A stretch of DNA of 64,000 bases from Nanobdellota archaeon (GTDB taxonomy: Archaea > Nanobdellota > Nanobdellia > CSSed11-243R1). Positions 1 to 64,000 of this stretch are shown here, piece by piece (position 1 is the first letter of the stretch; every line of letters starts with the position of its first letter). The translations under genes and the position numbers were made by a program. Location: NCBI GenBank assembly GCA_021162365.1, contig JAGGYW010000013.1, forward strand, positions 8,960 to 72,959. Reading direction: 5' to 3'. The notes below the pieces were generated by a model. The model saw only the letters and a program-made list of their open reading frames with translations, was not told the DNA's origin and made no database searches.

Positions 1-2246
1 ATAATGTAATCCCAAACTGCTTGGTCGCTCCAGCTTCTGCCCGCGTCTAAGAAACCGTCATATACAGAATATAAAGCAAGTATCACTTTGGATTCATTTT
101 TGTCTGTTATGTTAAAGCCCGATTCTTTTATTAGTTTGTCAAGTAAATCCATTCCGTCCATGTAACCCCCAAGATTCATTGGATATCCTGTTATTGTAGT
201 GGATGAAGTGACATTATGCAATCTTATGAATAATGCTCTCTTTTCTAAATCAGTCAGATTTTCATAAGCATTAACTATATCCACTATCATCTGGGCTTCG
301 CTTGCATTTATACCATCATGGAAATTATCGTCTTCAGAAAGCAAGAGCGTTAGGTTTCCATAGTTTTTCAATCTTGAAGTAACATTAAATAAGTCTGGAA
401 TTACGTTAAATTCTTCTTTAGATAGCATGTTGCTTGCAATATACCTCGCAAGCAACATTGGATTTATTTTACCTGTTGTTACTAATGCACGACTTGCATT
501 ATAGTGCCAGTCATCTCCTGCGGGGAACCAACTTAAAAAATCGGATGTGAAATTCATGTTTTCCTGTGTTCCATTTAGTTGGCGGAATACATTATTCCAA
601 TATAATGTAAACCAGTCGGTTGCTCTTGTCCCCACCGTTCCATTTAAAGGCGTTCCTCTTGAACCAAATAAGTTGTATTTATCATTTCCACCCAGCATTA
701 AAATTGGGAGTATTTCCTTAAGTGTGCTGTTTGTATCCTCTATGTATTTTGCTAAATTATTAACCCCGATTGTATCAACTTGTTTTTCAGCTAAATCAAA
801 TGCACCTTTAGTACTTAGTTTGTCTTCTTTTAGAAGAGGGAAGATTTCAGTGTAAAGCGCCCAAACAATTCTTGCTTGAGTTTCATTTTGCATGTTTATC
901 CCTTTCTTCTTTGCGAATTCGCCGGCAAGATATCCTATTGCATCACCTCCATCTCCATCGTACTTTTCTATTTCTTTTTTGATTTCACTTATTTCTTGTT
1001 GTGATGTTGTACTTTGCTCTGAGGTATTAATCTGTGAAGAATTATTATTTCCTTTTTTTGTTGGTATAACAAATGGATAGTTTGTTTTGTTCATTAACTC
1101 AAGGGGAACTATGTTCTTTTCTGGTTGGGTGAGTCTTACATATGAAGTGAATATATCTTTGATTAGTTGAGTTTCGCTTGCGTTTATTCCATCTTGAAAG
1201 TTGTTATTTTCTGAAAGCAGAAGGGTTAGGTTAGAATATTTACTTAAGTTTCCATCAACAGAGAGAATCTTTGGGAGGATGTTGAATTCTTCTCTTGAAA
1301 GTTGACTGCTTTTAATTAGATTGAAGAATTGGTCACCTGTTATGTTACCATCTGCTATAATTGATTGGGTTGCGTTGAAGTGCTCCCAGTTTGTGGCATT
1401 AAATGCACTGAGGAAGTGATCAAGGGCCGTGGAATTTATTGGTTCATTGAATAATTCACTATACATAGTATCCCAATGTGGCGGTTCAGGCATTTTTTGG
1501 AATGCTGCATATGCTGCTGTGAGGAGCGTTCCAAGTGCTACCCCAATAGCGACAATCTTTTTGAAGAGGGATTTTCTCTTTTTCTTCTTTGAAGGGACCC
1601 CACCTTTTTTATTATTCTCACATCCGTTTATGAATCCCTCTCTTGGTGCTTTTCCATTGTCTATGCTATTCCCATTTGTAAGTCCCTGTCTTATTGTTTT
1701 TGGAGAACGAAGGTTTAGCGGGTAACTATGGTTTTCTATTCTTTCGAGGAGATCTACCGCACCATGCTCTATAGCTGCTACTGCGAGATTTGCTTTGTGT
1801 TCTATTTCATCTTCATCACCATAATACTCTAGTCTATGCTCTTTTGGATTAAATTTAAATGGGAGGTTTTCTTCTTCTAAGATTTTTTCAAGAGTTGCTT
1901 GCTCCTCCTCGTTTAGCGGTTGTGTTATCTCTTCTTTTCTTTTCTTGTAAGCACCCCATACCCATGAGAATAAAATTCCATCTGCAACTTCTTTTGGAAT
2001 TCCGAAGTAGGAATCTAGCTTCTTTAAGATATCTCCAACGAAGAGAGTGGGAGCTATACTAATATTTCCTGCCTCATCTAGGCGTTCTAAGAAAGGCCAT
2101 AGTGCATTTACGGTGTAATTTACTAATTCCGGCGTTTCTTCTGGTGATAATTCCTTAGTTTCCCCAAATTTTATGAGCTCCTGCTCTATTGGTGAGAGTA
2201 AATTCATATCCCAAGGCGTCATTAGCGGTTCCGCTTCAGTTGACAT
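1..2246 (-). CDS. Partial CDS (N-terminal >748 aa; C-terminus beyond window start). Single-pass membrane glycoprotein: ~210-aa cytoplasmic N-domain, polybasic stretch KKKKRKSLFKK, TM IVAIGVALGTLLTAAYAAF, then an extracellular region dense in N-x-S/T sequons. Contains an internal ~300-aa tandem duplication (e.g. GNLTLLLSENNNFQDGINASETQ / GNLTLLLSEDDNFHDGINASEAQ).
   Basis: Manual reverse-complement translation from ATG at 2246 gives an uninterrupted frame to position 1. The ORF track omits it because it has no in-window stop. The repeat is visible at DNA level: ~1180-1310 resembles ~290-420. Confidence 0.6.
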   Translation of the reverse strand, partial: MSTEAEPLMTPWDMNLLSPIEQELIKFGETKELSPEETPELVNYTVNALWPFLERLDEAGNISIAPTLFVGDILKKLDSYFGIPKEVADGILFSWVWGAYKKRKEEITQPLNEEEQATLEKILEEENLPFKFNPKEHRLEYYGDEDEIEHKANLAVAAIEHGAVDLLERIENHSYPLNLRSPKTIRQGLTNGNSIDNGKAPREGFINGCENNKKGGVPSKKKKRKSLFKKIVAIGVALGTLLTAAYAAFQKMPEPPHWDTMYSELFNEPINSTALDHFLSAFNATNWEHFNATQSIIADGNITGDQFFNLIKSSQLSREEFNILPKILSVDGNLSKYSNLTLLLSENNNFQDGINASETQLIKDIFTSYVRLTQPEKNIVPLELMNKTNYPFVIPTKKGNNNSSQINTSEQSTTSQQEISEIKKEIEKYDGDGGDAIGYLAGEFAKKKGINMQNETQARIVWALYTEIFPLLKEDKLSTKGAFDLAEKQVDTIGVNNLAKYIEDTNSTLKEILPILMLGGNDKYNLFGSRGTPLNGTVGTRATDWFTLYWNNVFRQLNGTQENMNFTSDFLSWFPAGDDWHYNASRALVTTGKINPMLLARYIASNMLSKEEFNVIPDLFNVTSRLKNYGNLTLLLSEDDNFHDGINASEAQMIVDIVNAYENLTDLEKRALFIRLHNVTSSTTITGYPMNLGGYMDGMDLLDKLIKESGFNITDKNESKVILALYSVYDGFLDAGRSWSDQAVWDYI

Positions 2247-2368
2247 AATTTATAAAAAGAAGATTCCCTTTTTAATATTTACTATTTTTGAGTAACTACT
2301 ACCACGTAGGGTGTGAAAATTTCCTACAACCTTTTTAAGGGAGGAATGATTATGTCGTATAGGTAGAA
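2247..2368. promoter_or_regulatory. Divergent intergenic region between the two giant membrane-protein genes. AT-rich TATA-like boxes (tttataaaaaga, ttttaatattt), a GGAGG Shine-Dalgarno and a 4-codon uORF (atg tcg tat agg tag, 2352-2366) ending 2 nt before the 2369 start.
   Basis: Read directly from sequence. Archaeal BRE/TATA-like A/T hexamers. SD-like GGAGG at 2338-2342. Confidence 0.4.
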
Positions 2369-5300
2369 ATGCGTCGATGGGTGCTCCTTCTTTTGTTGGC
2401 TTTTATTAGCGTGAGCTTTTTAGGTGTTGCTAATGCAGAAGTTTATTTTAACGATTCTAACCCTTCTCCTGGGGAGACGATTTCATTTGATGGGAATGTC
2501 ACGATCTGTGGGAGCAGTCCTCGAATTTTAATTAAAGATCCCTCCGGAAAATATAATCTTAATCCGGATTATGTTGATATAGATGTCAAATACATCAAAA
2601 GCATTGGTTATTGTACTAATAAATATCACGTGAATGGGACCATTAGAATCGGAAGTAATTTTACCTCTGGTGAGTATTCTCTTGTTTTAGATTTCTTGTA
2701 TGGTCTATCTGATCGCATTGTATCATATAAATTCGTTGTTGGCAGTGTTAGCCCTTGGAAATATTTGACTAATTCTCCCGATGGTGACTGGAAAAGTGTT
2801 AACTATGACGATTCAAATTGGGGGGAAGGCGATCCACCTTTTGGGAACCCATCTTTATTTCCAGATTCTGTAAATACTAGTTGGAGTTCTCGAGAGATTT
2901 ATCTAAGGAAGGAAGTCTATCTTGACAACTACTCACAAGCAATGCTAAGGATGTTTGCAGAGAACCACATTGAATGTTGGGTTAATGGAAATTATGTTGG
3001 TGAGCATAGTAGTATTAGTGCATTGAGATCCCTCAATTGTTATGGTGCTGATAATGTGTATTATGGAGATGTTGGTGTTACAGCAATAGGTGATTACACC
3101 TATAACGGGATCAAGTATGTAGATATCTCTAAATACCTAAAGCCAGGGAAAAATGTAATTGCTTGTAGAGCGGAAATATTCAATCAAGTTTATAGAAGGT
3201 GTTTTAACTTCTGTAGGTACTATCCCGGGAGGCAATTCGTGGATGTGGAATTTCTTCCACAACAAGGTAATGAGATATATTGGTCAGTGGATAGAGTTGG
3301 CACATATTACTACAAAAGAAACTACGATGCGTACTCAATTTACAGGGAGTATGGATGTAAAGAAGTGGTAGGTAGTTCTTACATTACACACAGATATGTC
3401 CCTGTGAGAGAATGGGAAGGATATTGGCAATGGAATCAATTGGATATAACTGATGACACAACTTTTTATCATAAGCCAAATCATTTTAACTGGGCATACG
3501 ACGAGTTGGATAGGACAATTTACTGGGGTATATCTCCATTTAATGGAAGAGCAACTTACATTAGGAAGTGGATTTGGAGTAGTGAAGATAAGTATTCTGT
3601 TTTAAAGGTGGCGAGTTTAAGCGAGCCAGTATGTTTTATAAATAACAAGCAAATTGCATTTTATGATTATAATCATAACTATTGGAGATATGTCTCTTAT
3701 GTCCATCTAACAGAGGGAGCAAATTTAGTCGCATGTTCCCTTCCATACAACGAATTTAATCTGTTTGATATATCCCTTTCTGCATTTGATGGAAAATTTA
3801 AGATTGATAATGTAAGATATGGTGATGGGAAGTTATTTATTGATCTGAGTGGCTTAGCGCATCCTGAAGTAAATTCTTTAGTTGAGGTAAATATTAGTAA
3901 TAAATCATACACTCTCCCAGTTGTAGATGCAGAGATAAATAAGAATACTGTTGTTGGGAATGTTTCTATTCCAAGTAAATCCCCCACTTGGGAAGAAAAT
4001 GCTACTTTGAGTGCAGTAGAAAATGCAGCACACACTTCAAATATTTTGGACGGAAATTGGAATAGTTACTGTTTTGCGTCACGCGGAGACCGGAATATGA
4101 CTGTTGAAGAAACATTTCATCTTCTTTCAAATCTTACTCTTTCAGAACTTAGAATCAAGTATAAATTCTTAAATAATGTTGAAGTGTATTTGTTTAATTA
4201 TAATACGAGCTCGTTTGATTTAGTAGATAAAAAATTCGCTAACTTAGTTTCAATGAGAACAATAGAAATTTCGAATGCTACTAGTTATTTCTCCCCAAGT
4301 GGCGAGGTGATAGTTAAATTAGTTGCTTCTGGAGATGCACGCCTGTATGAAGTTGCAATAATGTATGATGGGTTGCGAAATGTTTTTACTAATTATACTT
4401 ATATTCTTTCTTCGAAAGAAGTTGAGATTCCCATTTCAGTTGATCCAGGAATGTACAACTTAACTATCTCTGCTATTGATTTAATAGATGGTGAAATGGA
4501 TGTGTTTTTTGGTGAGATTTCTATTCCACAATATACTCCTGTTAACATTGGGTTTGTCCCAGTAAGTGGGAGCGGCAAATCAAATGATGGTGTAAAAGTT
4601 AATGGGGCTGTTGCCGTTGCTGCAATTGCTACATCTGCTGCCTTGGTTGCTATTCGTGTTGTGAGGGATAGTAGGAGCCCAGTTGGGCAGATTGAGAAAT
4701 CATTACAAAAGATGGATAAGATATTATCGCGTTTGGAGAGGCACAGACAAAGTTCAATACGTTCAAATTTATTTTCTTTTGTTAGTTTGGTGAATAAGAA
4801 ATATAATCTATTTAAACAACACTTAATGGAACGCAGGGAAGAAGAGAAGAGGGTGGATGAGTTAAAGGAGGAGATTAAAGAGCGCCGGAAGAAGATGAAG
4901 GAAGAGAGGGATTCTCTGTCTGAGAAGTTAGTGAAGGTGTTATTATCTAATCTTAGTGGGTCTATTGAAGAGCAGATAAGGGAAATAGATAGTTTGCTAA
5001 GTGGGTATGAGCTTAACTACAAAGATGCAAAGTTGCTTCTTAGGTATAGAAGGATGCTGTTTGCTAAGCTATTTGATATCGACAGCGAGAAAGTGGATGC
5101 ACTTGTCAAAGAGTTTGCAAGGGAGCATAAGTTAGGTTATCTGAAGTTGGGCAGGTGGTCGGATAGACTTCGTCTTATAATAGATGACTCAAGCTTAAGA
5201 AGTGAGTTTGAGGAGTTCTTGAATGGCAAGGATACAGGGGAGTTTTCCGATGAGATTACCCTAATTGAGGAGACATCTAGCGCTGAAGAAATTGATGATG

Positions 5301-7078
5301 AAGTCGAAGTAGTTGGCATTAGTGATGAAATAAATATAATTAATGAGATAATAGATACTTTTTCTGAGTGGGTTAATAAAATTGACTTTGATAATATTAG
5401 TGATGTTGAGTTATCATTTATATCCATCTATCTTGGAGAGTTAAAGGAGAAAATAAATGGATTATGGAAAAGGATAACTACTGAGTTAAATCCGAGCAAG
5501 GCTGAAATAGCTTTTGCAAATCAGAAATTTATTGAACTTTTGGGAAAAGAGAATGTACCTTTTGATATTTATAATCCATTTTTTGACAACAATGATTTCT
5601 TAGAGAATGCAATTGGGGTATCCGAAGAAAAGGTTAATATTCTGACTAAGCTGTTTATGTTGTCCCGTACAATGTATGATCTGAACAAAAGTGTTTTATT
5701 TAAAATAGATCCTGCCTCTGCTGCTCTAGAGTATTTTGATGAATTCGATTTGGCGATAGGATTTGTTCCACTCGCAGGGGATGTAGTTGATCTAGCTAAT
5801 TCTGTGGCGCATGTGATTTATGGATTTTGGAAAAATAACAAAGAGGAGGCGATCTTAAACATTATCTTAGCTACTATTGCGGTATGGGGTAGTGTAAGTG
5901 CATTTAGAGAGATGGGAAAGTTAAGCAAATCATCCCTAACTAAATTCAGAAAGACTCTACTTAGGAAGTTAATAGATATGGGAGTACCTGAGGAGGAAGC
6001 AGATAACATTGTTAGGAAGTTCGTTAGTTCTATGGATGATATGTCTGAAGCCATGTTTAATAAATTTAAAAATGCTTTAGATGATTTTGTTGAATTAGGC
6101 ATAGATTTAAGCAAAATAGACGATGTAGCTAGAGTCAATCTGTTGAAGTTAAGTAAATCCAAGTTAGATAAGCTGACTGATTTTATAAGGCGTGCCCCCG
6201 CAGGGGAAGTTGATGTTTCCACTTTGTTAAATAATATTCTTTCACATTCGGATGATGTTCTCCCGGTAATATCTAAGCTGAATTTGGATGATTTGAGTCC
6301 GGCTTTCTTTAAGTTGTTAAATGAAATGGATGATACCTCTCAAGTTTTCAAGTACCTCTCAAAAGCAGATGATGCCACTGATGTTGCTAATAAGTTGGCT
6401 GAGTTAAGAGCATTGGGGCTTAGTATAAATAAGATTAAGAAAATATTTTCTTGGCCAAAGATAAAGTTTGACATGGGAGGTAATGCTTTTGAAAGTTTTG
6501 TAAAGAATTTTGATGAGTGGGCGAAGGGATTTGATAAATTAAAAGACATAGTCTCAGAGGACATGGTGATAACGCTTAAAGATACAGTTTCAAGCGATGC
6601 AGGGGGAATATCGTGGGGTAAACATGGTGGATATGAGCACTGGATTGAGTTGAACGTTGGAGCGATATCCGAGTATCCGGAAGTTGCACCATCGATTATT
6701 CTTCACGAGGCTATTGAGAATAAGATATGGGCAAAGTTGGAGGGTTTATTCCCAAATAGAAGTTACGGCGAACAAGAGGTAATTGTTGAGTCTCTTGTAA
6801 GAAAGTTGCTTGGGAAAGGAGAATACAAATTTGCTACTCTTTCATCGCTTATGGATGAGATAGAAGAGATGATTAAAAATTGGCACTTACTTTCTGAGTT
6901 AGATAGAGATGTTTTAGCTAAGGATATGGCAATCCTTAGTGGCTTAGATATGCAATCCTATAAGGCATTTGAGAGCAAATTAATAAATATGAATGCGTGG
7001 TTTAGTATTAGTGAGGATATAAGCAAATATGCTGATGTTTTTAATAACGATTGGGCGAATTTATTGCTAGGGGGGTGA
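2369..7078 (+). CDS. Giant (1569 aa) single-pass membrane protein. Cleavable signal peptide (MRRWVLLLLLAFISVSFLGVANA), ~730-aa extracellular region with many N-glycosylation sequons and a possible galactose-binding-like/jelly-roll region. TM at VAVAAIATSAALVAIRVV. ~800-aa cytoplasmic coiled-coil/charged domain.
   Basis: ORF track. Hydrophobicity pattern and sequon density read from the translation. No catalytic motif recognised. Confidence 0.7.
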   Translation: MRRWVLLLLLAFISVSFLGVANAEVYFNDSNPSPGETISFDGNVTICGSSPRILIKDPSGKYNLNPDYVDIDVKYIKSIGYCTNKYHVNGTIRIGSNFTSGEYSLVLDFLYGLSDRIVSYKFVVGSVSPWKYLTNSPDGDWKSVNYDDSNWGEGDPPFGNPSLFPDSVNTSWSSREIYLRKEVYLDNYSQAMLRMFAENHIECWVNGNYVGEHSSISALRSLNCYGADNVYYGDVGVTAIGDYTYNGIKYVDISKYLKPGKNVIACRAEIFNQVYRRCFNFCRYYPGRQFVDVEFLPQQGNEIYWSVDRVGTYYYKRNYDAYSIYREYGCKEVVGSSYITHRYVPVREWEGYWQWNQLDITDDTTFYHKPNHFNWAYDELDRTIYWGISPFNGRATYIRKWIWSSEDKYSVLKVASLSEPVCFINNKQIAFYDYNHNYWRYVSYVHLTEGANLVACSLPYNEFNLFDISLSAFDGKFKIDNVRYGDGKLFIDLSGLAHPEVNSLVEVNISNKSYTLPVVDAEINKNTVVGNVSIPSKSPTWEENATLSAVENAAHTSNILDGNWNSYCFASRGDRNMTVEETFHLLSNLTLSELRIKYKFLNNVEVYLFNYNTSSFDLVDKKFANLVSMRTIEISNATSYFSPSGEVIVKLVASGDARLYEVAIMYDGLRNVFTNYTYILSSKEVEIPISVDPGMYNLTISAIDLIDGEMDVFFGEISIPQYTPVNIGFVPVSGSGKSNDGVKVNGAVAVAAIATSAALVAIRVVRDSRSPVGQIEKSLQKMDKILSRLERHRQSSIRSNLFSFVSLVNKKYNLFKQHLMERREEEKRVDELKEEIKERRKKMKEERDSLSEKLVKVLLSNLSGSIEEQIREIDSLLSGYELNYKDAKLLLRYRRMLFAKLFDIDSEKVDALVKEFAREHKLGYLKLGRWSDRLRLIIDDSSLRSEFEEFLNGKDTGEFSDEITLIEETSSAEEIDDEVEVVGISDEINIINEIIDTFSEWVNKIDFDNISDVELSFISIYLGELKEKINGLWKRITTELNPSKAEIAFANQKFIELLGKENVPFDIYNPFFDNNDFLENAIGVSEEKVNILTKLFMLSRTMYDLNKSVLFKIDPASAALEYFDEFDLAIGFVPLAGDVVDLANSVAHVIYGFWKNNKEEAILNIILATIAVWGSVSAFREMGKLSKSSLTKFRKTLLRKLIDMGVPEEEADNIVRKFVSSMDDMSEAMFNKFKNALDDFVELGIDLSKIDDVARVNLLKLSKSKLDKLTDFIRRAPAGEVDVSTLLNNILSHSDDVLPVISKLNLDDLSPAFFKLLNEMDDTSQVFKYLSKADDATDVANKLAELRALGLSINKIKKIFSWPKIKFDMGGNAFESFVKNFDEWAKGFDKLKDIVSEDMVITLKDTVSSDAGGISWGKHGGYEHWIELNVGAISEYPEVAPSIILHEAIENKIWAKLEGLFPNRSYGEQEVIVESLVRKLLGKGEYKFATLSSLMDEIEEMIKNWHLLSELDRDVLAKDMAILSGLDMQSYKAFESKLINMNAWFSISEDISKYADVFNNDWANLLLGG

Positions 7079-7542
7079 AAGATATTTTGAGATATCATTC
7101 ACACATCTTTTATGGTGATAAGAAAATTCATGAAGGTATTGTTAAGGAATTGAGTGAATTAGAGCACAGTCTAAAAGACAGATTAAGATGTGCTAAAATA
7201 AAATTTTACGGTGTTAGTTTGGCGGCGAGATGGCTAGAGAATGTGCTCCCTAAGGAGAAGAGTTCATATATCCCACGTGTAGCCTTATACTATATATTTG
7301 AAAGAGCACATGATAGAAAGATACCTATTTTATTGAGGAGCGAATCAGTATCTGAGTTTAGAGCCCCCACATCCAGAGACTTAAAAATAGTGAAAAGTGT
7401 ATTAGAGATAGACAAAGTGAGAGGATGGAAGTCTATAATAACTCGAATGGAAAAGATTGGTAAGGATATAGTTTCGACATCCTCTGGCGAATCGTTTGAT
7501 AAGGTTGTGGATCATTGGATAAAGGGGACCATTCCAATGTAA
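7051..7542 (+). CDS. Hypothetical protein (163 aa). Overlaps the 3' end of the giant ORF by 28 nt in another frame.
   Basis: ORF track. No recognisable motif. Confidence 0.45.
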   Translation: MGEFIARGVKDILRYHSHIFYGDKKIHEGIVKELSELEHSLKDRLRCAKIKFYGVSLAARWLENVLPKEKSSYIPRVALYYIFERAHDRKIPILLRSESVSEFRAPTSRDLKIVKSVLEIDKVRGWKSIITRMEKIGKDIVSTSSGESFDKVVDHWIKGTIPM

Positions 7543-7569
7543 TGTGTAGGCGATCTCTATCTTTGGTGG

Positions 7570-8067
7570 TTGAATATGGTAATATATTTATCTAATTCGG
7601 TTAAGGGTTTGCGGAAAGATAATTTCTTTAGAGATTTGGCTCGGTTAAGTGTGCCTATCCCATTTAAGTTGTTGGTATACCTACTTGACCTAAGGAGGTT
7701 TAGGAAGAATCTTCCTAAAGATGTGATGGCTAGGAGAGATTTGCTGGTAGATGCACTACTAGTTTCACTAGTTTCATATAAATTACGATTTTCATCTAAG
7801 GATAGTTTAAGTGGAGTAGAGATGTTATATTATTCTTTGGGAGAGTATGAAAATTATCTTAAGAGGATATTGAGAGGGATGTTTACTAATAGAAAGGACA
7901 TTACCATGTTGCCTGGTGATGTGGTGCAATCTCTAGCGAAGAAAATACTCAACCTTCAACTTAAGAAGGGCCTTTTCAAACTTAAAGATGGGAAGTTAAT
8001 TCCCACAAAGAAGTGGGAGAAGTTAAAGAAGGATTTAACTCCATTTATTGAGTATCTTATAGATTAA
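7570..8067 (+). CDS. Hypothetical protein (165 aa), basic and helical.
   Basis: ORF track. Co-oriented with and downstream of the giant ORF. Confidence 0.45.
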   Translation: MNMVIYLSNSVKGLRKDNFFRDLARLSVPIPFKLLVYLLDLRRFRKNLPKDVMARRDLLVDALLVSLVSYKLRFSSKDSLSGVEMLYYSLGEYENYLKRILRGMFTNRKDITMLPGDVVQSLAKKILNLQLKKGLFKLKDGKLIPTKKWEKLKKDLTPFIEYLID

Positions 8068-8121
8068 TATGAAATTTTTAAGTTAGGGTGGAAAGGTTAA
8101 GTACTAGTATCCCTAGTTGTA

Positions 8122-9225
8122 TTAGATAGCACATGTATAAATATCATTATCTTGAATCCACGCTATTCTTCTCCAAAATACAACCGGGTTTGTTTCGTTA
8201 GTTTTTGAGTTTGTTACTTGGATAATTTTTTTGTTGTGTATGTTATATGCGTAAATATCCCATTGATTGTTCTCGAGTTTTTGCCAAACTATGTAGTATG
8301 AAGAAACCCATGGGTTGATATCTGCGCTTTTGTCGCTTGTTATTCTAACTGTCTTGTTGGTAGATAAATCATGGTAGTATATGTTCCAGTTATTGTCTCT
8401 TTCTTGCCAGGCAATTATGTTTTTATATACCATTACATTCTTCATGTTGTTGCCTTTTTTGATTGTGTGTATGTCATCTTTATTAAATGTGTAATAACAC
8501 GAGAGGAAACAGATAACCCCATAATCAGTTGGGCGGTCATAACACGCTTCGGTTTTTTCAGCAGTTTTGTTTGATAGATTGTAATACTTCACCATAGTTT
8601 GATTATTAATACTTGAGATCCATGCTAGATTATTTTTGAATACATCAAGGGATAAGATACTATTTGGATTGTCTTTTATCTCATGTTTGCATTGGTTTTC
8701 AGAAAGGTTTAAGCAGAATATCTTATAAGATCCTACCCTATCTGAATAACATAAAATATTCTCCGATAGTTTTGGCGTACTTGCGCTTCTGGATGGTATA
8801 ACTTCACTTTTGTTAGTGACCATATCAAAGATTTTAATATCAAAGTCTGTTCTAAATAGTAAATATTCATCAAATATATCTCTCTCTTTTGATGACAGAT
8901 ACATCTCCAATTCTTTTGTTTTATTCTTGAGTGCATCATATAGGAACAAATGATAATTTGATCCCTCTTTTGTCTCCCAGACAATTTTATTCTCCCACAT
9001 GTTTAGGTTTACTTTTTTATTATGGTCATTAGTTATTTTGGTAATGTTACATAGTGATTCTGTCATGTTGTTTTCATTTGATTTGTTTATTTCAATTTTT
9101 GATGGTGTATTTGGTACATCGGTTGAGACATTCTCTACTGCTTCTTCTTTTACATTTTGGTGTGCCACACAGCCAAGAGAGAGTATAAGTGTGAATGTAA
9201 GAAAGAGCATTAGTATTTTTTTCAT
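8122..9225 (-). CDS. Secreted beta-propeller (TolB/PD40-like repeat) protein, probably a lipoprotein (signal peptide ending LSLGC).
   Basis: Repeated W-x-x...Y/W blades (KIVWETKEGSNYHLFLYD, NIIAWQERDNNWNIYYHDL, YYIVWQKLENNQWDIYAYN, RRIAWIQDNDIYTC). N-terminal hydrophobic signal with Cys. Confidence 0.55.
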   Translation of the reverse strand: MKKILMLFLTFTLILSLGCVAHQNVKEEAVENVSTDVPNTPSKIEINKSNENNMTESLCNITKITNDHNKKVNLNMWENKIVWETKEGSNYHLFLYDALKNKTKELEMYLSSKERDIFDEYLLFRTDFDIKIFDMVTNKSEVIPSRSASTPKLSENILCYSDRVGSYKIFCLNLSENQCKHEIKDNPNSILSLDVFKNNLAWISSINNQTMVKYYNLSNKTAEKTEACYDRPTDYGVICFLSCYYTFNKDDIHTIKKGNNMKNVMVYKNIIAWQERDNNWNIYYHDLSTNKTVRITSDKSADINPWVSSYYIVWQKLENNQWDIYAYNIHNKKIIQVTNSKTNETNPVVFWRRIAWIQDNDIYTCAI

Positions 9226-9309
9226 ATTTTATGAAACCCCTTCTGTCAATTTATATTTTACGTTCAATAGCAAAACATTTTTTAAGTAGTCATGGCTAGA
9301 TAAATTGGA

Positions 9310-10086
9310 ATGAAAAAATTATTTTTACTTTTAGTGGTAGTTTCCTTTGCGATTTTTATAGCTCCGAGTTTGGCGAATGCAGCTTGTAATGGAGTTACTA
9401 TTTGTGGAGTTAACTACACATGTGGTGTAAGTGATGGTGTATGTCCTGAAGACTTCTCTGCATGTGATAGATGTTCTACATGCGATCCCGACTGCGGACC
9501 TTGCGGTGGCGTTGGTGCAGCAGGCGGTGGAGGAGAGCAGACATATAGATGTCGAGCGGATTTTGAATCATATTATATATTTAGCCTTGAGGCAGGTGGG
9601 GTGTTTAGTACAATAGAAGATAGATATTGTACAGATTTACATTTGTATAAATTAAAGGTAAGCAATCCTATTAAGGATGCAACTACAAAGGTTGTTTTGA
9701 TTGAGCCCGAGGTAATTCCTCCGGAGGGGAAAGTATACAACTATTATAATTTCTCTGTGGATGATATGAAAAATTCTGATGTCGATGTAGTTGAATTTAG
9801 ATATAGGGTGCCTAATGAGTGGATAAGTAACAACAGTGTTGCTGAAGATAGAGTTGTGTTATACAAGCAAAGGAATGTGTTTTGGGAGAGGTTGGACAGC
9901 GAGAGATTAGGAAAAGACGAGCAATATAACTATTATTCTGCGAAGAGCAATTCCTTTGGAGTTTATGCTATTGTAGGTCATGGATTAGAGATTTGGGATG
10001 TACTTGAGAAGATTAGTTTATACTATTCTGGGGACATAGATTTCATAGAAGTGTTACATGTTATCGATATGTACTATTCATTCTAA
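9310..10086 (+). CDS. Secreted cysteine-rich protein. Signal peptide, Cys-rich N-module (CNGVTICGVNYTCGVSDGVCPEDFSACDRCSTCDPDCGPCGG), Gly-rich linker, ~170-aa C-domain.
   Basis: ORF track and manual inspection. Confidence 0.55.
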   Translation: MKKLFLLLVVVSFAIFIAPSLANAACNGVTICGVNYTCGVSDGVCPEDFSACDRCSTCDPDCGPCGGVGAAGGGGEQTYRCRADFESYYIFSLEAGGVFSTIEDRYCTDLHLYKLKVSNPIKDATTKVVLIEPEVIPPEGKVYNYYNFSVDDMKNSDVDVVEFRYRVPNEWISNNSVAEDRVVLYKQRNVFWERLDSERLGKDEQYNYYSAKSNSFGVYAIVGHGLEIWDVLEKISLYYSGDIDFIEVLHVIDMYYSF

Positions 10087-10126
10087 TTGACAACCTTTAA
10101 ATTCTAATTCTTCTTTAATTTATTCG

Positions 10127-11422
10127 GTGAGTTGGATGGCAAAAGGATATTTACATTACATAAATCTTGGCTACAAGCCAAAAAAAGACGAGCTTATAGC
10201 TGTATACAAGTTTAAACCAAGGAAAGGGGTGGGTAAGAAAGAAGCAGCGGGAGCAATTGCAGCAGAATCCTCTACAGGAACTTGGACAACACTTTCTACA
10301 ATGACTTTGAAGAGAATGACAAAGATAGGTGCGAAGGTTTACAAAATGTATGGGGACTATGCAGAGATAGCATACCCGCTTGATTTATTTGAATTGGGTA
10401 ATATGCCTGAGATTCTTTCTTCTATTGCTGGAAATATTTTTGGTATGAAGGAAGTTGACACTATAAGGCTTGTTGATGTCAAGTGGCCAACGAAGTTAAA
10501 GAATTCTTTTAAGGGACCGCAGTTTGGTATAAAAGGTGTGAGGAAACTTTTAGGTGTAAAAAAGCGCCCATTAGTTGGCACTATTGTAAAGCCAAAACTT
10601 GGATTGACTTCCAAGGAGCATGCCAAAGTTGCTTATGAAGCGTGGGTTGGTGGATTAGACATAGTAAAAGATGATGAGAATTTAACATCACAGCCATTTA
10701 ACAAGTTTAAGAAAAGAGTTGAAGAAACATTGAAGCTAAAATGGAAGGCAGAAAAAGAAACAGGCGAAAGAAAAATGTATATGGCAAATGTAACAGCAGA
10801 AACAAGAGAGATGCTAAAGCGTGCAAAGTTCCTTAAGGATATGGGAAATGAATATGCAATGGTTGACATTCTTACTGTTGGGTTTGCTGGATTGCAAACT
10901 TTACGTGATGAAATGGATAAACTAAAGCTTGTTTTGCATGGCCACCGTGCTATGCATGCTGCACTTACAAGGAATCCGAATCATGGCATATCTATGTCTG
11001 TGCTTGCAGAGATTTCAAGATTGATTGGAACAGACCAGCTACATGTTGGTACCGCGGTTGGTAAGATGGAAGGCAAGAAGAAAGATATCATCTATATAGT
11101 AGATGATGTTGAAGGGAAGTTCATAAGGAAGAGGGGGCACATGCTAGCAGAGAACTGGGGAAAGATAAAACCTATGTTTGCGGTTTGTTCTGGTGGATTG
11201 CATCCAGGATTAGTTCCACCACTAGTTAAGATGTTTGGCGAGGACATAATTATTCAAGCTGGTGGAGGGGTGCATGGACATCCGAGAGGAACAAGAAAGG
11301 GTGCAACTGCAATGAGGCAAGCAGTAGATGCAACTCTGAGAGGAGTCCCACTTAGAGAATATGCAAAGACACACAAGGAGTTAAAAGAAGCAATTGAAAA
11401 GTGGGGAGTTTACAAGGGGTGA
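10127..11422 (+). CDS. rbcL: Ribulose-1,5-bisphosphate carboxylase/oxygenase, archaeal form III large subunit.
   Basis: Family signatures GAIAAESSTGTWTT, GGLDIVKDDENLTSQPF, HGHRAMHAALTR. Length 431 aa. Confidence 0.9.
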   Translation: MSWMAKGYLHYINLGYKPKKDELIAVYKFKPRKGVGKKEAAGAIAAESSTGTWTTLSTMTLKRMTKIGAKVYKMYGDYAEIAYPLDLFELGNMPEILSSIAGNIFGMKEVDTIRLVDVKWPTKLKNSFKGPQFGIKGVRKLLGVKKRPLVGTIVKPKLGLTSKEHAKVAYEAWVGGLDIVKDDENLTSQPFNKFKKRVEETLKLKWKAEKETGERKMYMANVTAETREMLKRAKFLKDMGNEYAMVDILTVGFAGLQTLRDEMDKLKLVLHGHRAMHAALTRNPNHGISMSVLAEISRLIGTDQLHVGTAVGKMEGKKKDIIYIVDDVEGKFIRKRGHMLAENWGKIKPMFAVCSGGLHPGLVPPLVKMFGEDIIIQAGGGVHGHPRGTRKGATAMRQAVDATLRGVPLREYAKTHKELKEAIEKWGVYKG

Positions 11423-12920
11423 TATAGTGTTTCAGCTGAGAGCAAAGATTGTTGATATTGAAACGGGCGGCATGCCTGTTATTTCTTTAAATGAAGATTT
11501 TGCTAAAGAAAATGATTTTCACAATATGGATAGGGTGGTAGTTAGTTTTAATGGGAAATCTCTTGTTGCAGCAGTTGATACTTCTGAAAAGATAGTTTCA
11601 AAGGAAGAGGTAGGTATATTTGAAGATGTGTGGAAAAAGTTGAAAATTAAGAATGGGGACATTGTTGAGATTACTCCAGTTGGTAAGCCGGAGTCGACAA
11701 AGTATATACGCAAGAAGATGGATAGGGAAGAACTTTTCGATAAAGAGATTAGAGCGATTGTGAAAGACATTGTTGATGAAAAGTTGACAGATGTTGAAAT
11801 GGCAGCATTTGTTGCTGCGTCATATATGGAAGGATTAAGTATGTCGGAGACGACAAGCCTAACTCGTGCAATTGTAGAAACGGGTGGTCGTTTGAAGTTA
11901 AGGAAGAAAATAATTGCGGATAAGCATTCCATTGGTGGAGTGCCCGGAAACAGAGTTACTATGGTGTTGGTCCCCATAATTGCATCTCTTGGAATCACAA
12001 TCCCAAAAACATCTAGTCGTGCTATAACTTCCCCTTCAGGTACAGCGGACACCATGGAAGTTTTAGCAAACGTTAGTTTCTCAACGGAAGAATTAACTAA
12101 AATTGTAGAAAAGACAAATGGGTGCATTGCATGGGGTGGGGCAATTAATCTTGCGGCTGCGGATGACAAGCTTATCAGAATTAGACACCCACTTTCTTTG
12201 GATCCTGAAGGTTTAATGCTCGCATCTGTTATGGCAAAGAAAGTTGCAGTTGGGGCTACTCATGTTATATTTGACTTGCCAATAGGTGAGGAAGCAAAGC
12301 TCCAATCTTTAGGTGAGGCGAGACACCTTGAGAGAGAATTTACAAAACTTGCAGAGAAATTTGGTATTAAGGTTGAAACTTTAGTGACAGATGGAAACAA
12401 CCCAATTGGCAATGGGATCGGACCCAATCTTGAAGCAAGAGATGTTCTTTGGCTTTTAAAGAACGATAGAAGGGGACCTTTAGATTTGAGGAGAAAGTCT
12501 GTCTTGCTTGCAGGTAAACTTCTCGAATTAGTTGGTTATGCAAAGGAAGGAGAAGGGGAGAAAATTGCGGATGCACAGATAGACAACGGAAAGGCGTATC
12601 AGAAGATGAAAGAGATAATTGAAGCGCAGGGTGGAAATCCAAATGTCAATCCAGAAGATTTGCATGTTGGGGAGTTTACATGTGATTATGAAGCTGAAAA
12701 GTATGGTAGAATAACAAATATGAGTAATCATGCTCTCGCGAAGATAGCAAGGGCTGCAGGCTCTCCAGTGGATAAGGAAGCAGGCATTTACATCTATAAG
12801 AAGTATGGTTCTAATGTTAAGCAAGGAGAAAAAATATTTACTGTATACTCTAAAAGTGAAAGGCGCATAGAGCGTGCTATAAAGCTTATGAAGGAATTGA
12901 ATCCTGTTACAATTGAGTGA
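11394..12920 (+). CDS. deoA: AMP phosphorylase (thymidine-phosphorylase family with N-terminal extension).
   Basis: Pyrimidine-nucleoside phosphorylase core (SIGGVPGNRVTMVLVPIIASLG, TSSRAITSPSGTADT) plus the N-terminal domain typical of archaeal AMPpase. Start overlaps the rbcL stop. Confidence 0.85.
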   Translation: MKSGEFTRGDIVFQLRAKIVDIETGGMPVISLNEDFAKENDFHNMDRVVVSFNGKSLVAAVDTSEKIVSKEEVGIFEDVWKKLKIKNGDIVEITPVGKPESTKYIRKKMDREELFDKEIRAIVKDIVDEKLTDVEMAAFVAASYMEGLSMSETTSLTRAIVETGGRLKLRKKIIADKHSIGGVPGNRVTMVLVPIIASLGITIPKTSSRAITSPSGTADTMEVLANVSFSTEELTKIVEKTNGCIAWGGAINLAAADDKLIRIRHPLSLDPEGLMLASVMAKKVAVGATHVIFDLPIGEEAKLQSLGEARHLEREFTKLAEKFGIKVETLVTDGNNPIGNGIGPNLEARDVLWLLKNDRRGPLDLRRKSVLLAGKLLELVGYAKEGEGEKIADAQIDNGKAYQKMKEIIEAQGGNPNVNPEDLHVGEFTCDYEAEKYGRITNMSNHALAKIARAAGSPVDKEAGIYIYKKYGSNVKQGEKIFTVYSKSERRIERAIKLMKELNPVTIE

Positions 12921-15588
12921 TATGATGGGAGAAAGTGCATGGCATACACTAAAGATAAAAGAAATATTTAGGGTGCTCGAGACAAGTGAGAATGGATTAA
13001 CCAGTGAGGAAGCAGAAAGAAGGCTTTCGGAGTTTGGCCCAAATGAGTTAACTAAAGAAAAAAAGAAAACCATACTCTCAATTTTTTTAAATCAGTTCAA
13101 GTCGTTTTTGATAATAATTTTAATAATTGCTGCGCTTATCTCGTTTGCAGTTGGTGAGACACTCAACTCAATTGTTATTTTAATCATACTTCTTATTAAC
13201 GCTTTTCTTGGATTCTTTCAAGAGTACAAGGCAGAAAAAGCTGTGGAAGCACTAAAGAAAATGACTGCCCCCCGAGCTCTTGTTTTACGTGATGGTGTTA
13301 AAAAAGAAATTTTTTCGCGAGAGCTTGTTCCCGGCGATATTGTTTATCTGGAGGAAGGGAAGCAGGTGCCGGCTGATGTGAGAATTATTGAGTCTCAAAA
13401 CTTAAAGGTGGATGAAAGCATTCTAACAGGAGAATCCTTGCCGGTTCTAAAAGAAGTTTGCACTCTTAAGAAGGAAGTTCCTCTTTCTGAGATGAAAAAT
13501 ATGGCTTTCTTTGGCACATATGTTACATATGGCCATGGTAAAGGTGTTGTAGTAAGAACAGGAATGGAAACAGAGATGGGTAAAATCGCTGAGCTTGTTC
13601 AGGAAACAATAGAAGAAGAAACCCCACTTAAGAGAAAATTAAACAATTTAGCTAAGCAATTGGGTTTAATTGTTCTGTTCATAATTGGACTTGTTTTCTT
13701 GCTAAATATCTATGTTCATTCTAAAGAATTAATTGAAATTTTCATTTTAGCAATTGCCATGGCAATATCTGCTGTCCCAGAAGGACTGCCTATGGTTGTA
13801 ACTTTAACATTGGCTTTGGGTATGCAGGCAATGGCAAAACAAAACGCAATTGTTAGAAAACTAATGGCTGTTGAGACGTTGGGCGCCACAACTGTAATTT
13901 GCTCGGATAAAACAGGGACCTTAACAAAAAATGAGATGACTGTGACTGAAATATATGCTAACGGTAAATTCATCGAAGTAACTGGGGCAGGATATAAACC
14001 AATTGGTAAGTTTTTACTTGATGGGAAAGAGATAAATCCATCATCAGATAAGACGTTATCTCGCCTTCTTGAGATTGGGGCACTTTGCAATAATGCTGAA
14101 ATGATTAAAGATGATGGATGGAGAGTAATTGGTGATCCCACAGAGGGAGCATTAATATCTCTTGCTGAGAAGGGAGGATTTTCGCCGGAGAAGTTAAAAA
14201 AGCAAGCCAAGTTTATCACAGAAGTCCCCTTTTCTTCTGAAAGAAAGATGATGAGTGTTGCTTATTCTAATAAGAAAGTCATTTCATATGTTAAGGGAGC
14301 TCCTGAAAAAATTATTGATAGATGCAATTTCATCTTAGAGAATGGCAAAGTAAAGAAAATTACCCCTGCAATCAAGAAACAACTCATTAAAACATCTAAT
14401 AAAATGGCTGGGAAGCCACTTAGGGTTCTTGCATTTGCATATAAGGAACTTCCAAAGAGAAAGAAATACACATTCAAGGATATGGAATATGGATTGACTT
14501 TTGTTGGATTTGTTGGTATGATTGATCCTCCACGAGAGGGCGTTAAAGACGCTATCAGAAAATGTAACGAAGCTGGAATAAGAGTGATAATGATAACTGG
14601 GGACCACAAGACAACAGCAGTTGCAATTGCAAAAGAGATTGGTATAATGAAAGAAGGTGATATTTGCATTACCGGTATGGAACTAGAAGGAATGTCTCTT
14701 AAAGAGTTAGAGGAAGTTGTTGACAAAGTTTCTGTCTTTGCGAGGGTGTCTCCTGAGCATAAAGTTAAGATTTTACAGGCGTTGGATTCCAAAGGTGAAA
14801 CAGTTGCAATGACTGGCGATGGGGTTAATGATGCTCCTGCTCTTAAGCGGGCGCATATAGGGGTTGCTATGGGTATAAAGGGAACGGATGTTGCGAAACA
14901 AGCAAGCGATATGATTTTGGAAGATGATAACTTTTCAACAATTGTAAAGGCAGTGGAAAGCGGCAGAAGAATTTATGATAATATAAAGAAGTTTGTTAGG
15001 TTTGAACTGGCGGCTAACTTTGATGAGATTGCAGTTATCTCTTTTGCAGCGATATCTGGCCTTCCACTTCCGCTTTTGCCACTTCAGCTCTTGTGGATAA
15101 ATCTTGTTACGGATACAATTCCTGCCACCACATTAGCTATCGATCCGCCTGAAAAAGATATAATGAGACGACCGCCGAGAAAGAGAAATGAAAATATGAT
15201 TTTGGATATGCTACCTTATCTTTTGGCAACAATAGTGGTATGTACTTTTGTTGATACATGGTTGTTCTTGTGGGGACTGCAATATGGAATTCAAAAGGCA
15301 AGGACCCTTGTATTTACAGGTACAGTTATGTTCCAGCTTTTCTTGGTCTTCAATATACGTTCTGAAAGAAGGCCTTTCCTAAGAACAAATCCATTTGAGA
15401 ATAAGTATTTAGTGCTTGGTGTTTTTGCATCTTTCTTATTACAACTCGCAGTAGTTTATCTTCCACCACTTCAGGCAATATTTGGGACATTCCCATTAGA
15501 TTTGATAGATTGGGTTGTTGTAATGCTCTTTGCATTAATTGCCCTTGCAATTTCGCCAATAATATTTAGGTGGAGAAAGTCTACATGA
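12913..15588 (+). CDS. P-type cation-transporting ATPase (type II, Ca2+/cation pump-like).
   Basis: DKTGTLT phosphorylation motif, TGDGVNDAPAL hinge motif, ~10 TM helices. 891 aa. Confidence 0.9.
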   Translation: MSDMMGESAWHTLKIKEIFRVLETSENGLTSEEAERRLSEFGPNELTKEKKKTILSIFLNQFKSFLIIILIIAALISFAVGETLNSIVILIILLINAFLGFFQEYKAEKAVEALKKMTAPRALVLRDGVKKEIFSRELVPGDIVYLEEGKQVPADVRIIESQNLKVDESILTGESLPVLKEVCTLKKEVPLSEMKNMAFFGTYVTYGHGKGVVVRTGMETEMGKIAELVQETIEEETPLKRKLNNLAKQLGLIVLFIIGLVFLLNIYVHSKELIEIFILAIAMAISAVPEGLPMVVTLTLALGMQAMAKQNAIVRKLMAVETLGATTVICSDKTGTLTKNEMTVTEIYANGKFIEVTGAGYKPIGKFLLDGKEINPSSDKTLSRLLEIGALCNNAEMIKDDGWRVIGDPTEGALISLAEKGGFSPEKLKKQAKFITEVPFSSERKMMSVAYSNKKVISYVKGAPEKIIDRCNFILENGKVKKITPAIKKQLIKTSNKMAGKPLRVLAFAYKELPKRKKYTFKDMEYGLTFVGFVGMIDPPREGVKDAIRKCNEAGIRVIMITGDHKTTAVAIAKEIGIMKEGDICITGMELEGMSLKELEEVVDKVSVFARVSPEHKVKILQALDSKGETVAMTGDGVNDAPALKRAHIGVAMGIKGTDVAKQASDMILEDDNFSTIVKAVESGRRIYDNIKKFVRFELAANFDEIAVISFAAISGLPLPLLPLQLLWINLVTDTIPATTLAIDPPEKDIMRRPPRKRNENMILDMLPYLLATIVVCTFVDTWLFLWGLQYGIQKARTLVFTGTVMFQLFLVFNIRSERRPFLRTNPFENKYLVLGVFASFLLQLAVVYLPPLQAIFGTFPLDLIDWVVVMLFALIALAISPIIFRWRKST

Positions 15589-17239
15589 AGTTTGGAGCAT
15601 CTATACCCAATATCCAAAGTACGTTTTTTATTGTGTTTTTATACACTTTTACAATAAGCGCCCTTGTCATTTTTTTATTTTCATCCTTCTCGCTGATTAT
15701 TGGTGATGTTTCGTAGAAGTTGTTGAAGAGGTTTGCTAATTCATATGCATAGTGGGCAATTTTATGTATACTGTAATCCCTTGCTGTGCTTTCAATTATA
15801 CTTGGAAGTTCCGCTATTTTCTTTATGAGTTCAGTTTCAATATCATTTACTAAGATGTCTTTTGGTTGTTTTATTCTACCTAACTTTTCTAATATCCTCT
15901 TGCTTCTGACATAGGTATATTGGATATATGGTGCGCTATTTCCTTCAAAGTTCAGTGCCTCATCCCATTCGAATATTACGTTTTTATCTGGACTGACTCT
16001 TAGAATAGAGTATTTAAGTGCTCCATACCCAATTACCTTTGAAAGTTTTTCTAATTCTTTTGCAGCGATGTCTGGGTTTCTTTTTAATATTTCTTCCTTT
16101 GCTTTTTCTACAGCTTCTTTCATGAAATCTGTTAATAAAACCACATTTCCTTTTCTTGTTGACATCTTCCCTTCCGGCAGAAGGATGAAAGAGTAATGGA
16201 TTACTTCTGGTGCTTTGTGGCCAAGAATGCTTAGCGCCGCTTTTATTTGTTGGAATTCCAACTTGTGATCTTCTCCAAGGACGACTATATTCTTACCCTT
16301 CTTTACTTTTTTTGCCTTGTACACATTATAGGCAATATCTCTTAGTGCATAAAGAGATGTACCATTCGCTCTTGTTAATGGTAAGTATGGTTCCCTCATT
16401 GGAAGATTGAATTCAGATAAGTCAAGGACAGTCCTTCCATCTTCTGCCTGTTTAAGTTTTCTTTTTTTCTTGAATGTTTCAAGAATGTCTTTTAGCAACT
16501 TTGATTTTAGAAATTTGCTTTCGTAGTCAAAGTAGTCGTATTTTATTCCAAGCTCTCCAAGGATTTTTGTCTGCCCCTTGACACAAATACTTACTATTTT
16601 TTCAAATTCTTTTATCGTTTTTTTATCTCCAGATTCAAGTTTTTCTAAGAGCTCAAAAATCTCCCTTTCAATTGAGGCATTTTCAATTACTTTTCTGTTT
16701 ATCTCTATGTAATGTTTTAACATATCCTCAAATTTTGGTTTTCCTTTCAACTCTTTTGTAGCATAAACAAGCATGGCAATCTGTTTCCCGACATCATTCA
16801 CGAAGTAATGGACTTCTGTTTGATGGCCATAAAATTTAAGCAATCTTGTTATTGCATCCCCGATTAGAGCATTTCTTGCCCTTCCTACATGTGGGCTTGC
16901 GTTTGGATTGATTGATGTGTGTTCTATTAATGCCTTGCCTTTCCTTTTACCTTTACCAAAGTTTGGTTTTAAAATTTCTTTTAGTGCCTTTTTAGCAAAT
17001 TTTTTGCTGTCTATGAAAAAGTTGACATAAGGTCCCATTGGAACAACTTTTCCAATTAATCCAGTTGGTTTTACTTTTTCGGCAATTTCTTTTGCAACTT
17101 CGCTTGGGTTTTTCCCCTTTGCAATTTCAAAGCAAGGAAAAGATAAGTCACCAAATTTTGGATTTGGCGGTTTCTCTAGTTTGATTTTTTTCACTCCAGC
17201 CTTTTTTAGAGCTTTTTCAACTTCCTTTTGAAATTGCAT
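15581..17239 (-). CDS. argS: Arginyl-tRNA synthetase.
   Basis: Class I HIGH-type motif (HVGRARNALIGD), anticodon-binding C-terminal domain. 552 aa. Convergent 8-nt overlap with the ATPase gene. Confidence 0.9.
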   Translation of the reverse strand: MQFQKEVEKALKKAGVKKIKLEKPPNPKFGDLSFPCFEIAKGKNPSEVAKEIAEKVKPTGLIGKVVPMGPYVNFFIDSKKFAKKALKEILKPNFGKGKRKGKALIEHTSINPNASPHVGRARNALIGDAITRLLKFYGHQTEVHYFVNDVGKQIAMLVYATKELKGKPKFEDMLKHYIEINRKVIENASIEREIFELLEKLESGDKKTIKEFEKIVSICVKGQTKILGELGIKYDYFDYESKFLKSKLLKDILETFKKKRKLKQAEDGRTVLDLSEFNLPMREPYLPLTRANGTSLYALRDIAYNVYKAKKVKKGKNIVVLGEDHKLEFQQIKAALSILGHKAPEVIHYSFILLPEGKMSTRKGNVVLLTDFMKEAVEKAKEEILKRNPDIAAKELEKLSKVIGYGALKYSILRVSPDKNVIFEWDEALNFEGNSAPYIQYTYVRSKRILEKLGRIKQPKDILVNDIETELIKKIAELPSIIESTARDYSIHKIAHYAYELANLFNNFYETSPIISEKDENKKMTRALIVKVYKNTIKNVLWILGIDAPNFM

Positions 17240-17262
17240 GATTAATCACAGGAGTTAGTTCT

Positions 17263-18066
17263 TTAAAATTGTTTTGAGATTGAGGCAACTTCTAGGATAA
17301 TTTTTGCGGCAAGATTTGTTGTTAGGTTGTTTGTGTCTTTTGACGGGTTTACTTCCACCATGTCAGAGCCAATTATGGTGAAATTCTTACCTATATTATG
17401 TAGTAAGTTCAGGGAATCCCTGCTTGAAATCCCTCCAGGTTCTATGCATCCAGTTCCTGGGGCAAATGCGGCGTCAATAAAGTCGATGTCGAATGAGATG
17501 TACACTTTGTTGGGTAGGTGTTTTTTTGCTAGTTCGATTGCCTTTTCAATCGTGAAATCCTTTGCCTGTAGGAATGGGATTTTGTTTTCAATTAGGAAGT
17601 TATATTCATCTTCACTCCAATTGCGGACCCCAATTATTACAATTGGAATTTGCATCTCAACGATTTTTGAAACAACATCCCCAAATGGGAAGTAATCTTT
17701 CTGGCAGTCTGGATGGGCGTCTAGGAATATTATTCCAAAATTTTTATGCTTTTTAGAAAATGCTTTAACAATTGGTGCGGTTACGGAGTGATTTCCGCCA
17801 ATTGATATTATTGGCTTTTTATGCTTTAGAAGCTCGGAAATTTTTTTCTCAATTTTCTCCATTGTTTTTTCGAAATCTTCTTCTTCTACCACGTCACTTA
17901 CGTCATAAATCTTGCTTTCTTTTGCATTTTCTGAGAAGTAGAAGTTATCAAATGCTTTTCTTACTTCTGCCGGTGCATCTTTGGTTCCTTTGTTTTCTGT
18001 TCCTTGATCTACAGGAAATCCTATAATGATTGCATCTGCTTCCTCAATTGTTTTGGCGAATTTCAT
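17263..18066 (-). CDS. speB: Agmatinase/arginase-family ureohydrolase.
   Basis: GGNHSVT, DAHPD, SFDIDFID Mn-binding motifs. Confidence 0.75.
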   Translation of the reverse strand: MKFAKTIEEADAIIIGFPVDQGTENKGTKDAPAEVRKAFDNFYFSENAKESKIYDVSDVVEEEDFEKTMEKIEKKISELLKHKKPIISIGGNHSVTAPIVKAFSKKHKNFGIIFLDAHPDCQKDYFPFGDVVSKIVEMQIPIVIIGVRNWSEDEYNFLIENKIPFLQAKDFTIEKAIELAKKHLPNKVYISFDIDFIDAAFAPGTGCIEPGGISSRDSLNLLHNIGKNFTIIGSDMVEVNPSKDTNNLTTNLAAKIILEVASISKQF

Positions 18067-18070
18067 ACCA

Positions 18071-18730
18071 TCATCTAAATTTTGGTAGTTTAAATTTTAT
18101 TCCTTTTGATATAAGCTTTTCAATTATTTGCCTAAACACTTTTGGCGTGCTGAAATCATGAATTAGTATAATTGCTTCTTTTGCTTTAAGGCGAGGACTA
18201 TCATCTATGCGTTTGAAGACTTTATCAATTGGGAGTTCATATTCAAGGCAATCAAATGTCCAAATCACATCTCTGTCTTTTTTATTATGCTTTAAGGGTT
18301 TTAGTAGATTTATGTCTATGTTTTTGTATCCAAGTTTCTTTAAGATTTTCTGGATTTCTCTTGCGTGTTTGTTTTTTGGTTTTACCTCTTCAAAATCTCC
18401 GTTACCTTTGTCGCCGAAGGGAAATCTAAACAATTTAACTTTCCTTTTCGCTTTTGCTTTTTTGTATGCTTCTTCAATTAGTTTGTCTGTTTCTTCTATT
18501 TGCCATTTTGCATCTTTGATCGAAATTTTTGAGAAGTAAGGGTGGTTGTAGGAGTGATTACCAATTATAAATCCTTTCTTTATTGTATACACTACAATAT
18601 TCATCTTTTTCTTAATTAGCTCTCCAGGACAGAACAGAATTGCTGATATCTTTTTTGAAATGAGGTAATCTAATTTTTTCTTTGTATATCTTGTTGGCGC
18701 ATCATCAATGGTAAGATATCCAACTGGCAT
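18071..18730 (-). CDS. Polysaccharide deacetylase (NodB/CE4 family).
   Basis: NodB signature GNHSYNHP. Asp/His-containing motifs. Confidence 0.65.
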   Translation of the reverse strand: MPVGYLTIDDAPTRYTKKKLDYLISKKISAILFCPGELIKKKMNIVVYTIKKGFIIGNHSYNHPYFSKISIKDAKWQIEETDKLIEEAYKKAKAKRKVKLFRFPFGDKGNGDFEEVKPKNKHAREIQKILKKLGYKNIDINLLKPLKHNKKDRDVIWTFDCLEYELPIDKVFKRIDDSPRLKAKEAIILIHDFSTPKVFRQIIEKLISKGIKFKLPKFR

Positions 18731-18771
18731 AATACAAAAACAATAAATAATGTAAAAAAGATTTCTATTTT

Positions 18772-19380
18772 ATGATAAAATTAATTGCTTTTGATTTGAA
18801 TGGTGTTCTCTTAAAGAGCGGGCACTTAGTTAGCGAGAATTTGATGAGTTTTGTGGAAAAGCCATACTCTTTTGTTAAGAAGCAGTATTTGAAATATAGC
18901 GTTGGTAAAATTTCACGAGAGGAGTTTTGGGGTTCTGTTGGGATGGACTTAAAAGAAGGGGAGAGGAAGTTATATGAACGGGTTAAACTAAATGTAAATT
19001 TGAATTTATTAGAAATGCTTTCTAAAAGATACACTCTTGTAATTGTTTCTAACCTGCCAAAGGAGTGGATTAAAATCCTGTTTTTTGATAGAGCCCCCAA
19101 GCTCTTTTTTAAGCATGTTATCATCTCTGGGGATGTTGGGGTAAGAAAACCAGATAGGAAAATGTATGAAAAATTGCTCTCGGAGAGTAAGGTTTCTCCA
19201 AACGAGATTGTGTTTATAGATGATAAAAAATCAAATTTAATGGTTGCACGGGATTTTGGTATGATTACAATTTGGATGAGGGGAAGGGGTGACGATGCTC
19301 CATTTGAGCCGGATTTTACTATTAGTTCTCTTGAAGAGTTGCCAAGCATTCTCAGTAACATAGAAAAAGATATTAAGTAA
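18772..19380 (+). CDS. HAD-superfamily hydrolase.
   Basis: Motif I AFDLNGVLL, later Lys/Asp motifs (GVRKPD, DDKKSN). Confidence 0.65.
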   Translation: MIKLIAFDLNGVLLKSGHLVSENLMSFVEKPYSFVKKQYLKYSVGKISREEFWGSVGMDLKEGERKLYERVKLNVNLNLLEMLSKRYTLVIVSNLPKEWIKILFFDRAPKLFFKHVIISGDVGVRKPDRKMYEKLLSESKVSPNEIVFIDDKKSNLMVARDFGMITIWMRGRGDDAPFEPDFTISSLEELPSILSNIEKDIK

Positions 19381-19401
19381 TCTCTGCATTTCCTTTTGTG
19401 C

Positions 19402-19475
19402 GGGCCGATAGCTTAACCTGGTAAAGCGCCGCCCTCGCACGGCGGAGACTCGGGGTTCAAATCCCCGTCGGTCCA
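19402..19475 (+). tRNA. tRNA-Ala (anticodon CGC). Intron-less. G3:U70 identity pair. CCA not encoded.
   Basis: Manual cloverleaf. Acceptor GGGCCGA/TCGGTCC, anticodon loop CTCGCAC, T-arm CGGGG-TTCAAAT-CCCCG. Confidence 0.85.
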
Positions 19476-19554
19476 CTAAAACCTTTTTCTTAAAAAGAAA
19501 AAGCTTTACCAAAAAGAAGGAATTGGAGAAGTCTTGAGGAAAAGAAGTTCTAGA
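19476..19554. repeat. tRNA 3' trailer carrying an AT-rich palindromic mini-hairpin (ctttttcttaaaaagaaaaag). Member of the TTTCTT..AAGAAA hairpin family seen elsewhere in the window.
   Basis: Seen in sequence. Confidence 0.4.
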
Positions 19555-20001
19555 TTATGTTACTGCTAATTCACCAGAATATTCAGTTATTATGTCAAGT
19601 AAGAATGCCGCATCCCCAAAAGGTTCTACCCTTTTTTCCTGTGCAGCTTTATGTAATGGCGTTCCTTCTTCAGCGAGGAGACTTGGATCAACGTACTCCC
19701 TTAGAACATCATAAAATGTATCTCCCCTATGTGTTTTGTAAAATATCTCGTATGTGTCCTGTAATAAGTTATCAATAGTGGAGTTTACCTCTTTTGTGAG
19801 TGATTCTTCTAATCTTGTTATGTAAGGTATAGGATAACCAATGATTTCCCAGAATTCTTTTTTAACTTTAAATATTATGCTTGAAGTGTCTGTTTTTTTC
19901 TCGATTTTGTGTACTAATGGGGGAAGTACCTCTTTATCTAGGTCGATTGCTTTTTTTCTAAGGTAGGAAGAGTCAACGTTCTTACCAGAAAGCCTTTTCA
20001 T
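19555..20001 (-). CDS. Hypothetical protein (148 aa). Possibly an all-alpha NTP-pyrophosphohydrolase-like protein (weak call) adjacent to the dNTP module.
   Basis: ORF track. Acidic helical sequence. No firm motif. Confidence 0.4.
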   Translation of the reverse strand: MKRLSGKNVDSSYLRKKAIDLDKEVLPPLVHKIEKKTDTSSIIFKVKKEFWEIIGYPIPYITRLEESLTKEVNSTIDNLLQDTYEIFYKTHRGDTFYDVLREYVDPSLLAEEGTPLHKAAQEKRVEPFGDAAFLLDIITEYSGELAVT

Positions 20002-20229
20002 TAAGTAGTTTTCAAGCTCTCTCTTCTAAATTCAGTGTATTCCTTCACCGTTTGAGATACGTTCATAATACCACTACTATCAAGTAGTGATTACGTATTT
20101 ATATATTTTTCGATAAAGTTTTCCTTCTTTTAGCAAAGCTCTTTTTAGTGCAGGTTTTCTCGTAGAGAAAAAGTGCTAAAGAAAGAAATTTTTCTCTTTG
20201 GTAAAGCTTTCTCTTTCTAAGAGAAAGGT

Positions 20230-20715
20230 TTATTGGTTGTCATATTTCATGACTTCATCTTGAAGCACTTCTAATTTGACTCCTGCTTGTTTGAAAAATT
20301 CCCTGGTTAGTTTGCCAGCATGGTATCTCTTTTTGCAAACGACTCTTTTTATTCCAGCATTGATTATCATTTTTGCGCAGGTTAAGCAAGGCTCCATGGT
20401 GCAATACATCGTTGCTCCATTTATTGCAATTCCATGTTTTGCTGCTTGTACTATTGCATTTTGTTCTGCATGTGTCGTCCTAATGCAATGCATAGATTCG
20501 TTTCCATCCTCATCTATGTATTTCATCATTAAATGCCCGACATCGTCACAATGTGGCAAGCCTGCAGGTGCACCTACATATCCTGTTGATAGGATCTGCT
20601 TGTCTTTTACTATTATTGCTCCACTTTTTCCTCTATTACATGTTGCTCTTTGGGCAACTGCATCAACAATTTGCATAAAATATTCATCCCAACTTGGACG
20701 TGCCATTTGTATCAC
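20230..20715 (-). CDS. dCMP deaminase (cytidine/deoxycytidylate deaminase zinc-binding family).
   Basis: HAEQNAI ... PCLTCAKMII zinc-ligand motifs. Confidence 0.85.
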   Translation of the reverse strand: MIQMARPSWDEYFMQIVDAVAQRATCNRGKSGAIIVKDKQILSTGYVGAPAGLPHCDDVGHLMMKYIDEDGNESMHCIRTTHAEQNAIVQAAKHGIAINGATMYCTMEPCLTCAKMIINAGIKRVVCKKRYHAGKLTREFFKQAGVKLEVLQDEVMKYDNQ

Positions 20716-20716
20716 C

Positions 20717-21223
20717 TCAAAAATCTAGTCCTTCTATGGCAGGTTTGCCTTTTTGAAAAGGATGTTTTATTTCTTTCATCTCAGTTACTAGGTCTGCTTT
20801 GTCAATTAATTCTTGTTTTGCATATCTCCCTGTTATGATAATATGTGTTTCTTCAGGGATGTTGCTTAACATTTCTAATACCTCTTCAACACTAAGTAAG
20901 TTTGCAGCAATTGCCACGTTTAACTCATCTAAAACAAGCAGGAATGGTTTTTCTTTTAGCTTTTCTTTTGCGAAGTTTAATCCTTCTTTTGCAAGCTGTT
21001 TATCTTTCTCTGTTGGATTTTTGAAATCTACAAATTTTTCTGTGCCAAACTGGTAAAACTCGTATCCATGTTTTTGGAAGAATTTTTTTTCTCCTGTCTC
21101 TCTTTTTTTCATGAATTGAATCACGACAACTTTTTTTCCGTAGCCGATTGCTCTTATTGCTGTTCCAAGTGCGGAAGTTGTTTTTCCTTTTCCATTCCCT
21201 GTGAATAAGTAAATCATCCCCAT
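20717..21223 (-). CDS. cobA: Cob(I)alamin adenosyltransferase, CobA/CobO/BtuR type. Likely real start is MGMIYLFTG...; the track start at 21277 overlaps the RNR gene.
   Basis: P-loop GNGKGKTT and family-typical VVVIQFMK, LLVLDELN motifs. Confidence 0.8.
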   Translation of the reverse strand: MGMIYLFTGNGKGKTTSALGTAIRAIGYGKKVVVIQFMKKRETGEKKFFQKHGYEFYQFGTEKFVDFKNPTEKDKQLAKEGLNFAKEKLKEKPFLLVLDELNVAIAANLLSVEEVLEMLSNIPEETHIIITGRYAKQELIDKADLVTEMKEIKHPFQKGKPAIEGLDF

Positions 21224-21228
21224 TTGCA

Positions 21229-23877
21229 TCACGAGATTATACATTCGCTCCATCCACAATCTTTGCAGACAACACACCCCGCTTCATAAACCAAATTTTT
21301 GCTGCCGCATACCGGGCATTTTTCTATTTCCGGTTTTTCGACAGGCTTGTGCTCTTCGCTTTCTACTTCTTTTTCTTCTGCAATTATTGGAGGTTTTGAT
21401 TCAACTTCTTCTTTTTTCTTTCCAATTTCAATGTATTCATTCATCCACGGTTTCTCAGCAAGGATTTCATTCAACCATTTCATTGCATAATCAGATGGTT
21501 TTGGTTTAACTCGTAGCTCCTTTTTCTCTGAGGTTACGCTAAGCACTTGCGCTGTTTTTGATCCGTCTCTATATACTGTTGTGCCTTTACACCCCATTTC
21601 ATGTGCAATTAAATATGCTTGTTTCACATCTTCGACAGTTACATCATTTGGCATGTTAATTGTTTTCGAAATGGAATCTGTTATTGCTAACTGCAAGACT
21701 GCTTGTGCAACTACATGGTCTAACCAATGGATGTCCATAGATGTTACAAATACATCTCTTATTTCTTTTGGAATTTCTTCTATGCCTTGCACGCTGCCGT
21801 AGTTTTCAGAAATTTTCTTTAATATCTCATCGCTGTAGAGTCCTGCTTCTCTCAACTTCTTTTCGAATACATTGTCTATATAATAAAATGAGCCAACGGT
21901 TACATTTTTTTCATAGACGAGAGAGAAAACTGGCTCAATTCCATTACTTGTATCCGCAATCATGGATATTGAACCTGTAGGTGCATTTGTTGTCACCATT
22001 GCATTTCTTAGCCCATACTTCTTTATCTTTTCAACAAGTTCATCCCAATTTAAGCTCCACAAATCTCTTCTGTAAAATATTTCGACTGGCATCTTCCCGT
22101 TTACATAATCTGTTTCTTTGTAAAGTGGGAATGTACCTCTTTCTTTTGCAAGTTCAATTGAAGATTCGTATGCATAGTATGTTAAGTATTCTGCTAGTTT
22201 CCTCATGAATTCATATCCTTCTTTTGAGTTGTATTTGATGCCCAATTCGAAGAGCAAATCCGCAACACCCATTAAACCAAGGCCGATTCTTCTTGTTTCT
22301 TTCGTTCTGATGTCAATTTCCGGAATTGGGTATTTGTTCATAGTTATTATGTTCTCCAATGCACGTGCAGTGAATTTAATTACTTCTTTATATGTTTCCC
22401 AATCAAAATCTTTCTTCCCATTTCTGTCAATTACAAATCTTGCAACATTTATACTACCTAAGTTGCAGGATTCATATGGATACAATGGTTCCTCGCCACA
22501 AGGATTAGTTACATTTATCTTCCCACCCCTGGCGTTAATTAACACATTTCTTTTATTGACGTTATCGAAGAAAAGCACTCCTGGGTCTGCTTTGTGCCAT
22601 GCATGATATGCAATTGAGTGTAGTAGTGATTTTGGACTTGTGTGTTTCCAAACTTTTTTGGTTCTTGGATTGATAAGTGGGTAATCTGTGTCTTTTGCAA
22701 GGTATTCCCAGAAATCTTTCCATATCCCCACAGATATGTTAAAGTTTTCAAATACGCCTTCCTTGTCTTTTAGTGCAATGAACTTTTCAATTTCTGGGTG
22801 CCAAATTTCTAATATCCCCATGTTTGCTCCTCTTCTGACACCTCCCTGCTTTATTACATCTGAAACGGCGTCTATAATTTTCATGAAGGAAATTGGGCCT
22901 GACGCGCTTCCCATAGTTGATTTAACAACATCGCCTGATGGGCGAATCTTGGAGAAGTTCATGCCGGTTCCTCCACCAGCCTTTTGTATGAGTGCGACAT
23001 CCCTTGCAAGTTTCATTATGGATTCAATGTTGTCCTCTACGTCGAGAGTAAAGCAGGCAGAAAGCATTCCTAGCTTTTTACCGGCATTTATTAGGGTTGG
23101 AGTGTTTGGCATAAATACTTGGTTTACCATTAAATTAAAGTATCTGTCAAAGACTTCTTCGTATTCTTCAAAAGTTCCATTTTGAAGCATGCTCATTAAC
23201 TCGTCAAATCCAATCTTCATTTTTCCTTTGTTTGCATGCTCTTCGTATGCTGAGATAAATCTCTCCAAGTGCCATTTAGTGAGTGTATACTTTCCGATTT
23301 TGATTTTTTTATCCCACGCATCTAAGTTGCCTAAATACTTGGAAATTGTAATTGGTATTTGATACTTCCCATCTTTATCGTAAACTCTCTTATCATAAAG
23401 AATTTCAGAGAGGCCAATGGTTATGGCAACTCTTTGGAATAGCTCTTTTGGAGACTCAATTACTTTTCCTTCATCATCTTTTGTTAGGTATCTAAATGCT
23501 AGGACTCTTAGTGCGTTTACACTAAATCTCTTGTCAATGTCGTCAAGTACTTCTTTGTTTAGAATTTTCTTTTTTTCTTCTCTAATCTCCGTCTTTTTTT
23601 GCCTATATAATATGTATGCTTTGGCGGTTTTTGCATGCCCATTCTCAATTAAGACCTTTTCTACTATGTCTTGGATTTCTTCAACTGTCGGGATTGTGTG
23701 TCCATCATATTTTTCTTCTAGTATTTTAACAACTTGATCTGAAAGGAATTTGGCTCTTTCATAATCTTCTCCACCAACCGCTTTTGCAGCTTTGAATATG
23801 GCTTGGGTTATTTTTTCTTGGTTGAAATCAACTATTCTTCCATCCCTTTTCTTTACTTTTTTAAGGGTTAGTTTCAT
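21229..23877 (-). CDS. nrdJ: Ribonucleoside-diphosphate reductase, class II (adenosylcobalamin-dependent), with N-terminal ATP-cone and C-terminal zinc ribbon.
   Basis: ATP-cone (KRDGRIVDFNQEKI), class I/II catalytic core motifs (NPCGEEPL, radical Cys region), C-terminal CPVCGS...CKDCG. 882 aa. Confidence 0.9.
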   Translation of the reverse strand: MKLTLKKVKKRDGRIVDFNQEKITQAIFKAAKAVGGEDYERAKFLSDQVVKILEEKYDGHTIPTVEEIQDIVEKVLIENGHAKTAKAYILYRQKKTEIREEKKKILNKEVLDDIDKRFSVNALRVLAFRYLTKDDEGKVIESPKELFQRVAITIGLSEILYDKRVYDKDGKYQIPITISKYLGNLDAWDKKIKIGKYTLTKWHLERFISAYEEHANKGKMKIGFDELMSMLQNGTFEEYEEVFDRYFNLMVNQVFMPNTPTLINAGKKLGMLSACFTLDVEDNIESIMKLARDVALIQKAGGGTGMNFSKIRPSGDVVKSTMGSASGPISFMKIIDAVSDVIKQGGVRRGANMGILEIWHPEIEKFIALKDKEGVFENFNISVGIWKDFWEYLAKDTDYPLINPRTKKVWKHTSPKSLLHSIAYHAWHKADPGVLFFDNVNKRNVLINARGGKINVTNPCGEEPLYPYESCNLGSINVARFVIDRNGKKDFDWETYKEVIKFTARALENIITMNKYPIPEIDIRTKETRRIGLGLMGVADLLFELGIKYNSKEGYEFMRKLAEYLTYYAYESSIELAKERGTFPLYKETDYVNGKMPVEIFYRRDLWSLNWDELVEKIKKYGLRNAMVTTNAPTGSISMIADTSNGIEPVFSLVYEKNVTVGSFYYIDNVFEKKLREAGLYSDEILKKISENYGSVQGIEEIPKEIRDVFVTSMDIHWLDHVVAQAVLQLAITDSISKTINMPNDVTVEDVKQAYLIAHEMGCKGTTVYRDGSKTAQVLSVTSEKKELRVKPKPSDYAMKWLNEILAEKPWMNEYIEIGKKKEEVESKPPIIAEEKEVESEEHKPVEKPEIEKCPVCGSKNLVYEAGCVVCKDCGWSECIIS

Positions 23878-23881
23878 TCTC

Positions 23882-24331
23882 TCACCTCTTGAGTGCTTTT
23901 AGTTCTTTTTCAAAATCTTTTGTATCTTTGAAGGATTTATATACCGAAGCAAACCTAAGGTATGCAATTTTATCAACTATTTTTAGTTTTTTAATCACCA
24001 TAGCTCCAATAGTACTGCTTTTGATTTCTGTACTTTTATATCTCCTAATTCTGCGTTCAATATCATCGACTATTTTATCAATTTGTTCTTCGGTAATGGG
24101 TCTTTTTTCGCACGCTTTTAGAATTCCGGCTTTTATCTTCTCTCTTACAAATGGTTCTCGTCTGCCATCTTTCTTTAAAACAAATATATTTGTTCCTTCT
24201 ACTCGCTCATATGTTGTAAATCTTTTCTTGCAGGAGAGACACACTCTACGTCGCCTGTTTACTTCTCCATTAGCAATGCTACGTTTGTCAATCACCTTTG
24301 TATTTAATGAACCACAAAAAGGACATTTCAC
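23882..24331 (-). CDS. nrdR: NrdR transcriptional repressor (zinc ribbon plus ATP-cone).
   Basis: MKCPFCGS...CLSCKKRFTTYE zinc ribbon followed by ATP-cone. 149 aa. Immediately upstream of and co-oriented with nrdJ. Confidence 0.85.
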   Translation of the reverse strand: MKCPFCGSLNTKVIDKRSIANGEVNRRRRVCLSCKKRFTTYERVEGTNIFVLKKDGRREPFVREKIKAGILKACEKRPITEEQIDKIVDDIERRIRRYKSTEIKSSTIGAMVIKKLKIVDKIAYLRFASVYKSFKDTKDFEKELKALKR

Positions 24332-24522
24332 TTTCTCACCACAATATGTTGTGTTATGTGTTGTAAAAAATTACAATATGTTGCAAACTTTCATGTATAA
24401 GTGTGGGGTTGTATATAAACAATTTCATACTACAGAATATATCTTGGAGTTTGGAATTACTGCTAAGTGATTTTTGGGTTTCTTTAAAAACATTTATAAT
24501 AAGCGGGCTTTTTGGTCAATTT

Positions 24523-26283
24523 ATGTGTGGGATAATAGGGTATATCGGTAGTAAAAATGCTGTTCCTCTTGTAATTAACGGTTTGAGGAATTTGGAGTAC
24601 AGGGGGTATGACAGTGCTGGAATTGCTGCTGTCGTTGATGGTAAGCTTATAGTTAAAAAAGATGTTGGAAAATTAGATGAAGTATTCTCTAAGGTAGATA
24701 TATCTAATTTGAAAAGTAATGTTGCAATTGGGCATACCCGTTGGGCAACACATGGTAAGGTCACCAAGGAAAATGCGCATCCCCACACAGACTGCAAGGG
24801 CGAAATTGCAATTGTTCATAATGGTATAATTGAGAATTATCAGGAACTAAAAAAGGAGTTGGAGTCGAAAGGGCACATATTCAGAAGTGAAACTGATTCT
24901 GAAGTTATAGCACATCTTATAGAGGAGGGTATGAAAACGAAAAACTTTGTGGACGCATTTAATGAGATGATTAAGAAAATTGTGGGGAGCTATGCTATTG
25001 TTGCTATAAACAAAGATGGTAAAGAAATGATAGGAGCAAGGAAAGATTCTCCTTTAGTTGTGGGTATATCAGAAGATGGATACTTTATTGCTTCTGATGT
25101 TCCCTCTTTTTTGGATGAAACTAAAAAGGTTATTTATCTATATGATGGAGATGTGGTTGTTGTTAACAAGAAGATTGTTATTTACCATGATGGCAAGCCG
25201 GTGGAGAGGGATATAGACAGCATAGAGTGGGATGCGGAGCAAGCAAAAAAAGGTGTTTTCAAGCATTTTATGCTTAAGGAAATAAGTGAGCAGGCAGATG
25301 TAATTAAAAGGGCCATTATGCAAGATGATAAAATAATAAATGAAATTGCAAATGAGATAAAAAAATCAAAAGGTGTTTTCTTTGTCGGGTGTGGGACTGC
25401 ATATCACGCTTGTTTGGAAGGAAGTTATATCTTTTCAAAAGTTGCGAATATGCATGTGAATGTTACATATGCTCATGAGTTTCCTAATTATGTTCACTTT
25501 CTAACCCCAGAAAGTTTAGTTATTGCTGTGTCACAATCAGGGGAGACAGCAGATACACTCGAGGCAATTAGGGCAGCGAAAGCAAAAGGTGCTAAAGTGA
25601 TATCTATAGTAAATGTTGCTGGTTCAACTTTAGTTAGGGAGTCAGATAAGGTTTTACTTCAGCATGCTGGACCTGAAATTTGTGTTCTTTCAACGAAGAG
25701 CTATACATCTCAGCTTGCGGTTTTGACTTTACTTGCATACTCTCTTGCCGGAAGACTTGAGGAAGGAAAATCCAAATTAAAAGAATTAATTAGGTATATC
25801 TACTACTTGACTTCAAGGAACACACGAGATTATATAAGAAAACTTGCAGAGAAGCTAAAAGATGTGAAGGATATATACATAATTGGGAGAGATTTACAAT
25901 ATCCAACAGCTCTTGAGGCGGCTTTGAAGATAAAGGAGGTTTCCTACATACATGCAGAGGGATTCGCTGGAGGAGAGTTGAAGCATGGGAACATCGCACT
26001 AATAGAAGAAGGGACCCCATGTATTGTATTTACATCCAAAGAAAATGAGAAGGAAATAATTTCTAATGCGGCAGAGTTAAAAGCGAGAGGTGCATACATA
26101 ATAGGGGTTGGTCCAAGGAATAATGAGGTGTTTGACTTTTTCATCAAAGTTAGAGAAGCAGAGGAGGCAAATTCCATCGTGCAGATAATTCCTATTCAGA
26201 TACTTGCATACCAGCTTGCGATATTGAGGGGGCTCGACCCGGACAAGCCAAGAAACTTGGCAAAAAGTGTGACGGTGAAATAA
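24523..26283 (+). CDS. glmS: Glutamine--fructose-6-phosphate aminotransferase (GlmS). Start corrected to MCGIIGY (catalytic Cys2); the track start at 24403 is over-extended.
   Basis: N-terminal Ntn amidotransferase (CGIIGY), two SIS domains, C-terminal ...SVTVK. Confidence 0.9.
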   Translation: MCGIIGYIGSKNAVPLVINGLRNLEYRGYDSAGIAAVVDGKLIVKKDVGKLDEVFSKVDISNLKSNVAIGHTRWATHGKVTKENAHPHTDCKGEIAIVHNGIIENYQELKKELESKGHIFRSETDSEVIAHLIEEGMKTKNFVDAFNEMIKKIVGSYAIVAINKDGKEMIGARKDSPLVVGISEDGYFIASDVPSFLDETKKVIYLYDGDVVVVNKKIVIYHDGKPVERDIDSIEWDAEQAKKGVFKHFMLKEISEQADVIKRAIMQDDKIINEIANEIKKSKGVFFVGCGTAYHACLEGSYIFSKVANMHVNVTYAHEFPNYVHFLTPESLVIAVSQSGETADTLEAIRAAKAKGAKVISIVNVAGSTLVRESDKVLLQHAGPEICVLSTKSYTSQLAVLTLLAYSLAGRLEEGKSKLKELIRYIYYLTSRNTRDYIRKLAEKLKDVKDIYIIGRDLQYPTALEAALKIKEVSYIHAEGFAGGELKHGNIALIEEGTPCIVFTSKENEKEIISNAAELKARGAYIIGVGPRNNEVFDFFIKVREAEEANSIVQIIPIQILAYQLAILRGLDPDKPRNLAKSVTVK

Positions 26284-26927
26284 TGGAAAGAGATGTAAAG
26301 TATTATTTTAAAAAAGTTGAAGATTTTCCATTTCCGGAGATATTTAAAGTTGATGATGTCATAAAAGTCCTTGACGAAAAGGACAAGTTGTTGTCTAAAT
26401 TTAAGGAATCTGAAATTAAAGGCACGATGGGTAAGAATGTACATTTTGAGGGTGTAGTGATTCTTGAAGAAGGTGCAAGGGTTTTACACAATAGTATCAT
26501 AATTGGACCGGTATATGTAGGCAAAAATACAGTTGTTGGTCCTGATGCACATATAAGGAGCGGCACAATAATCGGTAACAATTGCAAGATAGGAAAAACA
26601 GAGATAAAAGGAAGTGTTATTATGAATAATGTTCGCGCGGACCACTTTGGATATGTTGGTGATTCAATTCTTGGGGATTCGTCTCATTTGGGTGCTGGAG
26701 CTGTAACCGCGAATTTTCGCTTTGATGGAAAGGAAACTTTTGGGCGTCGCAAGCTTGGGGCAATAGTTGGTGACAACACTCAAGTTGGGGTAAATGCAAC
26801 TACACTTCCTGGAACATTTATAGGTTCAAATTCTTGGATATACCCTGGAGTTGTGGTAAGGGGGTTTGTTCCTGAGAATTCTATCTTAAAGTGGAAGCCC
26901 AATTATGAAATTGTTGAAAAGAAGTAA
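26283..26927 (+). CDS. Left-handed beta-helix (hexapeptide-repeat) acyl/acetyltransferase, GlmU C-terminal-domain-like. No nucleotidyltransferase domain.
   Basis: Repeating [LIV]G-x-x-x-x hexapeptides (IGPVYVGKNTVVGPDAHIRSGTIIGNNCKIG...). Directly follows glmS. Confidence 0.6.
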   Translation: MERDVKYYFKKVEDFPFPEIFKVDDVIKVLDEKDKLLSKFKESEIKGTMGKNVHFEGVVILEEGARVLHNSIIIGPVYVGKNTVVGPDAHIRSGTIIGNNCKIGKTEIKGSVIMNNVRADHFGYVGDSILGDSSHLGAGAVTANFRFDGKETFGRRKLGAIVGDNTQVGVNATTLPGTFIGSNSWIYPGVVVRGFVPENSILKWKPNYEIVEKK

Positions 26928-27174
26928 GGCCCCGACGGGACTTTCGTGCAAGCCTTTTCTTAAAAAGAAAAGCCTTGAGGGAAAAGAAGTTTCTTTCCCT
27001 GCAGACTTTCTTTCCTAAAGAAAGGCTGCTTTCGAACCCGCAACCACCTGGTTTCTCCTCTCTTCTTTGCTCAAGCTTTCTTTCTAAGAAAGCTTGTCCG
27101 AAGCCAGGCGCTCTATCCAGGTTGCTTCAACACCTCTTCTTTCTAAGAAAAGGTGCTGATTAAGCTACGGGGCC
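26927..27174 (-). tRNA. tRNA-Arg (anticodon TCG) interrupted by three introns: D-loop, canonical anticodon-loop 37/38, and T-loop 59/60. 248 nt for a ~73-nt mature tRNA.
   Basis: Manual parse of the minus strand. Exons GGCCCCG-TA-GCTT-A..CCTGGATA-GAGC-G-CCTGG-CTTCGG[intron]A-CCAGG-TGGTT-GCGGG-TTCGAA[intron]T-CCCGT-CGGGGCC-T. Introns carry palindromic TTTCTT..AAGAAA mini-hairpins. Confidence 0.6.
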
Positions 27175-27213
27175 ATAAGAAAAAGAGCAATTAGTGCTTA
27201 AAATTATTTCTAT

Positions 27214-28437
27214 TCAGCGGAGTTTGTATTTTTGTTCTAAATCAGCAATTTCGTTTTTGATATCCTCTATTTTTTCGTGCACCTTTTTAAGCTCATTTAG
27301 CTTTGCTCCGAAGTTTTTTCCCTTTCGGGTTTTCATTTTTTTGAGCTTGCTTTCTATATCGTTAGATTTTGAATATAACCCATTCAGCTTTGCCTTAAGG
27401 CGCGTCAACTTTTGCTTGGCTTTTCTTTTTTCCTCTAATGGTATTATTTCTTCCTTTGTCAAATAATACATAAATAAGGAGATTCCAACGACTACAAGCA
27501 TCCAACAGCAGATGCTGAGCTGCTGGCTTTCCATTATTTCGTTAGGGAAGAATATAACTTTTGGAGGTTCGCTACTAGTTGCATTATTTTTTTCTCCGTA
27601 AATTATGAATTCTGAGAAGCCCATTGTTTTAAAGTAGAAGTAAACATTGCCCTCATCCTCACTTATTCTATATGGAATTATTCTGTTTACACCATTTGAA
27701 ATTTCAATTATGCCTATTTTTGAATCGTTTATGTTATTAGAATTGATCCATTCCTTTGGTATTTTGAAATGAATAACTGCATTTTCGTATTGTTCTTTAT
27801 AGATATCTTCTAAGTCAACAGACAAGCAATCAAAAACAATTCCTGAAGATAGAGAATAATCCTTGTTGCATCTTTGAATGTTTATTGTACCAGATGATAT
27901 TTGTTGAGATGTATATATTGTTAATTTTTGAAAGTTTTCTAATATATCCAATCCAATTGTGAGGTTTGTGTTTGGTGGAACTGGAAGAATGTTCATGCTT
28001 TGGTTTCCAACTTTTATTACTATAAATGAATTTCCACCACCACTCGACATGCTTTTAAACGATATTCTGACACCAAATTCTTTAATTTGTTCTACATATC
28101 CCACTTTCTTGGCGGTTATCTTTGTAAAGTACACACCTGTTGTATCAAATTTTTTCTTGAATATAAAGGCAGAATTCGAAGGACTATATGCCATCTGGTA
28201 TGTTTTCCCATCTACAGAAATTGTAACATTTGCATCCACAATGTCAGTACCATTTTCATCTTCATAATCTGCTATAAACATAACTTCTTGATTTACCCTT
28301 GGGTTTTCTGGAGTATAGCTAGTTTTTAGTGTTGTATTTACTAGCGGTGGAACAGTTAAAGATGCACCAAGGGACGCAGCGCTAGCTACAGAAATCACTA
28401 AAAGTACTAGAGTTAAAGCTAAAGTTGCCTTTCTCAT
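27214..28437 (-). CDS. Single-pass membrane protein (407 aa). Signal peptide, ~300-aa extracellular beta-rich domain, TM (ICCWMLVVVGISLFMYYL), cytoplasmic coiled-coil tail.
   Basis: ORF track and manual topology reading. Confidence 0.55.
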   Translation of the reverse strand: MRKATLALTLVLLVISVASAASLGASLTVPPLVNTTLKTSYTPENPRVNQEVMFIADYEDENGTDIVDANVTISVDGKTYQMAYSPSNSAFIFKKKFDTTGVYFTKITAKKVGYVEQIKEFGVRISFKSMSSGGGNSFIVIKVGNQSMNILPVPPNTNLTIGLDILENFQKLTIYTSQQISSGTINIQRCNKDYSLSSGIVFDCLSVDLEDIYKEQYENAVIHFKIPKEWINSNNINDSKIGIIEISNGVNRIIPYRISEDEGNVYFYFKTMGFSEFIIYGEKNNATSSEPPKVIFFPNEIMESQQLSICCWMLVVVGISLFMYYLTKEEIIPLEEKRKAKQKLTRLKAKLNGLYSKSNDIESKLKKMKTRKGKNFGAKLNELKKVHEKIEDIKNEIADLEQKYKLR

Positions 28438-28462
28438 AATTAAAAAATAAAAAATTAAGGGT

Positions 28463-28957
28463 TTAACAGTTCATTGTTATTGTAATTGTTTGTGTGTATG
28501 TTGCTGGGTATTGTGCGTTTGGTACTCCTACTCCAAAGTACAATGTGAACGAGCTACCTGCTGCAAGGCTTGCGCCTGCGGGTATTGCTGTGTCTGTAGT
28601 TGTAAGTGGTGTTCCGCTGGTAGAATAGTCAAATGAGGATGTACTCCATTTTGTTTGTCCAACAGCCATTGTGTGTCCTGCACCATCATCCCAGTTTGTA
28701 CCTTTTATTGTTGTGTTTGTTGTAGGTGTGTTACCTCCATTTGTAACAGTTACTTGTTGGTTTGTGCTCCCTGTATCAGTTCCTGGTGTAACGCTGTTAA
28801 AGTTAATCGTGTTTGTTGATAGATTTACTGTACAAATTGCTGGGACTGTTACTGTTGCTGTAATTGTGTCGCTATCTGTGTATGCTTTTGCTATTCCCAC
28901 GAATGCAATTCCTGCTGCTAGCAAGATTACAAACGCAGCAATTATTTTCGCATCCAT
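28463..28957 (-). CDS. Small secreted protein (164 aa) consisting of a signal peptide plus a ~130-aa Thr/Asn-rich beta domain. That domain is paralogous to the C-terminal domain of the adjacent 1325-aa protein and resembles a SCPU/Csu-pilin-like fold (both end ...YTQTITITMNC).
   Basis: Direct alignment of the two protein sequences from the ORF track. The fold assignment is a weak inference. Confidence 0.55.
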   Translation of the reverse strand: MDAKIIAAFVILLAAGIAFVGIAKAYTDSDTITATVTVPAICTVNLSTNTINFNSVTPGTDTGSTNQQVTVTNGGNTPTTNTTIKGTNWDDGAGHTMAVGQTKWSTSSFDYSTSGTPLTTTDTAIPAGASLAAGSSFTLYFGVGVPNAQYPATYTQTITITMNC

Positions 28958-29439
28958 CTCTTCTTACCTCCTTTTAGCTTATAATAATATATGGAAAGGA
29001 ATATTAAAAATATTACTATACCCCCAAAAAATAGCCATTTTGAGGGGAATTCTTGTTTTTTTATAACTTCAAACTTATAATTCTTTTCTAGTTCAACATT
29101 GAAGACAATTGTGCCTGTGACATTTTGAAGCGCCCTTGCTGTTATTTTGCCGCTGAAATTTCCAGTTTCGTTAGCTATTGCTGTGACTTTCATTTCTTGT
29201 TGGCTGTGCGGTAGTATTGTTCCATTAGTGGGTTCAACTACGATATTACCTGAATATGTAATTATCTCAAATTCTATTGGTTCATTGCCTGTATTTACAA
29301 GCCAATATGTTAATGTTTTGTTTTCTCCAAGGGTTATTTCACCGAAGTCGAGCACGCCCGCAGATTGTCCGAAGTCGGCGTTTGCAATTGCAGTTGCTAC
29401 GAAAATCAATCCAATTAAAATGATTGTTTTTCCTTTCAT
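28942..29439 (-). CDS. Secreted Ig-like (PapD-like/ASH/DUF1573-like) domain protein with a C-terminal TM anchor and a basic tail.
   Basis: LDFGEITLGENKTLTYWLVNTGNEPIEFEI pattern. C-terminal KWLFFGGIVIFLIFLSIYYYKLKGGKKRWMRK. Confidence 0.5.
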   Translation of the reverse strand: MKGKTIILIGLIFVATAIANADFGQSAGVLDFGEITLGENKTLTYWLVNTGNEPIEFEIITYSGNIVVEPTNGTILPHSQQEMKVTAIANETGNFSGKITARALQNVTGTIVFNVELEKNYKFEVIKKQEFPSKWLFFGGIVIFLIFLSIYYYKLKGGKKRWMRK

Positions 29440-29448
29440 TTTTTCACC

Positions 29449-32400
29449 TCAACAGTTCATGGTTATTGTGATAGTTTGAGTATAACTACTTGCGGCTTGG
29501 TATTGTGGTACTCCTACTCCAAAGTAGGTTGTTATCGAATTTCCTGCTCCAAGATTTGTTGTTATCGCAGCATCTGTTGTTGTCAAGTCAGTTCCGCTTC
29601 CGTATGTAAATGCACTTGTACTCCATTCTGTGTTCCCAACTGCGAATGTGTTTCCTCCTCCATCACTCCAATCTGTTCCTCTAATGGTAACATTTGTTGC
29701 TGTTCCACTTCCAGAGTTGGTAATAGTAACATTTTGGTTTGTGCTTCCAGTATTTGTTCCTGGATTCACACTTCCAAAACTAATTGTGTTTGTGGATAGA
29801 GAAACTACACATGTTTGTGTGTTTAAAATTGTTAGATTTGTGAGTGGGTCATAATAATTGCTATATGTATTTGTTCCGTCCACATCTATTGCCCTGCATC
29901 TCAAATCAACATTTGTTTGGTCAGGGATGTTGGATACGTTCCATACAAATGTGCTTCCTTCGGTATGGTTCCCTATAGTTCTCCATTTTTTAACTAATCC
30001 CCAAGCACATTGGCTACATGATTGGCAGGATGTTTGGCTTGTGTATGTGTCACAATTTAAGTTTCCATTACAAGATTGGGGTACACTTTTTATGCCTGTG
30101 ATGTTCACACAGTCTAGGTAAGCATCATCTCTATTTCCCGAAAACTCTGTTTCAAATCTAATTGTAACCGAGTCATCAAATGTGCAATCGCTTGGAGTAA
30201 TTGTTACACACTGTTCATCTGTGCATCCATTTAGCCATTGGCCTTCCGTACCTTTTTCGTTTGGGCAGTAGGTCCACACTATGTTTCCATCACATTTTAG
30301 GTCTATACACTCTCCCGCCTCTATGCTTGTATAATATGCGGACCAGCTTATGGTTACGTTGGTATATCCTGTAAAGTTGAATGACTTTTCTGTATATGAG
30401 GTAGTGGTATCGTCTTGAAGGTGCCATGAGTAACTTCCTCCACTACTCCCATCATCTTGACAATTACTTGTTACACTACTCCAGTCCGAATCTGATCCTG
30501 GATCAGTCCATCCGTCTGGTCCCGATTCCCAGCCAGTATAGTAAATATTTGTCTTAGATGTTCCTCCTCCCCAGCTGCATCCTGCTGATGAACAATTACT
30601 ACAACTGCTCGAATCGCTGCATGCACTACAGCTTCCATTGTTGTAGCAGGAGTAATCACTATAATTTGCTTCTATAACGTACGTAATTGTATCTCCGTCC
30701 GGATCAGTGGAGCCGGAGCAAGTTATATTTACGCTGTTAGAGAAAGTTCTGTTACAGCTTCCTCCGTCACAACTTATGTTGGTAGGGGTGGTTGGTGGGC
30801 CCTCTTCTCCAAATAGATATTGGGTAGTTGAGTCTCTGCTCTGACTAATTGGGAATATAGCTCTATAGGCACTGCCGTCTTGTTCAAATTGAATCTGTGT
30901 GGCACTTAAGATTTGAGTCCAAATTCCATTTGAGTATTTGTATACCATACCGTTTGCATGGGATAAGTTGGTTACTTCTATGTATAGTTTTTCTGTGCCT
31001 TGGTCCCAATTTGAGTTTCCTGTAATATTGAATTTTATGTCTTTACCTGTATTTCTCTGTATTTTGTATATAAATTCTTTTGAGTCAAAACCAGTTATGG
31101 TACAATTTTCTACAGCAGTTATTGTTGCGGGATTCTCATGAAGAGAGTATATATTTTTTACGGTTGCATTTGAATTTCCGTCATAAAGGACAGTTATTGT
31201 AAATATATCATCATAGTTTTGTATGGAATTTGCGGAATACCAGAATTGATCGAAATAATCACTTCCATTCGTTTCTATATCTATTGTTGAGCTGTCTTGA
31301 TCTGTGGCTCCACTTGGCATTGCCTTTATTATCTTTCCGAATGCTAAATCGTTTGTAGTTGATCCATACCAACTAACCCACGAATTACTTGATTGATCAA
31401 ATACGTCATACACAGAATTTGAAGTTGAGGTTGTTGTGTCTGTCGGTCCCGCTTTGCTTCCGCCAGTATAATGTAAGCCATATGAATCATATCCACTTGT
31501 AGTATTTGTGTCATTTACCACGGTTAAAATTCGTAACCCATCATTGTATGTTCCAGCAAAGTTTATTGTTTTTATTCTTCCTACATAATAGTCATTATAG
31601 AAGTACCAATCTATGTATATCTGGCCCGACCAGTTTACCTCTACAGCGACTCTATAAGAGCCATTTTCTAAAATTGTTATATCTGTTGGAGTTACTTGGT
31701 TCGAGATTATATCGCTTATTGGTACGGTGATAAGTGGTTTGTATACTAATGCTACATAATCTGCTATGTAGCCTTGAGATAATTCTACGTTTGGATCGTA
31801 TTCTTTTGACCAGAAGTCTTTAACGTACCCCCATGATGTATAGGATGTGTTGTTACTGATACATACTTTGTATTTGTTTGTTTCCACAGTTATACATGTT
31901 CCATCTGCACTTACTACATATGCTGGGTCATTTGCAGATATATGGAGGGTGTAATTCTGTCCAGGTGTAACGTCAGCAATTTTTGTCCAGCTTCCTTCAC
32001 ATTCTCTTGAGCTAAAATTCCAATCTTTACATTTGTATATGAAGTTCCCCTTTGGTGTTATGGTTACATTCCCTTCAACAAATTTAACCTTTGGATCTAT
32101 TGCAAAAGATTGAACAGCATCTTGGATATTTGATGGAATATCTAAATCTAAGTCAACTATCTCATTTAATGTGGATTGTATCTCCACATTCTTTAGAGTT
32201 ATTGATTTAACAATGTGGTTTCTTGGAATTAATTTGATAGTATAGTTCCCCTTCTTTACGCTGATTGGAGTTCCTTCGGAGATAGCAATTAGCTTGTTAT
32301 TTTGGAATACTTTCGCAGTTGTTGGTATGTCTTTATTTTCAAAGTCCTTAATTTTTGGTGTGATTACTATGTACATCCTACCAAAATATGACGCGCTCAT

Positions 32401-33426
32401 ATTTGTTTCGTTTTTTGGGAGTTGGAATACAAATACCTCTGATTGATTTCCAACTTGAAGTTCAAAGCGGCTTCCATCCCATTTGTAAATGGTGAGAGTT
32501 ATGTTCTCATTAGGTGGTGCTGGGTATTTACTAAACCCATATGTTACGTTACCTATGATGTAGAATGGTTCCTCTTTTGTAGAGTTATGTGAAAAAACTA
32601 TTACAAAATTATCATTTTTCCAAGAAGTAGACAAAATTTTTACATCAAAGTTTTCGTCATCTTTTATCTTTTCATAATATTTTTCACTGCTCATGTTTTG
32701 GATCGCAGAAACATTTTCTTCTTGTACCTTTACAAATGAATACTGAATTTTGAATATCTTTACTTTTCCATTTCCATGTAATTCAAAGTAGAGTTTATAT
32801 GAAGAATAATTTAACTTTTTATCAAGTAGGTTACATGTTTCTTCGCAGACATAGTTAAGGGGCACAACTCTTGTAGCTTGTGTTGGGGTTTCTCCTCCAG
32901 TTTCGCCTTCTACACCCCCTTTTTCTTTTTGAGGGAGTGCCTTTTTTACATCTTTTATAAGGAATGCCGTCACACCTTTCATGGCAAGGAAGTCTTTCGT
33001 GTTTGCAATTAGGTATCTGTTTCCATCTTTATCCTCGAGGTATATTTGCGCGTCTCCGTCCCCTTCATATACTCCGGAAATTTTTATGGAACTTAAATAG
33101 CCCTTCACTTTGTTTTGTGGTTCCCAATTTACATATTTTGAATTTTCTACAATGATGTTTACATCATCTGTGAAGGAGATAATGTTGCTTTCGGATGTTA
33201 CGAATCCTTCAATTGATGGGGATATGTGTGTTACAAGTGTGTATGATACAATTGAGAGTAGGATGAAGACAATGAAGGGAAGAAATGGTCCCGCCCTCTT
33301 CCCTTTAAGTAACCTTTCTCTTATCATTCCATCAGTTACTTTCTTTTTGATGCCAATTATTTCGAGGGACTTTATCGTTTTTGGGTTTTGAAGATTAACT
33401 TTATACAGTGTTTTCTTGCCTTCCAC
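29449..33426 (-). CDS. Giant (1325 aa by track) surface protein. N-terminal signal-anchor (most plausible start ATG at 33327: MIRERLLKGKRAGPFLPFIVFILLSIV...). Huge Thr/Ser/Asn-rich extracellular region with Cys-rich modules. C-terminal domain is homologous to the 164-aa protein at 28463-28957.
   Basis: ORF track (the track start is GTG at 33426). See finding on the in-frame wHTH-like extension up to 33588. Confidence 0.7.
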   Translation of the reverse strand: MEGKKTLYKVNLQNPKTIKSLEIIGIKKKVTDGMIRERLLKGKRAGPFLPFIVFILLSIVSYTLVTHISPSIEGFVTSESNIISFTDDVNIIVENSKYVNWEPQNKVKGYLSSIKISGVYEGDGDAQIYLEDKDGNRYLIANTKDFLAMKGVTAFLIKDVKKALPQKEKGGVEGETGGETPTQATRVVPLNYVCEETCNLLDKKLNYSSYKLYFELHGNGKVKIFKIQYSFVKVQEENVSAIQNMSSEKYYEKIKDDENFDVKILSTSWKNDNFVIVFSHNSTKEEPFYIIGNVTYGFSKYPAPPNENITLTIYKWDGSRFELQVGNQSEVFVFQLPKNETNMSASYFGRMYIVITPKIKDFENKDIPTTAKVFQNNKLIAISEGTPISVKKGNYTIKLIPRNHIVKSITLKNVEIQSTLNEIVDLDLDIPSNIQDAVQSFAIDPKVKFVEGNVTITPKGNFIYKCKDWNFSSRECEGSWTKIADVTPGQNYTLHISANDPAYVVSADGTCITVETNKYKVCISNNTSYTSWGYVKDFWSKEYDPNVELSQGYIADYVALVYKPLITVPISDIISNQVTPTDITILENGSYRVAVEVNWSGQIYIDWYFYNDYYVGRIKTINFAGTYNDGLRILTVVNDTNTTSGYDSYGLHYTGGSKAGPTDTTTSTSNSVYDVFDQSSNSWVSWYGSTTNDLAFGKIIKAMPSGATDQDSSTIDIETNGSDYFDQFWYSANSIQNYDDIFTITVLYDGNSNATVKNIYSLHENPATITAVENCTITGFDSKEFIYKIQRNTGKDIKFNITGNSNWDQGTEKLYIEVTNLSHANGMVYKYSNGIWTQILSATQIQFEQDGSAYRAIFPISQSRDSTTQYLFGEEGPPTTPTNISCDGGSCNRTFSNSVNITCSGSTDPDGDTITYVIEANYSDYSCYNNGSCSACSDSSSCSNCSSAGCSWGGGTSKTNIYYTGWESGPDGWTDPGSDSDWSSVTSNCQDDGSSGGSYSWHLQDDTTTSYTEKSFNFTGYTNVTISWSAYYTSIEAGECIDLKCDGNIVWTYCPNEKGTEGQWLNGCTDEQCVTITPSDCTFDDSVTIRFETEFSGNRDDAYLDCVNITGIKSVPQSCNGNLNCDTYTSQTSCQSCSQCAWGLVKKWRTIGNHTEGSTFVWNVSNIPDQTNVDLRCRAIDVDGTNTYSNYYDPLTNLTILNTQTCVVSLSTNTISFGSVNPGTNTGSTNQNVTITNSGSGTATNVTIRGTDWSDGGGNTFAVGNTEWSTSAFTYGSGTDLTTTDAAITTNLGAGNSITTYFGVGVPQYQAASSYTQTITITMNC

Positions 33427-33625
33427 TTTTCTAATTAGATGATTTTGTTTGACTAAGTCATTTAAATGTCTGTGCGCAGGTTCGTATGATATCTTGAGTT
33501 TATCTTGTATCTCTTTGATAGAATACCATCTATTTGGATCACTGAATGCTCTTAATACTTCTAAGTAACTGTTTATTTTCTTTATAGTACCACCAATTTA
33601 TAGGAGAAAATAAGCGCTTAAAAAA

Positions 33626-33644
33626 CTATTGGATTATCCAATAG
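33626..33644. promoter_or_regulatory. 19-bp perfect palindrome ctattggat-t-atccaatag upstream of the giant surface-protein gene. Candidate operator for a winged-helix regulator.
   Basis: Seen in sequence. Adjacent TTTTTTAA TATA-like element on the minus strand. Confidence 0.4.
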
Positions 33645-33670
33645 AAGCACTTTTCTTTCTTAAAAAGAAA

Positions 33671-33692
33671 GAAACCTGCACTAAAGAAAGAA
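33671..33692. repeat. 22-nt exact repeat gaaacctgcactaaagaaagaa (second copy at 39280-39301), flanked by a TTTCTTTCTT-AAAA-AGAAAGAAA hairpin.
   Basis: Exact string match between the two loci. Confidence 0.6.
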
Positions 33693-33789
33693 ATTACTCT
33701 TTCCACAACTTACGCTTTGACAAGACTTCGTCTCGGCATAAGCGACGGAGTCGCTCTGTCTCTTCTTCCTAAAAAAGAAAGGGCAGAAG

Positions 33790-34047
33790 AGGGCCCGGTG
33801 GGACTTCCAAGCACTCGCCAAGAGTTTCTCTCTTAGCGCAGGTTCTCTCTTTTCAAAGAGAGAAAGTGCTTTCGAACCCACGACCCCTTGCTTGCCACGC
33901 TCCCTCTTTCTTTCCCGAGGGTTTCTTTCTCGGGAGAAAGAAAGGCTCTTAGGAGGCAAGTGCTCTATCCAAGCTTTGCCACGCACCCATTCTGCCAGCG
34001 CTTTTCCGTGCACGCTTTTTTAAAGGGTGCGTTTGAGCTACGGGCCC
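33790..34047 (-). tRNA. Candidate tRNA-Arg (anticodon CCT) with multiple introns: D-loop, anticodon loop, T-loop 59/60. The variable region is atypically long (possible extra intron), so the model is tentative.
   Basis: Manual parse. GGGCCCG-TA-GCTC...CTTGGATA-GAGC-A-CTTGC-CTCCTAA[intron]GCAAG-...-GTGGG-TTCGAA[intron]T-CCCAC-CGGGCCC-T. Introns contain gtttctttctcgggagaaagaaagg-type hairpins. Confidence 0.45.
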
Positions 34048-34101
34048 TTTTGTACAATAACAATCCAATTCTTTTTAAAATTTAACTTTCTAAAATTAGA
34101 T

Positions 34102-34704
34102 ATGGGTGAGCTGATAAGGAATTTTAATTTCTTGAAAGAAAATGGGTTTAATGTAGCTGAATTTGGATTTGCTAAGACGATAGGAGATGCAATAGACATT
34201 GCGGATAGGATAGGGTATCCTATAGTACTTAAAATTCCTTCACAGATGCATAAAAGTAAAGTTGGTGGCGTTTTGACGAATATTCATAATTTAACTGACT
34301 TAAAGACTTTGAGTAAGGATTTTGTAGATACCTTAGAGGAGAGAGGGGTTTTCTTTGATGGGTTAATTGTTCAGAAGCAAATAAAGGGTGTCGAGTTAAT
34401 TGTCGGACTAAAGGAGGATAAAGTTTTTGGAAGAGTAATTTTGCTTGGCAGTGGAGGTACTCTTGCAGAGATGATTAATGATGTTACATTTAGGGTTTGT
34501 CCAATTACAGAGAGAGATGCGGTGGAGATGGTTGGAGAGATAAAGGCAAAAGCACTTCTGTCAAAGGAAGGGGTATCCTTAAATGAGCTTACAGATTTGC
34601 TTGTTAAAGTTTCTAAGATAAATATAAAAGAGATGGATTTGAATCCTGTGATTTGTAATTCTAATGGATGTTGGATTGTTGACGCAAGAATTCTTAAGGT
34701 GTAA
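34102..34704 (+). CDS. ATP-grasp domain protein, acetate--CoA ligase (ADP-forming) beta-subunit-like. Start corrected to MGELIRNF.
   Basis: IGYPIVLKIPSQMHKSKVGGV... typical of the ACD beta/ATP-grasp_5 family. Weak call. Confidence 0.5.
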   Translation: MGELIRNFNFLKENGFNVAEFGFAKTIGDAIDIADRIGYPIVLKIPSQMHKSKVGGVLTNIHNLTDLKTLSKDFVDTLEERGVFFDGLIVQKQIKGVELIVGLKEDKVFGRVILLGSGGTLAEMINDVTFRVCPITERDAVEMVGEIKAKALLSKEGVSLNELTDLLVKVSKINIKEMDLNPVICNSNGCWIVDARILKV

Positions 34705-35971
34705 GCCGTTCTGGGTCTCTTGGGGTTAGGCTTGCCTCTCTTATGTTTTGTAGTCCAAGAATTAACATGGTTAGTCTTTCTATGCCGATTGCAAATCCGC
34801 CATGGGGTGGGATACCATATTTGAAGAATCTTAAGTGATCGAATGTTTCCGGATTTAGTCCCTTTTCAATCATTTGAGATTTCCTTTTTTCATAGTTTTC
34901 TTCACGTAATCCACCAGTTGTTATTTCAATACCTTTGTATAATAAATCGAAAGACAGCGTGTTCTCCCCTTCTTTTTTTGCATAGAATACTTTGTGCTTG
35001 AATGGGAAGTGTGTTAGGAATACGAAATCGGAATCGTGCTCTTTTTTAGCCCATTCGCAGAGTGCTTTTTCCCCTGCGTGTGTTAAATCACCTTCCTCTG
35101 TTTCGACGCCCATTTTTTCTACAATTTTTTTCGCTTCTCCAAATTTTATTCGTGGTATTTTCTTTGGGAAGTTGAGAGTTACATTATAAACTTGGATTGC
35201 ATTTTCGTTTTTGATTTTTTCAAACAGATACCTTAACATTTTTTCTTCAAAATTTAATAGTTCATCGAAGTTATCTGTAATCCACTCAACATCAAATGAG
35301 TTATATTCACATAAATGTCTTATTGTGTGGTGTGGTTCCGCCCTGTAAACATTCCCTATTTCATATACCTTTTCTAATCCACCACTTAGTGCGAGCTCTT
35401 TGTAAAATTGAGGAGATTGTGCTAAGTATGCCTTTTTGTCAAAGTAATCAACTTCGAAGTATTCTGTGCCCCCCTCTGTGGGTACTCCAACAAGTTTGGA
35501 GGTGTTTATTCTAATAAACTCATTTTCATCGCAGAATCTTGAAAGGGTATTTATTATTTTGCTTTGGAGCTTAAAGATTTCATTTACTTTTGGATTGCGG
35601 ATATCTATAAATCTCCAATCTAATCTTTTGCTAAGATCCGTTTCAATCTTCCCAGAGATATCAATTGGGATTGGTGTTTCCGCTTTGGAGAGAATTTTTA
35701 TTTCACTTGGGATTAATTCTTTTCCTCCTCGCGCTTCTTTGCTGTCAATCATTTTTCCTTTAACGAAGATATAGGATTCTTGTGTCGGTTCTAATGAGAA
35801 TACTTCGTCCGGCACTTTTGCTTTTGGCATAGTTATCTGCAGTGTTCCTGTCGAATCTCTGAGAATGATGAACTTAATTTTTTTCAAGTCTCTGTAACTT
35901 TCGACCCACCCAGCTACAGCTACACTTTGCAAATTAAATGCATCTTTAATAGGAACTCGTTTTTCTAACAT
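34694..35971 (-). CDS. aspS: Aspartyl-tRNA synthetase, archaeal type (class IIb; AsnRS cannot be fully excluded).
   Basis: N-terminal OB fold, LAQSPQFYKELA, motif 2/3 (FRAE-like NVYRAEP, GGFAIGIERLTMLILG). Confidence 0.75.
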   Translation of the reverse strand: MLEKRVPIKDAFNLQSVAVAGWVESYRDLKKIKFIILRDSTGTLQITMPKAKVPDEVFSLEPTQESYIFVKGKMIDSKEARGGKELIPSEIKILSKAETPIPIDISGKIETDLSKRLDWRFIDIRNPKVNEIFKLQSKIINTLSRFCDENEFIRINTSKLVGVPTEGGTEYFEVDYFDKKAYLAQSPQFYKELALSGGLEKVYEIGNVYRAEPHHTIRHLCEYNSFDVEWITDNFDELLNFEEKMLRYLFEKIKNENAIQVYNVTLNFPKKIPRIKFGEAKKIVEKMGVETEEGDLTHAGEKALCEWAKKEHDSDFVFLTHFPFKHKVFYAKKEGENTLSFDLLYKGIEITTGGLREENYEKRKSQMIEKGLNPETFDHLRFFKYGIPPHGGFAIGIERLTMLILGLQNIREASLTPRDPERLTP

Positions 35972-35975
35972 AATA

Positions 35976-36992
35976 TCACTGCATTAATTTTTGTCGGATG
36001 AATGCATTTAGTTCTACTAGTGCATCTTGTGTGGTGATTATCTGTTGTTTTAATATTTCGATATCCTTTCTTAGCTCTTCTATTTCCCCACTCTCTACTT
36101 CTGGTTGTTTAGATTCAAGTTGAGAAATTCTTTCGTTTAATTCGTCAATTGTTTCTTGATTGGATTGAATAGTTAACTTTAATTCATCAATTTCGTCAGC
36201 TATTTCGTAGAGCTTCTTTTTTGCCTCTTCGAATTCTTTTTTCTTTGCGAAAATGTCTTTCAGCTTTTTGAACTCTTCGAGAATGGCTTCAAAGTCTGGG
36301 CCCAATCTATCTTCAATGTCCCTTATTTTTTTGGCAAGCTCTAAATCTCTCTCAGCAAGCTCTTGTGGAGTGGGATATTTGTCCATGCTTAACTGCATCA
36401 TCTCCACTTTCTTTGAAAGGTCGTTTATTTTATTCTCAAGTTCACCTTCTGTGGCAGCAATGTCCATCTTTAATTGTCCGAAACTCTTTTGAAGTTCATC
36501 TATGCTTGCAAGCTTTTTATCTGTTGCAGCTAGCTTTTTGTCTGTTTCTTTTAATTTTTCATCTGTTTTTCTTAACCTTTCAATCGCTGCATCTATTTTC
36601 TCTATTTTTTCTTTGAGGAGTTTGTCCATTTTTGAGAACTTTGAAGAGAATTCTTCTAATTCATCCTTTGTGGCAAGTTTGCTTAATTTTTTACTTAGTT
36701 CCTTCTCCTTTTTCTCTTCATTCTCTTTAAGCCACTCCTCTATTTTCTCAATGTCTTTTATTAATGAATGGAATTTCTTTTCGATTGTTTCCTCAATTGA
36801 GCGGATTCGAGCTTTATTGGCATCTGTTTCGTCATCTATTCTTTTTGAGAGTTTGTTTATTTCTACCTCTTTTTCGCCTAGTTTTGCAATTACATCTACT
36901 GCTTTTTTGATTTCTTTTTCCAGTAAGGTTACTCTTTTTTCAACATCATCTAGTTTGTCCTTAAGGGAAGCAAGCTTATTTGGGAGATCCAT
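35976..36992 (-). CDS. Long coiled-coil protein (338 aa).
   Basis: Heptad-rich K/E/L composition throughout. No globular motif. Confidence 0.5.
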   Translation of the reverse strand: MDLPNKLASLKDKLDDVEKRVTLLEKEIKKAVDVIAKLGEKEVEINKLSKRIDDETDANKARIRSIEETIEKKFHSLIKDIEKIEEWLKENEEKKEKELSKKLSKLATKDELEEFSSKFSKMDKLLKEKIEKIDAAIERLRKTDEKLKETDKKLAATDKKLASIDELQKSFGQLKMDIAATEGELENKINDLSKKVEMMQLSMDKYPTPQELAERDLELAKKIRDIEDRLGPDFEAILEEFKKLKDIFAKKKEFEEAKKKLYEIADEIDELKLTIQSNQETIDELNERISQLESKQPEVESGEIEELRKDIEILKQQIITTQDALVELNAFIRQKLMQ

Positions 36993-37438
36993 TATAACAC
37001 CTTTTCTAATTCATTAATTAATTTAGAGGTATTGTTTACTTTTATATTTATTCTTTCTATTTCTGTCACTACTTTATGCAAGCGATCTTCGAGTTGGGTT
37101 ACTCTCTTTGAGATTTCTGATACTTCTTTCTTTATTTTTCTTATTTCTTTTTCTTCTTTATCTGATTGAATTGATTTTAAGGATTTTATTTCGCTTGAGA
37201 GGCGTTCTATCTGCCTTTTGAGCAGAAGGATTTCTTTTTTGTTCTCTTTTTCCTTTTTTATCTTTTGGAGCTCAACCTCAAGTTTTCTTGTTTTTATATC
37301 TGCATTTCTTTTTGTTCGTTCAATTTCTACTTTTAATTCCTTAATTTTCTTTAGCTCTCTAAGAAGGGGAGTTATAGCATGTTTTACTTCCTTGAACTCT
37401 TTTTTGAGACCTTCCACTTCATATGGTTTTAATGTCAT
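36992..37438 (-). CDS. Coiled-coil protein (148 aa).
   Basis: As above. Start/stop overlap with its neighbours indicates an operon. Confidence 0.5.
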   Translation of the reverse strand: MTLKPYEVEGLKKEFKEVKHAITPLLRELKKIKELKVEIERTKRNADIKTRKLEVELQKIKKEKENKKEILLLKRQIERLSSEIKSLKSIQSDKEEKEIRKIKKEVSEISKRVTQLEDRLHKVVTEIERINIKVNNTSKLINELEKVL

Positions 37439-37439
37439 T

Positions 37440-38354
37440 TTAATTACCTCTCAATATTTTTGCAATATTTTCTGGAGATATTTTACACAAGTTAATTCCA
37501 TATCCTTCTTTTATTGTTGGATGAAGTGTCTTTTGGAAGATTTTTATATGGAAATGGAAGTCTTTTTCTTTGTTTGGTCTTAGATAGAATACCATCCCAT
37601 ACTTGAATGGATTTATGGCGACACTTAATCGTGTGAGGATATTTTTAATTGTTTCTGCAAGAGTGAATATTTCGAAGTCGTTTAACTCACTAATACAGGT
37701 ATAGTGTTTTTTGGGGATTATCCACACTTCGAAGTTTTCTGATGGGGAAAATGGGGCGAAAGCTATGAATGAGTCATTTTCAAGTATGTGTCGCGGGCCT
37801 TTTGCTTCTTTTTTGATTATATCGCAATAAATGCATTTTTCTGTTTTAAATTGGTAATCATTAAATGCATTTATCTTTTCTTTAATTTGTTCTGGTAGAA
37901 TTGGTAAGGTGAAAATTTTTGAATATGCATGTTCGAACTCAAGATGAAGATTATCTTTTATTATTCCTATAAACTCCACATTTTCTCTATTTCTTAGCTC
38001 CTTAACTCTTGCTGCATAAACTTTTAGAACATTTTTTATTTCTTCTGAAGGAAGCTCATGTAACTCTTTTGTGTGGTCCCGAGTTTCTACAACTACCTCG
38101 CTCCACCCATGTGCATTTATGGTGTTAAATATTCTCTCTTTTTCTTTTACCTTAAACTTTGTTGGGTGTGTTAATGGGTAGGGGTCTACTATGCTTCTGA
38201 CAAGCCACTTTCCCTTTTTATCTTCAATTTTGAATGTTTCTTCAGTTTTTTCTTCTGATCCTGGACAGAGAGCACACCCTACCGCAGAAGGTTCAATTTC
38301 AGATAATATAGACCATTCATTTATATCATAGGATTTTCTGAGCTCGTTTTGCAT
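37440..38354 (-). CDS. Galactose-1-phosphate uridylyltransferase-like / nucleotidyl-sugar phosphorylase of the HIT superfamily (GalT branch).
   Basis: N-terminal CALCPGSE (GalT CxxCPG zinc motif) and C-terminal HFHIKIFQ (HxHxQ-like). Confidence 0.6.
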   Translation of the reverse strand: MQNELRKSYDINEWSILSEIEPSAVGCALCPGSEEKTEETFKIEDKKGKWLVRSIVDPYPLTHPTKFKVKEKERIFNTINAHGWSEVVVETRDHTKELHELPSEEIKNVLKVYAARVKELRNRENVEFIGIIKDNLHLEFEHAYSKIFTLPILPEQIKEKINAFNDYQFKTEKCIYCDIIKKEAKGPRHILENDSFIAFAPFSPSENFEVWIIPKKHYTCISELNDFEIFTLAETIKNILTRLSVAINPFKYGMVFYLRPNKEKDFHFHIKIFQKTLHPTIKEGYGINLCKISPENIAKILRGN

Positions 38355-38834
38355 GATTATCCAAAGTTTATAAAATACCTTTCATTTAAATATTATATGG
38401 GTAAAGTGTTTAAGGATGTTCCTATCGCAGAGATTACGCTAAGAAAGTTTGAGAGACCCAGTAACGAAGACAAGAAGGAATTAATTCGTAAGTTTTGCAT
38501 TTCTGTTGGACTTCTTCAGCCAGGAGATTCAAGAGATGTGATTGTAGATATAATTAATCTGCTTTTGGATGCAAGTAAACATCATGAGTTTATGACATCT
38601 AAGGAAATAGAGGATGAAATTAAAAAAATTAGAACAAAGGGAGTTGCACCATCAAATATACGACGTCAGCTTTTGAGATTGGAACGTACAGGATTTATCG
38701 AGAGGGTTAACGGGAGATATAGAATAAGGGAATTTATGAATTTAAGTGATTTGATAGATGAGATTAGGCGGTTTGTAGTTGAGCCAACACTTGAGAGAAT
38801 TAAAGAATACGCGAAGCGGATTGACAACATTTGA
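38349..38834 (+). CDS. Winged-helix DNA-binding protein (161 aa).
   Basis: RRQLLRLERTGFIERVNGRYRI winged-helix-like segment. Confidence 0.45.
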   Translation: MHDYPKFIKYLSFKYYMGKVFKDVPIAEITLRKFERPSNEDKKELIRKFCISVGLLQPGDSRDVIVDIINLLLDASKHHEFMTSKEIEDEIKKIRTKGVAPSNIRRQLLRLERTGFIERVNGRYRIREFMNLSDLIDEIRRFVVEPTLERIKEYAKRIDNI

Positions 38835-39125
38835 TTATCTGTCTGCTTTCTTGAATAACCTCATTGCCTTTGAAAGATGTTCTGCTATATCTCTTCCAAG
38901 AGGAGTTAGTTTAATTGTTTTTAGTCTGCCCTTTTTGTCAAACTCTACAAGCCCATGATCTTCCATGGTTTTTAGAATCCTTACAGTGTGAGAGTATGTG
39001 CAATCAACCTCTTTTGCAAGCACAGATGCATACCTTAGCTTGTGATCTTTTGCTAAATTTAGCAATATGTTTACTGGTTTTTTTCTTAAGAAAAATGAAT
39101 AGAGATTTTTTTTCTTAGCACCCAT
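38835..39125 (-). CDS. Small winged-helix transcriptional regulator (ArsR/MarR-like, 96 aa).
   Basis: ASVLAKEVDCTYSHTVRILKTMEDHGLVEFDKKGRLKTIKLTPLG. Confidence 0.55.
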   Translation of the reverse strand: MGAKKKNLYSFFLRKKPVNILLNLAKDHKLRYASVLAKEVDCTYSHTVRILKTMEDHGLVEFDKKGRLKTIKLTPLGRDIAEHLSKAMRLFKKADR

Positions 39126-39348
39126 ACTCTAAAGTTAAAATAGTTGCTTTAATAAATCTTTCGCAGCACCTTCTTAGAAAGAAGCTGCACCAAGAAAATC
39201 TTTCTCTTAAAAAGAAAGCTTAACTAAAGAAATTTTTTTCTCTTAATGCATGTTCTCTTTTCTAAAGAGAAAATGCTAAGAAACCTGCACTAAAGAAAGA
39301 ACATTTCACTTTTCTTTTTTGTAAAGCTTTTTAAGAAAAAGGTTTTAA
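39126..39348. repeat. Intergenic block packed with TTTCTT..AAGAAA mini-hairpins (cttcttagaaagaag; tctcttttctaaagaga) and the 22-nt repeat (39280-39301).
   Basis: Seen in sequence. Same motif family as the tRNA introns. Confidence 0.45.
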
Positions 39349-39422
39349 TGGGCCCGCTGGGATTTGAACCCAGGTCCCAGCCTCCGCAGGGCTGTATTCT
39401 ATCCAAGCTAAACTACGGGCCC
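39349..39422 (-). tRNA. tRNA-Arg (anticodon GCG). Intron-less. CCA not encoded.
   Basis: Manual cloverleaf. Acceptor GGGCCCG/CGGGCCC, anticodon arm CAGCC-CTGCGGA-GGCTG, T-arm CTGGG-TTCAAAT-CCCAG. Confidence 0.8.
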
Positions 39423-39503
39423 AAATTTAAAAAGCAGAGTTTGCTTTATAAATGTTGATTTATGCTTCTCTCCAGTGACGAAATCTTTTTAACTTAACTA
39501 TTT

Positions 39504-41135
39504 GTGTGTAATTGTATGGGTGCTCTTGGAGAAGAATGTGGTGTTCTCGCAGTTGTAGGTCCAGAGTATGCGATGGATGTTGTTGTTAAAAATTTGCGTT
39601 ATATTCAGAATAGGGGGCCACAATCCGCTGGAGCTGCTGGTTCAGATGAAGATGGAGATATAATTGTTTACAAAGGTGTTGGATTAGTCAAGGATGTTTT
39701 TAAAAAATATCCATTTAGGATGTTCCATGGTAGTGCTGCAATTGGTGGCACACGTTATTCTACAGTTGGTGGAGATTTAGAAAGAGATGCGAAACCTATT
39801 GTGAGGTATATAAAATTGCCAACTGGCGAGAAAATAAATTTATCTGATGCGTATAGAATCGAGAAGCCAATCCATTTGGAGGATGTTTTGCAAATAGCAG
39901 TTGACCATAATGGTAATGATCCTTTCTTTACTGAGGTGAGAGATGAAGCAGAGAAGAAAGGTGTTACTTTTGGGAGTGAAAATGATGTGGAGGGGTTTGT
40001 ATACAGACAGGCTGAGTACTTAGTTGAACAGCATAATGAGAATCCTTATTTAGATATAGATGATGAGGTAATTTTTAACTCGATAAAATACGCTGCGGAA
40101 AGGTGGCAAGGTTCGATAAGCCTAGTGGAATTAGTTAATGGTGAGGTGTGGGTATACAGAGAACCAAAGGGGATAAAACCGCTTGTTTGGGGATATAAAG
40201 AATTAGATTGGGGAAAGATGTTTATGATTTCATCTGAATCCCTTCCACTTACTCAAGAAGGTGTTGAGTTAGAGAATATTTTCTCCTTCCCACTAGGATA
40301 TATTGGTGTGTTTAAAGATGAAGATGTAGATATTAAAAGGTTATTTGATCCGGATCCAAAATATTGTTCATTTGAGTGGGCTTATTTTGCGAATCAGTTA
40401 TCCGTAATTAATGGTGTGCCTGTGGCTAAATTTAGAGGAGATAACCTAAGTCAACTTATAGCAGAAGATATTAGGTCTCTTGGAAAGAGAGTTGATGCAG
40501 TTACAGCAGTTCCAGAAACAGCGGAGCTTTATGCATTTTCACTTGCGCATATCCTTGGAGTTCCTTATGTGAAGCTTATCATTAGGAATAGGGATTATTC
40601 AAAGAGAGCATTTCAGCTTTTAGATAGCGAAAGAAAAGATGCATACAACCTTAAGTATTTGATAACTCCTTTTGAATTAGAAAATATCAAACATCTTGTC
40701 ATAGTAGACGATAGTATCGTTAGAGGAGAAACGTTAGGTAAGTTAGTTAAAAAGATTAGAGAAATGCATCCTGAGCTGGAGGAGATTGGGGTTTATTCAG
40801 CGTTTTTCAAAATTACAAATATTTGTCCATATGGCATTGACATGCAAAGGAGAAGCAAGTTAATTGGATATGATTTTGAAAAAGGGAGAGAAAGAAGCGA
40901 AGAAGAAATAGCAAAAATACTGGGAGTTGATTGGGTTAGGTATGCAACACCAGATATGTATGAAAAGGCCCTTGTTGTGAAGAGTAAAGATGGGAGTATA
41001 CAATATAGTATCTCAAAAGAGCACCTATGTTTGGGTTGTAGTTTAGGGCAATATCCTCTGCCTATAAGCGAAGAAGATTTAGAGAGATTAGCAAGGGAGA
41101 GAGAAGAAGCCCATTCTATTTCTTCAAATAAATAG
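39504..41135 (+). CDS. purF: Amidophosphoribosyltransferase-like (class II Ntn glutamine amidotransferase plus PRTase domain). Divergent, with a short N-terminal propeptide and insertions (543 aa).
   Basis: Catalytic Cys in ...GEECGVLAVVG. PRPP-binding loop LVIVDDSIVRGETLGKLV. Confidence 0.7.
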   Translation: MCNCMGALGEECGVLAVVGPEYAMDVVVKNLRYIQNRGPQSAGAAGSDEDGDIIVYKGVGLVKDVFKKYPFRMFHGSAAIGGTRYSTVGGDLERDAKPIVRYIKLPTGEKINLSDAYRIEKPIHLEDVLQIAVDHNGNDPFFTEVRDEAEKKGVTFGSENDVEGFVYRQAEYLVEQHNENPYLDIDDEVIFNSIKYAAERWQGSISLVELVNGEVWVYREPKGIKPLVWGYKELDWGKMFMISSESLPLTQEGVELENIFSFPLGYIGVFKDEDVDIKRLFDPDPKYCSFEWAYFANQLSVINGVPVAKFRGDNLSQLIAEDIRSLGKRVDAVTAVPETAELYAFSLAHILGVPYVKLIIRNRDYSKRAFQLLDSERKDAYNLKYLITPFELENIKHLVIVDDSIVRGETLGKLVKKIREMHPELEEIGVYSAFFKITNICPYGIDMQRRSKLIGYDFEKGRERSEEEIAKILGVDWVRYATPDMYEKALVVKSKDGSIQYSISKEHLCLGCSLGQYPLPISEEDLERLAREREEAHSISSNK

Positions 41136-41682
41136 GCAGAAATGCTTCAAAGAGCAAGTATCTCTTTGAGTTTACATCTTCTTTAATTAGTTCAAAATCC
41201 TTTTTCTTTGTTAGATAAAATGGAGAGTGTAATCCAACAATCATATTTTTGTCTTTAACAATTTTTCTTTTGTTTTTGGAAACTACATCTGAATCAATTA
41301 AATACACAATGTTTATTTTTGTTAGGTCTTTTTTCATTTTTTTAAAGACAGCATGGATTGCTTCTAACTGGTTTGATGGAATACAAATCGATAGCAAGTT
41401 TGCTTTTCCATTATAAAGTTTGATTTTATCTTCTAAGATTTTCTTCCTTGGTTTCAAATGGACTTCAATTATTTCTGTGAAAGTCATCCCCTTGTATTCC
41501 CATTTCAGAAAAAGGTCTGCAACGCCCTTTCCAATCTTTTTTTCTGCTTCGATATCAATTAGCTTTCTGTTGAATGGGTCTTGGCCCTCGAGAAATAAAA
41601 GAGCAAGTATTTTTTGATAATAATTGTGTATCTTCGTGCTTGGATTTTTGTCTATTTTTTTACAAATTTCCTTAAAATTCAT
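41116..41682 (-). CDS. Hypothetical protein (188 aa).
   Basis: ORF track only. Confidence 0.4.
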   Translation of the reverse strand: MNFKEICKKIDKNPSTKIHNYYQKILALLFLEGQDPFNRKLIDIEAEKKIGKGVADLFLKWEYKGMTFTEIIEVHLKPRKKILEDKIKLYNGKANLLSICIPSNQLEAIHAVFKKMKKDLTKINIVYLIDSDVVSKNKRKIVKDKNMIVGLHSPFYLTKKKDFELIKEDVNSKRYLLFEAFLPIYLKK

Positions 41683-41742
41683 ATAACAATTTTAGAACTT
41701 GTTTTTTAAAATACTTTTCAAAAAATAAAAAAGAAAGAAATA

Positions 41743-42492
41743 TTATATTGCACAGCAAGTTCTTATGTCAATTAGTGTGTCTGTAAATTCAAATAAATCT
41801 GTTCTATCTGAGTCAATTAAATGTATAAACATTGGCTCTGGTGTGTATCCCACATATGTTACTAGCGAGTCTGTTGCTCTTAGTGTTCCTTGAAATACAA
41901 CGGGGTCCTCTCCACCGCGGAGATATATTCCTCCACCGCCCCCACCGCCTTCAAGCGAAACTATGAGGTTGTCTCCGTTAATCTCTGCTATAATAGGCTC
42001 ATTTGCAAGGCCCCATACTGGTATTATTATTGCATGGTCTATGTCGACATGTTCTGTCGTTGTTCCTATAATTGGTGCTAGTTCATCTCCATGTGGGAGG
42101 ATGATGTAATCTTTGTGTAGAGTAACTAACAATGTTTCATTTTCTAGAGGGATAAATATTGCTCTCTTGTTGTTAGTTATTTTTAAGTCATCAAATACTT
42201 TATACGGTATTGTGATTATCTTGTGCACAAAGTGTATCTCTGGTCTTTCCCCCTCGAACGGCACTATAAATATTGCACTATCGTTTATAGGTACAATTAC
42301 TGGTCTCCCATCGAATGGAATCACTAATGGTATTTTGCTATATTCAACTGGAACTACCCAAGCTTTGTCCGTATTCTCTGGTAACGTTACTGGGTTGCCC
42401 AATCCTGTTGCATCACACATGTAATCCAATGCGTTTGTTGCTGCAAAACTTAGCACAAGCACAATTCCTAACAGAAAAATTTTGGATTTCAT
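41743..42492 (-). CDS. Secreted protein. Start corrected to MKSKIFLLGIVLVLSFAATNA signal peptide. Contains a G7 tract. Ends ...RTCCAI.
   Basis: ORF track and signal-peptide inspection. Confidence 0.5.
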   Translation of the reverse strand: MKSKIFLLGIVLVLSFAATNALDYMCDATGLGNPVTLPENTDKAWVVPVEYSKIPLVIPFDGRPVIVPINDSAIFIVPFEGERPEIHFVHKIITIPYKVFDDLKITNNKRAIFIPLENETLLVTLHKDYIILPHGDELAPIIGTTTEHVDIDHAIIIPVWGLANEPIIAEINGDNLIVSLEGGGGGGGIYLRGGEDPVVFQGTLRATDSLVTYVGYTPEPMFIHLIDSDRTDLFEFTDTLIDIRTCCAI

Positions 42493-42594
42493 ACATTCAC
42501 TAAGTGAAGTTCTTTTTATTTTTTTATGTGGAAATAAAAGCCTATTTTTTGTCCAAAAGTTTATATTGCCACAGACATTAGATAGATTGGGGAA

Positions 42595-43791
42595 ATGATA
42601 AGCCACTTTGACGAAAAATTACTCAAGTTTATTTATCATCTTTCAAGAGAGCAAAGATACCTAAATTCTATTGAGGCGGCAGAATATCTTTCTAACAAGG
42701 GCATTAAAGTTACGGATAGGACCGTTAGGAGATGGTTTGATTTCTTAAAAAGTGTTGGGTTCCAATATTTTCCATCTCCCAAATACGACTCTATTGGTTT
42801 AGATTATGCAGTTGTAATATTATTTGGTGTTAAAAATGAGGGTGTATTTGATATAATTCCTTATGACATGTATATTGATAAGGTTATGAGTTTATCTCAC
42901 TGTAAGCATGCATATGTATGTTACTATTCTGTTCCATTTGGAAAGATGAATCAGTTTAAGGAGTTTTGGAGTACAGCGAAGAAGATGGGGATAGTCAAAG
43001 ATTTTATCTTACTAGAGTCTAAGGCAGCCACATTTATTTTCTCCCCATTTCATAAAGTTATAACTAATGGGGTTATCTCTTTTGAGAAAGTGGATGAAAA
43101 AGACAATGAGCACTTCATTAAATTGCTTGAAGAAAACATGAAATACACACCATCTTTAGATCCACATCCGTTGGTGAAGAAAAATCCCTTTTTAGTTCCT
43201 GTTCTTCTTGAGTACTACAGGAAGCATGTATCTTCAATTGATGTATGGAACAACCTAAAGGAAAAACTTGGGGATAGAGTATGGAAGGAATACTTACATA
43301 GGTTTAGACGGAAGTCCTCTGATGGCAGAGGTGTCTTTTTTGTCCAGCAGGCGTTGAAGCTATTAAAGAATAACTCTGATTTTGTTCAACAGATGCGGGT
43401 GATATATGATATGATTTATATCTCACACAACATAGCAATGATGTATGCATATGTTAAGCTTAGAAAAATAGAGGATGTTGTTGAGCTGGCAAGGAAAATT
43501 TCAAAGTATGGTGTCCATGTTAATATTTCCTTGCCGCGTGATAATTCAAAGAAAGAGGTTTTATTTTACATAGTGACTAACAACAAAAGTATTGTTAAAA
43601 TCGTAGGCACATGCCTGGAGTTTGCTCGCGCACGCCCTTACATTTTCATTAATGACTTTGACTACTCAAAGAAATTTTGGAATGAGGAAAGGTTTAGCTT
43701 AGATTATGCTAATCTTTTTGATCCGCGTACCTGTAGTTGGAGGTATTCGCATGAAGTATATATATCTAAGTTAAAGGAGCTTGCTTCTTGA
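42595..43791 (+). CDS. HTH protein (398 aa). N-terminal Lrp/AsnC-like wHTH followed by RAM/ACT-like repeats.
   Basis: KLLKFIYHLSREQRYLNSIEAAEYLSNKGIKVTDRTVRRWFDFL, then IGLDYAVVILFGVKNEG. Confidence 0.45.
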   Translation: MISHFDEKLLKFIYHLSREQRYLNSIEAAEYLSNKGIKVTDRTVRRWFDFLKSVGFQYFPSPKYDSIGLDYAVVILFGVKNEGVFDIIPYDMYIDKVMSLSHCKHAYVCYYSVPFGKMNQFKEFWSTAKKMGIVKDFILLESKAATFIFSPFHKVITNGVISFEKVDEKDNEHFIKLLEENMKYTPSLDPHPLVKKNPFLVPVLLEYYRKHVSSIDVWNNLKEKLGDRVWKEYLHRFRRKSSDGRGVFFVQQALKLLKNNSDFVQQMRVIYDMIYISHNIAMMYAYVKLRKIEDVVELARKISKYGVHVNISLPRDNSKKEVLFYIVTNNKSIVKIVGTCLEFARARPYIFINDFDYSKKFWNEERFSLDYANLFDPRTCSWRYSHEVYISKLKELAS

Positions 43792-44731
43792 ATAATTTGA
43801 TGACTTCTATTCTGGAGTAATTGTCGTTTTTTGCAAGAGCATAGAATTCATAATCCCCTATTCTTCCATTTGAATACACACTTGAATGATTTGTATTAAA
43901 CTCAAATTTTTCTATAACTCCATTGCTCCCGGAAATTTCTCTGTAAAAAGAGGTTACTAGCTCTGGAAATTTGTTGTAGTAATATGCAGTATCTGGGTTT
44001 GAGGAGGAAGGATATGCAATACTTAAGATGTAGCTATTGTTGCAGCGAAATAAATATTCTTTGAAGGTTGGTGTTTCAATTTTATCTTCAATGTCGCAAG
44101 GAAATGTTTTAGCGTAAATTTCCTTTGGGATAAATAGAGAGATCAATAACGATATGGCTACTACTATTGCTAATATAGCAAAGCTTCCCTTTAAGTTAAA
44201 CTCTTTTTTGTACATAGTAATTAAAAATGCGCCCCCGATTAGTCCGAAAATGTGTGCAGATTGAGCTATGTTGTCTACCCCAAAGAATGATATTACTTCT
44301 GTTATTCCCCAGATGATTGCTGCTACAGCGAGAGGAAATGGTCCAAACTGAGTGAATACAATTTGTTTTGGTTTTAGTACTGCCGCCGCTCCCATTAATC
44401 CAAATATAGCTCCACTTGCCCCAAGCGCCGGAATAAAAGGATTTGACAGTAGCATGTACCCAATGTTCCCAATGATGCCTGATATTAGGAATAATAATAC
44501 CCACTTCAGCTTTGGGATTTCTGTTTCTACAATTAAGCCAAAAATTAGGAGTCCAATTGAGTTAAGTAGGAGGTGATGTACATTTGCATGCATAAATATG
44601 GAAGTAACAAGTATGTATGGTTTGCTTAATACCTCTGCCGGCATGAAAGCAAAGGAGTCGTTAATTACTCCAATCTGTTGTAATCCGAAGACGAGAATTA
44701 TTAAAAAAATTGTTAAGTATGTTACTTTCAT
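43766..44731 (-). CDS. Rhomboid-family intramembrane serine protease with a C-terminal extracytoplasmic domain.
   Basis: GASGAIFGLMGA (catalytic Ser) and AHIFGLIGGAF (catalytic His). About 7 TM helices. Confidence 0.75.
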   Translation of the reverse strand: MKVTYLTIFLIILVFGLQQIGVINDSFAFMPAEVLSKPYILVTSIFMHANVHHLLLNSIGLLIFGLIVETEIPKLKWVLLFLISGIIGNIGYMLLSNPFIPALGASGAIFGLMGAAAVLKPKQIVFTQFGPFPLAVAAIIWGITEVISFFGVDNIAQSAHIFGLIGGAFLITMYKKEFNLKGSFAILAIVVAISLLISLFIPKEIYAKTFPCDIEDKIETPTFKEYLFRCNNSYILSIAYPSSSNPDTAYYYNKFPELVTSFYREISGSNGVIEKFEFNTNHSSVYSNGRIGDYEFYALAKNDNYSRIEVIKLFKKQAPLT

Positions 44732-44775
44732 GCGAAAAGAAAAACTTTAATTTATTTTAAACCTTTACACATGGC

Positions 44776-46068
44776 ATGAAGAAGCTCTTGTTTATTGTGA
44801 TTGATGGGGGTGCCGATACTCCACATCCAGACATTAACGGAAGAACTGCATTTGAAGCTGCTAATATACCTAATATTGACTTCTTGGCTCGAAATGGTAG
44901 AAATGGTGTCCTTCGCATTCTCCCCGTACCTCCAGAGAGTGATGAGGCTGTGCTTTCTCTTCTAGGATATGATGTTTTTAAAGTGTATACAGGTAGAGGT
45001 CCTCTTGAAGCAGTTGGTGGTGGAGTGAGATTTAAGGATGGTGATCTTGCACTGAGATGTAATTTCGGTACTGTCGAGGGGGATACAATCGTTAACATAA
45101 GGGCTGGTGGGCTGACCCCAAAAGAAGCAAAAGAGCTGGAGCGTGCAATTAAGCAGTATGTTTCTCTTACGGATGCAGAATATGAGTTTAAAGCAACTGC
45201 GGGATATAGGGGTGTTCTTGTTATAAAATCTAGGGAAGAGCTTTCTCCAAAGATAAGTAATACTCATCCCGCGTATAAACTCCACTTTTTTGATGTTACA
45301 TGGAGTAGAGACGGTTTCATAAAATCAATACCTCTTAGCGAGGCGTTGAGTGAGCCTGTTTTAAAACTTCAAAAGTGCGTTCCGTTGGAAAAAAGCAAGG
45401 CTGCAGCAACTTCTGCAAGATTGGTAAATGAATTTATAGAAAAAAGTAGGCTTGTTTTAGAGACTCATCCAATAAACAAAAGGCGGGTTAAGGAAGGAAA
45501 ACCTCCAGCGAATATAGTTTTGGTTAGGGATGCAGGGACTGCCTTGCCAAAGTTATATAATTTAAGCAAAACATTTGGTGTAAGGTGGGCATCATTTGTA
45601 GACATGCCTGTCGAGAGAGGGATTGCTCAGCTTACAGGTATGGATGTGATACCCATCCCCCCTTTGTCAGGGGATGCAAGAAAAGATATGACAATAAGAG
45701 TGCTCACGTTGCTTAAAAATCTGAATTTTTACGACGCATTTTATATTCATTTAAAAGGACCAGATGAATTTGCTCACCTAAAAGATATAGAAGGAAAAAT
45801 AAAGTCTATAGAAGCGATTGATGAATATTTCTTTAGACCGTTGTTAAAAAATATTGATTTAATGAATACAATTGTTGTTGTAACTTGCGATCACACCACA
45901 TCCACAGAAAAAGGGATCCACACAAATGATCCGGTCCCAATTACTATATTTGGAAGTGGTTTACCTGACCACATTCCAGAATTTTCTGAGAAGAGTTGCA
46001 GTAAGGGTAGCTTGGGTTCTACTGATGGTAGAAGATTGATGGGTTATTTGATGAAGCTAATAAAATGA
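44776..46068 (+). CDS. apgM: 2,3-bisphosphoglycerate-independent phosphoglycerate mutase, archaeal type.
   Basis: MKKLLFIVIDGGADTPH... metalloenzyme superfamily. ~430 aa, typical of ApgM. Confidence 0.85.
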   Translation: MKKLLFIVIDGGADTPHPDINGRTAFEAANIPNIDFLARNGRNGVLRILPVPPESDEAVLSLLGYDVFKVYTGRGPLEAVGGGVRFKDGDLALRCNFGTVEGDTIVNIRAGGLTPKEAKELERAIKQYVSLTDAEYEFKATAGYRGVLVIKSREELSPKISNTHPAYKLHFFDVTWSRDGFIKSIPLSEALSEPVLKLQKCVPLEKSKAAATSARLVNEFIEKSRLVLETHPINKRRVKEGKPPANIVLVRDAGTALPKLYNLSKTFGVRWASFVDMPVERGIAQLTGMDVIPIPPLSGDARKDMTIRVLTLLKNLNFYDAFYIHLKGPDEFAHLKDIEGKIKSIEAIDEYFFRPLLKNIDLMNTIVVVTCDHTTSTEKGIHTNDPVPITIFGSGLPDHIPEFSEKSCSKGSLGSTDGRRLMGYLMKLIK

Positions 46069-46319
46069 TAGAAGATATCATCAGAAAATATGGAAAGATA
46101 GTTGAAAAAGATGGGAATACTTTTTTATTAGAAACCTCTGGATTTGATATCGAATCTCTTGAAAAAGAACTTGGGGTTTACTCTGTTGAAATTGTGGAAC
46201 AGAAAGGTAGCTTGGTTAGAATAAAACTAAAACGCGATTTACTTAAAGAGTTCCAGAATCAAATTAAGAAATATAATGAAGATGTTCCGCCAGAAGATTT
46301 GAGGTATATGGATGATTGA
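46065..46319 (+). CDS. Small hypothetical protein (84 aa).
   Basis: ORF track. Start/stop coupling with neighbouring genes. Confidence 0.35.
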   Translation: MIEDIIRKYGKIVEKDGNTFLLETSGFDIESLEKELGVYSVEIVEQKGSLVRIKLKRDLLKEFQNQIKKYNEDVPPEDLRYMDD

Positions 46320-46986
46320 GATGAAGCTTGCAATTGTAAGTAAATTTGAAAGCGAAGCTATTGCTGCGGCAAAAAAATATTTTACCATAGTTAGTTATAA
46401 TCCTGATTTTGTTCTTGCGTATGGTGGAGATGGCACTTTGCTTTTTGCAGAAGAGTTGTATCCAAATGTTCCAAAGATTTTTGTCAAGCATAAATCAAGC
46501 TGTAGTGGGTGCAAACTTCTTGATTTGGAAAAAGTACTTAAGAAGGTTGCGAATGGAGAATATAAATTAAAAGAATTGGTAAAATTAGAAGCTGAAGTAA
46601 ATGGTAAGAAAATGGTTGCATTAAATGATGTAAATATCCACTATTCTCCTCCAGAGGCCTTGAGATTTTTTGTTTATGTTAATAACAAAAAAGTAAATGG
46701 TGAATTCATTGGGGATGGCGTTGTCGTTGCTACACCATTTGGTTCCTCGGCTTATTTTAAGTCAATAACAAGGGGAACATTCAGTAAAGGAATTGGAATT
46801 GCGTTTAATAATACAACTAATCCTCAAAAGCCAAAGGTTGTTGGAGAGAATTCAAAAATTGTTGTTAAAATAACCCGTGGTAGTGGTGTTGTTGTTGCTG
46901 ATAATCAAAAGCCAATTAAAATCAAAAAAGGAGACAAAATAAAAATCAAAAAATACAAGACAAGGGCAAAGTTAGTTGTTATATAA
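46312..46986 (+). CDS. nadK: NAD(+) kinase (short form).
   Basis: GGDGTLL and [11 protein letters not shown]-like motifs. Confidence 0.7.
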
Positions 46987-48217
46987 TGCCTTTCAACTTC
47001 ATGGCATCAACAACTCTTTTCATTGCAATCATGTATGCCGCTGTTCTATTGTCAACTTTTTCTTTTTCTGCCATTTTCACCATCTGTGAAAATGCGCTTG
47101 TTAGCTTTTCGTCTAATCTCTTGTCGACTTCTTCTTCGCTCCAATAGTCGCCTGTTCTGTTTTGCACCCATTCAAAGTAACTCACAATGACACCACCAGC
47201 GTTGCAAAGTATGTCTGGGATTAGGAACTTTCCATTTTTGTATAATATCTCGTCTGCCTCTGGTGTTGTTGGACCATTTGCTGCCTCGGCAATAATCTTT
47301 GCCTTTATCTTGTCCGCGTTATCTTTTGTTATCTGGTTTTCCAGAGCTGCTGGAATTAGTATATCACATTCAAGCTCAAGTAATTCCTCGTTTGAAATTT
47401 CCTTTGTTCCTTCAAGCCCCTTTAATGAACCTATTTCCTGCTTGTGCTTAATTGCTTTTTCGACGGAAATCCCATCTGGATTGTAAATTCCACCTTTTGA
47501 ATCAGAGAGGGCAATTATTTTTGCACCCATCTGTTCAAGCGACTTTGCTACATACATACCTACATTCCCAAAGCCTTGTATGGCGACCTTTGCACTATTT
47601 AGCTCAAGTCCAATTTTCTTTGCTGCTTCCCTTATATTGATTGCAACTCCAAACCCAGTTGCTTTTGTTCTTCCCTTGCTTCCTCCAACTTCAAGTGGCT
47701 TTCCAGTAATAACTGCTGGGGAATTTTTCCTTACTATTTTTTCGTATTCGTCGAGCATCCACGCCATTGTTTGTGGATTTGTATAAACATCTGGAGCTGG
47801 AATGTCTTTATCTGGGCCAATGAATTCTGCAATCTGCCTGATATATCCCCTGCTTAGTCTCTCTAACTCTGCTTGACTCATTTCTTTTGGATTGCAAATA
47901 ATTCCGCCCTTTGCACCACCAAATGGTATATCTGCAATTGCACATTTCCAAGTCATCCAGGCAGCCAACGCTTTTACAGTATCAAGACTTTCATTTGGAT
48001 GGTATCTTATCCCCCCTTTTGTTGGCCCACGAGCATTGTTATACTGAACTCTAAATCCTGTAAAGGTTTTAATTGAGCCATCATCCATTTTTATTGGGAT
48101 TCTTACTTGTAGGATTCTCATTGGCTCTTTTAGAGTTTCAACTACGTTCTTATCCAAGTTTAGTTTTTCAGCAGTCTTTTCAATTTGTTTTTGTGCATTT
48201 GAGAATGGATTTTCCAT
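46979..48217 (-). CDS. gdhA: Glutamate dehydrogenase (NAD(P)). Start corrected to MENPFSNAQ.
   Basis: K-region PFGGAKGGI. Rossmann GFGNVG. Confidence 0.9.
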
Positions 48218-48305
48218 CTTAGAATCGCCCCCTTGAGATTGGATAGTAAGAGTAAATAATATATATTTAAAAATATTGCTCTTTTCAAATAGCGGGGTGA
48301 TAAAT

Positions 48306-49232
48306 ATGTATGACATGCTTATAATTGGTGGCGGACCTGCAGGACTTTCTGCGGCAATTTATGCAAATAGGTATAAGATGAAAAACATAGTTATAACAAG
48401 AGAAAGGTATGGTCTTCTTGCAATGACACATTTGGTTGAGAATTGGCCGGGTGAAATTAAGATTTCTGGGATGGATTTAATGAAAAAACTTGAGAAGCAT
48501 GCCTTAGCTCTTGGAAGCGAGATTGTAGATGATGAAGTGGTTAGAATAAATAAACAGGATGATGGTAATTTTAAGGTAATCACAAAAAGCGGCAAGGAAT
48601 ACGAAGCCAAAACTGTTTTAATTGCAATTGGTATGGAAAGAAGAAAGTTAAATGTTCCCGGAGAAAAAGAGTATTTGAATCGCGGTGTAAGTTATTGTGC
48701 AACTTGTGATGGTGCGTTATTTACTGGGAGAGTTGTTGCTGTAATTGGTGGAAGTGACTCTGCTGCAAAAGAAGCTTTACTATTGACGCAATATGCAAAA
48801 AAAGTTTACATAATTTACCGCGGGGAACAAATTCATCCAGAGCCATTAAATATGGAAGCAGTTATGAAAAAAGTTGAAGAAGGAAAAATAGAGATAATTA
48901 ATAATGCAAATGTTAAGGAGATAAAAGGGAATGGCAGCGTTGTTACCGGTGTTGTTCTTGATAGAGAATATAATGGTTCAAATGAACTTCCACTTGATGG
49001 TGTTTTCGTTGAGATTGGGAGCGTGCCAAATGATGCAATTCTTAAGCCACTTGGTGTTGAATTAGATGCAAAGGGGCATATTAAAATAAACAGGAGAGCA
49101 GAAACGAATATACCCGGAGTTTATGCTGCAGGAGATATCGTTGATGATCCATTCCCTAAGCAAGCAATAACTGGAGCAGCAGAGGGGGCAATTGCCGTTA
49201 TGTGTGCATTTGAGTATTTACATAAGCGATAG
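48306..49232 (+). CDS. trxB: Thioredoxin-disulfide reductase.
   Basis: FAD GGGPAG, redox CATCDG, NAD(P) GGSDSA motifs. Confidence 0.85.
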
Positions 49233-50048
49233 TCTTTTCCATTCTTTTTTTAGTAATTGGGTGTCTCCACCAACAATTCCATTATTTGGGCTTTCGCAAA
49301 TAATTATCCCATCTGCTTTGAAATCCTTTAATGCTTTTAGCAGAGCTCTGTAGTTGAAATCAGAATATTTTAGATTTAGATGGTTCCTTTCTCCTTTTCC
49401 ATTATAATTGATTCCTGAGATGTGGATATGCATATTCCTTAGTCCTTCTTTACCAAGGTGTTTTTCTACAAGCGAAAGAATTTGTGAGAATTCTTCATAG
49501 GAGTTATATTTTTGTGTTCTTGCATGTATGTGGGCAAAGTCAATGCAAGGCATAACATCTTCTAATTCTATGCTTAGCTTTAGCAGTTCATTAATTGTCC
49601 CAAATTGAGTTAGTTTTCCAGTTGTTTCTGGGCGAAGTAAGATGTTAACATTTTCTTCTTTGAGCTTGTTAATGATCTTCTTTATTTCTTCCTTTATTTT
49701 CCCATAAACTATTTTGCTGTCTTGCCCCAAATAAAAGCCAGGGTGGAATACGACACTCTTTGCACCGGCAAGATGCGCGATTTTTGCTGATTGTAGAATT
49801 CTTTTTTTGCTTGCCTCAACCTTTGCTTTTTCTTTTGAATTTAGATTTATGAAATATGGGGCATGCGCCGTTAGAGTTATACCTTCTCTCTTTGCTGTTT
49901 TGTTTACTTTTGCTGCTTCTTCTTTTGAAAGATAAACTCCATAAACAAACTCAAGCTCCATGGCGTCAAGATTCATTTCCCTAACTTTCTTAATGCCATC
50001 AATTGTATTTTCTGAATCAAAAGGAATTCCAGCTGTGCCAAACTTCAT
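49218..50048 (-). CDS. nfo: Endonuclease IV (AP endonuclease family 2, TIM barrel).
   Basis: Family-typical HAPYFINL, FHPG, H-containing metal-ligand segments. Confidence 0.75.
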   Translation of the reverse strand: MKFGTAGIPFDSENTIDGIKKVREMNLDAMELEFVYGVYLSKEEAAKVNKTAKREGITLTAHAPYFINLNSKEKAKVEASKKRILQSAKIAHLAGAKSVVFHPGFYLGQDSKIVYGKIKEEIKKIINKLKEENVNILLRPETTGKLTQFGTINELLKLSIELEDVMPCIDFAHIHARTQKYNSYEEFSQILSLVEKHLGKEGLRNMHIHISGINYNGKGERNHLNLKYSDFNYRALLKALKDFKADGIIICESPNNGIVGGDTQLLKKEWKRLSLM

Positions 50049-50085
50049 GATTACTTTTAAATAATATTCAATTTAATAGTTATCT

Positions 50086-50730
50086 GTGGGAAAACCAATT
50101 GAAAAAATAATTAAAACTTTGGAAGAATATTACAAGAATTTTGAGGCACCTCCAGTTGTTAGGGGAAGTCCACCTTTGTTTCAATTATTAATAAGAACAA
50201 TCTTGTCTGCAAGAAATACAGATGAGAATGCAGTTGCTGCCGCCAAATTGCTTTTTTCTAAATACAAAACCCCTAAAGAAATTGCGAGAGCTCCAATAAA
50301 AGAGTTGGAAAAACTTGTCAAGCGCGGTGTTTTTTACAAAGTAAAAGCAAGAAACATAAAGAAGCTTTCTAAAATTCTCGTTGAAAAATACGGTGGAAGA
50401 GTGCCAAATTCAATGGAGGAGTTAATTAAGCTTCCAGGTGTTGGAAGAAAAACAGCAAACATTGTTTTGTCTTATGGATTTAAGAAAGCCGAGGGGATTG
50501 CGGTAGACACCCATGTTTTTAGGGTTGTAAATAGAATTGGAGTTGTTCATGAAAAAACGCCGTTGAAGATGGAGAAGGCGCTTCTAAAAGTTGTGCCTAA
50601 GAAATATTGGCTTAATTTTAACCACTTATTTGTCCTTCATGGCAGAAACATATGTAAGGCGAGAAATCCAAAATGTGAGATTTGCCCGATAAGAAAGTGG
50701 TGTGATTACTACAATTCTATTTCTTCTTAA
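50086..50730 (+). CDS. nth: Endonuclease III (HhH-GPD, [4Fe-4S]).
   Basis: LPGVGRKTANIV HhH. C-x6-C-x2-C-x5-C cluster (CKARNPKCEICPIRKWC). Confidence 0.85.
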   Translation: MGKPIEKIIKTLEEYYKNFEAPPVVRGSPPLFQLLIRTILSARNTDENAVAAAKLLFSKYKTPKEIARAPIKELEKLVKRGVFYKVKARNIKKLSKILVEKYGGRVPNSMEELIKLPGVGRKTANIVLSYGFKKAEGIAVDTHVFRVVNRIGVVHEKTPLKMEKALLKVVPKKYWLNFNHLFVLHGRNICKARNPKCEICPIRKWCDYYNSISS

Positions 50731-50860
50731 TTTTTTTCTTTAGTTCTTCGACTTCTTCGCGTAGAATTTTTACTTCTGCGGTTAGATCATCTATGCTTCT
50801 ACTAAGTGCTGCTACCATTTTTTCCAACATTCTAATTTTTTCTTTATCTTTACCAAACAT
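50717..50860 (-). CDS. Possible small coiled-coil protein (47 aa; MFGKDKEKIRMLEKMVAALSRSIDDLTAEVKILREEVEELKKKIKKK). Below the ORF-track size cut-off.
   Basis: Manual translation. ATG abuts the stop of the last pilin gene. Confidence 0.3.
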   Translation of the reverse strand: MFGKDKEKIRMLEKMVAALSRSIDDLTAEVKILREEVEELKKKIKKK

Positions 50861-51319
50861 TTAGCACCACCTTAATAAGTTTTTATTTAGATATAGCGTA
50901 ACCGTCACTTGATTTGAGGTCATATTTGTAGAATTTATTTTTGGGAGAGTGAGTCTTGCTTTGGCTTCGTCTGTGCCGTATATGTTAAATCCCCAATTTG
51001 CACTTCCAAAATGAGTAGTTAAATTTTCTTCTACACAGCCTTCCAAATCTGTTTCATTACATGGATATGGAAATGCTTCTGAGCACAAATATGTTGCAAC
51101 TTTAGCAAAGGAGATTATATCTATTTGCTTCTTTTCTATGATATTAACTCCAGTTTCAATTTTTGAGTTTTCATGTATATTCTCTGAAGTGGTTTTGTCC
51201 ATAGTTGATGTATATACTGAAAATACGACTACTACGAGAAATATTGCTATAAACACTATTGGTGTGAACATAAATCCCTTTTTGTTTAACATTTTTCCAC
51301 CTTCATCGACTTCGGCCAT
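50861..51319 (-). CDS. Type IV pilin-like protein (class III signal peptide; likely start MLNKKG|FMFTPIVFIAIFLVVVVF).
   Basis: K/R-K-G cleavage-type motif followed by a hydrophobic helix. Confidence 0.55.
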   Translation of the reverse strand: MAEVDEGGKMLNKKGFMFTPIVFIAIFLVVVVFSVYTSTMDKTTSENIHENSKIETGVNIIEKKQIDIISFAKVATYLCSEAFPYPCNETDLEGCVEENLTTHFGSANWGFNIYGTDEAKARLTLPKINSTNMTSNQVTVTLYLNKNLLRWC

Positions 51320-51801
51320 ATCCCAAGGGAAACAATAGTGAAGTTATAATTACATCCGTTGGGTAAAGTTAGATTAGCTGATGCAATAATAGCACTTTTT
51401 GTTTTAACACAGCAGCCACCATATTGGTCGGATACTTCCTTACTACATATGGCTATTGCATTTGAGGCGCAATCCCCTTCTGGACAGATAGTTAGGATAT
51501 AATTATACTCCTTTCTATTTAACTTTGAGATGATGTATTCAATTGTGTCCTCCATGTCTGCTTCTTTGTTATACCCGCAGTAGTTAAGTTTAATCATATC
51601 TGCAACGCTTGTGTTTGCGCGCGAAAAGTATAATGTGGAAGATAGAAGTTTTCGGGTGTATAAATTTTGCGAGCGAATTGCTGCTGTTGAAATAGATTCC
51701 CTGTTTAATTCTGTGCTTAGAAAGGTAATGGCAAGTGTAGATAGTATAAGGAGTAATGCAATATCTACTACAACTCCTTGCGATTTTTTATTTGCCAACA
51801 C
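51286..51801 (-). CDS. Type IV pilin-like protein (KKSQG|VVVDIALLLILSTLAI).
   Basis: Class III signal-peptide pattern. Confidence 0.55.
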   Translation of the reverse strand: MLANKKSQGVVVDIALLLILSTLAITFLSTELNRESISTAAIRSQNLYTRKLLSSTLYFSRANTSVADMIKLNYCGYNKEADMEDTIEYIISKLNRKEYNYILTICPEGDCASNAIAICSKEVSDQYGGCCVKTKSAIIASANLTLPNGCNYNFTIVSLGIWPKSMKVEKC

Positions 51802-52195
51802 TCACCACCACCGTTGCAGGTATTGTTTCGTTTTTATACGTGATTAACGTTGGTATTTTGATGGTAACTAATTTTGTTGAATCTTCTATGTTCCCCCAGC
51901 ACCACCATCTTCCATTTTCCTCATTTGTAATATTCACTTTTATTTTTTGTTTTGAGTGAATCCCAATCTCTGAAATGTTTTTGCAGCCCCATATATTTGG
52001 GGGAGAAGTTATTCCAATAGTGTTGTTAAATTTTTGATTTATGATGTAGTTCCCTATTGTAGTTGCTTCCTGTGACATTTGGATTATTTCGTCTTGTTCT
52101 GCGGAATGTAAAAATAAAGAAAATAAAAATAAGATGAACACTACAAGAATAATAGAAATAGGTACTAAGATTGGAACATCTTCACCTATAGGCAT
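51788..52195 (-). CDS. Pilin-like small membrane-anchored protein (N-terminal hydrophobic helix, weaker signal motif).
   Basis: MPIGEDVPILVPISIILVVFILF. Confidence 0.4.
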   Translation of the reverse strand: MPIGEDVPILVPISIILVVFILFLFSLFLHSAEQDEIIQMSQEATTIGNYIINQKFNNTIGITSPPNIWGCKNISEIGIHSKQKIKVNITNEENGRWWCWGNIEDSTKLVTIKIPTLITYKNETIPATVVVSVGK

Positions 52196-52611
52196 TTCTT
52201 AAGCACCACCTTTCCATAAATGTTTGTGATGTTCACACAGCTCGTAGTTAAATTTTCATCTGATCCACTTTCGTTGATTTCGAAGTAAAGAGATTTCGTT
52301 AGGTTGTGTTTGTTGTTAAATAAAGTAATATTTTTGCTTTCTACTATGATACCATAGTTATTTCCTTTGTATACACTCCATGTTTTGTATTTTGAGACGG
52401 AAACAGAATTTATTCTATTGGTTATTTCGTCTATTTCTTTTGACATCAATTTAAGAGAGTATATGTCTCTTTCAATTGATAAGACAAAGAAGAATGTAAT
52501 AGTTATTATTATTGCGAATAGGATGAAAGACATCTTTGAAAATACGAAACTTATTACTCCACGCTTATTTGAAGAAAACTTCAAGTGGCTTCGTTTCCTG
52601 CGGATAGCCAT
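52186..52611 (-). CDS. Type IV pilin-like protein (NKRG|VISFVFSKMSFILFAIIITI).
   Basis: Class III signal-peptide pattern. Confidence 0.5.
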   Translation of the reverse strand: MAIRRKRSHLKFSSNKRGVISFVFSKMSFILFAIIITITFFFVLSIERDIYSLKLMSKEIDEITNRINSVSVSKYKTWSVYKGNNYGIIVESKNITLFNNKHNLTKSLYFEINESGSDENLTTSCVNITNIYGKVVLKKCL

Positions 52612-53014
52612 AATATATCACCAAATTGTAATCTCCCGGCTGAAGAGTGTAGTTTGCTTTTATCTCTCCAAAGGCATCAGTTACATTTATTATATCTATG
52701 TCCGGTTGATTGCTTAAGTTTATTCCAGGACCACTTATTGAGATGGTATCATTTTCTGCATAAAATGTTAACTTGTATCTTTTGGGAATTGTTATGTGTA
52801 CTCGTGCAAATGAGCCAATATCTGTTGTTTCCCTTAGGTTTTTCATGGTATTAATTATCCTTTCATAGCTTTGCATTATCTCTCTCTTGGATGAAAACTC
52901 TGAGAACGCGCTTACCTGATAAAAACCAATCGTTATTACAATTGCAGCTACTAAAAGGGACAAAAATAAAAAAAATGGAAAAGATTCAACACCTTTTTTT
53001 GACATCATTGGCAA
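52565..53014 (-). CDS. Type IV pilin-like protein (SKKG|VESFPFFLFLSLLVAAIVI).
   Basis: Class III signal-peptide pattern. Confidence 0.55.
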   Translation of the reverse strand: MPMMSKKGVESFPFFLFLSLLVAAIVITIGFYQVSAFSEFSSKREIMQSYERIINTMKNLRETTDIGSFARVHITIPKRYKLTFYAENDTISISGPGINLSNQPDIDIINVTDAFGEIKANYTLQPGDYNLVIYYGYPQETKPLEVFFK

Positions 53015-53553
53015 GTCACTGTTTCAGCCACAGCATAGTTTTCGGCAGTTGCTTTATCTTTTACCCAGATGACAACGATATCTCCACTTTGTATATCATA
53101 TGTTTTATCTACTTGTGCTGGGTCTGTGAAGTTTAGTGCTCCATTTGTCCACCATGTGTTTTCTTCTTTAGATTTTACTACTAAGCTTGCAAGCCCGTTG
53201 AAGTCATTTGTGCTGTTCATTAGTTCTATCTTTGCCCATTCAACGCCACAATCATCTTCTATTTTAACACTTGTTACATTTACAATGTCATCCGATGCAT
53301 TACAAATTATGTCCCAGTTGCTTACAATAGGTTTCTCTTCGTCTAGTTCGCATGTTGTTTTTTCAGTTAGAGTTTTGTTTATTTGGGTTGCAGTACTAAT
53401 TGTTCCGCTGCGTAAGATTCCCGTAAATTGAAGTGCTATTCCAATTACCAATGCTGCCACAAGGGCAATTATAATATATCTCAGAGGTAATGCTTCTACA
53501 CCCCTTTTGTTTAATCTCATTTTAAAACCTCCTAACATGTAAAATTTTGACAA
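53005..53553 (-). CDS. Type IV pilin-like protein (NKRG|VEALPLRYIIIALVAALVIGIAL).
   Basis: Class III signal-peptide pattern. Confidence 0.55.
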   Translation of the reverse strand: MSKFYMLGGFKMRLNKRGVEALPLRYIIIALVAALVIGIALQFTGILRSGTISTATQINKTLTEKTTCELDEEKPIVSNWDIICNASDDIVNVTSVKIEDDCGVEWAKIELMNSTNDFNGLASLVVKSKEENTWWTNGALNFTDPAQVDKTYDIQSGDIVVIWVKDKATAENYAVAETVTCQ

Positions 53554-53565
53554 ACTTATAAACTT

Positions 53566-55494
53566 TTATACTCCAAGCGCAATTCTACTTCCAATTAAGG
53601 TGAATGTGAATACAAATAATGCTATTGGTATGTTACGTGCGACTTCATAACTAACCATAACTCCATCCTTCCCATATTCTAGTATTGAAACATAGCGAAT
53701 TAGTAAAACCGCGAGGAGTAACATATAAATTCCTGCGATTAGTTGTAGGGACTCTGCACTAAAGTTTGGTGTTGTTAGGAAAGAGAGATTTAGGTATTGG
53801 TACCCTAAGTTTCCAAGACCTTCCTTTACACTTCTTAGCCCGTCTTGTATTAGCTGTTGTAGGGTTATTACAATACCTGTGATAACTGGTGCAAATATGC
53901 TTGCAGTAGTTCTCATCATTGAAAGGGCATTCCTCAATGTAGTTTTCAACTTTTCTTCAGTTCTATTTAGTTGGTCATAGTGGTTGGATATTGTAAATAG
54001 CATTTGGGCGCTATTTTTAACTCCTTTCTTTAGAGATATTAAAAACACTCTAAACATTACTTTAACATTTGTAGAATGTACGTCTCTTAGGGAGCCATAC
54101 TCTGGATTGAAGAGGGCATTCTCAAGAGTGGTGTGTCTACTTCTTAGTATTTTATATGTTTTTTTCATTAGTTCACCAAATTTTGTATTTGGCATATTTT
54201 CACTTACATGTTTTATTGCTTCTTCTGGAGAACGCCCCTCATCTATTCGGCTTGCAAGGTGATACATCCCATCTATAGCTTCATTTTCAAGTTGTTTTAT
54301 TTCATCTCTTAATTTCTTTTTATACCAAGAAGTCCCATAAGAATATATTGCAATTGCAATCCCAAATCCCCAAATTATTGTGAGGGTGTTGAATCCCTTA
54401 ATCATGTTTGTAAGGAAGTTTGGAATTAGACTTACAAAAGGTGTTTCACTTAAAAGATAAAATATGCCTGGAAAGCTGATTGTTATAAAAATTAATAGCA
54501 CATAAGGTAGGGCAGGAAACTCAATTTCTTTTCCACCAATGATTAACTTTAGGTTTCCCTCTTTTGGGTAAGTTGGCAGCCATTTTGGTAGTTGTATGTT
54601 TGTGAATGAGGGTGGTCTTTTTGATATGATTTTGTTTGAGTAAAAGTAGATTATCAATAGCGACACGCTGAGAATTAGAAACATCTGAAAAGGAGATGCA
54701 AATTCTCCTCCCAAGAAGGAAAATATTGGTAACAGGGAAATTATTACGAGTGGGAGGACAGTTCCAAAGCTAAATAAAAACAAAGTTGGTAGGTATAATT
54801 TGTTTGCATAATCTCTTACTTTGTTTACTACTCCATCTAATGCTATTTTTAATGCTCTGTCGAGGGACTGATTTCTTTTTACCTCATTTTTCTCAGACAT
54901 GGAAGCTATTATCAAGTACAAACTTCTTTTTAGTTCCAGTAGGTATTCTCCCCATGTTTGGGCAAGTTTCCCAAGCTCTTCTTTTAGATTTGTTTTATAA
55001 CCCATGAGACATTTCCACAGAACATCTCTAATTTCCTTACTAATTCTTCCCTCGGAATAGTTTGATACAAATTGAAGTGCTCTTTCTAAGTTTGGATTTT
55101 GTTTTAGGAAAATTACAATTTGGGTGAGTAATGTGGGGGCATAACTAAGTGCATCTATTCTCTCAAGTGCAGCTTCTGTTTTTGGGAACTCTGTTATTAA
55201 GTGCGCTATTAAAAAAGGAATTATTGCACTAATTGAGATTATAATTATGGACGGCGGGATAAATGAAAGAGCAATTAGGTTAATCAAAAGCAAAACAACC
55301 GCACTTATAATTAGAGCCACCCTACTAAAGATGACTACTTCGTATGGCTTAACTCCCCATTTTAAGAACTTTAATGACTTTTTTAGTTCGTCTGTTACGT
55401 TTGTGTCTCTACTTGCAAGCTGTGGGAAATGTATGGAACACCATTTACATGCTTCGACATAAATTTCTCTAATTTTGCTTTCGTGTGTTGCCAT
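53566..55494 (-). CDS. FlaJ/TadC-like polytopic membrane platform protein of an archaeal type IV pilus/archaellum-type system.
   Basis: 642 aa, two blocks of TM helices separated by cytoplasmic domains. Immediately upstream of the six pilin genes on the same strand. Confidence 0.6.
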   Translation of the reverse strand: MATHESKIREIYVEACKWCSIHFPQLASRDTNVTDELKKSLKFLKWGVKPYEVVIFSRVALIISAVVLLLINLIALSFIPPSIIIISISAIIPFLIAHLITEFPKTEAALERIDALSYAPTLLTQIVIFLKQNPNLERALQFVSNYSEGRISKEIRDVLWKCLMGYKTNLKEELGKLAQTWGEYLLELKRSLYLIIASMSEKNEVKRNQSLDRALKIALDGVVNKVRDYANKLYLPTLFLFSFGTVLPLVIISLLPIFSFLGGEFASPFQMFLILSVSLLIIYFYSNKIISKRPPSFTNIQLPKWLPTYPKEGNLKLIIGGKEIEFPALPYVLLIFITISFPGIFYLLSETPFVSLIPNFLTNMIKGFNTLTIIWGFGIAIAIYSYGTSWYKKKLRDEIKQLENEAIDGMYHLASRIDEGRSPEEAIKHVSENMPNTKFGELMKKTYKILRSRHTTLENALFNPEYGSLRDVHSTNVKVMFRVFLISLKKGVKNSAQMLFTISNHYDQLNRTEEKLKTTLRNALSMMRTTASIFAPVITGIVITLQQLIQDGLRSVKEGLGNLGYQYLNLSFLTTPNFSAESLQLIAGIYMLLLAVLLIRYVSILEYGKDGVMVSYEVARNIPIALFVFTFTLIGSRIALGV

Positions 55495-55518
55495 AGCACC
55501 CCTCTAAAAGATGAAAAG

Positions 55519-55698
55519 TGGGCCCGCCCAGATTTGAATTCCCCGACCCCGTCAACTTCTTTTCCGTTGACGCTTTTCTTCTTAAGAAAAGGGTCACTGG
55601 GGACCTCCCGCGTGTAAGGCGGACGTCATAACCATTCTCCACTCCTTTCTTTGGTGCAGCTTTCTTTTCCAAAGAAAGGTGCGCTAGACCACGGGCCC
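55519..55698 (-). tRNA. tRNA-Val (anticodon TAC) with two introns: D-loop, and T-arm 53/54 or 59/60 (boundary ambiguous). No canonical anticodon-loop intron.
   Basis: Manual parse. GGGCCCG-TG-GTCT-AGC[intron]TGGTTA-TGAC-G-TCCGC-CTTACAC-GCGGG-AGGTC-CCCAG[intron]TTCAAAT-CTGGG-CGGGCCC-A. Introns contain cctttctttgg...ccaaagaaagg and cttcttaagaag hairpins. Confidence 0.55.
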
Positions 55699-55737
55699 AT
55701 CTATGAATGTAACTGAATATACTTAGTTTTAAAAGGA

Positions 55738-56016
55738 TTACGCTATCTCGCAGATATGGTTTCTACATACACATTTAATAGTTGTATTTGGCTCGCATAC
55801 TATATTCCTTTTTACTGATACACAATCTCCGCAATATTCAAAACAATCTGAATCCTCTTCGCAGTACTTCATGGAATTCGTAGTCGTTTCTTTAAATCCA
55901 ACGCCGAATTTCTGCATGTCGACATAGACCAGTATCGCAACAATTATCCCTAGGATAATTATAATTATTTTGCCGTGCTTAAGTAAAGTATAATAAAAAA
56001 ATTCACTTAGCGACAT
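55738..56016 (-). CDS. Small membrane protein with a Cys-rich extracytoplasmic tail (92 aa).
   Basis: One TM helix, then CEEDSDCFEYCGDCVSVKRNIVCEPNTTIKCVCRNHIC. Confidence 0.4.
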   Translation of the reverse strand: MSLSEFFYYTLLKHGKIIIIILGIIVAILVYVDMQKFGVGFKETTTNSMKYCEEDSDCFEYCGDCVSVKRNIVCEPNTTIKCVCRNHICEIA

Positions 56017-56018
56017 GA

Positions 56019-56300
56019 TTATTCCTTCGAATATTGTTTGAGTAGTTCTTTAATTTCAGGTTGTAGCTTCTTGCTTAATTCTAATATGATATCCTTTGAT
56101 TTCCCCTCTAGCTTCTTAGCACAGTCAATGCATATGTTCTCTCTGAAGAATTCGATTGATGGACCTCTCCATTTCATTCCAAGCTCTAGGCTGAATGATT
56201 GTGTGCATTGCTTGCAGACATCTCTTCCACAGATTGGACATTGACCGACTGCCAATCTTTCTTTACAAATGTCACAAACCCTTACTGTTACTTCCACCAT
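56019..56300 (-). CDS. Small double zinc-ribbon protein (93 aa).
   Basis: CDICKERLAVGQCPICGRDVCKQC ... CIDCAKKL. Confidence 0.45.
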   Translation of the reverse strand: MVEVTVRVCDICKERLAVGQCPICGRDVCKQCTQSFSLELGMKWRGPSIEFFRENICIDCAKKLEGKSKDIILELSKKLQPEIKELLKQYSKE

Positions 56301-56363
56301 TACAACACCTCTTTATTTTGTTAAAACATTAAATTAGGTCACCATTAATATTATTTTCTAAAA

Positions 56364-56541
56364 TGCGCCGTCCGGGATTCGAACCCGGGTTACAAGCTCT
56401 TCACACACCCTTTCCGTACACGCTTTCGCTTGCGAAAGGGTGTTGGCAAGCTCGCGTCCTAACCATTGTCCGTTCCTTTCCTTTCTTGGCAACCTACCTT
56501 CTTTTCTAAAGAAGGCGGAAAGGTCGCTAGACTAACGGCGC
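56364..56541 (-). tRNA. tRNA-Gly (anticodon GCC) with two introns: a ~60-nt D-loop intron and a canonical ~45-nt anticodon-loop intron.
   Basis: Manual parse. GCGCCGT-TA-GTCT-AGC[intron]TGGTTA-GGAC-G-CGAGC-TTGCCA[intron]A-GCTTG-TAAC-CCGGG-TTCGAAT-CCCGG-ACGGCGC-A. The anticodon intron has an ACACCC/GGGTGT helix. Confidence 0.65.
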
Positions 56542-56605
56542 ACATTTTGAGTATATTTTAGGGGATATATAAATCTTTTTAAACACACACCTTTGAAATA
56601 TTTTT

Positions 56606-57550
56606 ATGGTTCTTGCAAGGCTGACTGAGGCACAGAAGAGACTTTTCATTAGACAGCACTATGGAATAGCAGGGAATCATTCTGCAGTTAAGTTGTGTGG
56701 CTGGACGAAAAAATCTCTTCATGATAAAGGCGTTTGCTACAAGCAAAAATTTTATGGAATAGAATCCCATAGGTGTCTTCAATGCACACCTGTTATTAAT
56801 TGGTGCACACAAAATTGTGACTTTTGCTGGAGGTTAGGGAGATATCAATACCCAGAGTTAGAAGGGTGGGATGAGCCAAAGGAAATTGTTGACAAAATGA
56901 TCGAAGCGCAGAGGAAGCTACTTTCTGGCTTTCCCGGTGCTGATGTAAATATGAAAAAATGGAAGGAAGCACAAAATCCAACTCAAGTAGCAATTTCCCT
57001 CGCAGGAGAGCCAACGATATATCCAAAGCTTGGAGAATTAATTGCTGAATTTCATAAAAGAGGTATGACAACTTTTTTGGTAACAAATGGGACTTTGCCT
57101 GAGAGACTTGAAAATTTAAATCCGCTTCCAACACAACTTTATGTTACTATTGCAGCGCCAGATAAAGAAACTTGTATGGGTTTATGTCATCCGAATTTGC
57201 CTGACGCTTGGGAGCGTTTGATGAAAACTCTTGAGTTGCTTCCAAAATTGAACACTCGCAAAGTAATTCGTCTTACTCTTGTCAAAGGAGTTAATATGAA
57301 GTATCCTGAAAAATACGCCGAGCTAATAAAAAAAGCAAAACCACATTTCATTGAGGCAAAGGGATATATGTCTGTTGGCTCTGCAAGGCAGAGATTGGGA
57401 TTAGAGCACATGCCAACTCATGAAGAAATTGTTGAATTTTCTAAGGAGCTTTCCAGACATTTGGGAGTTCCAATTGCTGATGAGCACAAGCCAAGCAGAG
57501 TTGTTTTGCTAACTAATCTGCCAAAGGAAAAGTGGAAGGTTAACCGCTGA
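56606..57550 (+). CDS. taw1: tRNA 4-demethylwyosine synthase (radical SAM; Taw1/TYW1).
   Basis: Radical-SAM CTQNCDFCWR (Cx3Cx2C) plus family-typical N- and C-terminal blocks. Confidence 0.8.
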   Translation: MVLARLTEAQKRLFIRQHYGIAGNHSAVKLCGWTKKSLHDKGVCYKQKFYGIESHRCLQCTPVINWCTQNCDFCWRLGRYQYPELEGWDEPKEIVDKMIEAQRKLLSGFPGADVNMKKWKEAQNPTQVAISLAGEPTIYPKLGELIAEFHKRGMTTFLVTNGTLPERLENLNPLPTQLYVTIAAPDKETCMGLCHPNLPDAWERLMKTLELLPKLNTRKVIRLTLVKGVNMKYPEKYAELIKKAKPHFIEAKGYMSVGSARQRLGLEHMPTHEEIVEFSKELSRHLGVPIADEHKPSRVVLLTNLPKEKWKVNR

Positions 57551-57551
57551 G

Positions 57552-58046
57552 ATGAGAAAGATTCTTATAACTGGTATGCCTGGGAGCGGTAAAAGTAGAT
57601 TAATAAAAGAATTTCTTAAGTTTTATTCTGGTAGAGTTACAGGAATTTTAACAGAAGAGATTCGTGAGAATGGCAAGCGAGTTGGATTTAAAATAAGAGA
57701 TATTCAGACAGGTAGGGAAAAAGTTTTGGCACACATTAACTTTGAAGGTCCTCAGGTTTCAAAGTATCATGTTGATATAAACTCTTTAGAAGAAGTTGCA
57801 ATTCCTGCATTAAGCAGAGAAGCAGATTTGTATGTAATAGATGAGATTGGCAGGATGGAGCTTTTTTCTGAGAAGTTTGAGGAAAAGGTTAAGGAGTTGT
57901 TAACTTCTAAGAAGGATGTTTTGGCAACTTTACATAGGAATTATGTGGATAAATACAAAAATTTTGGAGAAGTAATTATCTTAGAAAAGAAATATTGGGA
58001 TAAAGTTTTCAAGAAAGTTTTAGAAGCTTTTCTCGGTAGGAAATAA
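57552..58046 (+). CDS. Nucleoside-triphosphatase THEP1 family.
   Basis: Walker A GMPGSGKS, Walker B LYVIDEIG. Confidence 0.75.
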   Translation: MRKILITGMPGSGKSRLIKEFLKFYSGRVTGILTEEIRENGKRVGFKIRDIQTGREKVLAHINFEGPQVSKYHVDINSLEEVAIPALSREADLYVIDEIGRMELFSEKFEEKVKELLTSKKDVLATLHRNYVDKYKNFGEVIILEKKYWDKVFKKVLEAFLGRK

Positions 58047-58646
58047 TTACTTCTTTGCTACTTCTTTCTTTTCCTTGAGTAGTTCTACCTTTCTGACATC
58101 AAAGAATCTAAGAGGATATACTTTGCTTATTTTCTTTTGCATTTCTCTTTGGAGTTTACCAATTGATAATGAAGCTATGAGGGACTCGATGTCTTGAGAA
58201 GGGATGCTGTTTTCTATTTCTTTTTCTATTGCTTTTACAAGTGCAGATTGTTGAGAAGAACTTGTTCTGTGTAATGTGACTGCAACAACTTTTATTCTGT
58301 ATTTCTTTCCATCTTTTAATCTCAAATCTTTGACTACTTCTATTTTTGTTGTTCTTCGTCTTATCATTCTTTGTAAGAATGGCTTTGAAAGCTCGTATGA
58401 CGCAATTGTAGTATATGCATGCTCTCCTGTGACTTTTGTTATCTTTAGTTTTATAACTATGTTGTGTTTTGTGATGTCTCCACTTATCTCTGAAAATGGA
58501 ACCTTAATTGTTCTCCCGATTATAGACTGCTCATCTTTGCCTAGCGTTTCTCCGATTTCATTTTCATTAAATATTTTTGGAGCATGTACCTTAAACCATA
58601 TCTTCCCACGCTTGATTTTCCTTCTTGTTGTGGTTTTTCTTGCCAT
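58047..58646 (-). CDS. rps3ae: 30S ribosomal protein S3Ae (eS1).
   Basis: KKIKRGKIWFKVHAPKIF... archaeal S3Ae signature. Confidence 0.85.
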   Translation of the reverse strand: MARKTTTRRKIKRGKIWFKVHAPKIFNENEIGETLGKDEQSIIGRTIKVPFSEISGDITKHNIVIKLKITKVTGEHAYTTIASYELSKPFLQRMIRRRTTKIEVVKDLRLKDGKKYRIKVVAVTLHRTSSSQQSALVKAIEKEIENSIPSQDIESLIASLSIGKLQREMQKKISKVYPLRFFDVRKVELLKEKKEVAKK

Positions 58647-58651
58647 TCACA

Positions 58652-59107
58652 TCACTTTAACAATAAGTTAATATTTTCCCTCGAGTATTTCCAGTCTTTT
58701 GGAAGTCTTTTTGTTTTCTTATAATATCTAACAAGACGTCTTATTTTTGATTCAGTTAATTGGAGCCCTCTTTTTGCAGTCATGTCCTTCCTGTTTTTTT
58801 CCATATGTTTCATAATTGCAATTACTCTTCTCATTAGATTTTTAAGATCTTCAGGAACTTTAGATGCAAGCTGATTTTCCTCTAAGATTTTTGTTATTTT
58901 TTTGCCTGTTATCGACTTAACACTTGGAATTCCATAGGAATCTCTGAGAATTAATCCTATCTCGGCAGAGCTTTTTCCTTCTTTTGCCAATTTTATAACG
59001 AGTTTTTCAACTTCTTCTGCTTTGTATTTTACCCAGCTAGGAGCGACTTTACTAACTGGCTTAGTTGATCCACTCTTTCCTCTTTTCCTTGAATGCATTC
59101 TTGCCAT
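58652..59107 (-). CDS. rps15: 30S ribosomal protein S15 (uS15; S13e type).
   Basis: [18 protein letters not shown]-terminus typical of archaeal S15P. Confidence 0.85.
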
Positions 59108-59291
59108 TTAATTCACCCGAACATGTTTCGCTTTCACGAAACATGTCTTGTTAGATAATATTTGCAATTTTGATTCCTTTTTAAATCTTTTGCTTTTGGT
59201 TTCAATATGCAGTGGTTCGTTCACACAATATGTTGTTATACCACATGTTGAGCATAACAATTTAAATACCTTTTATGTGTTACAGTTTCTC

Positions 59292-61664
59292 ATGGCAAAA
59301 AACTTCAGGTTGTTTGGGATTTTACTTTTAGCACTTGTGACTCTTAGTGTTGCTAATGCAGATTGGACGATGTTTGGTGGAAATGTTAATAGAACCTTTG
59401 CAGCGGGTGATGTAGCAGATATTGTGAACTTAGCGTTATTATGGGATTATTCAGTTTCGTGCGAGCAGGCTTTTGGCTCGGTACAGTTGATGACACCAGT
59501 AGTAGTTGATAATATTAATGGGAATACAGTTGCAGTATTCAACTCTAATTGTGGGGATGGTAAAGTTTTTGCGCTAAATCTCGATGACAAGTCAAAGCTT
59601 TGGGAGTTTAACTTGCCAAACTATTCTATGTCTCAACCAGTTTATTATAACGGTATTGTTATCATAGGGAATGACTTAGGGAATGTTTATGATGATAACT
59701 GGAATTTAATTGCATCTTACCCATCCCATCTTTATGCCATTAATGTAACTGACGGTAGCTTGGTATGGCAAAAAGATTTTGATAAATCAATAGATACTTC
59801 CCCTCTTGTTGTTGATGGAGTTCTTTACTTTGGACTTAATGGTGCTAATTCACCATTTTTAGTTTTAAATACAACAACCGGCGAAAACCTAACTGATGGA
59901 CACATAGTTTACAATGGGAACAAGGTTTACTTCCCCGGGAGTGTAATGTCTCCATTTGCGCTTCTTGGAGATAACATTGTTGCGGGAGTTACAGATTCAA
60001 ATTGGGGAAATAGTGGATGGCTTTATTTAATTAACAAGAGCGGTTATGCGGTAAAGAATGTGACAGTAGATGGGTATGTTAAGGCAGCACCAGCGATTTA
60101 CAACAACACAATTTTTCTTGGAACAGGCAGCGGGCTTCGTGTTTATGATTCTAACTTAAATTTGTTAGCAAGTTATAATACAGAACCGATACAGATGGGT
60201 GTGAATGTAAATGACTATGATGGTGATGGGAAGCCCGAGATTGTATTTGGAGTTGGAGATTATTTCACTAACAGCGAAAAGAAAGTTTACGTTCTCGAGT
60301 TTAATGGGACAGGATTAGCTTCTGAAAAGACATTTGATGCAAAAAGCTATGTTGCGTCAGTTCCTCTTGTGATGGATATTAACAACGATGGCAATCTTGA
60401 GGTAGTTTTTGAAGATAGGAGCAATAGTACTTATGTCTACAATTACACGAGTGGTGAGTTAATTAAAGAGATAGAAGGTGTTCATGGGACTGCAGCACCC
60501 GTTTTTTATAATGTCTCTGGAAAGGAATCTGTCTTACTTGCAGGAGATGATTCTTTTTTTGTGTTTAGTAATCATCCATACAATTTCTTAGTAGGTGACA
60601 TAGTGGTAAACGACTCAAGTCCAAGGGAATATAGCTTAGTGGGAATTAATATTTCGATTAAAAATGATGGATTTGAGGAGGGAAATGCAACAGTTAGACT
60701 TTACAATGGAAGTAATCTTGTTGATGAAGAAGATGTAATTAACGTATGGCATGATATCGTTAATGTCACTTTTGAAATAGCAGTTGATAGAAATACGAAT
60801 TTAACCGTTAAAATAGAAGCTGTTGAGCAAACAGATTATAACTTAAGCAATAATGAAAAACAAGTTTCAATAACAGTTCGCTATTGTGGGGATGGGATTT
60901 GTAGCCCTTGGGAAAATTGTGATAGCTGTTCAGAAGATTGTTCTTGCAGTTCAGATAATGGTGGAAGTAGTGGAAGCAGTGGTGGAACTACGAACACTTC
61001 ATTTTCAAGTGATTATGTGAACACATTGTTTAACCCAGGGAAACACGTTGAGATTAACATAACTTATGGGAAAATCGATCTGGAAAAAGTTGAGATAAAT
61101 CTAAAAAACAATTTATCTAGGATTGTCTTCAAGGTATCAAAAGTTGACAATCCAAATGTTAGTTTTAGTGGTAAAGTTTACCAATATATTAAAATAGATG
61201 TTGAAGGTGCAACTGACAGTGATATAGAAGGAGCTAATATAACTTTCAAGGTAAATGGCACTTGGCTTGATGAAAATAACATAAGTTATAACGAGGTTGC
61301 TTTGTTTAGATACCACAATGGAGATTGGCAGGAATTAAAGACGCAATTAACAAACCATAAAGATGGAGTGTATTATTTCACGGCGTTTTCCCCAGGATTT
61401 TCGTATTTCGCAATCGGAGTTAAAAATGAAACAACAGTTAAGAATGAAACAAACACAACAAGTGTGGTTAGTGAAACAAGTAGTGTTGAAAGCAGTAGCG
61501 TGGAAAAGGGGGGAAATTCAAATCCATGGATTTGGATTGGTATTTCTATTGTAATCCTTTTTGTGGCAGCGTTTTTATTTTTCAGGCCAAAAATTCCAAA
61601 AGGTGGAAAGGCAAATATAGCTACAGAAGAAGAAATCGATGACATTTTTAGACGAGTAGTTTAA
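59292..61664 (+). CDS. Secreted PQQ-like beta-propeller repeat surface protein (790 aa). Cys-rich linker, PGF-pre-PGF-like segment, C-terminal TM anchor. Start corrected to MAKNFRLFGILLLALVTLSVANA.
   Basis: Repeated ...G.LY.G...G.LYA.N..TG..LW.... propeller blades. CGDGICSPWENCDSCSEDCSC. FTAFSPGFSYFAIG. TM WIWIGISIVILFVAAFLFF. Confidence 0.65.
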   Translation: MAKNFRLFGILLLALVTLSVANADWTMFGGNVNRTFAAGDVADIVNLALLWDYSVSCEQAFGSVQLMTPVVVDNINGNTVAVFNSNCGDGKVFALNLDDKSKLWEFNLPNYSMSQPVYYNGIVIIGNDLGNVYDDNWNLIASYPSHLYAINVTDGSLVWQKDFDKSIDTSPLVVDGVLYFGLNGANSPFLVLNTTTGENLTDGHIVYNGNKVYFPGSVMSPFALLGDNIVAGVTDSNWGNSGWLYLINKSGYAVKNVTVDGYVKAAPAIYNNTIFLGTGSGLRVYDSNLNLLASYNTEPIQMGVNVNDYDGDGKPEIVFGVGDYFTNSEKKVYVLEFNGTGLASEKTFDAKSYVASVPLVMDINNDGNLEVVFEDRSNSTYVYNYTSGELIKEIEGVHGTAAPVFYNVSGKESVLLAGDDSFFVFSNHPYNFLVGDIVVNDSSPREYSLVGINISIKNDGFEEGNATVRLYNGSNLVDEEDVINVWHDIVNVTFEIAVDRNTNLTVKIEAVEQTDYNLSNNEKQVSITVRYCGDGICSPWENCDSCSEDCSCSSDNGGSSGSSGGTTNTSFSSDYVNTLFNPGKHVEINITYGKIDLEKVEINLKNNLSRIVFKVSKVDNPNVSFSGKVYQYIKIDVEGATDSDIEGANITFKVNGTWLDENNISYNEVALFRYHNGDWQELKTQLTNHKDGVYYFTAFSPGFSYFAIGVKNETTVKNETNTTSVVSETSSVESSSVEKGGNSNPWIWIGISIVILFVAAFLFFRPKIPKGGKANIATEEEIDDIFRRVV

Positions 61665-61719
61665 GCTTGACTAACAAATTTTTTGTATTCATATTTTCAA
61701 TAAAGGGAGGTAAATTGAA

Positions 61720-63813
61720 ATGTTTAAAAAAATAAAAAAAAGAGATGGGAGAATTGTAGATTTTGATATTGATAGGATTACAAGTGCAATTACTAGGGCG
61801 GGGGCTGCAACTAAAGAGTTTGATGAAGAAACTGCAAAGAAACTCACACTTAAAGTTTTAGCTTTTGCTGATAAGACAATTAAACAAGAAATACCTTCTG
61901 TAGAGGAAATTCAAGACATTGTAGAAGAAGTATTAATGGCTTCTCCTTATCGTAAAACAGCAAAAGCATATGTGATTTATCGCGAGCAACATGCAAGAAT
62001 TAGAGAGATAGTGTCGAAGGCAAATGTATCTCTTGTGGACCAATATCTGAAAAAAATAGATTGGCAAGTTAATGAAAATAGTAATATGACCTTTTCGTTG
62101 CAAGGATTAAATAATTATATCTCTTCTGAAATTAGTAAAGTTTATTGGCTAAATAGGATATACTCCAAACAAATTAGAGAAGCTCATTTGAATGGTGATT
62201 TTCATATTCATGACCTTGGTTTATTATCAGTATACTGTGTTGGATGGGATTTGTTGGATTTGTTGCTTAATGGATTTAAAGGAGTGCCTGGAAAAGTTGA
62301 AAGTAAACCTGCTAAACATTTTCGTAGTGCACTTGGCCAAATAGTAAACTTTTTTTATACTCTTCAAGGAGAATCTTCAGGAGCCCAGGCATTTTCGAAT
62401 TTTGACACATTATTGGCACCATTTATTAGATATGATGGTCTTAGTTATAAAGAAGTTAAACAAGCATTACAAGAATTTGTTTTTAATGTAAATGTGCCAA
62501 CGAGAGTTGGTTTTCAAACACCGTTTACAAACATAACTCTCGATTTAACAGTTCCATCTAACTTTGTTGATAAACGCGTAGTCATTGGGGGGAAATTTCA
62601 AAAAGAAACATATAGGGATTTTCAGAAAGAGATGGAGATGTTTAATAAGGCTTTTTTGGAGGTAATGCACGAAGGGGATGCAAAAGGAAGGGTTTTTACA
62701 TTTCCAATTCCAACATATAACATAACAAAAGAATTTGATTGGGATAACAAAAATTTAGATTTATTATGGGAGGTTACAGCTAAATATGGAATACCTTATT
62801 TTTCTAATTTCATAAACTCTGATATGAAACCAGAAGATGCTCGTTCAATGTGTTGTAGACTAAGACTTGACACTAGAAAATTAGAGAAAAGAGGTGGAGG
62901 TCTATTTGGGGCTAATCCATTGACTGGTAGTATCGGAGTGGTTACAATTAATATGCCAAGATTGGGGTATTTTGCGAAAGATGAAGAAGATTTCTTAGAT
63001 AAGTTAGAAAGTTTAATGAATCTTGCAAAGGAAAGTTTAGAAATCAAGAGGAAAGTTCTGGAGAAATTCACTGAGAGGGATCTTTATCCTTATACTAAGT
63101 ATTATTTACGAAATATTAAAAGCACCTTTGGTGAATATTGGAAAAATCATTTTTCAACTATAGGTTTGGTTGGTATGAATGAGGCATGTTTAAATTTGCT
63201 TGGGGAGGGAATCTCTTCTAACATAGGAAGAAAATTTACCTTAAGAGTTTTAGATTTTATGAGGGAAAAACTGATAAAATTTCAAGAAGAAACAGGAAAC
63301 AATTATAATCTAGAGGCGACGCCTGCAGAAGGCACAAGTTATAGATTAGCAAAAATAGATAAAGAAAAGTACCCAAAGATTATTTGTGCGAATGAAAAAA
63401 AATACGAACAAGGAGCAGAACCATTTTACACAAATTCGACTCAGTTGCCTGTCAATTTTACAGATGATATTTTTGAAGCGTTAGATTTACAAGATGAAAT
63501 TCAAACAAAATATACTGGTGGAACGGTTCTTCATTTATTTATTGGTGAAAAAATTACGGATATTGGTAGTGTGAAAAGTCTTGTGAAAAAGATATGTAAT
63601 AACTATCATTTGCCGTACTTTACACTTACCCCCACTTTTTCTGTGTGTCCGACACATGGATATATTTCTGGGGAACACGAAAACTGCCCCAAGTGTGGTG
63701 CTAAGTGTGAAATTTATTCAAGAGTTGTTGGATATCTTCGCCCTGTAAGTCAGTGGAATAAAGGTAAGCAAGAAGAATTTAGTTTGAGAAAAACATTTAA
63801 GGTGGTAGGATAA
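61720..63813 (+). CDS. nrdD: Anaerobic ribonucleoside-triphosphate reductase, class III.
   Basis: N-terminal ATP-cone, glycyl-radical enzyme core, C-terminal zinc ribbon CPKCGAKC. Confidence 0.85.
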   Translation: MFKKIKKRDGRIVDFDIDRITSAITRAGAATKEFDEETAKKLTLKVLAFADKTIKQEIPSVEEIQDIVEEVLMASPYRKTAKAYVIYREQHARIREIVSKANVSLVDQYLKKIDWQVNENSNMTFSLQGLNNYISSEISKVYWLNRIYSKQIREAHLNGDFHIHDLGLLSVYCVGWDLLDLLLNGFKGVPGKVESKPAKHFRSALGQIVNFFYTLQGESSGAQAFSNFDTLLAPFIRYDGLSYKEVKQALQEFVFNVNVPTRVGFQTPFTNITLDLTVPSNFVDKRVVIGGKFQKETYRDFQKEMEMFNKAFLEVMHEGDAKGRVFTFPIPTYNITKEFDWDNKNLDLLWEVTAKYGIPYFSNFINSDMKPEDARSMCCRLRLDTRKLEKRGGGLFGANPLTGSIGVVTINMPRLGYFAKDEEDFLDKLESLMNLAKESLEIKRKVLEKFTERDLYPYTKYYLRNIKSTFGEYWKNHFSTIGLVGMNEACLNLLGEGISSNIGRKFTLRVLDFMREKLIKFQEETGNNYNLEATPAEGTSYRLAKIDKEKYPKIICANEKKYEQGAEPFYTNSTQLPVNFTDDIFEALDLQDEIQTKYTGGTVLHLFIGEKITDIGSVKSLVKKICNNYHLPYFTLTPTFSVCPTHGYISGEHENCPKCGAKCEIYSRVVGYLRPVSQWNKGKQEEFSLRKTFKVVG

Positions 63814-63815
63814 GA

Positions 63816-64000
63816 TGTTGATAGGTGGTTTTCAGAAGGTATCTTTAATAGATTATCCCAATAAAGTATGTGCCATTGTTTTTACACAGGGATGTAATTT
63901 TAGATGTCCCTATTGCCACAATCCAGAACTTGTGGATCCCACACTATTTCAGGATCCAATAGAAGAAAAAGAGATATTTTCTTTTTTGAAAAGTAGAGTC
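63816..64000 (+). CDS. nrdG: Anaerobic RNR activating protein (radical SAM). Partial; runs off the window end.
   Basis: MLIGGFQKVSLIDYPNKVCAIVFTQGCNFRCPYCHNPE (Cx3Cx2C). Not in the ORF track because it is edge-truncated. Confidence 0.75.

What the first reader, a model, noticed from the sequence alone, without database searches (positions are those of the whole stretch)
33327..33644. In-frame winged-helix-like extension with no canonical start codon upstream of a giant surface protein, preceded by a 19-bp perfect palindrome
The most plausible start of the 1325-aa protein is ATG at 33327, giving a signal-anchor. The reading frame stays open for 87 more codons upstream, to a TAA at ~33589-33591. 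Those codons encode SYLEVLRAFSDPNRWYSIKEIQDKLKISYEPAHRHLNDLVKQNHLIRKVEGKKTLYKV. This is a textbook wHTH (three helices plus wing), similar to the small regulators at 38349/38835. Only one in-frame GTG (33426, within the wing) and no ATG/TTG precedes it. There are three possibilities. A wHTH-TM-giant ectodomain fusion, i.e. a membrane-tethered transcription factor initiated at a non-canonical codon. A recent fusion or frameshift of a separate small regulator gene. Or a sequencing frameshift. The ctattggat-t-atccaatag palindrome (33626-33644) plus a TTTTTTAA box sit just upstream. Together they look like an autoregulatory operator.
Basis: partly seen in the sequence, partly recalled or inferred. 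Interest (0 to 1): 0.7.

Follow-up and report, generated by a model that had tools for sequence, protein, structure and literature searches.

The report
Membrane-tethered regulator with non-AUG start
In a tiny symbiotic-type archaeon (Nanoarchaeota), a giant cell-surface protein carries a DNA-binding domain on its cytoplasmic end, appears to begin at an isoleucine codon (ATA) instead of ATG, and sits behind a strictly conserved palindrome that probably lets it control its own promoter.

Summary
The in-frame stop is TAA 33600-33598, not about 33590. The ATG at 33327 is not the likely start.

**Architecture.** The winged-helix (wHTH), single transmembrane helix and giant ectodomain form one conserved polypeptide. 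Four orthologues and several more distant homologues from other Nanoarchaeota assemblies share the layout. Synonymous sites in the wHTH are saturated (pS 0.68-0.94) while pN is 0.14-0.20, so the domain is under purifying selection.

**Not an error.** Frameshift, assembly error and recent fusion are refuted. Three assemblies give identical DNA, and the orthologue alignment shows no frame-changing indel.

**Start codon.** Four of the five orthologues have no canonical in-frame start. The only start-like feature shared by all five is an Ile codon (ATA, ATC, ATT, ATC, ATC; window 33585). It lies exactly five bases after an invariant GGTG, which is the commonest Shine-Dalgarno spacing in this window. 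It also lies just downstream of the transcription start predicted from the TATA box.

**Palindrome.** It abuts the TATA box, 18 of 19 columns are invariant, and its half-site TATTGG accompanies this wHTH family even in distant homologues.

**Reading.** This is a single-pass transmembrane transcription regulator, probably autoregulated and weakly translated from AUH. The start codon and DNA binding remain inferred. Public annotation truncates the wHTH.

The parts
33626..33644 (.). Perfect 19-bp palindrome CTATTGGAT-N-ATCCAATAG. Candidate operator, directly abutting the TATA box at the BRE position.
   Evidence: 18 of 19 columns are invariant in five orthologues whose synonymous sites are saturated. 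The half-site TATTGG recurs at the promoters of distant homologues. It is the only exact TATTGG-N5-CCAATA in the 64 kb.
33617..33625 (-). TTTTTTAAG, an archaeal TATA-box-like element.
   Evidence: The same 9-mer precedes gene 9310 at the leaderless distance. It is near-invariant in five orthologues. It is replaced by TTATTTAAA and ATATTTAAA in L003 and L006.
33590..33594 (-). GGTGG: Shine-Dalgarno-like motif and predicted transcription start (G at 33594, preceded by a pyrimidine).
   Evidence: GGTG is invariant in five orthologues. GGTG-N5-ATG is the commonest SD spacing in the window's genes. The first A of the TATA box to 33594 is 25 nt, matching the 25-27 nt seen in leaderless genes of the window. 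The transcription start itself is inferred.
33583..33585 (-). ATA: proposed non-canonical start codon. The product would begin M/I-KKINSYLEVL.
   Evidence: It is the only start-like codon shared by all five orthologues (ATA, ATC, ATT, ATC, ATC), each exactly 5 nt after GGTG. Only 0.29% of ATH triplets in the window have GGTG-N5 upstream.
33598..33600 (-). In-frame TAA that closes the frame upstream.
   Evidence: It aligns with the TTG that the gene caller used as the start in L001.
33352..33573 (-). Winged helix-turn-helix domain (residues about 5-78 counted from ATA), with the invariant motif SYEP[AT][HY]R[HY] in the recognition helix.
   Evidence: AlphaFold2 gives pLDDT >90 over residues 11-70, with the order H-H-H-hairpin-H. 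Foldseek matches Sso10a-2, MarR, ArsR and AspA structures. Pfam hits are weak and below the cut-offs. pN is 0.14-0.20 against pS 0.68-0.94.
33232..33285 (-). Single transmembrane helix FLPFIVFILLSIVSYTLV, preceded by the K/R-rich stretch RERLLKGKRAG. Orientation is N-terminus in, C-terminus out.
   Evidence: Hydropathy scan and AF2 helix 102-121. The same position holds in all orthologues. The orientation is inferred from the positive-inside rule.
29452..33231 (-). Ectodomain of about 1260 aa, with 32 Cys and 37 N-glycosylation sequons in the whole protein. It contains repeat domains shared with giant proteins of up to 5691 aa.
29452..29811 (-). C-terminal domain of about 120 aa, duplicated in the downstream ORF 28463-28957 (65% identity).
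29449..33585 (-). Whole proposed coding sequence (1378 aa plus stop).
   Evidence: Public gene models start at GTG 33426 (1325 aa, P0001 and P0152 = MCD6575862.1).
27214..29439 (-). Three downstream co-oriented genes for secreted or membrane proteins. They are 165 aa (Ig-like, HYDIN/ASH type), 164 aa (paralogue of the C-terminal domain) and 407 aa. This is a probable operon; the first two genes have an SD upstream and the third does not.
33791..34047 (-). tRNA-Arg(CCU) gene interrupted by three introns. It is the conserved upstream neighbour.
   Evidence: a spliced sequence built by hand is recognised by ARAGORN. The gene is missed. Synteny is shown.

Best explanation
The gene at 33585..29449 (minus strand) encodes one polypeptide. 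It has a cytoplasmic MarR/ArsR-like winged-helix DNA-binding domain, a short linker, one transmembrane helix and an extracellular region of about 1260 aa. This makes it a single-pass transmembrane transcription regulator with ToxR/CadC-like topology, fused to a giant surface protein of a Nanoarchaeota (DPANN) archaeon.

**Transcription (inferred).** The TATA box TTTTTTAAG (33625-33617) directs transcription. The predicted start is near G 33594, giving a leader of about 9 nt that begins with GGUGG.

**Translation (inferred).** The GGUGG pairs with the 3' end of 16S rRNA and places the near-cognate codon AUA (33585) in the P site. Translation would then start weakly at a non-AUG codon and keep the copy number of the regulator low.

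**Regulation (inferred).** A dimer of the wHTH binds the palindrome CTATTGGAT-N-ATCCAATAG. The palindrome overlaps the BRE position next to the TATA box. Binding would control the gene's own promoter and, with it, the downstream operon of three surface proteins. The likely trigger is whatever the ectodomain contacts outside the cell.

**Shown:** the conserved architecture, purifying selection on the wHTH, the conserved absence of a canonical start, the conserved GGTG-N5-ATH arrangement, and the conserved palindrome tied to the TATA box.

**Inferred:** the transcription start, AUA as the initiation codon, which protein binds the palindrome, the sign of regulation, and the signal.
For: **Architecture**
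- P0002, P0007 and the loci L001, L002, L005, L006, L007, L010 and L020 all encode wHTH, then a TM helix, then a large ectodomain.
- The AF2 wHTH model has pLDDT >90 and a helix at 102-121.
- Foldseek top hits are DNA-binding wHTH proteins: Sso10a-2, ST1710, BldR, SqrR, HlyU and AspA.

**Selection**
- pS is 0.68-0.94 against pN 0.14-0.20 over the wHTH in all ten pairs.

**Not an error**
- The 401-nt region is identical in the window, in JGI 3300016457 and in ENA ERZ23499535.
- In four of the five orthologues exactly 31 nt separate the TATA box from the ATH codon. L010 has 34 nt, an in-frame 3-nt insertion. No indel changes the frame.

**Start codon**
- ATA, ATC, ATT, ATC, ATC sit at the same position, each 5 nt after invariant GGTG.
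- N5 is the commonest GGTG-to-ATG spacing in the window, 5 of 10 cases.
- L001's in-frame TTG aligns with a TAA in the window and a TTC in L005.
- The TTG, ATG and GTG triplets in the other orthologues are out of frame.
- The first A of the TATA box is 25-27 nt from the ATG in leaderless genes of the window. That puts the transcription start at 33594-33592, downstream of ATT 33597.
- The internal Met at 33327 is not conserved.

**Operator**
- 18 of 19 palindrome columns are invariant, while the 31-nt spacer beside it is mostly variable.
- The palindrome always abuts the TATA box. Its distance to the tRNA varies: 4, about 40 and about 150 nt.
- TATTGG half-sites occur at the promoters of L003, L006, L002 and L007. 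L007 has two wHTH domains and two palindromes, and no tRNA neighbour.
- Each archaeal genome has one exact site, and the window has one in 64 kb.

**Class precedent**
- Transmembrane transcription regulators (TTRs) are common in archaea (PMC10269533).
Against: - No experiment supports initiation at AUH in any archaeon that I could find.
- The Ile codon varies among its three synonyms. That is also what an ordinary internal Ile codon would do.
- A 5'-terminal SD on a 9-nt leader is unusual.
- In L010 the TATA-to-GGTG distance is 3 nt longer.
- The 16S rRNA 3' end of this organism was not available, so the anti-SD pairing could not be checked.
- All Pfam matches of the wHTH are below the gathering thresholds.
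- Only five orthologues could be sampled.
- The palindrome could be bound by another factor, for example the syntenic small wHTH proteins at 38349 and 38835.
- L003 encodes a 115-aa wHTH that stops where the TM helix should begin. That stop lies 2 nt from the end of a 501-nt contig.
Confidence: 0.55

Rival explanations
1. Same fused protein, but translation starts at ATT 33597, the first in-frame codon after the TAA, on a leaderless mRNA.
For: ATT is a near-cognate codon and is the first codon of the open frame. L010 has ATA at the equivalent position.
Against: - The equivalent codon is TTT in L005, CTC in L001 and AAT in L020.
- ATT 33597 lies only 22 nt from the first A of the TATA box. That is upstream of the 25-27 nt at which leaderless genes of this window start.
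Confidence: 0.1
2. Translation starts on a leaderless mRNA at the conserved GUG (33593), or at UUG or AUG one codon upstream. This is in the +1 frame. The ribosome or the RNA polymerase then slips by -1 on the A-rich Lys-Lys run to enter the wHTH frame.
For: - GTG lies exactly 26 nt from the first A of the TATA box, which is the leaderless geometry.
- L001, L005 and L020 read ...A AAA AAA TAA in that frame, a slippery heptamer followed by a stop. L020 even has an ATG there.
- L010 has A AAA A.
Against: - In the window the GTG frame reads GTG GTA CTA TAA and stops before any slippery run. CUA cannot re-pair at -1.
- The A-runs are explained simply by the Lys-Lys codons.
- The heptamer is not conserved in L010.
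Confidence: 0.08
3. The wHTH is no longer translated in this lineage, through loss of the start, a frameshift or an assembly error. The protein is then made from GTG 33426 or ATG 33327 as a plain signal-anchored surface protein.
For: - Public gene callers choose GTG 33426.
- MIRERLLKGKRAGPFLPF... looks like a signal anchor.
Against: - The same lack of a canonical start occurs in L005, L010 and L020, which have diverged to saturation at synonymous sites while keeping the wHTH under purifying selection.
- The DNA is identical in three assemblies.
- No orthologue shows a frame-changing indel.
- Met 33327 and Val 33426 are not conserved as start codons, and neither has an SD upstream.
Confidence: 0.05
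4. The palindrome is not the operator of this wHTH. It would be either a hairpin plus T-run that terminates or processes the upstream tRNA transcript, or the binding site of a different regulator.
For: - The scan flags it as terminator-like: an 8-bp stem followed by TTTTTT.
- In L001 it lies 4 nt after the tRNA.
- Small wHTH genes are syntenic in L001.
Against: - The distance to the tRNA varies from 4 to about 150 nt, while the distance to the TATA box is always 0.
- In L003 and L006 the palindrome is followed by TTATTTAAA and ATATTTAAA, not by a T-run.
- A T-run already follows the tRNA in the window and in L003.
- L007 has two such palindromes and no tRNA.
- In L003 the central 5 nt differ while the TATTGG arms are kept. 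That fits protein recognition of half-sites better than an RNA stem.
Confidence: 0.2

Closest known systems
Transmembrane transcription regulators (TTRs): ToxR, TcpP and CadC in bacteria, and the archaeal TTRs surveyed in PMC10269533
   Same: An N-terminal cytoplasmic winged-helix DNA-binding domain, a single TM helix and an extracytoplasmic domain. Regulation is presumed to act from the membrane. The survey found that single-pass is the commonest TTR type and counted about 4 TTRs per archaeal genome.
   Different: - The wHTH here is MarR/ArsR/Sso10a-like, not OmpR-like.
- The ectodomain is about 1260 aa here and up to about 4900 aa in P0153. It is built from the repeat domains of giant surface proteins, not a small sensor domain.
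- It has a conserved non-AUG start.
- The lineage is Nanoarchaeota.
ArnR and ArnR1 of Sulfolobus acidocaldarius, membrane-bound one-component regulators of the archaellum (PMC6396743)
   Same: Archaeal wHTH regulators anchored in the membrane that control genes for surface structures.
   Different: From the literature, ArnR has its TM helices at the C-terminus and no large ectodomain. The big protein gave no ArnR1-like Pfam hit; that hit belonged to the neighbouring 96-aa protein at 38835-39125.
Genes with conserved AUU starts in bacteria, infC (IF3) and pcnB. This rests on established knowledge, not on a test here.
   Same: A near-cognate AUH start codon conserved among orthologues behind a good SD, giving deliberately low or regulated initiation.
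   Different: - This gene is archaeal, where aIF1 and aIF2 rather than IF3 police the start codon.
- All three Ile codons are used.
- No feedback through an initiation factor is implied.
MarR, ArsR and Sso10a wHTH DNA-binding proteins
   Same: The fold: three helices, a beta-hairpin wing and an extra C-terminal helix. A palindromic target also suggests a dimer.
   Different: Sequence matches are below every Pfam cut-off. The motif SYEP[AT][HY]R[HY] is specific to this family. The domain is fused to a membrane anchor.
Giant surface proteins of DPANN archaea, for example the SPEARE proteins of Nanohaloarchaeota. This rests on my own knowledge and on the titles listed.
   Same: Very large, Cys-rich and glycosylation-rich extracellular proteins in ultra-small archaea, thought to mediate host contact.
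   Different: I found no description of such a protein carrying a cytoplasmic DNA-binding domain or its own operator.

Membership tests
Transmembrane transcription regulator (TTR, as defined in PMC10269533) | A predicted DNA-binding domain | tested here: met
   The AF2 model is a wHTH with pLDDT >90. Foldseek matches DNA-bound MarR, ArsR and AspA structures. Pfam hits are only sub-threshold.
Transmembrane transcription regulator (TTR, as defined in PMC10269533) | At least one transmembrane region in the same polypeptide | tested here: met
   There is one hydrophobic helix at residues 101-118. The frame is continuous and the layout is conserved in L001, L005, L010, L020, L002, L006 and L007.
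Transmembrane transcription regulator (TTR, as defined in PMC10269533) | The protein actually binds DNA and regulates transcription while in the membrane | not testable with these tools
   There is only indirect support: the conserved palindrome at its own promoter.
MarR or ArsR family (Pfam) | A score above the Pfam gathering threshold | tested here: not met
   The best hits are DUF7342 at 22.1 bits (cut-off 31.6), HTH_24 at 16.1 (21.9) and MarR_2 at 12.5 (27). The protein has the fold only and is not a family member by sequence.
ArnR/ArnR1-like membrane regulators | An ArnR1-like wHTH plus C-terminal TM helices | tested here: not met
   The big protein has no ArnR1-like_WHD hit. It has a single TM helix followed by a large ectodomain.
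Gene with a conserved non-AUG (AUH) start codon | The same non-canonical codon class at the aligned position in orthologues, with no canonical in-frame alternative | tested here: met
   All 5 orthologues have ATH there. Four of the five have no in-frame ATG, GTG or TTG upstream of the wHTH. L001's TTG is not conserved.
Gene with a conserved non-AUG (AUH) start codon | A ribosome-binding site at functional spacing | tested here: met
   GGTG-N5 is present in all five orthologues, and N5 is the commonest spacing in the window. The 16S 3' end of the organism was not available.
Gene with a conserved non-AUG (AUH) start codon | An experimentally determined N-terminus or initiation site | not testable with these tools
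   This needs proteomics or initiation-site ribosome profiling.
Programmed -1 frameshift or transcriptional slippage | A slippery sequence conserved in all members, in the frame of the upstream start | tested here: not met
   It is present in L001, L005 and L020. The window reads GTG GTA CTA TAA with no slippery site.
Intrinsic-terminator-like hairpin | A stem followed by a conserved T-run, positioned relative to the upstream gene | tested here: not met
   The T-run is absent in L003 and L006. The distance to the tRNA varies from 4 to about 150 nt.

The most novel reading that the evidence does not exclude
A clade of Nanoarchaeota has fixed a near-cognate AUH initiation codon behind a 5'-terminal Shine-Dalgarno sequence. 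It has kept this through saturating sequence divergence. The effect would be to throttle synthesis of a combined adhesin and transcription factor. In this protein a giant extracellular domain that contacts the host or substrate is wired through one TM helix to a wHTH. The wHTH sits on a palindrome at its own TATA/BRE. That would give these minimal cells a one-protein pathway from surface contact to transcription of a surface-protein operon.
Probability: 0.3. Interest if true: 0.8.

Novelty: new variant of a known kind. Interest (0 to 1): 0.62.

Why it matters
- **Signalling in DPANN archaea.** These archaea have very few recognisable signalling systems, and how they sense their hosts is an open question. 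A conserved family that joins a giant surface protein to a DNA-binding domain with an identifiable operator gives a concrete, testable candidate for contact-dependent gene regulation.
- **Non-AUG initiation.** To my knowledge a conserved, gene-specific AUH start in archaea would be an unusual natural example of regulated non-AUG initiation in that domain.
- **Annotation.** Public gene models (MCD6575862.1 and P0001) start inside the wing and lose the wHTH entirely. This class of protein is therefore invisible to domain-based surveys of regulators.

Tried and rejected
- **Assembly error or indel near 33560-33600.** Rejected. Three assemblies are identical and the orthologue alignment has no frame-changing indel.
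- **My first reading of L001 against the window as a 4-nt deletion that put TTG out of frame.** Rejected once L005, L010 and L020 showed that the spacer length is fixed and the TTG positions differ.
- **Frameshift from the GTG frame, or termination-reinitiation at ATAA.** The window stops after three sense codons and L010 has no matching site.
- **Separate small wHTH gene.** P0124 (115 aa) lies on a 501-nt contig, with its stop 2 nt from the contig end. Its closest relative, L006, continues into a TM helix.
- **mRNA splicing that supplies an ATG from upstream BHB-like hairpins.** Considered and not pursued, because the TATA box lies downstream of those elements at a fixed distance from the ATH codon.
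- **Regulon search.** No further TATTGG-N5-CCAATA sites above chance in the window. The ten bacterial hits in the genome scan are at about the number I estimated would arise by chance.
- **The search for homologous proteins.** It returned nothing useful for this family.
- **Ectodomain families.** NCBIfam and Pfam gave no family.
- **Literature searches for archaeal AUH starts.** No direct precedent found.
- **Structure prediction with all eight N-termini.** It was rerun with four.
Full report
**What is in the sequence**

On the minus strand one frame is open from 33597 to the stop at 29449-29451, 1382 codons. The first canonical start in frame is GTG 33426 (codon 58) and the first ATG is 33327 (codon 91). 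No other plausible gene in the window has more than about 15 codons between the upstream stop and a canonical start.

The perfect palindrome ctattggat-a-atccaatag is at 33644-33626, followed at once by TTTTTTAAG at 33625-33617.

**The N-terminal part is a real, folded, selected domain**

- Pfam gives only sub-threshold wHTH hits: DUF7342, TBPIP, HTH_24 and MarR_2.
- An AlphaFold2 model of the first 130 residues has pLDDT above 90 over residues 11-70. The order of elements is helix, helix, helix, beta-hairpin wing, extra helix. A long helix follows at 102-121.
- Foldseek against the PDB returns DNA-binding wHTH proteins: Sso10a-2, the MarR proteins ST1710 and BldR, the ArsR proteins SqrR and HlyU, and AspA.
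- The hydrophobic segment FLPFIVFILLSIVSYTLV follows a Lys/Arg-rich stretch. By the positive-inside rule the wHTH is therefore cytoplasmic and the remaining 1260 residues or so are outside the cell (inference).

**Relatives**

An exhaustive HMMER search found several informative proteins.
- The window's own protein as called publicly (P0001, 1325 aa, starting at GTG 33426).
- An orthologue that includes the wHTH (P0002, 43% identity).
- A more distant homologue (P0007).
- A 115-aa wHTH (P0124).

Contig look-ups, one metagenome scan and one genome scan gave DNA for the orthologues and homologues.
- Orthologues: L001/L019 (Nanoarchaeota archaeon AUK136), L005, L010 (archaeon Dive96_bin10.467) and L020 (Nanobdellati archaeon S014).
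- More distant homologues: L002 (Candidatus Nanoarchaeia; the full-length relative P0153 has 4997 aa), L003, L006 and L007.

Every one that extends far enough has wHTH, then a TM helix, then a large ectodomain. L007 has two wHTH domains before the TM helix.

Between the five orthologues, synonymous differences in the wHTH are saturated (pS 0.68-0.94) while non-synonymous differences are 0.14-0.20. The fusion is therefore old and maintained. That rules out a recent fusion.

P0124/L003 stops exactly where the TM helix should begin. It lies on a 501-nt contig with the stop 2 nt from the end, and its closest relative L006 runs on into a TM helix. I do not count it as a separate regulator gene.

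**Not an artefact**

The 401 bases around the start are identical in the window, in a JGI assembly (L004) and in an ENA assembly (L021). More important, three other orthologues show the same absence of a canonical start.

**Where translation starts**

From the TATA box to the coding region the orthologues align as follows.

| Locus | TATA box | Spacer | Codon (position) |
|---|---|---|---|
| Window | TTTTTTAAG | 31 nt | ATA (33585) |
| L001 | TTTTTTAAG | 31 nt | ATC (6016) |
| L005 | TTTTTTAAA | 31 nt | ATT (1271) |
| L020 | ATTTTTAAG | 31 nt | ATC (2026, minus strand) |
| L010 | TTTTTTAAG | 34 nt | ATC (3560) |

The spacer is poorly conserved except for an invariant GGTG(G/A) that ends 4-5 nt before the ATH codon. 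All five then read (I)KKI[KN][NS]YL.

Other start candidates fail.
- L001's gene call starts at an in-frame TTG. That TTG aligns with the window's TAA and with L005's TTC.
- The TTG, ATG and GTG triplets in the window, L005, L010 and L020 are all out of frame.

Within the window, genes inside operons carry GGTG, most often exactly 5 nt before the ATG: 5 of 10 occurrences, at genes 23877, 26283, 29439, 36992 and 56300. Only 0.29% of all ATH triplets in the window have GGTG at that distance.

Genes with a TATA box and no SD have their ATG 25-27 nt after the first A of the box. Applied here, that geometry puts the transcription start at 33594-33592, on a conserved pyrimidine-G step. This is downstream of ATT 33597 and 8-9 nt upstream of ATA 33585.

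The simplest model that fits all five sequences is a very short leader beginning with GGUGG, acting as a Shine-Dalgarno sequence for a near-cognate AUH start. This is inference; no tool here can show initiation.

The main weakness is that variation among ATA, ATC and ATT is also what an internal Ile codon would show. The counter-argument is that the window has only four in-frame codons upstream (ATT GGT GGT ACT), and none of them is a conserved start candidate.

**Alternatives for the start**

- *Leaderless AUU at 33597.* It is not conserved (TTT, CTC and AAT elsewhere) and lies upstream of the predicted transcription start.
- *Leaderless GUG at 33593 followed by a -1 slip.* The GTG sits exactly at the leaderless distance, and L001, L005 and L020 read A AAA AAA TAA in that frame, which is tempting. 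But the window reads GTG GTA CTA TAA with nothing slippery, and L010 has no heptamer. I give this model 0.08.
- *Internal starts.* Met 33327 is V, E or K in most orthologues, and neither it nor Val 33426 has an SD.

**The palindrome**

- Across the five orthologues, 18 of 19 columns are invariant. Only the central base flips between A and T. Neighbouring non-coding positions and synonymous sites are randomised.
- It always touches the TATA box. Its distance to the upstream tRNA is 4 nt in L001, about 40 nt in L003 and about 150 nt in the window.
- In L003 the arms are kept while the centre changes (CTATTGG-cttTc-CCAATAG). L006 has CTATTGGATAGTCCAATAG. In both, the palindrome is followed by a TATA box that is not a T-run.
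- L002 has four GTTATTGG/CCAATAAC half-sites around its TATA box and ATG.
- L007 has no tRNA neighbour, two wHTH domains and two palindromes: TTATTGGATAATTCAATAG next to a TATA-like GTTTAAAAAG, and TTATTGGACGAGCCAATAG abutting its GTG start.
- The half-site TATTGG thus travels with the wHTH family, whose recognition helix carries the invariant SYEP[AT][HY]R[HY].
- Each archaeal genome hit in the genome scan has one exact copy. The ten bacterial hits are at about the number I estimated would arise by chance. The window has one site in 64 kb.

This is good comparative evidence for a cis-element specific to this gene, most simply the operator of its own product. Because it overlaps the BRE position it could block or recruit TFB and TBP. 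The sign of regulation is unknown. The terminator reading suggested does not survive the comparison.

**Context**

- Upstream lies a tRNA-Arg(CCU) gene.
- Downstream, 9 nt after the stop, are three co-oriented genes for secreted or membrane proteins; the first two are preceded by an SD. The first is Ig-like. The second is 65% identical to the C-terminal 120 residues of the big protein.
- Autoregulation would therefore extend to a small operon of surface proteins.

**Comparison with known systems**

The protein works like a single-pass transmembrane transcription regulator (ToxR, CadC, TcpP). A survey found such regulators in most archaeal genomes (PMC10269533), and ArnR and ArnR1 are studied archaeal examples (PMC6396743). 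It meets the two sequence-level criteria of that class.

It is not a member of the MarR, ArsR or ArnR families by sequence. It differs from described TTRs in three ways:
- its giant ectodomain of the surface-protein type;
- its operator fused to the TATA/BRE;
- the conserved non-AUG start.

The nearest analogy for the start is the conserved AUU of bacterial infC (established knowledge, not tested here). I rate it a new variant of a known kind.

**Verdict**

| Claim | Confidence |
|---|---|
| Conserved fused architecture | about 0.9 |
| Palindrome is a functional element tied to this gene family | about 0.85 |
| The wHTH itself binds the palindrome | about 0.6 |
| ATA 33585 is the initiation codon | about 0.5-0.55 |

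Noticed in passing
window 33791-34047 (minus strand): A tRNA-Arg(CCU) gene is split by three introns of 59, 57 and 67 nt, in the D-loop, at the canonical 37/38 position and in the T-loop. ARAGORN and Rfam both miss it. After manual splicing ARAGORN recognises it. The orthologous tRNA in L001 has no introns, while L003, L005, L006, L010 and L020 show intron-like hairpins.
   Followed up: partly
window 19483-19503, 20207-20227, 27073-27095, 33652-33674, 33843-33864, 33922-33943: There is a family of perfect CTTTCT(Y)T...A(R)AGAAAG hairpins. Two lie inside the tRNA introns, one lies just after tRNA-Ala, and one lies just upstream of the palindrome. The last is conserved in L005, L010 and L020 and absent in L001. 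Perfect palindromes are 4-5 times over-represented in the window (15 against 3.3 in shuffles). This may be an intron-derived or mobile hairpin element.
   Followed up: partly
window 29452-29811 and 28463-28957 (minus strand): The C-terminal 120 residues or so of the giant protein are 65% identical to a stand-alone 164-aa secreted protein two genes downstream. NCBI names the big protein 'DUF4402 domain-containing', but neither Pfam nor NCBIfam reached any threshold here.
   Followed up: partly
window 33426 (public gene start); L001 6001: Public gene models mis-place the start. MCD6575862.1 and P0001 begin at GTG inside the wing and lose the wHTH. MCD6547486.1 (P0002) begins at a non-conserved TTG that probably lies upstream of the transcript start.
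   Followed up: yes
L007 1327-1345 and 1470-1488; ORF from 1489: This is a distant homologue on a 118-kb contig. It has two tandem wHTH domains before the TM helix and two TTATTGG-N5-YCAATAG palindromes upstream. The second palindrome abuts a GTG start.
   Followed up: partly
L003 152-499: A 115-aa wHTH protein (P0124) ends with a stop exactly where relatives begin their TM helix. The stop is 2 nt from the end of a 501-nt contig. It could be a true stand-alone variant, a strain-level nonsense mutation or an error at the contig end.
   Followed up: no
window 34062-34079 (minus strand, promoter of the tRNA-Arg gene): TTTAAAAAGAATTGGATT is an 83% inverted copy of AATCCAATAGTTTTTTAA, the right arm of the palindrome plus the TATA box. 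The tRNA promoter therefore carries a half-site-like ATTGGAT next to its own TATA box. By eye it is not obviously conserved in L001.
   Followed up: no
window 38352-38364 (minus strand): TTGGATAATC, 10 nt identical to the core of the palindrome, lies immediately before the ATG of the GalT/HIT-like gene at 38354. This is in the divergent promoter region shared with the small wHTH gene at 38349. It is a single half-site and is compatible with chance.
   Followed up: no

Follow-up and report, generated by a model that had tools for sequence, protein, structure and literature searches.

The four split tRNA genes in this stretch of DNA (the window, 64,000 nt in full) from a DPANN-type archaeon with 36% GC share short hairpins with the intergenic DNA around them, which raises the question of what kind of element can occupy both places. 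The earlier note, made from the sequence of the window, offered three readings: mobile mini-introns, a terminator or processing element captured by tRNA genes, and parts of further, unrecognized split RNA genes. Short structured cassettes that form one family have the mini-hairpins as their variable cores, and one subfamily carries a fixed AGCAC…CCTGCRCT frame. With about even confidence, we favor a structured cassette of the REP/MITE-like kind, which would spread as DNA and be tolerated in tRNAs through splicing.

Split tRNA genes and hairpin cassettes of the window

An acceptor-stem scan locates four multi-intron tRNA genes, all on the minus strand, at 26928-27174, 33791-34047, 55520-55698, and 56365-56541. 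ARAGORN and Rfam, applied to the unspliced window, call only the two intron-less tRNAs and thus miss four of six. When the introns are removed in silico, ARAGORN recovers tRNA-Arg(UCG) and tRNA-Val(UAC) outright; for the two remaining spliced tRNAs its call depends on the cut (Pyl-CUA/Arg-CCU; Trp-CCA), and their identities as Arg(CCU) and Gly(GCC) were read by eye from the anticodon loops (CUCCUAA and UUGCCAA). By these combined means, intron deletion restores a tRNA for all four genes.

tRNA-Arg(CCU) (33791-34047) harbors three introns, located in the D-loop (approximately 33973-34033), at position 38/39 (approximately 33896-33948), and in the T-loop at 59/60 (33804-33870). The last is a full sense copy of the cassette (57 bits with covariance model R1; fold z = -4.3) and consists of a closing helix AAGCACU/AGUGCUU, hairpin 1, the spacer CCUGCGCU, and hairpin 2 (CGCUAAGAG/CUCUUGGCG); its splice sites are predicted to form a relaxed bulge-helix-bulge of T-loop UUCG with intron UGGA. 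Three introns are likewise found in tRNA-Arg(UCG) (26928-27174), in the D-loop (27122-27157), at 37/38 (27053-27097), and in the T-loop at 59/60 (26941-27030), the latter beginning with a variant frame AGCAG-…-TCTGCAGG-GAAAGAAA and containing a second cassette in opposite orientation (26953-26990, spacer CCTTGAGG). tRNA-Val(UAC) (55520-55698) and tRNA-Gly(GCC) (56365-56541) have two introns each. In the former, the D-loop intron (55635-55682) shows the frame GCAC-…-CTGCACC (R1 19 bits), and the intron at 53/54 (55539-55596) combines a bulge-helix-bulge helix CCCC/GGGG, an inner helix GACCC/GGGUC, hairpin 1, and a hairpin 2 (CGUCAAC/GUUGACG) with the mirror tract described below as its loop. 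In the latter, they lie in the D-loop (56466-56525) and at 37/38 (56399-56443, spacer CGTGTACG).

Judged by inspection and minimum-free-energy folds rather than dedicated BHB scoring, the exon-intron junctions are of the helix-bulge-helix type, either hBHBh' or relaxed. The tRNA-Val 53/54 junction shows CCCC/GGGG with the bulges AG|U and AA|U, and those of the 59/60 introns pair UUCG with CGAA or UGGA, the 3' strand being one nucleotide longer (relaxed form). Positions 59/60 and 53/54 are known intron hot spots in ARMAN-2 (PMC3239211). These predicted introns would presumably be excised by a splicing endonuclease, a gene for which is absent from the 64,000-nt window.

The earlier note had stated that every intron contains a short palindrome. 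This applies to nine of the ten (pyrimidine-arm/purine-arm hairpins of at least 6 bp), but not to the D-loop intron of 33791-34047, which has a weak hairpin only. The hairpins quoted there as examples were all found in place, as were free-standing ones at 19483-19503, 20155-20171, 20207-20227, 33652-33674, and 39253-39271, which adjoin tRNAs. Also confirmed is the 22-mer GAAACCTGCACTAAAGAAAGAA, identical at 33671-33692 and 39280-39301, both on the plus strand. Perfect homopurine/homopyrimidine hairpins of at least 7 bp number 24 in the window versus 10.1 expected from shuffles (maximum 16), and 10 of the 12 with at least 8 bp fall within the tRNA genes ±300 nt, i.e. 7.2% of the window (P = 2e-10). 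For the framed pattern AGCACTTT-N8-30-AACCTGCRCTAA there are three matches, versus 0.00 in shuffles. With this tRNA-proximal enrichment and conserved flanks, the motif is not the generic low-complexity composition against which the earlier note had wanted it weighed.

A search of the window with R1 yields four strong and three weak copies. A free-standing full copy, found as a pattern match, lies on the plus strand at 33643-33694 (AGCAC-T-(TTTCTTTCTT aaa AAGAAAGAAA)-C-CTGCAC-T-AAAGAAAGAA; R1 56.8 bits, E = 4e-8; fold GCA..hairpin..UGC, z = -5.1). It encloses the 22-mer at 33671-33692, is antisense to tRNA-Arg(CCU) and located about 100 nt downstream of it, and matches the syntenic Dive96 copy (L029) at 100% identity, the flanks having diverged. 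The mirror purine tract after its 8-nt spacer serves as 5' arm of a second hairpin in the minimum-free-energy fold (GAAAGA/TCTTTC, 33686-33703, plus strand). Another full copy matching the pattern, 20135-20180 on the minus strand (AGCAC-TTTTTCTC tac GAGAAAA-CCTGCACT-AAAAAGAG; R1 54.4 bits), has the same direction as a cytidine-deaminase gene (20230-20715, Pfam dCMP_cyt_deam_1) and is situated 52 nt past its stop codon. A sister cassette with the spacer CTTTACC, recognized from the sequence and the hairpin list (20185-20229, minus strand, CCTTTCTCTT aga AAGAGAAAG-CTTTACC-AAAGAGAAAAA), begins immediately after that stop codon. The same CTTTACC type makes up the 3' trailer of tRNA-Ala(CGC) (19477-19520, plus strand, CCTTTTTCTT aaa AAGAAAAAG-CTTTACC-AAAAAGAAGG) and recurs in the trailer of tRNA-Arg(GCG) (39310-39347). 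In a degenerate full copy at 39233-39280 (minus strand, AGCAT-…-CATGCATT; R1 37.5 bits, E = 9e-5) both frame motifs have decayed C-to-T; it is overlapped in opposite orientation by a partial copy of spacer and mirror tract (39257-39303, plus strand, R1 22.7 bits) that holds the second 22-mer (39280-39301). A variant copy at 39162-39203 (plus strand, AGCAC-CTTCTT aga AAGAAG-CTGCACC-AAGAAAA; R1 22.4 bits) adjoins the promoter region of a wHTH gene (38835-39125, minus strand; Pfam).

Architecture and distribution of the cassette family

In each cassette, a 4-5-nt prefix precedes the pyrimidine arm; the loop and the purine arm come next, then an 8-nt spacer followed by another tract of purines. 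In the framed subfamily, the order of AGCAC, hairpin, CCTGCRCT, and purine tract is conserved. TTTCTT/AAGAAA, which the earlier note had taken as the hallmark of the family, loses this role: the stem varies by compensatory change, and the surrounding frame is the conserved part. The ctgcac/gtgcag motif, described there as recurring next to the hairpins, does recur, but is more than a neighbor, being half of the fixed frame AGCAC(T)-hairpin-C-CTGCRC-T. Hairpin cells are paired in 96.7% of cases with 72 double-change cells (slid controls at most 72%), and the covariation score of the hairpin amounts to 0.573 versus 0.204 in shuffles (0 of 500). The hairpin thus covaries while the AGCAC/CCTGCRCT frame stays conserved, a conservation that is partly circular within the locus set because the collecting pattern forces the frame. 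The frame motifs are unchanged from Micrarchaeota with 59% GC to ANME-1, and even GC-rich Micrarchaeota retain the U-run that follows AGCAC and the A-runs surrounding the spacer. In predicted folds, AGCAC-U-run and A-run-GUGCU represent the two halves of the intron closing helix. Besides the framed subfamily, further spacer classes, CGTNNACG and CTTTACC, were observed.

The spacing of the second purine tract, which mirrors the purine arm, peaks at exactly 8 nt (61 cases versus 0-6 at the other spacings from 2 to 11; next highest 14 at spacing 12), and does so also with the CTGCRC class left out (26 versus 0-1 at spacings 7 and 9; 10 at spacing 12). The complementarity X[k]:X''[k] is register-specific (97.6, 97.6, 85.7, and 73.8%; slid controls at most 76%), and the mean mirror run is 6.84 versus 4.29 ± 0.19 after permutation. 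Asymmetric tracts of five loci (L038, L047, L054, L057, L069) show an exact mirror over 11-14 nt; many tracts are periodic or symmetric, and in these a mirror and a shifted direct copy look alike. In predicted folds, the mirror tract belongs to a second hairpin, as its arm or loop, or to the closing helix. The counts of G.U versus A.C in the stem, intended to reveal an RNA-selected strand, are uninformative (6 versus 4). A bulge-helix-bulge borne by the element itself was considered and rejected, since the sense GCAC repeats cannot pair and antisense GUGC/GUGC pairs only with two G.U wobbles, which is too weak and not general. Folding of free post-ORF copies together with their flanks was likewise discarded after one suggestive case (L054, with UAA in the bulge), the orthologues L056 and L091 being devoid of such a structure.

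A motif search of a genome collection covered one genome per species and found the frame at 103 loci, of which about 88 belong to archaea, namely DPANN phyla and ANME-1; many loci stem from MAGs, and the copies are not phylogenetically independent. The remaining, bacterial matches are chance. A covariance model recovers 93 copies in the archaeal loci; the 12 bacterial pattern hits searched with it yield none. The suspected dispersed family uniting introns and intergenic copies thus exists, has conserved flanks, and reaches far beyond the source genome. No copy was detected in 2.9 million viral contigs. Rfam returns only tRNA above the gathering threshold, and with relaxed thresholds 33580-34080 and 39100-39450 yield nothing beyond noise. 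A literature search that included the motif strings retrieved no description, and the element is apparently undescribed.

Proposed spread, genomic context, and competing explanations

A T-loop intron of 65-67 nt is 91-100% identical among five S014 tRNAs and the tRNA-Arg(CCU) of the window (91-97% between the window intron and the five others), with flanks only 46-67% identical. In the comparison of the window with Dive96, exons are identical, including those of the tRNA-Arg(CCU) orthologue; other cassettes take the place of two introns, and a D-loop intron present in the window is missing from Dive96. The 65-67-nt T-loop intron likewise occurs in the S014 orthologue of tRNA-Gly (L039) and not in the window gene. 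Between close relatives, introns are thus gained, lost, or swapped with exons left identical. Turnover is also indicated by the exact 22-mer at two loci, by copies of either orientation that have decayed or overlap, and by tandem arrays. Near-identical introns in tRNA bodies that are not closely related and gain or loss between relatives, both characteristic of transposed intron families, are therefore present here. With near-identical introns in non-orthologous tRNAs, and with presence, absence, and replacement between close relatives, mobile mini-introns are the best supported of the three initial readings. In accordance with the REP/MITE type, the elements are multi-copy, dispersed, hairpin-forming, and mostly extragenic, and the foot of the hairpin bears a conserved motif. 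Terminal inverted repeats and variable target-site duplications of the classical MITE kind were not found; the flanking direct repeat GCAC…GCAC is constant and not site-specific, and pairs of empty and filled sites show no duplication.

Copies would, in the proposed mechanism, spread and turn over as DNA and survive only at harmless sites. In genomes as compact as these, one type of such sites would be gene boundaries (flush with stop codons, start codons, or tRNA ends), and a second the D-, anticodon-, and T-loops of tRNA genes. Inside a tRNA, the 5' AGCAC would pair with the 3' GUGCU and 4 nt of the exon with 4 nt near the intron 3' end, yielding a (relaxed) bulge-helix-bulge that a broad-specificity splicing endonuclease could cut out; the cassette would be tolerated in tRNAs because this enzyme removes it. 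Once established in one tRNA, it may move to the same loop position of others, probably by gene conversion or a homing-like process via the conserved loop flanks. We infer DNA-level mobility, a mobilizing activity, and splicing itself. Speaking against this explanation are that no transposase recurs beside the copies, that classical MITE termini were not found, and that viral contigs yielded no copy, as well as frame invariance, retention at orthologous sites, and conservation in ANME-1, which are the signature of purifying selection on a function and not of a purely selfish repeat.

The genomic contexts are varied. At 19 loci, deletion of the sense-oriented element restores a tRNA according to ARAGORN (18 introns of single-intron tRNAs in other genomes plus L017). 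Copies abut tRNA 3' ends at L017, L038, and L069, and antisense copies abut tRNA 5' ends at L025, L033, L061, L076, and L089, each of the five with a co-directional ORF upstream. The AGCAC end always points toward the neighboring tRNA or gene. In 12 copies, the stop codon of a co-directional ORF lies within ±2 nt of AGCAC; examples follow the genes of the PolD large subunit and the ribosomal proteins S10 and L15e, the latter at the same site in three genomes with the frame kept and the hairpin fully diverged. Some spacers between convergent genes are made of little but the element (L005, L045, L101). ANME-1 ORFs run into the element and end at differing points within it (L008, L032, L043), and the element is better conserved there than the adjacent coding sequence. 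The orientation of free copies relative to neighboring genes is mixed (24 versus 23 upstream). When 2,255 ORFs from 88 loci were clustered all against all, neither a transposase nor any other protein family recurred near the copies, and only housekeeping synteny emerged.

Several of these placements bear on a different explanation, which is possible though rather doubtful: an RNA module that acts in cis in 3'-end formation, processing, or stabilization (terminator- or insulator-like), kept by selection and captured by tRNA introns. Its AGCAC-U-rich-hairpin-CCUGCAC unit might then, a suggestion we make just as tentatively, mark the ends of transcription units, i.e. of mRNAs, in tRNA trailers, and upstream of promoters. 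The 12 copies that begin at co-directional stop codons, the convergent spacers filled by the element, the conserved frame with its covarying hairpin, and the U-run and A-runs persisting in GC-rich Micrarchaeota speak for such a module, as do two window loci where copies occupy the interval between a tRNA and the next co-directional promoter. However, no U-run follows the hairpin, and a scan for terminator-like structures (G+C-rich stem, then U-run) found 19 versus 14.8 expected, flagging only 20207-20227 among the cassette hairpins of the window and none of the AGCAC-framed copies. A terminator role is further opposed by the many stems lacking a run of at least 5 U (e.g. TTCTCTCTT) and by the tRNA genes, at least 18 in number, that contain the unit in sense orientation and would lose their tRNA to termination. 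Free copies in either orientation and the missing Rfam family match also argue against the module. The terminator or processing element of the earlier note thus has real support in the copies abutting the L15e, S10, and PolD stops at conserved orthologous sites, but its form is not that of a hairpin plus U-run, and it lies inside tRNA genes.

An unlikely alternative starts from the mirror tract, through which an intramolecular triplex could arise within one strand. As RNA, the antisense strand (Y-spacer-Y-loop-R) might form U.A-U/C+.G-C triples as an ENE/MALAT1-like 3'-end cap, which we think improbable; a purine-motif triplex of the sense strand (Y-R-R), a prospect equally slim, would arise only as DNA. 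The 8-nt peak, the register-specific complementarity, the long mirror runs, and the exact mirrors in asymmetric tracts are consistent with a triple helix, and the five antisense copies flush with tRNA 5' ends, downstream of co-directional ORFs, have the layout of MALAT1-mascRNA. Extended speculatively, a module in Y-Y-R orientation would cap RNA 3' ends, including those made by RNase P at tRNA 5' ends, the frame would be a factor docking site common to DPANN and ANME-1, and tRNA introns would be domesticated or parasitic copies, a scheme to which we assign little likelihood. Against it, the strand transcribed in introns and after stop codons is Y-R-R, and we know of no stable RNA triplexes formed by such strands; predicted folds use the mirror tract otherwise, periodic or symmetric tracts blur the mirror, and the reading is built from sequence logic.

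It is very improbable that the intergenic copies are pieces of unrecognized split or permuted tRNA (or other RNA) genes whose AGCAC/GUGCU pairing serves trans-splicing, the third initial reading. The AGCAC end facing the neighboring tRNA or gene and the closing-helix halves would follow the logic of split-tRNA leaders, but tRNAs beside free copies are complete according to ARAGORN, no tRNA halves or Rfam hits adjoin the free copies of the window, and the copy at 33643-33694 has no GUGCU partner. Generic low-complexity composition of AT-rich intergenic DNA, suggested by the purine/pyrimidine runs of the stems and the low GC content, is barely credible, being refuted by the shuffles, the tRNA proximity of the long hairpins, the same frame in 59%-GC genomes, and a covariance model that rejects all 12 bacterial chance hits searched. 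C/D-box, H/ACA, CRISPR-repeat, and ribozyme readings were rejected by eye (boxes absent, spacing irregular), and so was a PYLIS/recoding role (no consistent in-frame extension past the stop codon).

Relation to known systems

Archaeal intrinsic terminators are oligo-U tracts. The element resembles them in being U-rich on both strands and located at gene ends, but its U-run is the 5' arm of the hairpin, not a tail, and is often interrupted; it is also tolerated within tRNA genes and unenriched in the consensus scan. ENE and MALAT1 are RNA triple helices with a 3' end generated by RNase P, and to our knowledge nothing of this kind is known in archaea. Going by its order of tracts, the antisense element would be similar (U-rich tract, short spacer, U-rich tract, loop, A-rich tract, in U.A-U register), and five antisense copies end exactly at a tRNA 5' end as in MALAT1, whereas most copies are transcribed in the other orientation. 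In the improbable case that the triplex module is real, archaea would have in it their own equivalent of the MALAT1-mascRNA arrangement.

The proposed DNA-level spread of a REP/MITE-like cassette would have its closest bacterial parallels in REP/BIME elements. These are short imperfect palindromes whose hairpins have a brief conserved motif at their foot; they occur in many clustered copies, in both orientations, and are associated with RAYT transposases. They are extragenic, lie right after genes, and have side-effects on mRNA ends; Rickettsia palindromic elements also occur inside genes, including RNA genes. The cassette shares the foot motif, the multiple and clustered copies, and the post-gene placement with the former, and the insertion into RNA genes with the latter. 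It differs from REP/BIME in its archaeal hosts, in the absence of a RAYT/IS200-like gene near any copy among the ORFs of the 88 loci, in tRNA-loop insertions predicted to be rescued by RNA splicing, and in the additional purine tract that mirrors the arm at a constant distance of 8 nt.

The intron core is a recognizable sequence element that also occurs outside tRNA genes and is common to many DPANN phyla and ANME-1, and therefore the origin and spread of archaeal tRNA introns become testable, e.g. by covariance-model tracking, by comparing empty and filled sites in population metagenomes, and by searching for the recognizer of the AGCAC/CCTGCRCT frame. For DPANN genomes, often reported to have incomplete tRNA sets (PMC5829648), masking of the cassette would also make the annotation of tRNAs better. 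Non-canonical introns at 59/60 and 53/54 are described for tRNAs of ARMAN-2 and other Micrarchaeota (PMC3239211), and DPANN splicing endonucleases with an L3 loop have been reported (PMC5829648). The genes of the window agree with these in insertion positions, relaxed bulge-helix-bulge junctions, and the many disrupted tRNA genes of DPANN; those studies deal with positions and enzyme specificity, in contrast to a conserved intron sequence family or intergenic relatives, and the strings AGCAC and CUGCAC are absent from the ARMAN paper (PMC3239211).

For Thermoproteales, the summarized accounts of Fujishima et al. 2010 describe transposed bulge-helix-bulge introns, very similar and short, at canonical as well as non-canonical sites of unrelated tRNA bodies, which implies recent spread (PMC4090602, PMC3239211). 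The transposition mechanism of such archaeal non-canonical introns is unknown according to reviews (PMC4090602); for Thermoproteales it is, in the same summarized accounts, thought to act at the DNA level, and tolerance needs a broad-specificity splicing endonuclease (PMC4090602, PMC3239211). As far as these summaries allow a comparison, both systems have near-identical introns in different tRNAs. The lineages studied here are DPANN and ANME-1 instead of Thermoproteales, the cassette also occupies ORF and tRNA boundaries, for which the summaries of the Thermoproteales work contained no equivalent report, and the intron core is a defined cassette with frame motifs invariant across phyla.

Multi-intron tRNA genes and intron turnover

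In the window (G+C content of 36%), ARAGORN and Rfam see only two tRNA genes, the intron-less Ala-CGC (19402-19476, plus strand) and Arg-GCG (39348-39423, minus strand). An acceptor-stem scan revealed four more, all on the minus strand, at 26928-27174 (Arg(UCG)), 33791-34047 (Arg(CCU)), 55520-55698 (Val(UAC)), and 56365-56541 (Gly(GCC)). Since these harbor two to three introns each, ARAGORN and the Rfam tRNA model miss four of the window's six tRNA genes, and standard tools will make the tRNA sets of such genomes look incomplete. In-silico removal of the inserts restored tRNAs: Arg(UCG) and Val(UAC) were called outright by ARAGORN; for the other two the calls shift with the cut, and Arg(CCU) and Gly(GCC) are anticodon loops read by eye. 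The introns, with boundaries accurate to +/-2 nt, reside in the D-loop and at 37/38 or 38/39, 53/54, and 59/60, the last two being intron hot spots described for ARMAN-2 (PMC3239211).

A pyrimidine-arm/purine-arm hairpin is present in nine of the ten introns; the earlier note, whose quoted examples are correct, had seen it in all, and the tenth, the D-loop intron of tRNA-Arg(CCU), has only a weak one. These hairpins are not generic low-complexity DNA without tRNA enrichment or conserved flanks, because they exceed shuffles and cluster near tRNAs: 24 perfect homopurine/homopyrimidine hairpins of at least 7 bp occur in the window vs 10.1 in shuffles, and 10 of the 12 with at least 8 bp fall within tRNA genes +/-300 nt, i.e. 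7.2% of the window (P = 2e-10).

Among public sequences, those closest to the window come from uncultured DPANN archaea, 'archaeon Dive96_bin10.467' (Dive96) and 'Nanobdellati archaeon S014' (S014). A T-loop intron of 65-67 nt is 91-100% identical among five different S014 tRNAs and the tRNA-Arg(CCU) of the window, with only 46-67% identity in adjacent sequence, and its four T-loop-pairing nucleotides co-vary with UUCG/UUCA. The window tRNA-Gly has no T-loop intron, which is present in its S014 orthologue. When tRNA-Arg(CCU) is aligned with that of Dive96, the exons match exactly, other cassettes of the same design stand in place of the T-loop and 38/39 introns, and the D-loop intron is found in the window only. 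Dive96 also shares, at 100% identity, a free copy (33646-33694) with the 19-nt palindrome and A/T box beside it, and all surroundings diverge.

The framed element

The recurrence of a ctgcac motif beside the hairpins holds and extends further: copies oriented by it share a fixed frame, AGCAC-T-[pyrimidine arm, loop, purine arm]-C-CTGCRC-T, with another purine tract after it. Three matches to the pattern AGCACTTT-N8-30-AACCTGCRCTAA lie in the window vs 0.00 expected, one within the tRNA-Arg(CCU) T-loop intron (33833-33870, minus strand) and two free-standing at 33646-33684 (plus strand) and 20145-20177 (minus strand). A covariance model added three weak copies, including the tRNA-Val D-loop intron and the second site of a 22-mer that is repeated exactly, as noted earlier, at 33671-33692 and 39280-39301; a decayed copy matched by this model lies at 39233-39280 (minus strand).

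An alignment of 42 distinct copies shows 96.7% pairing in the stem, 72 compensatory double changes, and a covariation score of 0.573 vs 0.204 in shuffles (0/500; slid controls at most 72%). The frame is kept in 59%-GC genomes and at orthologous sites despite completely diverged hairpins, and it is present in 47 of 86 hairpin-plus-mirror hits from a search making no reference to it; these observations point independently to a constrained frame. In Micrarchaeota copies from different genomes (loci L010, L020, L102, and L006), stem position seven repeatedly holds an A.C mismatch (TTCTTT-A…C-AAAGAA), which may be a conserved non-canonical pair.

When all hairpins with a purine arm and a downstream mirror copy of that arm were searched for, 61 cases had a spacer of exactly 8 nt vs 0-6 at the other spacings from 2 to 11 (next highest 14, at 12); without the CTGCRC class, 26 had 8 nt vs 0-1 at 7 and 9, with 10 at 12. 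Besides CCTGCRCT, the spacer classes form three groups (CGTGCACG, CGTGTACG, CGTTGACG, CGTCAACG, and CGTTCACG; CCTTAAGG, CCTTGAGG, and CCCTCGGG; CGCCAGCG, CGCTGGCG, and TCTGCAGG), and a further class, CTTTACC, was recognised by eye in tRNA trailers. In every class, four spacer nucleotides complement the 4-nt prefix, extending the hairpin beyond a C.C (or CU/CC) mismatch. The post-spacer tract is complementary, in parallel register, to the pyrimidine arm and so mirrors the purine arm (four informative column pairs at 97.6, 97.6, 85.7, and 73.8%; slid controls at most 76%), with a mean mirror run of 6.84 vs 4.29 +/- 0.19 after permutation. In predicted folds it belongs to another hairpin, as 5' arm or loop, or to the closing helix of the intron: the T-loop intron forms a closing helix (AAGCACU/AGUGCUU) with two hairpins (z = -4.3), and in the free copy a second hairpin accompanies GCA..hairpin..UGC (z = -5.1). 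These roles do not account for the mirror symmetry, because they need only complementarity to some pyrimidine run; the mirror relation is what an intramolecular triplex would require.

The palindrome beside the free copy (CTATTGGAT-T-ATCCAATAG, 33626-33644, perfect and 100% conserved with Dive96) lies between the element and the A/T box (TTTTTTAAG on the minus strand); read on the minus strand, it also registers as a terminator-like site (hairpin plus T6), and it may serve the downstream winged-helix-like gene as an operator or terminate read-through from the tRNA. The frame of a 1325-aa ORF (29449-33426, minus strand) stays open for 57 more codons (33427-33600) to a TAA at 33598-33600; these codons contain no ATG, GTG, or TTG, and the last 53 (IKKINSYLEVLRAFSDPNRWYSIKEIQDKLKISYEPAHRHLNDLVKQNHLIRK) resemble a winged-helix domain, which suggests a non-canonical start or a putative wHTH fused to a large membrane/surface protein. 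The layout of 33300-34047, i.e. a minus-strand tRNA, a cassette cluster, and a small winged-helix gene, is matched at 38835-39423 (gene at 38835-39125, Pfam HVO_A0114/HTH_27). A G+C-richer stretch (33715-33760) with the hairpin AGCGACGGAGTCGCT, located between the trailer of tRNA-Arg(CCU) and the free copy, has no Rfam match and is absent from the orthologous Dive96 region.

Distribution and genomic contexts

One scan of a species-representative genome collection, from which the window's own genome is absent, yielded 103 loci with the framed pattern, which are not independent samples. About 15 are bacterial and lack the hairpin (12 were searched with the covariance model, and all were rejected); the approximately 88 archaeal loci all possess it. 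Their hosts are Micrarchaeota, Iainarchaeota, Woesearchaeota, Pacearchaeota, Nanoarchaeota, unclassified DPANN, and ANME-1/Methanophagales with related MAGs, including a 1.19-Mb ANME-1 contig; many of these loci are in MAGs, so their taxonomic labels may in part be wrong. IMG/VR yielded no copy, no protein family recurred among the neighbours of copies, and full-text searches of an open-access library gave no published description of the element.

In tRNA introns, the framed subfamily is always in sense orientation and occupies the T-loop at 59/60 (…GGTTCRAA|AGCAC…), the anticodon loop, or the D-loop; 18 single-intron cases were verified by deletion and ARAGORN, and many more reside in multi-intron genes. 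Twelve copies abut a co-directional ORF, lying within +/-2 nt of its stop codon (mostly TAG|CAC or TAA|GCAC); these ORFs encode, among others, ribosomal proteins L15e (same site in three genomes) and S10 and the PolD large subunit, all identified from protein sequence rather than Pfam. Copies are also flush to tRNA 3' ends in sense and to 5' ends in antisense, and occur as clusters, overlaps in both orientations, and tandem arrays.

One such array (L089, uncultured archaeon SRP178699_co1_626, ~1950-2300, minus strand) consists of ~52-nt units, CTGCACT-hairpin(TCTTTTAC ttt GTAAAAGA)-C-CTGCAC-TAGAAAGGCGTTGTTACGC, where the 3' frame motif of each unit doubles as the 5' motif of the next. In three ANME-1-type MAGs, an ORF continues past AGCAC and ends inside the element at varying positions, in the hairpin loop (L043) or after the spacer (L008 and L032), so that its C-terminal tail is variable and encoded by the element, which is better conserved there than the coding sequence just upstream.

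Nature of the element

The best fit to these sequence data is a REP/MITE-like structured cassette that would spread and turn over at the DNA level. It would persist where harmless, at the gene boundaries of these compact genomes and within the loops of tRNAs; there it is predicted to supply the inner helix of a bulge-helix-bulge and then to be spliced out. The strongest counter-evidence is a signature of purifying selection: the frame is invariant across phyla, AGCAC and CCTGCRCT being fixed in the cross-genome set by the search pattern itself, and orthologous sites after housekeeping genes are conserved, which argues for a cis-acting function in RNA 3'-end biology. A hairpin-plus-U-tail terminator is unsupported by a scan of the window, as are the further split RNA genes suggested by the earlier note by Rfam scans and tRNA checks beside the copies.

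A REP/MITE-like cassette and a cis-acting RNA role are not mutually exclusive; bacterial REPs are both dispersed repeats and cis-acting. 'Intron transposition' is known from Thermoproteales (PMC4090602). A REP/MITE-like cassette would extend this picture to DPANN and add a recognisable free-living relative of the introns.

Follow-up and report, generated by a model that had tools for sequence, protein, structure and literature searches.

The segment at 33790-34047 of the window (the window being the whole 64-kb stretch of DNA that was analysed) is very probably a functional, single-copy tRNA-Arg(CCU) gene that decodes AGG and is composed of four collinear exons and three protein-spliced introns. 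A sequence-only reading of the same DNA had noted about four nucleotides too many between the anticodon stem and the T stem; judged from the corresponding junctions in related genomes, this surplus is a mis-set intron boundary and a fourth intron is absent.

Gene structure and spliced product

The gene lies on the minus strand and fills the segment exactly, with G1 at 34047 and the discriminator base U73 at 33790. The strand had gone unmentioned in the sequence-only reading. The acceptor stem GGGCCCG/CGGGCCC pairs across the 258 nt, as had been proposed, which was evident both by direct reading and from ARAGORN analysis of the spliced product. Insertions occupy the D loop at 14/15, the anticodon loop at 37/38 and the T loop at 59/60 (Table 1). 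Removal of the three segments in silico, at the intron coordinates listed in the table, yielded a product of 75 nt, GGGCCCGUAGCUCAGCUUGGAUAGAGCACUUGCCUCCUAAGCAAGGGGUCGUGGGUUCGAAUCCCACCGGGCCCU, which ARAGORN identified as tRNA-Arg(cct) with a perfect cloverleaf in which all stems are fully paired. The acceptor, D, anticodon and T stems comprise 7, 4, 5 and 5 bp, the anticodon and T loops are both of 7 nt, and the variable loop is the 5-nt GGGUC. The product also carries U8, A14, G18G19, A21, U33, G53-U54-U55-C56, A58 and C61, together with the tertiary pair G15:C48. Its G+C content is 63%, compared with approximately 36% for the window, and no CCA is encoded at the end of exon 4. The earlier assignment to tRNA-Arg with a CCT anticodon stands, as does the placing of one intron in each of three loops (D, anticodon, and T at 59/60).

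Table 1. Coordinates of the tRNA-Arg(CCU) locus and of the other genes of the window referred to in the text.
Feature	Position	Strand	Details
AspRS gene	34694-35971	-	
A/T box AAATTTTAAAAA, candidate archaeal TATA element	34072..34083	-	Ends 24 nt upstream of G1; read from sequence
Exon 1 GGGCCCGUAGCUCA	34034..34047	-	Acceptor 5' strand, U8, A9, D-stem 5' strand, A14
Intron 1, D loop 14/15	33975..34033	-	59 nt; in-silico splice and fold
Exon 2 GCUUGGAUAGAGCACUUGCCUCCUA	33950..33974	-	Remaining D-loop bases, 3' half of D stem, 5' half of anticodon stem, CCU anticodon within loop positions 32-37
Intron 2, canonical 37/38	33893..33949	-	57 nt; ends in GCGUGGCA, followed by A
Exon 3 AGCAAGGGGUCGUGGGUUCGAA	33871..33892	-	A38, 3' half of anticodon stem (GCAAG), variable loop GGGUC, 5' half of T stem, T-loop bases 54-59
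Intron 3, T loop 59/60	33804..33870	-	67 nt; two internal hairpins
Exon 4 UCCCACCGGGCCCU	33790..33803	-	U60, T-stem 3' strand, acceptor 3' strand, U73
T-rich tract UUUCUUUUUU, candidate archaeal oligo-T terminator	33771..33780	-	10 nt downstream of gene
Arg(UCG) tRNA gene	27174-26927		3 introns
Val(UAC) tRNA gene	55698-55519		2 introns: D loop and 53/54
Gly(GCC) tRNA gene	56541-56364		2 introns
Ala(CGC) tRNA gene	19402-19476		Visible to ARAGORN and Rfam
Arg(GCG) tRNA gene	39348-39423		Visible to ARAGORN and Rfam

The unspliced gene was missed both by ARAGORN and by Rfam (RF00005, at the gathering score and at E values up to 10). Such a result is to be expected because the gene contains three introns, and it is no argument against its presence. 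The only tRNA genes of the window visible to these programs were those for Ala(CGC) and Arg(GCG).

Other kinds of interrupted gene can be discounted. A split or permuted tRNA gene was ruled out, as the four exons are collinear on one strand within 258 nt. The ribozyme core of group I and group II introns amounts to approximately 200 nt or more, and self-splicing introns of these groups were likewise ruled out on the basis of the lengths observed here (57-67 nt) and of zero matches to Rfam intron families. The tRNA-Trp intron of haloarchaea encodes a box C/D sRNA; an intron-encoded sRNA of this type was rejected for the present gene because neither the C box (RUGAUGA) nor the D box (CUGA) is present in introns 1-3, and no snoRNA match was found over the gene. 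A motif shared between introns, GCGYKSRCGRAAAG, was also considered as a source of box C/D or K-turn-like GA pairs. This was rejected, the motif being the 5' strand of a second hairpin.

Orthologs and conservation

The host genome is that of a low-GC (about 36%) member of the DPANN/Nanoarchaeota. The AspRS encoded in the window is 100% identical to a protein of an NCBI metagenome-assembled genome labelled 'Nanoarchaeota archaeon', while its closest relatives, derived from metagenome bins and 'Nanoarchaeia', exhibit 64-85% identity. Related tRNA loci were reached through these AspRS homologs. A conserved gene order, consisting of AspRS, an ATP-grasp_5 gene, the tRNA and a gene for a large surface-type protein, was found in seven distinct orthologs (L001, L004, L005, L023, L089, L090 and L092), L001 being identical to L002 and L003 and counted once. 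All seven spliced in silico to a 75-mer recognised by ARAGORN as Arg(cct).

Exon sequences of the orthologs match those of the window at 68-74 of 75 positions (91-99%), with introns that are 51-77% identical by global alignment. Exon 1 is the same in all orthologs compared, and identical copies of the last 21 nt of exon 2 occur in 83 stretches of public genomes, mostly of DPANN archaea. A scan of metagenomes with a gapped pattern of exon 2, intron and exon 3 retrieved a single locus, L089. Among Arg(CCU) genes with the same exon 2, the number of introns ranges from 0 to 3 across Aenigmatarchaeota, Nanohaloarchaea, Woese-/Pacearchaeota and Micrarchaeota; three interrupt the gene in L015, and introns of the D loop and the T loop are present in L086. 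The whole series from 0 through 1 and 2 to 3 introns is represented in relatives whose AspRS proteins are 64-85% identical.

Splice-site motifs

The geometry used for drawing splice sites consisted of an outer helix, a 4-bp central helix, two bulged exon bases and the cut. The return strand begins with the inner helix and continues with the four nucleotides that pair with the central helix; two bulged intron bases then precede the cut, and a single bulged exon base separates it from the outer helix. Pairing models for 37/38 and 59/60 were tested on the orthologs and on two paralogous tRNAs. In the junctions given below, a slash marks the cut.

For intron 3, positions 54-57 of the T loop pair with intron positions -6 to -3 (UGGA), and the 3' bulge is A G/U60. 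The model, comprising the T stem, the central helix and a 5-bp inner helix, was scored on nine sequences (eight Arg(CCU) genes and the Arg(UCG) gene of the window), in which 94.4% of cells were paired and 7 of 14 pairs had changed on both sides. Registers shifted by 1-3 columns reached no more than 51%, and no shuffle equalled the observed values. The 5' site is set in an internal loop of 3x1 (2x2 in L023) and not in a clean bulge, and the motif is therefore a relaxed one.

For intron 2, ended at the second of two GCAAG strings (see below), the central helix is formed by positions 32-35 and intron positions -6 to -3 with three of four base pairs, and the 3' bulge is C A/A38. In this model 91.4% of cells were paired (80.6% in the central helix), as against 56% or less in shifted registers; these counts, like those for intron 3, lean toward the models because the models were drawn from the same sequences that were scored, and for both introns the shifted-register controls stay far below them. 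In the central helix at 37/38, each of the seven intron-bearing Arg(CCU) genes has one mismatch and the Arg(UCG) and Gly genes have none. Strict bulge-helix-bulge drawings for intron 2 at 36/37, 38/39 or 39/40, or with the first GCAAG, were rejected, as none gave a conserved 4-bp helix with 3-nt bulges. A perfect CUCC:GGAG helix that can be drawn in the window was also rejected; it entails a 4-nt bulge and is absent from L001, L004 and L092.

At introns 2 and 3, exon and intron bases have changed on both sides and stayed paired in evolution, and the comparison supports 37/38 and 59/60 as bulge-helix-bulge-type splice sites. Intron 1 is without covariation support because it is present in the window sequence only. 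In the minimum-free-energy fold, G10, C11 and U12 pair with GGC and are followed by a 3-nt bulge, C13 A14/A. The inner helix is of 8 bp (ACGCACCC/GGGUGCGU) and the outer helix is lacking at the 3' site, so that on the predicted fold intron 1 is a relaxed HBh'-type motif, a form that has been described for D-loop introns (PMC5829648). None of the three introns has a strict hBHBh' motif. All three have a relaxed HBh' or hBH motif, of the kinds cut by broad-specificity EndA (PMC8450103, PMC4033280, PMC5829648), and every cut restores the sequence of the orthologs. The 3-nt bulge of intron 2 is placed between its central helix and the anticodon stem, and that of intron 3 between its central helix and the T stem.

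The D-loop junction

Intron 1 is absent from all seven distinct orthologs, in which the 10-nt D loop reads AGNUUGGAUA. A cut at 14/15 restores the D loop AGCUUGGAUA, identical to that of L005; a cut at 13/14 is equivalent in sequence. We infer from these products that 14/15 is the exact junction. An alternative cut one or two positions further 3' (15/16-like) would yield a 12-nt D loop, AAAGCUUGGAUA, and is considered improbable. Such a cut would bring the gene into line with the Arg(UCG), Gly and Val genes of the window, in whose D-loop introns the D-stem 5' strand (positions 10-13) forms the central helix, positions 14 and 15 are bulged and the intron follows. A drawing of this kind is feasible in Arg(CCU), with GCUC facing UGGC and three of four positions paired, and the resulting 77-nt product was accepted by ARAGORN. 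However, the 10-nt D loop is common to all seven orthologs and L005 carries the exact product of the 14/15 cut. Moreover, cutting at 14/15 keeps the pair G15:C48, where the alternative sets A15 opposite C48, and allows a clean 3-nt bulge to be drawn between helices of 3 bp and 8 bp.

Evidence for a functional gene

The conserved exons, the diverged introns and a compensatory change in the T stem among the orthologs (U50:A64 to C50:G64) argue for a functional gene rather than a chance resemblance or a relic. It is very unlikely that the locus is a decaying pseudogene, wrecked by three insertions, with AGG read by another tRNA such as Arg(UCU). In favour of a pseudogene are the invisibility of the locus to standard finders, the imperfect splice motifs of all three introns and two open reading frames, one of 109 aa called over the L005 ortholog and one of 110 aa overlying the window gene. 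Against this, the cloverleaf is flawless, and exon conservation holds across eight sequences, despite the divergence or replacement of their introns. Stem changes among the orthologs are compensatory, and intron ends co-vary with the exon bases with which they pair. In L001, L004, L005, L023, L089, L090 and L092 the AAATTTTAAAAA box recurs at the same distance of 24 nt, while the spacer sequence itself diverges. Finally, the same design is common to four of the six tRNA genes of the window, including its only Gly and Val tRNA genes.

The 3' end of intron 2

A spacer of 9 nt, instead of 4-5 nt, had previously been counted between the anticodon stem and the T stem, with either a fourth mini-intron or a mis-set boundary offered in explanation. 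The precursor reads GCGUGGCAAGCAAGGGGUCGUGGG at this point, and the stretch GGCAAGCAAGG contains two GCAAG strings that overlap by one G. The 9-nt spacer arises only if the first of these is assigned to positions 39-43. If the second GCAAG forms the stem strand, the anticodon loop becomes the 7-nt CUCCUAA and the variable loop the 5-nt GGGTC. The 3' end of intron 2 then lies 4 nt further 3' than had been read, and the spliced 37/38 junction is predicted to be CUCCUA/AGCAAGGGGUC.

Uninterrupted genes show what the mature sequence should be. The L090 ortholog has no anticodon intron; CTCCTAAGCAAGGGGTC is contiguous there, within the longer context CTTGCCTCCTAAGCAAGGGGTCG, and no extra CAAG is present. 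L093, with an AspRS 64% identical to that of the window, has a wholly uninterrupted Arg(CCU) gene. Among the loci fetched by the exon-2 pattern, CTCCTA is followed directly by AGCAAGGGGTC in 50 genomes, and at 24 further loci an intron intervenes, after which the sequence picks up at AGCAAGG. The tandem GCAAGCAAGG was found in mature position at none of the loci fetched by this pattern. The mature sequence around positions 37-48 is fixed by L090, L093 and the 50 uninterrupted genomes. In the orthologs L001, L023 and L092 the precursor reads GTAAGCAAG, and the first GCAAG is missing. The near-repeat G-Y-A-A-G at the intron end is accounted for by the splice motif, since G(-3) pairs with C32 and Y A/A38 forms the 3-nt bulge.

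It is scarcely credible that the first GCAAG is the stem strand, which would leave the variable region at 9 nt or call for the removal of CAAG as a fourth mini-intron of 4 nt: the 79-nt version is also accepted by ARAGORN as tRNA-Arg(cct), the minimum-free-energy fold of the precursor pairs the anticodon stem CUUGCC with the first GGCAAG and not the second, and the G-Y-A-A-G string kept by all seven intron-bearing orthologs would make the shifted stem possible in each, but the L090 junction contains neither an intron nor the extra CAAG, 50 other genomes match that junction, the string is already explained by the splice motif, and no bulge-helix-bulge can be drawn around an intron of 4 nt. To our knowledge, protein-spliced introns as short as this are not known in archaea. 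The comparison with orthologous loci, which the sequence-only reading had itself suggested, decides the 37/38 boundary, and all seven syntenic orthologs splice to the same type of 75-mer. Of the two explanations offered, the mis-set boundary is borne out by the comparative junctions and by the far higher pairing of the second-GCAAG model relative to shifted registers. The fourth mini-intron falls on the evidence of L090, of L001, L023 and L092, of the 50 uninterrupted genomes and of the pairing register, and the spacer of 9 nt reduces to 5 nt with the second GCAAG.

Proposed processing

The A/T box is a putative promoter element and the T-rich tract a putative terminator, judged from their sequence and position. 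A 258-nt precursor would be transcribed from the former, terminated at the latter (33780-33771) and trimmed at its ends. A broad-range EndA would then cut the 3-nt bulges, in a bulge-helix-bulge at 37/38 and in relaxed versions of it at 14/15 and 59/60, and the four exons would be joined by an RtcB-type ligase. As none is encoded, CCA would be added, and the tRNA body would be a standard one of 75 nt whose variable loop has 5 nt. We infer the splicing enzymes and the order of cuts by analogy with known archaeal systems.

EndA types that cut relaxed motifs are the alpha-beta heterotetramer, epsilon2 and the loop-bearing alpha4 forms. Pfam searches of 30 open reading frames of the 64-kb window revealed no domain of EndA (tRNA-intron endonuclease) or of RtcB. 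Cleavage of relaxed motifs requires EndA types that carry a loop, and such enzymes are known from DPANN archaea (PMC5829648, PMC3239211). ARMAN-1 and ARMAN-2 possess an epsilon2 EndA, and an alpha4 EndA with an L3 loop has been found in DPANN (PMC3239211, PMC5829648, PMC4033280).

Related introns in different tRNA genes

Of six tRNA genes in the window, four are split and were all missed by ARAGORN and Rfam, and the six genes contain ten introns between them. The Arg(UCG), Val and Gly genes likewise splice to clean tRNAs. Introns of the window are built from common modules, namely a G+C clamp and polypyrimidine/polypurine hairpins, and can be grouped into sequence families. The four D-loop introns (Arg(CCU), Val, Gly and Arg(UCG)) have a common 5' end, CGCACC/CAGCACC-UUU, and intron 1 of Arg(CCU) resembles the 37/38 intron of the Gly gene. 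Similarity z-scores for the introns are inflated, because mononucleotide shuffles were applied to low-complexity sequence rich in A/G and C/T, and statements on intron families rest here on the strongest pairs and on BLAST E-values.

A BLAST alignment of 44 nt with 93% identity (E = 2e-12) links the core of the window's Arg(CCU) 37/38 intron to the intron at the equivalent site of Arg(UCG) in L004, whereas orthologous Arg(CCU) introns at this site are only 55-69% identical and comprise at least three sequence types. This difference points to an exchange of introns between genes, and introns appear to have been swapped between tRNA genes. Large-scale transposition of tRNA introns has been attributed to the Thermoproteales by Fujishima et al. 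(2010, Mol Biol Evol 27:2233), as relayed in PMC4090602 and PMC4033280. The near-identical intron cores in different tRNA genes resemble the transposition outlined in those two sources. The present evidence differs in that it derives from a few genes in one window and a few further loci and is not genome-wide.

A possible trace of such an event was observed at the Arg(UCG) gene. The 90-nt T-loop intron of the window gene aligns with the 3' trailer of its L001 ortholog, which is without a T-loop intron, at a score of 52 against a null of 15.8 +/- 2.6. The end of the L001 trailer reads as a decayed 3' exon, matching at 11 of 13 positions (p about 0.007), and the position of this copy corresponds to that of the real 3' exon in the window, adjoining a hexapeptide-transferase gene. 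The trailer looks like the footprint of an intron gain or loss that may have proceeded through duplication or insertion of a short 3' exon, and it is offered as a lead only. Inspection by eye of the trailers of the Arg(CCU) genes of the window and of the intronless L093 gave no convincing decayed copy of the 3' exon, so that the Arg(UCG) gene of L001 is the only one to show it.

The Arg(CCU) gene may be a snapshot of unusually fast turnover of tRNA introns in a thermophile-like DPANN clade, a suggestion that is advanced tentatively. Under rapid turnover, the D-loop intron may be a lineage-specific gain from a family shared with Val, Gly and Arg(UCG). If this were true, intron mobility in the style of the Thermoproteales would extend to DPANN, with a concrete mechanism suggested. 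Close relatives with 0, 1, 2 and 3 introns in one gene provide material for the study of intron gain, loss and movement.

Comparison with known systems

Archaeal tRNA genes with up to three introns have been documented (PMC8450103, PMC4033280, PMC5829648). In the Thermoproteales, genes with multiple introns are known from Pyrobaculum, Thermofilum, Caldivirga and their relatives (Sugahara et al. 2007/2008, as summarised in PMC4090602; PMC8450103, PMC4033280). The present gene resembles these in having up to three short protein-spliced introns, one at 37/38 and others at non-canonical sites in the D and T arms, in its relaxed bulge-helix-bulge motifs, in being missed by gene finders and in the occurrence of related introns in different tRNA genes. 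It differs in that the host is not a crenarchaeon but of the DPANN/Nanoarchaeota type with a G+C content of 36%, and in that the introns are long (57-67 nt, and up to 92 nt in the orthologs) and contain polypyrimidine/polypurine hairpins.

Within the DPANN superphylum, tRNAs with multiple introns have been listed for N. equitans and ARMAN, and lineages with EndA insertions exhibit more tRNA gene disruption (PMC4033280, PMC5829648). The present gene shares with these organisms both the superphylum and the disruption of tRNA genes. It differs from the split tRNAs of N. equitans, as its exons are collinear at one locus and are neither split nor permuted. In a non-exhaustive reading of the literature, no published account of a DPANN tRNA gene with three introns was encountered. 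Since multi-intron tRNAs are already documented in archaea, DPANN included, the gene is ordinary in kind. Its significance is rather that a lineage of the Nanoarchaeota type also has tRNA genes with three introns, a number that is the known maximum and has been recorded best in the Thermoproteales, and that the clade may help to predict which substrates the DPANN splicing endonuclease accepts.

There is also a consequence for annotation. With four split genes invisible to the finders, genomes of this clade would seem to lack essential tRNAs and would score as less complete than they are. In at least one public record, that of L005, a spurious open reading frame of 109 aa has been placed over the Arg(CCU) ortholog.

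Additional intron-containing tRNA genes

Three further tRNA genes interrupted by more than one intron were located in the window (see table). The introns of tRNA-Arg(UCG) comprise 38 nt in the D loop (15/16), 45 nt at 37/38 and 90 nt in the T loop (59/60), and their removal in silico yields a clean tRNA of 75 nt. This gene is presumably the first multi-intron tRNA implied by the sequence-only reading, which had described tRNA-Arg(CCU) as the second. tRNA-Val(UAC) carries an intron of 49 nt in the D loop (15/16) and one of 58 nt at 53/54, between the T stem and T loop; tRNA-Gly(GCC) carries introns of 61 nt in the D loop (15/16) and 45 nt at 37/38. None of the three unspliced genes was called by either ARAGORN or the Rfam tRNA model. 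A radical-SAM gene for wyosine formation (Taw1-like, 56606-57550) adjoins tRNA-Gly(GCC).

Features identified in the window, with strand and supporting observation
Feature	Position	Strand	Observation
tRNA-Arg(UCG), 3 introns	27174-26927	-	in-silico splicing
tRNA-Val(UAC), 2 introns	55698-55519	-	spliced form accepted by ARAGORN
tRNA-Gly(GCC), 2 introns	56541-56364	-	
Palindrome TTCTATTGGATWATCCAATAG	~33650-33625	-	conserved at same place in L001, L004, L005, L023, L089
110-aa ORF over tRNA-Arg(CCU)	33681-34013	-	
Perfect polypyrimidine/polypurine hairpins	19483-19503, 20155-20171, 20207-20227, 33652-33674, 39253-39271		
Form-III-like RuBisCO large subunit and adjoining AMP/thymidine-phosphorylase-family gene	10127-12920	+	

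Relationships among introns

Over 44 nt, the tRNA-Arg(CCU) intron at 37/38 in the window (33947-33904) shares 93% identity with its counterpart at 37/38 in the tRNA-Arg(UCG) gene of the related sequence L004 (8323-8366); the intron in the tRNA-Arg(CCU) gene of L004 belongs to another type. An exact stretch of 18 nt is common to the 37/38 intron of tRNA-Arg(UCG) in the window and the tRNA-Arg(CCU) introns of L004 and L092, another relative. From these sequence matches, introns appear to have been swapped between the two arginine genes, which lie approximately 7 kb apart. The D-loop intron of tRNA-Arg(CCU) also resembles the 37/38 intron of tRNA-Gly(GCC), the likeness being CACCCUUU...AAAGCGUGYACGGAAA...GGGUGYGUG.

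The T-loop intron of tRNA-Arg(UCG) in the window (27030-26941) is homologous to the 3' trailer of the same gene in the related sequence L001 (18357-18495), which is without a T-loop intron. At the end of the trailer, adjoining a hexapeptide-transferase gene, the 3' exon recurs in decayed form as ATCCCAGCAGCCC (L001 18479-18491); this arrangement may represent a footprint of intron gain or loss via 3'-exon duplication.

Among other tRNA-Arg(CCU) genes, the long 37/38 introns of six Aenigmatarchaeota-type loci (L006, L011, L015, L033, L079 and L082) have GGAGGUGAACAGA ... (A/G)UGAUGA(C) in common and a CUGA-like box at the start. These introns may encode a box C/D sRNA, for which the haloarchaeal tRNA-Trp intron, encoding such an sRNA, is a suggested parallel. 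In loci L021, L052 and L063, a short intron interrupts the T arm at another position.

Surroundings of tRNA-Arg(CCU) and other features

The palindrome lies between tRNA-Arg(CCU) and a 1325-aa surface-type ORF (29449-33426, minus strand) and probably serves that gene as an operator or promoter element. In the public record of the related sequence L005, a 109-aa gene (8432-8761) without a Pfam match is called across the orthologous tRNA; this and the 110-aa ORF of the window are spurious protein calls upon an unrecognised tRNA.

The tabulated hairpins (e.g. CUUUCUU nnn AAGAAAG) are of the same type as those inside the tRNA introns; they are situated just 3' of three tRNA genes, namely tRNA-Ala, tRNA-Arg(CCU) and tRNA-Arg(GCG), as well as within one intergenic region. 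Of the 12 such hairpins in the whole 64 kb, 11 fall within the introns or trailers of tRNA genes or within this same intergenic region. They could act as terminators or in processing, or could constitute a small family of repeats.

The RuBisCO and phosphorylase-family genes form a nucleotide-salvage pair, an arrangement common in DPANN and other archaea.
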